Part shown: one piece after another, positions 1 to 16,872 of the stretch
How positions within the stretch are numbered: position 1 is the first letter of the stretch
Layout of the letters: every line of letters begins with the position of its first letter
From: Candidatus Iainarchaeum sp.
Lineage (GTDB): Archaea > Iainarchaeota > Iainarchaeia > Iainarchaeales > JAZDFD01
Direction: 5' to 3'
Length of the DNA: 16,872 nucleotides
Assembly: GCA_043808155.1 (NCBI GenBank)
Contig: JAZDFD010000009.1
Location: forward strand, 1 to 16,872
The notes under the pieces: model-generated
What the model saw: the letters and a program-made list of their open reading frames with translations, nothing else
Databases searched by the model: none
Told to the model about the DNA's origin: nothing
Program-made: the position numbers and the translations under genes

Positions 1-544
1 CAATAACATCCTCCTTTTTTCCTGAAAATTCATCGAATTTGAAATCCTGTGAAGGGTCAAGCAAATAGAATTTATTTTCAAGTTCTGTTATTACAAATGC
101 ATGTGTTTCAATATTATCAAGTTCAGCAATTACTACCTCTGCTTTTTCATCTCCTAGACCTAAAAGCAGGGAGCATAGAAAAACAGCCAGGTCTTCGTCA
201 TCTCCGACCTTGTTTGTGAATATTTCTTTTGGAGTCAGCCAGTAATTCAGATTTAACTCATGGTCAACATACTCGATTTCAGAAGTAATAAAATTAAGCA
301 CCCCAGACGCTGTTTTAGCATAATCTTTCTCAAATGAATAATTTTCAGGCATAAAATCAGATAAGATTGCCTGAATTGTAAGGTCTTCACCATTAATAAG
401 GGCTTTAATTTCACCTATTGTACGCTTTTCACCCTCATTTATTACATCTGCATATTTCTCTAAAAGAAGCCTATATAGCTTTATCTGCAGTTTTGGGTCT
501 TTTCCCTTCTCACTTTCTGGCATTGGCCCTTCTCCTACTCCCAT
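1..544 (-). CDS. Transglutaminase-like (TGL/BTLCP-type) fold protein, probably catalytically inactive; runs off the left edge of the window
   Basis: Not in the ORF track. Hand translation from ATG 544 (or ATG 523, preceded by GGAG) is open to position 1: MGVGEGPMPESEKGKDPKLQIKLYRLLLEKY...NFITSEIEYVDHELNLNYWLTPKEIFTNKVGDDEDLAVFLCSLLLGLG...THAFVITELENKFYLLDPS. The YW-x-x-P-x-E...GD-x-ED-x-A...SLL...HA...LDP pattern is the transglutaminase-like signature. Confidence 0.8.
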   Translation of the reverse strand, partial: MGVGEGPMPESEKGKDPKLQIKLYRLLLEKYADVINEGEKRTIGEIKALINGEDLTIQAILSDFMPENYSFEKDYAKTASGVLNFITSEIEYVDHELNLNYWLTPKEIFTNKVGDDEDLAVFLCSLLLGLGDEKAEVVIAELDNIETHAFVITELENKFYLLDPSQDFKFDEFSGKKEDVI

Positions 545-572
545 GGGGAGTTTAATATATATGAGTAAAATT

Positions 573-587
573 AGCTTTAAAGCTTTG
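573..587 (-). promoter_or_regulatory. Putative BRE/TATA promoter of the TGL gene
   Basis: The minus strand reads AAAGC-TTTAAA, 32-37 nt upstream of ATG 544. The same AAGC-TT(T/A) pattern precedes other genes (11304-11316, 16853-16863). Confidence 0.5.
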
Positions 588-671
588 CATTTTTTAAGAA
601 AAAACACATTTTATGAGAAATTGACCCAGTATCAATTTTAAAATTTTAAAAATTTGTAAAGTGATGCTAAA

Positions 672-694
672 ACCGGAATAAGCGCACTTCCGGT
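672..694. promoter_or_regulatory. Perfect inverted repeat ACCGGAA-N9-TTCCGGT, possible transcription-factor operator
   Basis: GC-containing 7-bp arms (672-678 and 688-694) in the middle of the otherwise very AT-rich 545-817 divergent intergenic region. Confidence 0.4.
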
Positions 695-788
695 AATATG
701 CAATAAATTAAAATCAAAAACTAAATTTTTTGCTTATCTTACAATTTCTTTCCCACGTCTATTATATTTTTTCATTAATATAATAATG

Positions 789-794
789 TTTATA
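789..794 (+). promoter_or_regulatory. Putative TATA box of the pilus operon
   Basis: TTTATA lies 24-29 nt upstream of ATG 818 and there is no Shine-Dalgarno, consistent with a leaderless archaeal transcript. Confidence 0.5.
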
Positions 795-817
795 TTACCC
801 ATAAGCCTAATATTAGC

Positions 818-1234
818 ATGGTTAAATCAAACAAGAAAGCGCAGGTTGCAATTGAGTATCTTATTTTAGTTTCATTTATTTTGTTCATAATCAGTATTGC
901 AACTGCATATGCAATTTTCACTTATTATGAAAATGTAAAAATAAGCAGTGTTCGAAATACTGTCCAAAGTATGGAAACTGCAGCTAATCAGGTTTATGCT
1001 CTGGGACCGGGAAATGTTATTTTTAGGGATATTGTTTTGCCTGCAGGGGTAAGTGATGAATCACTTGCAATAAATAGAGAATTTTATTACCGAGTTCAGT
1101 TGTTTTCAGGTAATTCTGATTTTGTTGGTGATGTTAAAGGAAATATAACTGAAGTTCAGCTACCGTATTCTGAAGGTGTTCACACTATCGAAATAAAAGT
1201 AGTTGATGAAAACATTGTTTTCACAGAGGTTTAG
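818..1234 (+). CDS. Minor type IV pilin-like protein (class III signal peptide)
   Basis: N-terminus KKA/QVAIEYLILVSFILFII: basic leader, Q+1, E+5, then a hydrophobic helix. First gene of the pilus operon. Confidence 0.85.
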   Translation: MVKSNKKAQVAIEYLILVSFILFIISIATAYAIFTYYENVKISSVRNTVQSMETAANQVYALGPGNVIFRDIVLPAGVSDESLAINREFYYRVQLFSGNSDFVGDVKGNITEVQLPYSEGVHTIEIKVVDENIVFTEV

Positions 1235-1242
1235 GTGTTTTC

Positions 1243-1608
1243 GTGAGTTTTACAAAAGGTCAGGTTTCAGTAGAAACAATGGCAGTCGTAGGCATAATTC
1301 TTTTGTTATTTGCAATTGTAAGTACAACAGTTGCATATAGAAATATACAATCTCAAATAATTGAAGAAAATTATAATGAATTTAATTCATGTTCTGAAAT
1401 CAGCATGCTTATTACAAATTCATATTCGCATGGTCCAAAAAGCGAAATATTTGTAACATCTGCTTTGGATATGATTGTTCAGGAAAATGAAGTTCATGTT
1501 GGCAGTAATTATTGTCATGTTACTGGTAAAGTATCTGATGCTACTTTAGTTGCAGGAATTATAAGAATAAAAAACATTAATGGAGTTGTGCAACTTGAGA
1601 ACGTCTAG
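1243..1608 (+). CDS. Minor type IV pilin-like protein (class III signal peptide)
   Basis: GTG start after an AGGTG SD. TKG/QVSVETMAVVGIILLLFAIV matches the QXSXE motif. Confidence 0.85.
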   Translation: MSFTKGQVSVETMAVVGIILLLFAIVSTTVAYRNIQSQIIEENYNEFNSCSEISMLITNSYSHGPKSEIFVTSALDMIVQENEVHVGSNYCHVTGKVSDATLVAGIIRIKNINGVVQLENV

Positions 1609-2083
1609 AGGCCAGATTTCAGCATATGATTTCATGATTGCAATGTTCTTATTTTTGCTGATGTTTATTACATTGAACAGTGTCTGGACTGGTATTTATA
1701 GTTCAGTGGTTGAAAATCAAATCCAGACTCAAATGCATGATTCATCTTACAAAGCACTTGAAGTTTTGATTAAAACTAAAGGCTATCCTGCTAACTGGGA
1801 AGATGACCCTTCAAATGCAGAATCAATAGGCCTTGCAAAACGTAAAAATGTTTTTGATGATGATAAAGTTACTGCATTTAAATCAATGGATTATGATTTA
1901 TCCAAAGAATTGATGGGGTTAGGTCTGTTTGAATATTATTTGGATGTTGATTCTTTCGGAACTGCTAATGACTTTACTAAAGGAATTTCATTACCCACCG
2001 ACAAAGACATATATAGTGCATCAAGAATTGTAAACTACAAAGGAGCTGAAGCAGTTGTTACACTTTATGTATTCCAAAACTAA
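1595..2083 (+). CDS. Minor type IV pilin-like protein
   Basis: SRG/QISAYDFMIAMFLFLLMF signal, plus an LIKTKGYPANWE motif of the kind seen in archaeal pilin-like proteins. The likely start is TTG 1595 after GGAG (1582-1585); the ORF track start is 1580. Confidence 0.8.
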   Translation: MRTSRGQISAYDFMIAMFLFLLMFITLNSVWTGIYSSVVENQIQTQMHDSSYKALEVLIKTKGYPANWEDDPSNAESIGLAKRKNVFDDDKVTAFKSMDYDLSKELMGLGLFEYYLDVDSFGTANDFTKGISLPTDKDIYSASRIVNYKGAEAVVTLYVFQN

Positions 2084-4400
2084 AAATAACAAAGGATTTG
2101 TGCTTACAGTTGATGCAATTATGGCACTTCTAATTGTTGTTGCCTTTCTTCTCATAACGCAAATTCAGCCTTATGATTCTGAACCATACATTGCAAAGCT
2201 TTCAACTAACGAAAGAGCAGCTGATCTTTTCATATCACTTGATGAAAATGGTTTTCTTACTGGTGTAATGGATGAAAACCTAACTGCTGATTTGAAAATG
2301 GATACAATTTACAACAAAATGCTTTCAGTAGTTCCCTCTAATATGGATTTTCGAATTGAACTTACGCGTTATGATGCAAATGAATTAAACTGCAGGCTTA
2401 ATCCTTATTTTGATGGCTGTTTCACATTAGTTGACATTTATCCTGAAAGAGGAACAGCCATACCAACTGACAAAGATCTAATAAGCGGAGCAACAACATT
2501 TATGAGAGGCCAGCCACCCGGGCAGTGTGAAATTGCAGAAGTTGAATTTGCAGATGAATTTTCTTATGCACCAGAGAATGAACGGCTTTTATTTAATGCG
2601 ATATCAGAAACTGACCGGCTTTCATTCAGTGCTGAACCATACACACTTTTCTTTGCAGAAGGTGACTTAAACTTTTTATTTTCTGTTGACGTTACTCCCT
2701 CAGACGAACTTGAATGTGATGAAGAGTTAAGAGTTGATTTAACTTTAGAAGTTACGGCAGAAGGCGGGCGTGCACCGCTTGACATGATGTTAGTGCTTGA
2801 CAGAACTGAAAGCATGGAAGACTGTGTTGTTGCAGATGGGACTATTGAAACATATGAAGTAAATGTAACTGCACTTGACTGGGAACTTGTTGATACAATT
2901 GATTTAACTAGTGCAGATGCATTTGATGTTTTGATTGAATGGACTGACTCATGTTCTTTAGCAAACTGTCCAAAGATGTACATCGAATCTCCAAGTTTAG
3001 ATCATTATGGTTTTGGATACAGTACTACAAATGCATATGAATGCCATACATCCGGAGCTGTTAATTATTACGAAGATGACAGTTTCAGTTATATTGCAGT
3101 TCCATCAAATATGTCGGAAGTTGGAACATGGAATGTTTATGTAAAAAAGAATAATCCCCAAATAAGTTATGCTTTAACCACGAAATTTATTGATGCGCCT
3201 TTATCAAAACTTGAATCAATGAAAACTGAAAGTGTTAATTTTATTTATAATGCAGAATGGCAGCCAGATGATCAGATTGGTTATGTTTCATTTGAAAGGC
3301 GTGCAAAGAAAGAAAGCCCTCTTCCCTCAAGCAGAGGCGCTGTACAAAATAAAATTCAAAACACAACAACATCCGGAACTGAAAACACTGCAATGGGTGA
3401 CGGAATTGATGTTGCAAATGGTGAGTTAACCGGCCCTCAGGCACAGGATGACGCTTTAAAATTTGAAATTCTTTTAAGTGATGGTGAAACAACAATTGGA
3501 ATGAGCAGTGAAGATGCTGCAAACGATGCTGCTGATAATAACATTTCAATATTTACAATTGCTTTTGGTCCTGATGCAAATCAAATGGAAATGCAGAATA
3601 TTGCAGACATTACTGGCGGGGAAATGTACTATGCAAAAGATGAAAATGCACTGAAAGAAGTTTATGAAATAATTGCACAAAAAATAGGGCTTGAAGCACA
3701 GAGTGCCGCATCTGCTAAAGCATATGATGCAAATGCTACTGTTCCTCTGCCACTACACTCATTTTTAGTTGACCCTGGTTCAGGTGTATTTGAGGAGGGA
3801 ACCGACAGAAATTATTTGTTTTATAACATTGGCACTGTAACTGTTGCTGATCCTTGGGAAGGTTATTTTATAGTTACGTTTCCCTGCGACAATGATTTTT
3901 CATGTGAAAATGATGTAAAATATTTTCCCGAAGAACCATTTTATGTTTATTATTACGATGATTTAGGGATTCCACAAGACCCTGTACTGTGGGATGGCAA
4001 TTTTGAAATAACTTTCCTTTATCGCGATTTGACAGTTGATTTTATTTCAGGTGAAATCAGAGGCTATTCTGAAATTTATTTGGATTTGAATGCAATAAAT
4101 TCCGGATTTTTAGATACTGGTGCAACTACTGTTGAACTTTATTATGATGATGTTTATACTGGCGAATACATTACAGACAGAAGTGTTGTTCCCATGTGCG
4201 GAATGTTTAGTTCGGGATGTGATAATTATTTCCAGGTTTTCAATGAACTTTTTATTGAAAATGGGGGACACATATTGGCAATAATTAACAAAGACAAATC
4301 AATCAAAGAATGCCCTGGTAATAACATTGCAGAAATTTATTGTTATGTAACTCCGAGAACACAATTTTATATTTTAAAATATTGGTTGTGGTATAAGTGA
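2067..4400 (+). CDS. Large pilin-like adhesin with a vWA domain and a C-terminal CARDB/Ig-like region
   Basis: NNKG/FVLTVDAIMALLIVVAFLL class III signal. vWA motifs: LDMMLVLDRTESM, DQIGYVSF, NTAMGDGI, ILLSDGE, IFTIAFG, IADITGG. CARDB-like DLTVD...INSG...TVELYYD...IKECPGNN. Likely start ATG 2067; the ORF track start is 2055. Confidence 0.85.
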   Translation: MYSKTKNNKGFVLTVDAIMALLIVVAFLLITQIQPYDSEPYIAKLSTNERAADLFISLDENGFLTGVMDENLTADLKMDTIYNKMLSVVPSNMDFRIELTRYDANELNCRLNPYFDGCFTLVDIYPERGTAIPTDKDLISGATTFMRGQPPGQCEIAEVEFADEFSYAPENERLLFNAISETDRLSFSAEPYTLFFAEGDLNFLFSVDVTPSDELECDEELRVDLTLEVTAEGGRAPLDMMLVLDRTESMEDCVVADGTIETYEVNVTALDWELVDTIDLTSADAFDVLIEWTDSCSLANCPKMYIESPSLDHYGFGYSTTNAYECHTSGAVNYYEDDSFSYIAVPSNMSEVGTWNVYVKKNNPQISYALTTKFIDAPLSKLESMKTESVNFIYNAEWQPDDQIGYVSFERRAKKESPLPSSRGAVQNKIQNTTTSGTENTAMGDGIDVANGELTGPQAQDDALKFEILLSDGETTIGMSSEDAANDAADNNISIFTIAFGPDANQMEMQNIADITGGEMYYAKDENALKEVYEIIAQKIGLEAQSAASAKAYDANATVPLPLHSFLVDPGSGVFEEGTDRNYLFYNIGTVTVADPWEGYFIVTFPCDNDFSCENDVKYFPEEPFYVYYYDDLGIPQDPVLWDGNFEITFLYRDLTVDFISGEIRGYSEIYLDLNAINSGFLDTGATTVELYYDDVYTGEYITDRSVVPMCGMFSSGCDNYFQVFNELFIENGGHILAIINKDKSIKECPGNNIAEIYCYVTPRTQFYILKYWLWYK

Positions 4401-5386
4401 ATAACAAAGGCATTTTGTTTACATTAATGGTGCTTTTAATCACATTAAGTTTACTCACGTTTATTTCAGTAGTTGAAAATGGGATGGGTGAATCTCAGCA
4501 GCTTGGTTATGTAACAAATTTTTTGAGAGTCGCGGAAAAATTCAGCAATATTGAACGAAATGTAATCAGACTTGATAAAACTGAACCAATTACAAATCTG
4601 AGTGAAAGAGTTTTGCCATTTATTTATGTTGTTGATGACAGAACATTAACTGTTACTCAGGAATTGCCTTTGAAAGAATCTGATTTCAATTCATTTTATG
4701 ATACAATAAATATTTATGAAATTTTTGAAGAAGATCAAAACTACAATTATGCATACACTGGAATTGATGTGTCAATTGACACGCTTAAAAATCCTCTTTG
4801 GGGCGGAATCAGTAATGAACTTGTTTTTTTAGTTGATCCTTTCTGTTTCCAATTTAAAGAATCAGGATTAGATTTTATGAGTGTGGGTGGGTCGACACAT
4901 GAGAAATGTATAGACACATTTGACTTTGATACAGTTAAAAGATTTGATCTTAATGTGAATATTGTGCAGTTCGCGGAAGATTATAATACAATCACATGCA
5001 ATTCAGGGCCTTGTGATGGTGCTGGATGGCATCAAGAGTTTGAAGGGAGTAGTATTTGGCCATATTTTGAAATTGAAATTATTGATACTGAATGCGGTCA
5101 TTGTGATTTCCCTACTGCAAATAAGGTAATTAGCGGACATTATAATCCCGCGCTTAATTATGAGATTGAAATTTCATGTACTGGCGCTTCTTGCGTGTCA
5201 GACCCAATAACACTAACCAGTTTGGGGGGTATTACTGCAGAACATGAGTCCAATGAAAGGATTATTATTGAACTCAAAACTGAGTTTTACGATGACATTG
5301 ATAAATTTTATTTCCCTGACTTTGATATGAATGTAACTGAGTCAGATTTCAATATCTTTATTACTAACATAAGTGGTTTTAGTTAA
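4397..5386 (+). CDS. Pilin-like protein with an acidic, Cys-rich extracellular domain
   Basis: GTG start overlaps the upstream stop. NNKG/ILFTLMVLLITLSLL class III-type signal. Several Cys pairs in the C-terminal half. Confidence 0.8.
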   Translation: MNNKGILFTLMVLLITLSLLTFISVVENGMGESQQLGYVTNFLRVAEKFSNIERNVIRLDKTEPITNLSERVLPFIYVVDDRTLTVTQELPLKESDFNSFYDTINIYEIFEEDQNYNYAYTGIDVSIDTLKNPLWGGISNELVFLVDPFCFQFKESGLDFMSVGGSTHEKCIDTFDFDTVKRFDLNVNIVQFAEDYNTITCNSGPCDGAGWHQEFEGSSIWPYFEIEIIDTECGHCDFPTANKVISGHYNPALNYEIEISCTGASCVSDPITLTSLGGITAEHESNERIIIELKTEFYDDIDKFYFPDFDMNVTESDFNIFITNISGFS

Positions 5387-5439
5387 AGTAAGTAATATAT
5401 AGATGTAAAAATATATGATAATGGTACAGGTTTTGAAGA

Positions 5440-7236
5440 ATGACAACAAGGCAAAAACCAAAAGAACAAGTTGAAATAATAGGGATTTACCTAGGCGGGG
5501 GGCCAAAACTCACAACAAGTCACCAAATGCCCCCGCCCAAGAAAGATGGCTTATTCACAAGACTGCTAAAAGCACTGCATCTTGTACCCAGTAGTTCTGT
5601 TATGAAGACACGTGAACTGACAAAAAAGCGAGTTCTTGAACGAAAGGAACAAAAGCGTAAACTAAAGCAAGTTACTGACAAAACAAAGGCAAAAGAGCAA
5701 AAACTGAAAAACTTAAAAAGAAACCTTGACAAAAACAGAATTCTTAAAACAGATGACAAAGAAGACGTCACTTTACTTATCCGTGATGATTTAAAAACAA
5801 AGCCAACAAAACCCACTGCAAATACAGTTCTGTCAACAAAAATCCATGCTGGTAAACTCGGAGTAATGGAAAAAGAAAAAGTTTCAGAATCTGAAAAAAA
5901 TGAAAGAATTAAAAAAATTGAGCGTGATTATGACAGAATATCCAAAAAGATTGGCGATTTGGAGAATAAAGAAGCAAACAAAACATTAAATTCTGATGAA
6001 ATTTCAGAAAAGAAAGAACTTATTCAGAGTTTAAGAGCATTAAGACTTGAAATGCGTCTGCTTGGAAAAAGCATAGACTCGAAAATGCAAATACCTCAAC
6101 AAATAATTCAGCAACCAGTACCGCAGTTACCCGTAGTTGTAACTAAAACAAAAGAACAGGACGCAAATGAAATAAAAAAAATGATGTCTGCTCTGCGTTA
6201 TGAATATTATAAAAGAAGAATAAGTGAGACAGAATACAAATCAAGACTTTTTGAATATCAGACTAAGTTAAGGTCTTTGGGATTTACTATCCCTAAAGAA
6301 TTAAAATTTGAAAAACCAATAAAAGAAGAACAGAAGATAACTGCGGTTACTCAACCAAAAATACACCCACACCCAATAACACACCCAAAAGCACATCACA
6401 AAGATCAACCAGTAGCACGTCACAAAGTACAGCCAACAGAAAAAACAAAAGAGCCAATAACACAACTAGCAGCACACCCAAAAGGACAACCGCAAACGCT
6501 TTCAGTTAGGGAGCTAAAAGTTGATAAACTGGAAATCGCGCAACCTATTCAGAATCTAAATGACTCTGTAAAGCCAAAAGAAACACCATATGACAAAATG
6601 GAAATGCTTATTGCAGGCACTGGCGACAATTCTAAAAGTTCTAAAATATCCGACAGCAAAATAGGTCAAATGCTCAGAGAAAGACCTTTTGAAAAAATTG
6701 ATCATAAAAGAGTTGCAGAACTCGAAACACATGTTAAAGGTTTGATGAAACGACATGAAATTTCCGAATCAACAATTTCCGATGTTGGTGCAGTTGATAA
6801 AAATAAAATTATTGAAGATTTTGATAAGTTAATCAATTTAATTGATCTTGAAAAACACACCAAAGATCTTATGCGGGAAGAACACAAATCATCACATGAT
6901 GATAAAATTGAAATGACTAATTTAATGCCTGTAACTTCTGGTGACTCTCATAAAAAAGATCAAATCAAATCAATTGCAAAAGAAATAATCAAATACAAAA
7001 TCGTTACTGATTTTGATAATGTTTTACAATATGTTAAATCACATGGAAAAGTATCTGAAAATCAATTAGTTAAAGATCTGAAAATAGACAGAAAAAGACT
7101 TCATGCTGCAACTGAAGTTCTTGAAAATAATGAATTAATAAAAATTGAATACCCTCCGTTTGGGTCTGCAATAATCTATGATGCTGCTTACAAAAAACCA
7201 GAAAAGGAAAAAAAGAATAAAAAGAAGGGGAGTTGA
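5440..7236 (+). CDS. Cytoplasmic Lys-rich coiled-coil protein with a C-terminal winged-helix-like domain, pilus-associated
   Basis: 598 aa with no transmembrane segment and coiled-coil-like K/E heptads. SHOCT-like LRYEYYKRRISETEYK. The C-terminus IVTDFDNVLQYVKSHGKVSENQLVKDLKIDRKRLHAATEVLENNELIKIEYP has a wHTH pattern. Its stop overlaps the ATPase start. Confidence 0.7.
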   Translation: MTTRQKPKEQVEIIGIYLGGGPKLTTSHQMPPPKKDGLFTRLLKALHLVPSSSVMKTRELTKKRVLERKEQKRKLKQVTDKTKAKEQKLKNLKRNLDKNRILKTDDKEDVTLLIRDDLKTKPTKPTANTVLSTKIHAGKLGVMEKEKVSESEKNERIKKIERDYDRISKKIGDLENKEANKTLNSDEISEKKELIQSLRALRLEMRLLGKSIDSKMQIPQQIIQQPVPQLPVVVTKTKEQDANEIKKMMSALRYEYYKRRISETEYKSRLFEYQTKLRSLGFTIPKELKFEKPIKEEQKITAVTQPKIHPHPITHPKAHHKDQPVARHKVQPTEKTKEPITQLAAHPKGQPQTLSVRELKVDKLEIAQPIQNLNDSVKPKETPYDKMEMLIAGTGDNSKSSKISDSKIGQMLRERPFEKIDHKRVAELETHVKGLMKRHEISESTISDVGAVDKNKIIEDFDKLINLIDLEKHTKDLMREEHKSSHDDKIEMTNLMPVTSGDSHKKDQIKSIAKEIIKYKIVTDFDNVLQYVKSHGKVSENQLVKDLKIDRKRLHAATEVLENNELIKIEYPPFGSAIIYDAAYKKPEKEKKNKKKGS

Positions 7237-8807
7237 ATCAAATGAAGGATAAACTTGAATTGAGTGATATTCAAATTAATTCTGACGTTAACAAAGAAAA
7301 AGTAAAACAAAAAGTTGTTGAAACATATGAAATTGAAGCAGATGGTGTTTCAATTGAAGTAAGTATTATTGAAAAAAAGGAACTTTTTGTAAGAGAATAT
7401 TATCTGAATTTTCCTGAGTATGGTGAAGGAACAAAAGCACTGCTAAAAAATCTAAAATCAAGTATCATCACAGAGTCAACACTCAAAACAGAGAAAATGC
7501 TTGACCCCAATTTTATTATAACTTTAAAAAAGAAATTTTCTGACAGGTCAATGTCAATACTTTCAAAAGAAATGCCTAACATGGATGATAAAACAAAGAA
7601 GATGCTTACAGGAATTTTAATTCATGAAATGCTGGGCCTGGGGAAACTTGAATTCTTACTTAATGACAGTAATCTGGAAGAAATGGTAATCAACCAGAGT
7701 CATGAACCAGTCTGGGTTTATCATAAAAAATACGGCTGGTTAAGAACTAACATATACGTAACGCCTGAAGAAGAAATAGTAAACTACGCAAGTATAATTG
7801 CGCGTAGAATTGGAAAACAGATTACTACTTTGGCGCCTTTATTAGACGCTCATTTAATCACCGGAGACCGTGCAAATGCCACTCTTTTTCCTATTTCAAC
7901 TAAAGGAAATACAATCACTATCCGTAAGTTCAGGCGTGATCCATGGACTGTTACAGACCTCATAAAAAACGGTACCACAAGTGCTGATTTGATGTCTTTG
8001 ATATGGCTTGCCATAGAATATGAGCTCAATATTATCTTTTCCGGTGGTACAGCATCAGGTAAAACAACTATGCTTGGTTCATGCCTGCCCTTTATACAGC
8101 CAAATCACAGAATAATTTCAATTGAGGACACACGTGAACTTCAGGCACCTGATTATCTTCACTGGGTACCCTTAACCACAAGAGAACCAAATCCAGAAGG
8201 CAAGGGCGGAGTTTCAATGTTAGATTTGCTTGTGAATTCATTGAGAATGCGTCCTGACAGAGTAATGGTTGGTGAAGTAAGAAGACAGAGAGAAGCAGAG
8301 GTAATGTTTGAAGCAATGCACACAGGTCACTCTGTTTACACAACAGTGCACGCAAACACTGCAGATGAAACAATTAGAAGATTAATCAACCCGCCAATTT
8401 CAATTGCACCGTCAATGCTTGATTCTGTACATTTGAATGTTGTAATGTTCCGAAACAGAAGAATTGGTGCAAGACGTGTTCTTCAGGTTGCTGAATTCAT
8501 TCCTGAAAAAAGAGGTGCAGATGAAGAAAGAATAAAACCAAATGTGATTTACAGATGGAGACCTGCTGATGATGTCATAAGTAAACACAGTGAAAGTGTA
8601 AGATTATTTGATGAATTAGCACTGCATACTGGACTGACATCAGAAGAAATAAACCGCGAACTCAAAAAGAAAAAACAAATCCTTGAATGGATGGTTAAAT
8701 ATGATGTACGCGGCATTGAAAAAGTAGGAAAAACAATGGCTGAATATTATATGGATGCTGACAATGTTTTCAGTTATGTGGAGAAAGATAAAAAACCAAA
8801 TTTTTAA
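7233..8807 (+). CDS. Type IV pilus / T2SS assembly ATPase (VirB11/CpaF/TadA/ArlI family)
   Basis: Walker A GGTASGKTT, Asp box SIEDTREL, LRMRPDRVMVGEVR (Walker B) and His box MHTGHSVYTTVHA. Confidence 0.95.
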   Translation: MNQMKDKLELSDIQINSDVNKEKVKQKVVETYEIEADGVSIEVSIIEKKELFVREYYLNFPEYGEGTKALLKNLKSSIITESTLKTEKMLDPNFIITLKKKFSDRSMSILSKEMPNMDDKTKKMLTGILIHEMLGLGKLEFLLNDSNLEEMVINQSHEPVWVYHKKYGWLRTNIYVTPEEEIVNYASIIARRIGKQITTLAPLLDAHLITGDRANATLFPISTKGNTITIRKFRRDPWTVTDLIKNGTTSADLMSLIWLAIEYELNIIFSGGTASGKTTMLGSCLPFIQPNHRIISIEDTRELQAPDYLHWVPLTTREPNPEGKGGVSMLDLLVNSLRMRPDRVMVGEVRRQREAEVMFEAMHTGHSVYTTVHANTADETIRRLINPPISIAPSMLDSVHLNVVMFRNRRIGARRVLQVAEFIPEKRGADEERIKPNVIYRWRPADDVISKHSESVRLFDELALHTGLTSEEINRELKKKKQILEWMVKYDVRGIEKVGKTMAEYYMDADNVFSYVEKDKKPNF

Positions 8808-8818
8808 GTGATGGAAGA

Positions 8819-9709
8819 ATGATGTCTAAATTAACAATTCCGTTTTCACCTTTACCATATCCTGTAATTGAAAAACTAAGCAATCCCTTTCTTGGTTTAG
8901 GTGCGGGACTTTCCAAAGCCCTGCCTTATTTGGAAATGGAATTAATTCAGGCGAAATTTGATGTTGATCCTAAGAGATACGCATCTGTAATGATTTTTTT
9001 AGGTATTGTGTACTTTATTTTCTTTTTTGGTTTCATTGCCTTAGTTTTAAGCAGATTTACTGAATTGTATTTGCTTTTAGCATTTACAATTAGTGCAGTT
9101 TTGTCATTCATGATTTTTATGCAGATTTCATTGTATCCCAAGATGGTTGTAAAAAAGAAAATACGTGATCTTGAAAGGAATTTGATTTTTGCTCTGCGTA
9201 CAATGTTAATTCAGATAAAAAGCGGAGTAAGTCTTTTTGATTCAATGACCACAATTGCTAATGGGGATTATGGTGCATTATCTGCAGAATTCAAAGGTGC
9301 AATTGATGAAATAAACACAGGCACTATAGAAGAGTTTGCTCTTCAGAAATTAGCCACTAACAATCCCTCACTTTATTTCAGAAAAGCAATATGGCAGATT
9401 GTAAATGGTATGAAAGCAGGTGCAGATGTAAGCACTGTCCTTACTGAAAGTGTTGCTACCATGGGCAGGGAGCAGAAAATTGCAATAAACACGTATGGGA
9501 ACCAGCTCAAAGTTTTTTCACTGATTTACATGATGATTGGTGTGATTGTCCCTGCTTTGGGTTTAACTTTTTTGATTGTATTAGGCAGTTTCCCTCAGGT
9601 TGAAATCGGGGAAAACCTTTTTTGGGCATTAATCGGTTTTGTTGGAGTTGCTCAATTCATGTATATTGGAATGATAAAAAGTAAAAGACCAAACATAATG
9701 AGTGCGTGA
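8819..9709 (+). CDS. Type II secretion system F-family (TadB/TadC/ArlJ-like) membrane platform protein
   Basis: Four TM-like segments. NLIFALRTMLIQIKSGVSL...YGALSAEF pattern. Directly follows the ATPase. Confidence 0.9.
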   Translation: MMSKLTIPFSPLPYPVIEKLSNPFLGLGAGLSKALPYLEMELIQAKFDVDPKRYASVMIFLGIVYFIFFFGFIALVLSRFTELYLLLAFTISAVLSFMIFMQISLYPKMVVKKKIRDLERNLIFALRTMLIQIKSGVSLFDSMTTIANGDYGALSAEFKGAIDEINTGTIEEFALQKLATNNPSLYFRKAIWQIVNGMKAGADVSTVLTESVATMGREQKIAINTYGNQLKVFSLIYMMIGVIVPALGLTFLIVLGSFPQVEIGENLFWALIGFVGVAQFMYIGMIKSKRPNIMSA

Positions 9710-10718
9710 TGATGTGATTTACAGACGAATTTCAGCGTTCCTCCCAAAACCATTTTTGGAATGGCTTGCAAGAGAAATTGAATTTTCAGGTGTAAGCATA
9801 GAGGAAAAGAGCTTTGCTGGGTTTTTAGTTCTGTTTTCACTTGCAATAAGTTCATCAACTGCATTAATTGCTTACTCGCTCATGAATCTTTCATTTGCAC
9901 TTGTGATTTTTGTTGCTGCATTGGTTCTTTCAATGGGTGGACTTCTTTTCTGGTTAAATCAGGTTGCAGAAAGTAAAGGTAAATTTGTTGAAAAAATACT
10001 CCCTGATGTATTACAGCTTATTGCCTCAAACATAAAAGCAGGGCTAACAACTGAAAGAAGTCTTTTTGTTTCTGCAAGACCTGAGTTCGGGCCTTTAACA
10101 GTTGAACTTAAGACTGCAAGTAAAAACATTATTGCAGGTGAGAGAATTGAAAGAGCATTGCTCGGAATTCCTAAAAAAATAAAATCAAAAGTTCTTGAAC
10201 GAACATTGTGGTTATTGTCAGAAGGAATAAAGAACGGAGGGCAGATTGCTGATTTGCTTCTTGAATTAGGTAATGATTTACGTGAAGAAAACACAGTAAA
10301 AGCAGAAATCAAATCCAACATATCCATGTATATAATTCTGATTTTTATAGCTGCTGCTTTTGGTGCGCCTATGCTTTTTGGAGTAAGCAGTTTTATTGTT
10401 GGTATTTTAGAGGAACAGATGGGTACTGTTGATTTAGATGCTGAGTCTCTGAAATCAATGCAGAGGGGTTCGCCATTAGGCAATATGATGGGTGTTCCAA
10501 CTGCATCTGTTGGTGAAGACTTTGTTGTTGGTTTTGTCGGAGTGTGTATTGTAATAACTGCGATATTTGCAGGCCTAACCATCGGCGTAATTAACAGCGG
10601 AAAGGAAAAAGACGGAATAAAGTACATACCACTTGTTTTGTTAATTTCATTTGTATTGTTTTATTTAGTCCGTGCAGTTTTAGAAGTTGCATTCGGAAGT
10701 TTGTTCTTGTATCTATAA
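9702..10718 (+). CDS. Type II secretion system F-family (TadC-like) membrane platform protein
   Basis: LPDVLQLIASNIKAGLTTE...FGPLTVEL...GGQIADLL motif and multiple TM segments. Overlaps the preceding paralog. Confidence 0.9.
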   Translation: MRDDVIYRRISAFLPKPFLEWLAREIEFSGVSIEEKSFAGFLVLFSLAISSSTALIAYSLMNLSFALVIFVAALVLSMGGLLFWLNQVAESKGKFVEKILPDVLQLIASNIKAGLTTERSLFVSARPEFGPLTVELKTASKNIIAGERIERALLGIPKKIKSKVLERTLWLLSEGIKNGGQIADLLLELGNDLREENTVKAEIKSNISMYIILIFIAAAFGAPMLFGVSSFIVGILEEQMGTVDLDAESLKSMQRGSPLGNMMGVPTASVGEDFVVGFVGVCIVITAIFAGLTIGVINSGKEKDGIKYIPLVLLISFVLFYLVRAVLEVAFGSLFLYL

Positions 10719-10760
10719 TTAGTAATCAATTTCCACAGTTAAGTCTAATTCTAAATAATA

Positions 10761-10780
10761 AAATAAAGAAAAAGAAAAAA
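10761..10780 (-). terminator. Oligo-T archaeal terminator of the major pilin gene
   Basis: The minus strand reads TTTTTTCTTTTTCTTTATTT, about 20 nt after the stop at 10799. Confidence 0.55.
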
Positions 10781-10798
10781 GTAAGAAACTGCTTAAAT

Positions 10799-11239
10799 TT
10801 AAGCTGCAGTTCCTGTGCATGTTAATGTTGCGTTGTGTGTTATTCCGCCTGTGCCTCTAATGTAAGTTAATGCAACTTCACCGCGGTATGTTGAACCTGT
10901 GCCTACACCTGTTGGTGACTCAATCGTAGTTTCGGCTCCTGAAACAACTGATGCTGGCAATGTTGGTGCTGTGGGTGTTCCCGTAAACCCATTCTGCATA
11001 GTGATTGCAGTTATTGAAATTGTTTGTCCTGCACCATTCTGAACTTTCAGGTCTATTCCTCCTGAAGCATCAACTGCATGGTCTACATAGATGATCTGTG
11101 TGTTGTCTGAAGTACAGTTTGAACCTGCTGTTGTTGTACTCATAATAAATACAAGAACACCAATTACAATTGCAATTACAATCAATGCCCAACCATAGGT
11201 CATCAGGTATTCCAAAGCGGATTGTCCTTTTCTTTCCAT
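10799..11239 (-). CDS. Probable major type IV pilin
   Basis: MERKG/QSALEYLMTYGWALIVIAIVIGVL class III signal, Thr/Gly-rich globular domain with two Cys. Strong GGAGG SD (11246-11250) and its own promoter and terminator. Confidence 0.9.
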   Translation of the reverse strand: MERKGQSALEYLMTYGWALIVIAIVIGVLVFIMSTTTAGSNCTSDNTQIIYVDHAVDASGGIDLKVQNGAGQTISITAITMQNGFTGTPTAPTLPASVVSGAETTIESPTGVGTGSTYRGEVALTYIRGTGGITHNATLTCTGTAA

Positions 11240-11353
11240 ATTATTCCTCCTTTTTAAGTATTTTAGTTATTTAATTTATTTAATAGTATAAATGTTTATG
11301 TGGTTTAAAAAGCTTACCATTCAGGATATATTTCTTTGGTTTTCAAGGGAGAG

Positions 11354-11950
11354 TTATTTTGGCATGAATTTCTTCTTCAGAGCGGATTCAACATTCTTTG
11401 GAACGAAGTTTGAAACATCCCCTTTCAGAGAGCCAACCTCTTTCACTAGTGAAGAACTTAAGAAAAAGTACTCTGCAGAGGTCATAACAAACACGGAATC
11501 TATGTCAGGATTTAATTTTCTGTTTGTAACCGCAGACTGAAATTCAGCTTCAAAATCAGATAATGCACGTAAGCCACGAAGAACAAATTTCACATTTTTT
11601 TTATCCATATAATCTACTAAAAGCCCAGAGAAAGAATCAACTTTGATGTTTTTCATATCTTTAGTTGCTATTTTAATCATTGAGACTCGTTCATTTAGAG
11701 AAAACAGGGTTTTTTTCTCATGGTGTGTTCCAACTGCAATAATAATCTCATCAAACAATTCAGATGCTCTTTCAAGAACATTTATGTGCCCATTAGTTAC
11801 TGGGTCAAAGGAACCTGCGTAAACCGCGATTTTTTTATTATTGGTTTTAGTGCCTGCTTTGGCAGTATTTTTTTTACCGACAAAATTTTTCTTATTGTCT
11901 TTTTTTCCCATACTGGCTTTTTTATTTTGTTTTTTCATGCTAACACTCAT
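11354..11950 (-). CDS. coaD: Pantetheine-phosphate adenylyltransferase, bacterial type
   Basis: IAVYAGSFDPVTNGH, LFSLNERVSMI, FSGLLVDY, LRGLRALSDFEAEFQ and FLSSSLVKEV are the canonical bacterial CoaD motifs. The exact start is uncertain because of a Lys-rich N-terminal extension. Confidence 0.95.
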   Translation of the reverse strand: MSVSMKKQNKKASMGKKDNKKNFVGKKNTAKAGTKTNNKKIAVYAGSFDPVTNGHINVLERASELFDEIIIAVGTHHEKKTLFSLNERVSMIKIATKDMKNIKVDSFSGLLVDYMDKKNVKFVLRGLRALSDFEAEFQSAVTNRKLNPDIDSVFVMTSAEYFFLSSSLVKEVGSLKGDVSNFVPKNVESALKKKFMPK

Positions 11951-12530
11951 TTATTAGTTCTGAGCAAATCTTTTTAATCTGTGTTCTGAGCGTATTTTTG
12001 TTTTTTGAGTTATTGATTACAAAATCTGCTTTTTTTGTTTTTTTTGAAATTCCCATCTGAGAATCTAATCTTTCAAGTATTTCTTTTTCTGAAAAGCCTT
12101 TTTTCAGGAGTCTTTCAACACACATTTTCTTGGACAATTCAACAACCACAATTTTATTGAATTTTTTTTCAAGCTTCGCTTCAAATAAAAGAGGCACTTC
12201 AACAAAAACAATCTTTTTTTTCTTTTTTTTAAGTTTTGTCATTCTTTGTTCAAGTTTTTTTATCTGAAGATTCATTTCCTTAAGCGCAGGCGCATGTAAA
12301 ATTAGTTCGAGTTTTCTTTTTTTTACAGGACTGGAAAAAATAACTTCTGAAAGCTTTTGTTTGTTCACAGTGCCAAAACCCTTCAATATTTTCTCTTTGA
12401 TTTTGTTATCCCTGTACAGTTTGGATACTATTCTGTCAAGATTTATTACTGGAAAACCTTCGTCTTTGAAATATTCCAAAGCAGTGCTTTTCCCGCTGCC
12501 AAAACACCCGGTAACCCCTACTTTAAGCAT
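11940..12530 (-). CDS. coaE: Dephospho-CoA kinase, bacterial/eukaryotic ATP-dependent type
   Basis: MLKVGVTGCFGSGKST (P-loop), LELILH, VEVPLLFE, RLDSQM and ADFVINNS motifs. Likely start ATG 12530; the ORF-track start 12593 would overlap the divergent gene. Confidence 0.92.
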   Translation of the reverse strand: MLKVGVTGCFGSGKSTALEYFKDEGFPVINLDRIVSKLYRDNKIKEKILKGFGTVNKQKLSEVIFSSPVKKRKLELILHAPALKEMNLQIKKLEQRMTKLKKKKKKIVFVEVPLLFEAKLEKKFNKIVVVELSKKMCVERLLKKGFSEKEILERLDSQMGISKKTKKADFVINNSKNKNTLRTQIKKICSELINEC

Positions 12531-12551
12531 AATTGAATAACCCTGCTTTTG

Positions 12552-12559
12552 TTTAAATA
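12552..12559. promoter_or_regulatory. Single palindromic TATA element (TTTAAA) between divergent genes
   Basis: TTTAAATA lies 23-30 nt upstream of ATG 12582 (+). The same TTTAAA lies 22-27 nt upstream of the coaE ATG 12530 (-). Confidence 0.5.
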
Positions 12560-12581
12560 ATCTTCTTTTCATAGTGTTTTT

Positions 12582-12884
12582 ATGAAATCTCATAATTTCA
12601 TTAAATTATTTTTAATTGTAATAATCCTGATGTTTATTATTTCTGCAGGAAGTATTTACGCAACTAAAAATACTGCAGGTTTCATTTCCTTTGCAAATGT
12701 TTCTTTTGTTGAAGGTGTAATTCCTAATGCAAATCCACTTATGTTTGTGTTTTTCCTTATGTTAATTGCTTTTACACTGGTTTCTTTTTTCACATGGGCA
12801 TCAAACCAAAATGTTATCGAAGAAGACGATTATGAGACTATGCATAATGGGGTTGAATTTTATAGGCCCAATAGGGATTTTTAG
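12582..12884 (+). CDS. Small hypothetical membrane protein (two hydrophobic segments, acidic C-terminal tail)
   Basis: 100 aa. Hydrophobic stretches FIKLFLIVIILMFIISAG and PLMFVFFLMLIAFTLVSFF, tail VIEEDDYETM. Correctly spaced TATA upstream. Confidence 0.65.
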   Translation: MKSHNFIKLFLIVIILMFIISAGSIYATKNTAGFISFANVSFVEGVIPNANPLMFVFFLMLIAFTLVSFFTWASNQNVIEEDDYETMHNGVEFYRPNRDF

Positions 12885-12932
12885 TTCGGAATTCTAACAC
12901 CTAAAAAATAACTACTACTTTAGCGTTGGTAT

Positions 12933-13178
12933 ATTCGGTGTGGTGGGGACTTCAAGTTGTTGACCCCTGTGGTTAACATCAGGATTTCTTCGGGAATCTA
13001 ACTTGAATTAACATCACGCCATTTCGCAATTATCTTCGGATTTTTGCGACGCAGACTATCTTCGGATTTTCTGTACGGCTTATATCTTCGGATATTTGCC
13101 ATGTAAGCGGAATGTGCAGTTAAACATAGATTCTTTGGAATTTTTTGTTTATTCTGTACTCCTTCCACTTACACGAGT
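12933..13178 (+). ncRNA. Candidate novel highly structured ncRNA with multiple C(UUCG)G hairpins
   Basis: Helices found by hand: 12937-12945/13012-13020; 12951-12958/13000-13007; 12959-12965/12971-12977; 12982-12988/12993-12999 (UUCG loop); hairpins 13024-13049, 13051-13074 and 13077-13100 (all UUCG loops); long interrupted hairpin 13102-13173 (UUUG loop). About eight G-U pairs versus one A-C mismatch on the + strand. Followed by an oligo-T tract. Confidence 0.75.
13031..13093 (+). repeat. Three exact copies of TATCTTCGGAT at a 26-nt period
   Basis: Copies at 13031-13041, 13057-13067 and 13083-13093, separated by two different 15-nt segments. Confidence 0.95.
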
Positions 13179-13189
13179 TTTTTCATTTT
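13178..13189 (+). terminator. Oligo-T tract ending the structured RNA
   Basis: TTTTTTCATTTT immediately after the last hairpin. A second T tract lies at 13241-13252. Confidence 0.5.
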
Positions 13190-13259
13190 ACAATTATAAT
13201 GATATTTCTAATGTGTTTAATCCCCCCTGCTTTGCTAAGCTTTTTTTGTTTTCAGAGTT

Positions 13260-13269
13260 AAACTTATAA
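13260..13269 (+). promoter_or_regulatory. Putative BRE/TATA promoter of the KaiC-like operon
   Basis: AAAC-TTATAA, with TTATAA 30-35 nt upstream of ATG 13299. Confidence 0.5.
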
Positions 13270-13298
13270 TCTGCTAGCGCCATATATTAACGATTTCA

Positions 13299-14096
13299 AT
13301 GGGTGGAAGGAAAATAGCTAAGGCGCAGGCTAAATTTAATGCACAAGATGAAAAAGAAATGAAGTTGCAGATAAAAGAATTAATTGCATTGGGTTCTGAC
13401 TTCAAGATGCCAAGAATCAAAAGCGGAGTTCAAGGTTTAGACGAACTTATGGAAGGTGGAGTGCCTGAAAGAAGTCTGGTTCTTGTTGCAGGTGACACTG
13501 GAACTGGTAAAAGCACATTAGCAATGAACTTTCTTGTTGAAGGTGCACAAAACAACGAACCTGGTGTTTATGTTACTCTGGAAGAATCTGCGTCTGAACA
13601 TGCATTAAGAATGAAATTATTTGGCTGGCCAATTGAAAATTTAATTGCAGAAAAGAAACTTGCATTTGTACAGCCCGAACTTTATGATTTTGATAAACTA
13701 ATTGTGAATATTGAAGATGCAGTCACAAGAATAGGCGCTAAACGCCTTGTGATTGATAGTATCTCAATTTTAAACATGTATTTTAAGGATCCTTTTAAAG
13801 TGAGACGAAGTCTTCTGACTCTTGAGAAAGCAGTTAAAAATCTGAACTGCACAACTTTTGTAATTGCTGAATTAAGGCAGATTGGCGGTAATATTCAGTT
13901 AACCGGAGTGGAAGAATTTTTAGTTGATGGTATTATACTTCTTCATTATATTAAAAAAGAAAATGTTTATAGTCGTGCAATGGTTATAAGAAAAATGCGG
14001 GCAACAAATCATTCTCTTAAGATTCATCCTATGCAGATTAAACGGCCTGGCGGGGTAATTATCTATCCTGAAGAAGAAGTATTTACTGAACTTTAA
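13299..14096 (+). CDS. Single-domain KaiC/RAD55/GvpD-family RecA-superfamily ATPase
   Basis: IKSGVQGLDELMEGGVPERSLVLVAGDTGTGKST (Walker A), YVTLEE, RLVIDSIS (Walker B), VDGIILL and IRKMRATNH. Confidence 0.92.
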   Translation: MGGRKIAKAQAKFNAQDEKEMKLQIKELIALGSDFKMPRIKSGVQGLDELMEGGVPERSLVLVAGDTGTGKSTLAMNFLVEGAQNNEPGVYVTLEESASEHALRMKLFGWPIENLIAEKKLAFVQPELYDFDKLIVNIEDAVTRIGAKRLVIDSISILNMYFKDPFKVRRSLLTLEKAVKNLNCTTFVIAELRQIGGNIQLTGVEEFLVDGIILLHYIKKENVYSRAMVIRKMRATNHSLKIHPMQIKRPGGVIIYPEEEVFTEL

Positions 14097-14110
14097 TTTG
14101 GTGTTAAATC

Positions 14111-14869
14111 GTGCCTAATAAAATAATTGAACCTACACAAAATGATAATCCTACAGCAACAACATCCAAAAAAGTTGAAGCTAAAAAAGTAAAAACCGGA
14201 GTTCACGGTTTGGATGATATTTTAAATGGCGGGATCCCTGTTGGAAATCTTGTTGTTGTTTCGGGAGAACCTGGTGCAGGAAAAACCATAATGTGTCTGG
14301 AATATCTTTATAGAGGTATTACTGATTTTGATGAACCAGGGGTTTATGTGAGTCTAGAAGAATCACCAGACGATATTGTAAAAACCGCAGCACAATTTGG
14401 TTGGGATATGATGCCGCTTGTGAAAAAAGGAAAACTTGCGATTCTTACAATTGAGCTTTATGATTTTGATAAACTGAGAAATACTATTGAAGATGTAGTT
14501 GAGAAAATCGGTGCAAAACGTCTTGTGATTGACCCTGGTGTTATTTTCAGATTGTTTTTTGAAAAAGAACTTGATGCAAGAAAAAGAATTTTAAGTCTTG
14601 GAAAAATGCTGAAAAAAATCGGATGTACTGCAATAATCACAAATGAAATAAGTCTTGATAAAATGTCATCTCTTTTTGGTTTGGAAGAATATATTGCAGA
14701 TGGTGTAATACTTCTGTATCACACTAAATTAGAAGACAGATTTGTAAGAAGTGCGGGAATTCTGAAAATGCGTGGCACTAAAATAAGCGAAAAATTGCAT
14801 CCTGTGAGAATCGATTCAGATGGACTTAAAATACTTTCAAAGCAAGAACTTTTTCAGGATATAAAGTGA
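14111..14869 (+). CDS. Second single-domain KaiC/RAD55-family ATPase
   Basis: GTG start after GGTG. VKTGVHGLDDILNGGIPVGNLVVVSGEPGAGKT, YVSLEE, RLVIDPG, ADGVILL and LKMRGT. Confidence 0.92.
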   Translation: MPNKIIEPTQNDNPTATTSKKVEAKKVKTGVHGLDDILNGGIPVGNLVVVSGEPGAGKTIMCLEYLYRGITDFDEPGVYVSLEESPDDIVKTAAQFGWDMMPLVKKGKLAILTIELYDFDKLRNTIEDVVEKIGAKRLVIDPGVIFRLFFEKELDARKRILSLGKMLKKIGCTAIITNEISLDKMSSLFGLEEYIADGVILLYHTKLEDRFVRSAGILKMRGTKISEKLHPVRIDSDGLKILSKQELFQDIK

Positions 14870-14873
14870 TATT

Positions 14874-15494
14874 ATGGGGAGTTTCAAACAGCAGAAAGAT
14901 GATGATGAGCTCTATGCACTTCTAAGGCCTGGAAGAGACATATATCTCAAAATTGCAGAGGTTATGAATAATACAAATCATGCATCAGTCATTCTGCTAA
15001 TTGAAAATATGTCTTACCATGCAGATACAAGAATTGAATTATTAAGATATTTGAAAAGTAATGAGTATGAGGGTGTTTATGTCACTCTGAATACGCCCAT
15101 TGCAAATCTAATTGATATTTTTGAAAAATCATCAATAAATATTGAAAATATCTACTTTATTGATGGGATTACAAAAACAACAGAATCTGAAATCATTGAA
15201 AGTGAACACTGCAGATATTTGGAGTCTCCGAGAGATGTTGTTGATTTGAGTTTTTTAATTGACGAATTCTTGAATAAAATTAAGCATCCTAAACGATTTG
15301 TTGTGATTGATTCAATTTCAACGTTAATGGTCTACAATAGCGAACAGGCAATAAAGCAATTCGCGCATTCTGTCACAGGGAAAATAAAATCAAAAAAAGC
15401 CAGTGGAGTAATAATTGCAAGTGATGATACTGATAAGGATGCGTTAAATTCAATTGCACACTTTTGCGATAAAACCCTGAAACTTTCAAACTAA
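14874..15494 (+). CDS. Inactivated KaiC-like ATPase-fold protein (DUF835/FlaH-like)
   Basis: Retains GVYVTLN, YFIDGIT, FVVIDSISTLMVYN and HFCDKTLKL, but the Walker A GxxxxGK is replaced by IENMSYHADT. Confidence 0.75.
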   Translation: MGSFKQQKDDDELYALLRPGRDIYLKIAEVMNNTNHASVILLIENMSYHADTRIELLRYLKSNEYEGVYVTLNTPIANLIDIFEKSSINIENIYFIDGITKTTESEIIESEHCRYLESPRDVVDLSFLIDEFLNKIKHPKRFVVIDSISTLMVYNSEQAIKQFAHSVTGKIKSKKASGVIIASDDTDKDALNSIAHFCDKTLKLSN

Positions 15495-15508
15495 AGTTAA
15501 CCTATTTA

Positions 15509-16828
15509 TTAATCAATAATATTAATTTCAAAACCCAAAATTGATTTCCCTGTTTCTTCAAGTTTGTTTTTTAATGAGGAAATGTTTTCTTCAGTTGTTT
15601 CGCAGTCTTCTTTTATTTTGCTAAGCGAAAAGCCCCTGTCTTCAATTTCTTTTTCTATCTGGTTTTTTTCCATTAATTTATTATTTATTTTTTCAGTTAT
15701 TGCGCTTTCTGATTCCTGTTTTTCAATTGCATGTATTTCTATTTCTAACTTATTTAATTCCCAGAACACATTTTCAAAGAAATCAAAATTGATTAATTCG
15801 TTAATTGCTGAAATTTTCTTTTCCTTTTCTTTGGAATCTTTGAAAGTGATTATGTCTAATTCAATTGCTTTAATGACTTCTGCAAGAATTGCTTTAAGGT
15901 TTTCCGCTTTCTGATCTGTTTTCAGAGCATAAAAAGAATTTGATAAATAATGTTTCAGGCTTTCTTTCAGTTCAGATGAAATAATTATTTCATTAATTTC
16001 TGTCAGTTTCTGAAATCTTTTAAGAGGTTTGTCCACGTTTGACATTAAATCAATAATTCTTGTTTTCAGGTTTTGCTTTTCTTTGTATAGTGCGGCTTTT
16101 CGTTCTTTTATTCCCTCGTATTCATCCATTTCTGGACTGGATTCAAGTTCTTCAATTTCATTCAGCAGTGATTTTTTGTTTTGCAACAAGGCATTTAGTT
16201 CATTAGTTAGTGTTTCCTTGTTTTTGTTGCATTCAAGCAGAATGCTTCTTTTTTCATTAATGAGATTACTAATTTGATTTGCTTCAATTGATAAAAATAC
16301 TGCATCGTTTTCCTCAAGATATTTTTTCATTTCCGAGAAATTTTCATTCAATTCTTTGAAATAATTGCCAATTTTACTTACATGTTCTTTCATCAGAATT
16401 CCTGTGTATGCTGTGTTTTTTACAATTCTTGAACTTTCATTGTTGAGTGTATTGTGTGCGTTAATACAATATTCTTTCATTGAAGACACGTCAATGTTAT
16501 TGGGAACCTCTATTTTGTCGATTAGTGCATTAACTTGTCTTATCATCTGTATTTTAGATGTGCCAACTACTTTTGTGATTCTTGCTCTGCCTTCAGGAAT
16601 TTCAGCATTTTCAATATCTTCTAATGATTTTCTCAGAACATTCAGAATATGTTTAATTTCTGAGGCTTTTGATGCAAAGTACTGGTTTGCCTGTTTTTCC
16701 TGCACAGATGAAGTTTTTTCAATTTTTGAAGACAATTCACTAATTTTTAGATTTTGGGTTTTTGGTTCTTTAGAACCCATAAAACTGAATATTTTTCCAA
16801 ACATCGCGAATAGTTTATCAAAAATCAT
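15509..16828 (-). CDS. Hypothetical long coiled-coil protein
   Basis: 439 aa, K/E/L/I-rich heptads, amphipathic N-terminus MIFDKLFAMFGKIFSFM and no catalytic motif. AAAGC-TTATTA promoter-like element at 16853-16863. Confidence 0.75.
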   Translation of the reverse strand: MIFDKLFAMFGKIFSFMGSKEPKTQNLKISELSSKIEKTSSVQEKQANQYFASKASEIKHILNVLRKSLEDIENAEIPEGRARITKVVGTSKIQMIRQVNALIDKIEVPNNIDVSSMKEYCINAHNTLNNESSRIVKNTAYTGILMKEHVSKIGNYFKELNENFSEMKKYLEENDAVFLSIEANQISNLINEKRSILLECNKNKETLTNELNALLQNKKSLLNEIEELESSPEMDEYEGIKERKAALYKEKQNLKTRIIDLMSNVDKPLKRFQKLTEINEIIISSELKESLKHYLSNSFYALKTDQKAENLKAILAEVIKAIELDIITFKDSKEKEKKISAINELINFDFFENVFWELNKLEIEIHAIEKQESESAITEKINNKLMEKNQIEKEIEDRGFSLSKIKEDCETTEENISSLKNKLEETGKSILGFEINIID

Positions 16829-16872
16829 GTTATAAATAATGGATTTAAATCATAATAAGCTTTCCTGTTTCA

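Follow-up and report, generated by a model that had tools for sequence, protein, structure and literature searches.

A Probable Gene for a Structured Small RNA of a New Family at a DPANN Type IV Filament Locus

The Locus and Its Fold

The window analyzed here is a stretch of 16,872 nucleotides from Candidatus Iainarchaeum sp. (assembly GCA_043808155.1, contig JAZDFD010000009.1, forward strand). It carries a type IV filament locus with genes for T2SSE, two T2SSF proteins, a pilin-like protein, and KaiC-like proteins. A gap of 414 nt separates an open reading frame of 100 aa from the first KaiC-like frame. The genes on the two sides of the gap are the following.

12582-12884, plus strand, small membrane protein of 100 aa
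13299-14096, plus strand, KaiC-family ATPase (Pfam PF06745, E = 5.6e-62)
14111-14869, plus strand, KaiC-family ATPase (Pfam PF06745, E = 3.9e-62)
14874-15494, plus strand, degenerate KaiC-like DUF7504 protein (PF24336, E = 3e-9)

A preliminary description of this DNA had held that the gap folds nearly end to end and that the functional strand is the plus strand. Both statements were confirmed when the two strands were folded alongside dinucleotide shuffles. The plus strand of 12925-13190 had a minimum free energy (MFE) of -93.4 kcal/mol (z = -8.08), a stability that none of 200 shuffles equaled, whereas the minus strand of the same stretch reached -62.3 kcal/mol (z = -4.72). Folded by itself, 12937-13184 formed 86 pairs, 9 of them G-U, and every helix previously listed was recovered without the flanks. 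These include the stems P1 and P2 (GGUGUGGUG/CAUCACGCC and UUCAAGUU/AACUUGAA) and the hairpin helices GUUGACC/GGUUAAC and GGAUUUC/GGAAUCU. Each sub-domain was also more stable than all of its 300 shuffles: the core had z = -4.4, the three hairpins that follow it z = -6.1, and the long hairpin at the end z = -6.7. The five tetraloops reported earlier as C(UUYG)G are present, and all are C(UUCG)G except one, which is C(UUUG)G. The hexamer CTTCGG has 257 occurrences in the 1.08-Mb genome, counted over both strands. The 10-mer ATCTTCGGAT has three, all of them at the RNA locus and spaced at 26 nt.

One part of the original fold was not sustained. Pairing of AUUCG (12933-12937) with CGAGU (13174-13178) had been suggested to close the whole structure, and the MFE fold drew it in part once flanks were included. 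Homologs lack such a closure, the conserved geometry of the promoter places the likely 5' end at G12937, and the contigs from two related DNA runs have G in place of T at 12935, no change of the partner being among the differences listed. A protein-coding reading of the region was likewise rejected: the longest frames over the RNA span 57 aa (plus strand) and 56 aa (minus strand), neither is conserved in homologs, and the substitution pattern is compensatory.

Homologs in One DPANN Order

BLASTN of 12900-13200 against 60 relatives gave short chance matches except for two collinear pieces in genome G004. There, a copy of the RNA's first 85 nt stands between coaE and a KaiC-like gene, with a T-tract after it. 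The pattern GGTGTGGT...ACGCC had matches in 41 of the 196 genomes of the order; these were mostly due to chance, a control pattern being equally frequent, and three (in G004, G100, and G111) were accepted by eye. Three covariance models, R1, R2, and R3, were built successively. R1 found the RNA in 8 of 151 genomes in a sample of the order and R3 in 16 of 151. In a sample of the class, R2 found it in 14 of 151 genomes, and R3 did so in 14 of 151 in a sample of the phylum; R2 was also run on family f20 (10 of 23 genomes) and family f27 (3 of 13). The union of these searches, made on samples out of the 196 genomes of the order, comprises 18 genomes in six families of one DPANN order (f1; f5, 1/3; f20, 10/23; f27, 3/13; f28, 2/2; f29, 1/1). 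The E-values of our own covariance models are rough, and the 18 genomes are kin, so that counts overstate independence. Among genomes of other orders, the RNA was found in 0 of 19 in the class sample and 0 of 11 in the phylum sample.

A loose pattern was also run over a genome contig collection, where it matched at least 120 loci, mostly in high-GC bacterial DNA. Scoring of 100 of these with R3 (L154-L173 excluded) returned one real member, L143, a stretch also labeled L044. A pattern scan of viral contigs gave 51 loci, two of which scored 26 and 20 bits with R3. The best viral candidate, L241, was rejected as coding-like DNA with a fold no better than its shuffles (z = -1.1).

A Conserved Core with Covarying Helices

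The unit of about 245 nt that had originally been proposed holds as a fold of the window but not as a conserved unit of the family, in which only the three-way junction of 85 nt recurs. Its parts in the window are given below.

12937-13020, plus strand, conserved core ("Domain 1"), three-way junction (model R3, covariation, RNAalifold)
12937-12945/13012-13020, plus strand, core helix P1
12946-12950 facing 13008-13011, plus strand, purine-rich internal loop of the core
12951-12958/13000-13007, plus strand, core helix P2
12959-12977, plus strand, core hairpin HP1
12982-12999, plus strand, core hairpin HP2 with loop C(UUCG)G

Across the family, the core measures 85-95 nt. Its terminal helix is conserved in sequence (5' GGUGUGGUU / AAYCACRCC 3') and is adjoined by the purine-rich internal loop GGGRR, beyond which the second helix bears the two hairpins. 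The letters invariant in 18 sequences are 5' GGUGU-GGUUGGGRR, the HP2 stem RRUUC...GAAYUC, and 3' YC-ACRCC; the junction linkers and the hairpin loops (UUCG, CUUG, UUUG, GCAA, and others) vary. Four GG runs lie in the 5' strand and might suggest a G-quadruplex; that strand is paired in a covarying helix. As a member of the seed, the window's copy scored 81.7 bits with R3. It has every defining feature of the three-way-junction small RNA family described by R1-R3, namely P1 with 5' GGUGU...ACRCC 3', the GGGRR loop, P2, two hairpins, an A/T box at -29 to -23, and a downstream T-tract.

Covariation among homologs, which the preliminary description had named as a check, was found by two routes. 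The first used the 18 sequences collected at E = 1e-5, leaving aside an antisense match (L043) and two short divergent copies (L195 and L196). In this alignment, which was fitted to our own covariance model, 93.1% of cells were paired and changes on both sides were seen in 23 of 31 pairs. The covariation score was 0.55, compared with 0.265 ± 0.016 after shuffling (0 of 500 shuffles reached the observed value) and at most 0.148 with slid partners. The second route was independent of the model: MAFFT and RNAalifold, applied to the same 18 sequences, returned the same four helices with compensatory changes in 22 of 30 pairs. The z values of the fold and the covarying homologs together bear out the early suggestion of a selected structured noncoding RNA on the plus strand.

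Transcription Signals and Gene Boundaries

The putative signals of the RNA gene and of the KaiC-like operon behind it are the following.

12884-12898, plus strand, imperfect inverted repeat GTT...GAATTC...AAC, possible regulator site (by eye)
12903-12911, plus strand, A/T-rich box AAAAAATAA, putative archaeal TATA box of the RNA gene (upstream alignment)
13178-13183, plus strand, T6 tract, likely transcription stop of the RNA gene (sequence)
13233-13270, plus strand, promoter-like box of the KaiC-like operon, CTAAGCTTTTTTTG...AGTTAAACTTATAATC (by eye)

All 18 copies possess their own A/T box 23-29 nt 5' of the first G, which is where an archaeal TATA box would be expected relative to the start site. 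At the 18 loci, positions -29 to -24 from this G are 94-100% A/T with the consensus TTTA.T. Farther upstream, the inverted repeat of the window appears, by eye in the 18-locus alignment, as the counterpart of an element of the type GGTTTG...CAAACC at about -55 to -38 in most homologs. Oligo-T tracts stop archaeal transcription, and a T-tract follows each copy of the RNA, either directly or after lineage-specific extra hairpins. In the window, P1 is followed by AUUUCG and not by a T-tract; therefore, the gene continues for 160 nt to the T6 tract. A scan for sigma-70 promoters and intrinsic terminators gave one promoter-like and no terminator-like element, at or below the shuffle means of 2.0 and 0.4; it is not meaningful because the host is an archaeon.

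The stretch from 12937 to about 13183 (plus strand) is thus, in our judgment, very probably the gene of a separate small RNA belonging to a new family. One RNA library (X5) yielded a contig of 159 nt that is confined to 12951-13108 and bridges the core and the part 3' of it. Such a library can contain DNA, and the contig gives a weak hint of expression, with both parts on one transcript. Its three listed changes in HP2 all keep the pairs.

An alternative already raised in the preliminary description is that the RNA is a structured 3' untranslated region of the gene for the small membrane protein (12582-12884). The RNA does lie on the same strand, 52 nt past the stop codon. Against this, the upstream gene is absent at 17 homologous loci, the 100-aa frame occurring only in this genome among the 18 loci; the genes upstream differ among homologs and are divergently oriented in G004, G027, and G045; and every one of the 18 RNA copies keeps an A/T box to itself. 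We regard this alternative as scarcely credible.

Relation to the KaiC-like Genes

In 11 of the 18 copies, from four families, the RNA is followed immediately on its own strand by a KaiC2-like gene; a twelfth copy lies at the end of a contig. Such an arrangement would suit a cis-acting leader, riboswitch-like or attenuating, of the downstream KaiC-like operon. Several observations speak against it. A run of at least 5 T lies between the RNA and the gene in 11 of the 11 KaiC-adjacent copies, and a separate promoter-like box was read by eye in the same interval in f20, in G111/G112, and in the window. The box of the window resembles, again by eye, the box TTAGCTTTTTAAA.AAGTTAA found before KaiC2 homologs with or without the RNA. 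Four f20 genomes were examined in which the syntenic place is devoid of the RNA; all four keep the box and the KaiC2-like gene, and the best R-model score at that place was 11.5 bits with filters off. Because these four genomes retain the flanking genes without the RNA, the RNA is dispensable.

The neighbors on the downstream side also change. In f28, coaE upstream of the RNA is retained and the downstream gene differs; in f27, the main copy adjoins neither coaE nor a KaiC-like gene, and short divergent copies stand beside coaD-coaE, two of them in tandem in G100. Of 13 metagenome loci with a KaiC2 homolog, none held the RNA (E up to 0.01), a count in which only part of the contigs reach far enough upstream and several end before the gap; in those reaching it, the KaiC genes are directly abutted by a pilin gene or coaE. 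The junction nucleotides, which are the usual site of a ligand pocket, are not conserved. A riboswitch or other cis-acting leader was consequently rejected on the intervening T-tracts, the other downstream genes in f27 and f28, and the variable junction linkers, and we consider it improbable. Thus, the separate KaiC box and T-tract, the KaiC genes without the RNA, and the differing neighbors argue that the RNA is neither a leader of the KaiC operon nor a 3' untranslated region of the upstream frame. It sits anchored within an old gap in the type IV filament locus.

Comparison with Known RNA Families

The Rfam scan that had been proposed returned 0 of 4227 families at threshold in the whole window (Rfam 15). 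With E up to 10, 12850-13320 gave only three matches, all at chance level, and the 19 homologous loci gave eight weak matches, with none at threshold. The suggestion of an undescribed RNA class was upheld in that no Rfam family was reached at threshold. At the level of titles and abstracts, no described noncoding RNA family of DPANN archaea or Iainarchaeota and no KaiC-linked archaeal small RNA were found in the literature.

The early statement that the RNA lacks the diagnostic motifs of tRNA, 5S rRNA, RNase P RNA, and SRP RNA was supported. ARAGORN found no tRNA or tmRNA gene in the window. The genome's archaeal SRP RNA (RF01857) is on contig C34 (121.7 bits) and its archaeal RNase P RNA (RF00373) on contig C26 (123.9 bits), neither model matching at the RNA locus. 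The 5S rRNA (RF00001) lies elsewhere in the five of five members tested (G000, G111, G004, G028, and G019), on C4 in this genome. C/D box small RNAs carry a C box (RUGAUGA) and a D box (CUGA), and neither motif occurs in 12937-13184. An H/ACA small RNA would have a hairpin that encloses a spacious guide pocket, a k-turn or k-loop, and the triplet ACA immediately 3' of its basal stem. Here, ACA occurs only at 12976, 13011, 13124, and 13171, the internal loops measure 4-5 nt, the letters 3' of P1 in homologs are ACU, AUU, UUU, or CCU and not ACA, and inspection by eye revealed no paired GA/GA signature of a k-turn; this class was rejected. A Y RNA was also discarded, with 0 matches to TROVE (PF05731) in G000, the genome of the window, which is 88% complete, and no match to an Rfam Y RNA.

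RAGATH-32 (RF02922) was the only Rfam model that matched more than one member at the same place, although always below its cut-off of 41.8 bits: the window scored 15.7, G111 21.8, and G104 18.1 bits. The likeness consists of a 5' GUGG..GG stretch and a CUUCGG-capped hairpin followed by UCUAA. On the other hand, the first hairpin of the model is deleted in the alignment, and the model has no terminal helix. At the cut-off, the model matched 0 of 151 genomes of the order, and matches of 18-20 bits fall in coding DNA too. Membership was rejected on these scores. The term RAGATH-32 was absent from the full texts searched and from the main text of PMC5737381.

A further comparison concerns overall shape. 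The 5S rRNA and the Alu domain of SRP RNA have a terminal helix, a junction, and two hairpins within about 90-120 nt, much as the core has; the difference is that here a second helix and a G-rich loop stand between the junction and the terminal helix. Both RNAs are encoded elsewhere in this genome and in four other tested members. A loop-loop contact of the SRP Alu type is not indicated here because the hairpin loops are not conserved. One might still suppose that the RNA is a very divergent member of a known family (RAGATH-32, SRP-Alu-like, a 5S-like junction, or Y RNA), as the three sub-threshold matches at one place and a shape shared by several known RNAs would allow. The 0 of 151 genomes at the RAGATH-32 cut-off, the SRP RNA, RNase P RNA, and 5S rRNA found elsewhere, and the lack of a TROVE protein in the 88% complete genome and of a tRNA make this highly improbable. 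The novelty lies in membership in no known RNA family; the mode of action may prove familiar.

The Lineage-specific 160-nt Tail

Between the core and the T6 tract, the window's RNA contains two further structured elements.

13024-13049, 13051-13074, and 13077-13100, plus strand, three tandem hairpins with a period of 26 (MFE fold)
13102-13173, plus strand, interrupted hairpin of 72 nt with cap AGAUUC-UUUG-GAAUUU (MFE fold)

In each tandem hairpin, the basal stem is variable, a 2x2 internal loop of pyrimidines follows, and the cap is AUC-UUCG-GAU; an identical 11-nt core, TATCTTCGGAT, is common to the three. The basal stems differ yet remain complementary (CGCAA/UUGCG, CAGA/UCUG, and GGC/GCC), which is covariation between paralogs. 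Tandem Repeats Finder reported nothing at 12900-13250 because the stems of the period-26 hairpins are too diverged. The helices of the 72-nt hairpin are UGUAAG/CUUACA, GGAA/UUCC, GUGCAG/CUGUAC, UAAACA/UGUUUA, and AGAUUC/GAAUUU. The idea that it is a degenerate second copy of the core was rejected, in that only its 16-nt apex resembles the HP2 module, and weakly so (6.5 bits).

The tail was not found in the other families. Contigs of two DNA runs, 89-94% alike to the window, retain it or the portion that they cover. The X2 contig spans 12902-13183 with 16 differences, of which 7 fall in the 35 nt 5' of the RNA and at most 9 in the RNA of 247 nt; the X3 contig, ending at 13075, shows the same contrast between upstream DNA and RNA. 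X1 covers only 13245-13500, and the uncovered parts of X1, X3, and X5 are uninformative; none of the sequencing runs contained as many as half of the words. Wherever a listed difference falls within a stem, the pair is kept: in X2, A13128>G and A13130>G in the 72-nt hairpin each turn A-U into G-U. C13056>T, present in the X2, X3, and X5 contigs, converts the internal loop of the second tandem hairpin (hairpin B) to U-U/U-U, as in the other two. These patterns suggest that the 3' extension is under selection, and we count this in support of a gene that includes it. Other extra 3' hairpins precede the T-tract in G104, G027/G045, and G113, with compensatory changes between G027 and G045; therefore, a variable 3' extension seems to be a habit of the family.

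Possible Function

To our knowledge, almost nothing is known about the noncoding RNAs of DPANN archaea, whose genomes are tiny. The RNA is unlikely to be idle because it is supported by covariation, bears a promoter, and is kept in several families. Conservation is concentrated in the terminal helix, the purine loop, and one hairpin stem, as would be expected for an RNA that proteins recognize and not for a ligand pocket or a long antisense seed. We tentatively propose, from this pattern of conservation, that the RNA may be a rigid, trans-acting scaffold or decoy to which protein binds. The recognition sites would be the invariant terminal helix with the G-rich loop and the RRUUC/GAAYUC hairpin; the remaining core might serve as a rigid frame capped by exchangeable stable tetraloops, and the repeated hairpins of the tail could provide further binding sites. 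An independently transcribed new small RNA working by such a mechanism is, taken as a whole, the best explanation that we can offer, one to which we give somewhat less than even chances.

Two known systems offer analogies to a protein-binding role. Y RNAs, which bind Ro60/Rsr, combine a conserved terminal helix and an internal loop, forming the protein site, with a variable distal part, and the resemblance is one of pattern. The bacterial protein-sequestering RNAs CsrB and RsmZ consist of tandem hairpins and a terminator, a functional analogy to the period-26 hairpins; they differ in that the GGA loop motif is missing here, the caps are UUCG, and the repeats occur only in this lineage. We know of no CsrA-type partner in archaea. 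Other points weigh against a scaffold or decoy. The family is patchy and the RNA dispensable; the conserved terminal helix may instead reflect a constraint on the transcription start or a processing signal; and C(UUCG)G caps are usually structural and not protein sites.

The main rival is a trans-acting small RNA that pairs with C/U-rich target sites through the GGGRR loop, or through its 5' strand after opening of P1, with the hairpins only stabilizing the molecule. An independent, conserved gene with a possibly regulated promoter behind an upstream inverted repeat would fit this mode of action, as would the conserved unpaired purine run and a patchy, dispensable occurrence, which is typical for regulators. 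The difficulty is that only about five conserved nucleotides are single-stranded, too few for specifying or predicting targets, and that the other conserved sequence is held in a 9-bp GC-rich helix. We therefore view base pairing in trans as doubtful.

On the boldest reading, the three KaiC/RecA-fold paralogs next to the RNA would have it as their dedicated partner, whether as cofactor, substrate, or regulator. The three proteins would form a ring ATPase resembling Elp4/5/6, the ring of Elongator that binds tRNA, and the repeated hairpins might load several rings or subunits. In favor of such a partnership are the adjacency, conserved for 11 of 18 copies across four families, and faint Pfam matches of the PAXNEB/Elp4 type that stay under the cut-off. 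Against it, there are KaiC operons that lack the RNA and copies of the RNA that have no such operon beside them, and we hold the partnership to be unlikely. Were it true, a DPANN archaeon would have an RNA-loaded KaiC-like machine within its type IV filament locus.

The relevant organisms cannot yet be grown alone. The RNA offers a handle for pulldowns and metatranscriptomics that could reveal an RNA-protein complex or a regulatory circuit, and its covariance model adds to Rfam-style annotation in a blind spot of archaeal genomes.

Genomic Context of the RNA

The window was found to carry a type IV filament locus (7233-11239 and 2055-4400), which includes a VWA-domain protein and which is followed by a coaD-like and a coaE gene.

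Features of the window at and beside the filament locus
7233-8807: T2SSE ATPase
8819-9709 and 9702-10718: two T2SSF membrane proteins
10799-11239 (-): pilin-like gene, the N terminus of which looks, by eye, like a class III signal peptide
11354-12593 (-): coaD-like (PF01467) and coaE (PF01121) genes
13233-13270: box preceding KaiC2, the KaiC-like gene downstream of the RNA; located 60-100 nt 5' of the KaiC2 start in loci L255-L258 and in RNA-bearing loci

Metagenome loci repeated the gene order of the filament locus, with or without coaD-coaE. In the window and in locus L175, the coaD-like and coaE genes separate the pilin gene from the KaiC genes, but they are absent from this place in L178 and L180. 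Thus, the gap hosting the RNA is a variable spot of the locus. In two genomes of the same order, G110 (L257) and G101 (L258), the gap before KaiC2 lacks the RNA and holds other repeated, hairpin-forming sequences; that of G110 contains a unit of ~45 nt twice. KaiC2 homologs of family f20 are preceded by a well-conserved box, TTAGCTTTTTAAA.AAGTTAA followed by TATAT, which was present both with and without the RNA. The box is probably the promoter of the operon.

Divergent Copies in Family f27

In family f27, short and divergent copies of the RNA adjoin coaD-coaE, and the canonical copy is located elsewhere.

Short divergent copies
L196 (G100, contig C2) 1501-1687, oriented with the matches on +: two copies in tandem, with an additional UUCG hairpin in between
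L195 (G097, contig C90) 1501-1581

The short copies retained the terminal helix GGUGU...ACACC and the cap AGAAUUC-UUCG-GAAUU, and their first hairpin was altered or absent.

Sequences Adjoining or Resembling Parts of the RNA

The conserved 5' strand of the RNA (window 12937-12949) contains four GG runs spaced by 0-3 nt. In form, this spacing fits a two-tier G-quadruplex; the strand pairs within a covarying helix. Further upstream, an inverted-repeat element (TTCGGAATTCTAAC, window 12884-12898) was similar to TTCGGGAATCTAAC (12990-13003), which comprises the 3' half of the C(UUCG)G-capped hairpin HP2 and the beginning of the 3' strand of the second helix, P2. This likeness may be due either to chance or to the leftover of a duplicated copy.

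In G004, a G+C-rich stretch of ~200 nt (L008 1610-1810, - strand) lies immediately 5' of the RNA copy. The 316-nt region containing it folded strongly (z = -7.4), and no Rfam match to the stretch was obtained at E values up to 10 (searched through L046). The stretch may represent either a further unannotated RNA or a 5' extension. Immediately 3' of the RNA in G019, two ORFs of 150 and 353 amino acids (L044 1676-3087) replace the KaiC gene. Inspected by eye, they look like the transposase pair of a transposon, IS200/IS605-like tnpA plus tnpB.

Follow-up and report, generated by a model that had tools for sequence, protein, structure and literature searches.

Gene Content and Layout of the Locus

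The window, i.e., the whole stretch of 16,872 nucleotides that was analyzed, contains between positions 12885 and 13298 an intergenic stretch bordered on one side by a 100-aa open reading frame (ORF) without Pfam match and on the other side by three KaiC-like genes. Read on the + strand, this stretch holds promoter-like elements, a Y-shaped domain made of four predicted helices (P1 to P4), three mini-hairpins in tandem (H1 to H3, hereafter the triplet), a long hairpin and a run of six T (Table 1). The long hairpin is built of 6-bp segments separated by three internal loops made exclusively of pyrimidines (U/UU, U/UU, and U/UCC), as a reading of the letters alone (hereafter the sequence-only reading) had described them, and it has one C/A mismatch at its base. 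It was also compared by eye with the GAGGAAU...GGACUUUGA type of hairpin of genomes G017, G018, and G104, and the assignment was rejected as the tandem G-A motif of that type is absent.

Table 1. Coordinates of the predicted RNA elements and downstream genes in the window.
Feature	Position	Strand	Description and basis
Upstream inverted-repeat element GTTCGGAATTCTAAC	12884..12898	+	Place of the family GGTTTG..TTT block, about -54 to -40 from P1
TATA-like A/T-rich box TAAAAAATAA	12902..12911	+	-35 to -26 relative to P1; ungapped alignment
Y-shaped domain, 84 nt	12937..13020	+	Predicted fold, covariance models, covariation
Y-domain P1	12937-12945 with 13012-13020	+	
Y-domain P2	12948-12957 with 13001-13009	+	
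Y-domain P3	12959-12965 with 12971-12977	+	
Y-domain P4	12982-12988 with 12993-12999	+	UUCG cap
H1 mini-hairpin	13024-13049	+	UCGCAA-UU-AUC-UUCG-GAU-UU-UUGCGA; 6-bp outer stem, UU/UU loop
H2 mini-hairpin	13051-13074	+	GCAGA-CU-AUC-UUCG-GAU-UU-UCUGU; 5-bp outer stem, CU/UU loop, one G-U pair
H3 mini-hairpin	13077-13100	+	GGC-UU-AUAUC-UUCG-GAUAU-UU-GCC; 3-bp outer stem, UU/UU loop, AUAUC-UUCG-GAUAU cap
Long hairpin, 72 nt	13102..13173	+	UUUG loop; 6-bp segments
Run of six T	13178..13183	+	
KaiC-like single-domain ATPase, paralog	13299..14096	+	PF06745, E 5.6e-62; 42% identical to the family-linked KaiC of G102
KaiC-like ATPase, ortholog of the RNA-linked gene found elsewhere	14111..14869	+	PF06745, E 3.9e-62; 70% identity
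Degenerate KaiC-like/DUF7504 protein, last of the cluster	14874..15494	+	Pfam search

A Conserved Family of Y-Shaped RNAs

BLASTN searches with the 271-nt region in 60 relatives returned noise, with the exception of a collinear pair of matches in genome G004, which turned out to mark another copy of the Y-shaped RNA, again followed by a KaiC-like gene. Two covariance models were used for further searches, R1 being built from a single sequence and R2 being rebuilt from 8 sequences. R1 matched 8 of the 151 genomes of the order, the window's own included (7 relatives out of 150), and R2 matched 22 of the 151 at E ≤ 0.1, again including the window's own. Strong copies, defined by an R2 score of at least 38 bits, occupy 16 places in 15 genomes of the same archaeal order. 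The window, which is one of the seed sequences of R2, scores 97.5 bits, and the 15 other places score between 38 and 88 bits.

In the alignment of these 16 sequences, which was fitted to the model and hence favors the structure, 94.8% of the cells pair and both sides have changed in 25 of the 32 pairs; such values were not reached by any of 500 shuffles, and the slid controls reached at most 11. RNAalifold independently gives the same Y fold, and its alignment displays conserved unpaired bases (UGGGR and UCUAAC) at the junctions. Helix P4 is conserved by sequence (AUUC-YUYG-GAAU), 2 of its 7 pairs changing on both sides, which suggests that it could be read by a partner. The window bears the hallmarks of the family, namely the P1-P2-P3-P4 fold, UGGGR after P1, and the AUUC-YUYG-GAAU hairpin abutting the 3′ strand of P2. 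The exact hallmark AATTCTTCGGAATT occurs at 18 sites in 13 of 196 genomes, vs. 2 sites for the reversed control. Among the 11 of these 18 sites that are located outside the known loci, about half belong to divergent family-like RNAs and the remainder lie in coding sequence.

The region has no match at gathering level in Rfam, and the Y domain is a conserved RNA family absent from this database. R2 found no match in 151 genomes of the phylum of a genome labelled “Woesearchaeota” (another DPANN-type phylum) nor in 3 named archaeal genomes, and a metagenome scan with the core pattern gave 10 matches, all of them chance matches within coding sequence, of which R2 confirmed 0. The strict pattern GGTGTGGT(N)GGGGAC gave 2 extra matches in the 196 genomes, both coding when inspected by eye. 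Short weak matches of 71 to 76 nt were considered as possible tRNAs; ARAGORN found none among them.

Promoter and Predicted Transcript Ends

The 75 nt preceding P1 align without gaps in 16 of 16 strong members and contain two conserved blocks, of which the first reads GGTTTG..TTT (about -54 to -44) and the second is A/T-rich, mostly TTTTATT (about -30 to -23). The blocks of the window are in register with those of the other 15 members, and the upstream block includes GTTCGGAATTC at about -53 from P1. The inverted-repeat element found at this place is likely a regulator site, and the position of the TATA-like box implies a transcription start that would lie a few bases before 12937. TATA-like boxes are also present at the genes for the signal recognition particle (SRP) RNA, the RNase P RNA, and the 5S rRNA of this genome, which lack the upstream block. 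Judging from these alignments, the RNA is predicted to be a gene of its own with a position-conserved promoter.

In most family members, a T run is found either directly after P1 or after a 3′ tail. Directly after P1, the window has only a weak AUUU, and transcription is therefore predicted to continue to the six-T run, which is likely the archaeal termination signal and the 3′ end of the RNA. With a start and an end so placed, the triplet would occupy the middle of an independent small-RNA gene, about 250 nt long, that extends from approximately 12932 to 13183 on the + strand, a reading to which we assign a probability of roughly 0.6. The identity and the anatomy of the small RNA, taken by themselves, are considered highly probable.

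The Mini-Hairpin Triplet

The three mini-hairpins are present base for base as the sequence-only reading had written them. The five tetraloops of the region start at 12989, 13035, 13061, 13087, and 13134, in agreement with the stated spacing of 46-26-26-47 nt. The near-symmetric layout that had been pointed out on this ground has support confined to this one sequence. The linkers between the hairpins of the triplet measure 1 to 2 nt, and a 17-nt core recurs three times at 26-nt spacing with 82 to 100% identity. Tandem Repeats Finder returned 0 rows at a minimum score of 30, i.e., there is no whole-unit repeat of 26 nt, and the repetition is therefore restricted to the cap and its flanks. The three outer stems differ from one another and all pair, in agreement with the earlier claim that it is the structure, and not the sequence of the whole unit, that has been kept. 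The outer stem of H2 and the long hairpin have GCAG...TTCTGTAC in common (repeat family D3).

Folded alone, the 77-nt triplet has a minimum free energy of -26.6 kcal/mol vs. -12.7 ± 2.6 kcal/mol for 1000 dinucleotide shuffles (z -5.26), 1 of the 1000 shuffles being as low, and each of its pairs has a probability of 0.82 to 1.0 in a 246-nt context. The triplet is real and non-random. The fold of 12900-13200 is much more stable on the + strand (z -7.17) than on the - strand (z -3.77). The presence of G-U pairs, the single orientation of all the UUCG caps and the occurrence of relatives of the sequence in RNA libraries (see below) uphold the proposal that the feature acts as a + strand RNA. The three palindromes could conceivably serve as DNA operators for a dimeric regulator of the neighboring genes, as each unit is an imperfect inverted repeat and the promoter region holds an inverted repeat of its own. 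However, the G-U pair of H2 would become a mismatch when read from the opposite strand, all five caps have UUCG on one and the same strand while the - strand folds much worse, and the triplet is embedded between covarying RNA helices in a sequence whose relatives were recovered from RNA libraries, all of which makes such operators very improbable.

The triplet cap ATCTTCGGAT has 3 copies in the 1.08-Mb genome, at 13032, 13058, and 13084 only, these counts and the following ones applying to the portion of the genome represented at 88% completeness. A 14-mer search with one mismatch allowed finds one other site in the genome, and the looser pattern TTCTTCGGAA finds seven further sites, each of them within long ORFs. 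Next to H1, H2, and H3 on the 3′ side are C, AC, and AUG, respectively, so that no U run stands behind any hairpin of the triplet; the only T run of the region is located 3′ of the long hairpin. The sequence-only reading had named a dispersed REP/MITE-like element and a generic terminator as the findings that would undo it, and neither was encountered, as the cap is confined to this locus and the U run of a terminator is missing behind each of the three hairpins.

Short periodic hairpins upstream of a protein gene, with a termination signal between them, are also reminiscent of the ToxI-like RNAs of type III toxin-antitoxin systems. In ToxI-type arrays, the repeat comprises the entire unit, and the endoribonuclease encoded next to the array cuts the RNA. 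In contrast, only a cap region of 10 to 17 nt is repeated here, Tandem Repeats Finder detects no whole-unit repeat, and the neighbors are KaiC-like ATPases instead of endoribonuclease toxins; PADLOC, when run on five neighboring proteins, gave weak P-loop similarity only. Viral contigs gave 9 matches to the pattern, of which the model confirmed 0. Given these observations, and a cap that exists at a single locus with the TTCTTCGGAA sites found elsewhere lying inside long ORFs, it is hardly credible that the triplet is a REP/MITE-like element, a set of intrinsic terminators or an array of the type III antitoxin or CRISPR kind.

Close Relatives and RNA Libraries

The genome of the window is the sole member of its taxonomic family among the 196 genomes of the order, so that only relatives with 90 to 95% similarity lend the triplet comparative support. 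The comparison covers 4 of the 24 listed public runs, for which the index gave small shares only. Two DNA runs labelled as groundwater metagenome (X1 and X2) contain a relative that is 90 to 95% alike: the contig of X1 spans 12902-13183 with 16 differences and no indels, and that of X2 spans 12880-13075. Two RNA libraries contain related sequences as well, with coverage of 12951-13108 in X3 (labelled marine sediment) and 10 contigs with a summed word depth of 74 to 314 covering 13020-13173 in X11 (labelled groundwater); the contigs of X3 and X11 attest to the presence of the sequence in RNA libraries, which falls short of a proof of transcription. X11 lacks contigs over the Y domain (12937-13019) and over the flanks 12880-12936 and 13184-13300, and such gaps carry no weight for or against a cut between the Y domain and the tail or contamination by DNA. 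At 90 to 95% similarity, there has been little time for divergence.

Seven of the differences are located in 12918-12935, just upstream of the body of the RNA, and one affects the bulged C12950. The listed changes include 8 at paired positions, none of which disrupts the pair (A-U to G-U, G-U to A-U, C-G to U-G), and those of the long hairpin, at 13128 and 13130, are both A>G changes that turn A-U into G-U. The sole change within the triplet is found at 13056, the 5′ loop base of H2, which is changed from C to U in X1, X2, and X3 and from C to A in X11, where the A could pair with U13069. H1 is unchanged in X1, X2, X3, and X11, and H3 is unchanged in X1, X3, and X11. The internal loops had been described as conserved pyrimidine loops, which is right for the three copies within the window and wrong for the relatives, three runs having U and one having A at 13056; the pyrimidine identity at this position of H2 is not fixed. 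In the relatives, the triplet is almost free of change while 7 of the 35 positions of the upstream leader differ, which agrees with the earlier view that the structure is selected, and by this comparison of sequences the triplet is under short-term constraint. The similarity of X1 to the window ends exactly at 13183, where 13184-13241 is replaced by 67 other letters, and resumes at 13242-13269.

3′ Tails Across the Family

None of the 15 other strong members of the family carries the triplet, which is therefore unnecessary for the core function of the family. The expectation that homologs would conserve it fails at the level of the order, and what had been taken for a separate unit is better described as an insert, specific to this lineage, within a conserved small RNA of larger size. 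Across the family, the tails behind the Y domain range from zero to at least five other UUCG-capped hairpins. Most members, among them G004, G028, G019, G102, and G111, have no tail. The tail of G104 consists of one long hairpin capped by GAAAUUC-GAAA-GAAUUUC, and those of G027 and G045 consist of a long hairpin and a short one, both UUCG-capped. At least five tandem hairpins follow the core in G018, with a common internal GAGGAAU...GGACUUUG motif and different stems; near-identical hairpin copies are found in the same genome, and tandem copies occur in G100. As judged from these alignments, arrays of capped hairpins behind the core arose more than once, with different hairpin types.

Confinement of the triplet to a single lineage, the wide differences between tails that grow by duplication (G018 and G100), and the stem sequence common to H2 and the long hairpin are what one would expect if the triplet were a functionless by-product of local duplication or palindrome amplification in a tolerant 3′ tail, which would seem conserved only through the closeness of the relatives compared. 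Against this explanation, outer stems of 6, 5, and 3 bp all pair, for which the chance in unrelated sequence is estimated at about 1e-6 (with 6 of 16 base combinations pairing), the same contig has one change in the 77 nt of the triplet vs. 7 in the 35 nt that precede the RNA, and the stability of the triplet fold stands far outside that of its shuffles (z -5.26). We regard a by-product without function as unlikely.

A scan of a genome collection for two caps separated by 12 to 20 nt returned 118 stretches, and the 80 that were listed come from unrelated bacteria and archaea; R2 matched none of the 3 archaeal stretches to which it was applied. The two-cap pattern doubles as a coding word.

Gene Neighborhood and KaiC-Like ATPases

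A KaiC-like gene lies directly downstream, at a distance of 67 to 273 nt, in 9 of the 16 strong members, which Pfam confirms for 8 of them plus the window. These nine KaiC-adjacent members all have the same orientation relative to the gene and represent four taxonomic families. As for the remaining members, one ends at a contig edge, five have other neighbors, and G019 has an inserted gene, which resembles an IS200-type transposase (by eye), between the RNA and a KaiC pair located 1.8 kb downstream. On the upstream side, the genes vary with the taxonomic family and include a glycosyltransferase, an M16 peptidase, a ribonucleotide reductase, and a divergent CoaE, the last of which is also found upstream in the window. 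Conversely, among 30 loci of the KaiC ortholog, the RNA is present at G000, G004, and G056 only, to which a weak variant upstream of the ortholog in G049 can be added. A different UUCG-capped hairpin is found in G017 behind a promoter that looks similar by eye (upstream block and TATA-like box). In G041, the KaiC gene is 90% identical and the RNA is lost; the association between the RNA and KaiC, frequent as it is, is thus not an obligatory one.

A region of this kind could also be a cis-acting 5′ leader of the KaiC-like operon, similar to a riboswitch or an attenuator, whose hairpins would act either on read-through of the T run or on the translation of the first gene. The adjacency and common orientation just described (9 of 16 strong members in four taxonomic families), the T run behind the structure, and the conserved unpaired junction bases UGGGR and UCUAAC, as in ligand pockets, are all compatible with a leader. 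On the other hand, 6 of the 16 members precede other genes (one more being cut at a contig end), and the RNA is missing from G041, whose KaiC gene is 90% identical. In X1, moreover, the sequence separating the T run from the gene is replaced while a short block just ahead of the start codon is kept, as would be the case for a separate promoter, and in the f20 genomes a conserved A/T-rich block precedes the KaiC gene. The conservation of P4 by sequence instead of covariation (2 of 7 pairs) better fits a macromolecular partner. A leader function therefore seems improbable, and the stand-alone small RNA is retained as the preferred reading.

Proposed Origin and Function of the Tail

As a stand-alone small RNA, the family RNA would normally end at the T run right after P1, often just upstream of a KaiC-like gene, and in the lineage of the window the transcript would run on through the three mini-hairpins and the long hairpin to the six-T run. 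The tail probably arose by local hairpin duplication, because H2 and the long hairpin have stem sequence in common and the caps resemble that of P4 (AUUC-UUCG-GAAU), and it would later have been kept by selection on pairing. The repeated caps might then offer several copies of one recognition surface to a hairpin-binding factor, possibly the reader of P4, and at the least the hairpins would form a nuclease-resistant 3′ tail. Multivalent binding by the repeated capped hairpins is put forward as a tentative function. UUCG tetraloops are usually structural caps and not protein contacts. The triplet caps (AUC...GAU) and the P4 cap (UUC...GAA) differ, and a single binding factor common to both is therefore a guess.

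A more ambitious version of this proposal would make the RNA an archaeal small RNA that titrates or scaffolds proteins, in which the number of hairpins would set the sequestration or the assembly of a factor and which would be wired to the neighboring KaiC-like ATPases. KaiC-like ATPases have been proposed as archaeal signaling hubs. The number of hairpins in the tail does vary, from none in many relatives to 3 + 1 here and at least 5 in G018. Such a role appears doubtful; if true, it would be the first archaeal counterpart of the protein-titrating or scaffolding small RNAs.

Comparison with Known RNAs

The analogy originally drawn was with sponge RNAs in the style of CsrB/RsmZ. It holds in so far as an array of short hairpins displays the same capped motif in a copy number that varies between lineages. 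In CsrB/RsmZ RNAs, the hairpin loops present a GGA to CsrA/RsmA. The loops of the RNA described here read UUCG or UUUG, the host is an archaeon, and CsrA (PF02599) has 0 matches in the 88%-complete genome, 3 control genomes being positive in the same search; the likeness is thus one of repeated hairpins and does not extend to the loops or to the protein partner.

Size range, strong structure, a promoter of its own, and an end in a T run are features that the RNA has in common with the housekeeping RNAs of archaea. SRP RNA, RNase P RNA, and 5S rRNA were each considered as its identity and rejected, as each is found elsewhere in the genome, and tRNA was rejected as well, the window containing none. 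Unlike housekeeping RNAs, the Y family is not universal, having been detected in 22 of 151 genomes of the order.

Small structured RNAs built of repeated hairpin modules are known; what is new, in our assessment, is a family of small RNAs from archaea that had escaped annotation and whose hairpin tail is evolvable. To our knowledge, almost no regulatory RNAs have been described in small-genome (DPANN-type) archaea, and we know of no work on the control or the partners of their many KaiC-like ATPases. The locus adds to this picture an RNA family supported by covariation, with a defined promoter, fold, and recurrent gene neighbor, whose 3′ tail has gained and lost capped hairpins from one lineage to another. 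Two questions become testable, namely what reads the AUUC-UUCG-GAAU hairpin and whether the copy number of hairpins tunes a response. Even if the tail merely stabilizes the RNA, the family is useful for the annotation of otherwise blank intergenic regions.

Among the families of Rfam, RAGATH-32 (RF02922) ranked best on the Y domain for 3 of the 8 members that were scanned. Its consensus, like the Y domain, has a 5′ GUGG...GG and two adjacent hairpins, the second of the GAGUYC-UUCG-GRACUC type followed by UAA, and its ends, as we read the consensus, could form a P2-like helix. Unlike the Y family, the RAGATH-32 model has no 3′ strand of P1. Membership of the Y family in RAGATH-32 was rejected, as the scores (15.7 bits for the window, 21.8 for locus L043, and 18.1 for L041, the other five members giving none at E ≤ 10) are all far below the gathering threshold of 41.8 bits. 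True RAGATH-32 was found in none of the 151 genomes of the phylum or of 14 control genomes, and searches of the literature, supplements excepted, for RAGATH-32, for RAGATH together with archaea or KaiC, and for DPANN structured RNAs returned nothing relevant. The resemblance may reflect chance or very distant kinship. In a pooled scan of seven loci, an unrelated snoRNA match elsewhere in L043 outranked RF02922.

Architecture of the long hairpin and of the adjoining spacer

The long hairpin that closes the RNA tail follows a regular 7-nt step along its 5′ strand, a single U lying opposite UU, UU or UCC between successive 6-bp segments, and the longest perfect helix found anywhere in the RNA tail of the window does not exceed 6 bp. 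In the RNA-library run X11, three records depart from the genomic sequence after the last position of this hairpin (13173) and add nine other letters, which match without error the reverse complement of 13093-13101, the 3′ arm of mini-hairpin 3. A fold-back or an assembly artefact at a hairpin-rich RNA may account for this extension.

A repeat search also returned a 17-nt copy, 82% identical, of part of the long hairpin's 5′ strand. The start codon of the first KaiC-like gene follows at a distance of 27-43 nt, and the copy falls in the sole block of the spacer that is retained by the close relative present in the DNA metagenome run X1 (13242-13269). Because of this copy, the 3′ strand of the hairpin could also pair with this part of the spacer, provided that the latter is transcribed; the copy itself may be a product of chance in A/T-rich sequence.

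Related arrays and copy number in the archaeal order

In another genome of the same order (G018), at least five hairpins stand in tandem behind a short variant of the Y RNA, in an array broken by a run of N. Each of these hairpins bears a UUCG cap and an internal GAGGAAU...GGACUUUG motif, corresponding to tandem G-A beside G-U pairs, on stems that differ, and two of the hairpins are near-identical copies. Hairpins of this type also occur singly in two further genomes of the order: in G017 the hairpin precedes the KaiC ortholog, and in G021 it lies ~1.1 kb upstream of that gene. The Y RNA family multiplies in some lineages, several copies being carried per genome in some genomes (e.g., G097 and G100).

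Elements outside the RNA locus

Elsewhere in the genome from which the window derives (G000), at least 10 of the 35 tRNA genes are directly preceded, 5′ of the mature tRNA, by a similar structured element of ~60 nt composed of two hairpins, one GAAG-capped, the second abutting the tRNA start. It might serve as a leader or in processing, or represent part of a rearranged tRNA gene. The window itself also harbors an archaeal type IV pilus-like gene cluster.

Location of the features discussed in this section
Feature	Location	Details
Long hairpin	13102-13173	
Spacer copy of hairpin 5′ strand	13256-13272	Copy of 13118-13134
Tandem-hairpin array (G018)	C1, ~121600-122160, − strand	Locus L057
Family copies (G097)	L054, L063, L197, L207	Four places
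Family copies (G100)	L064	Two tandem short copies
tRNA-linked element (G000), examples	C34:12214, C6:22252, C28:16891, C24:25688, C35:18331	
Pilus-like cluster	818-10718	Members: a T2SSE-type ATPase, two T2SSF-type membrane proteins, a VWA-domain protein (781 aa) and a protein whose match to a class III signal peptide is weak and sub-threshold
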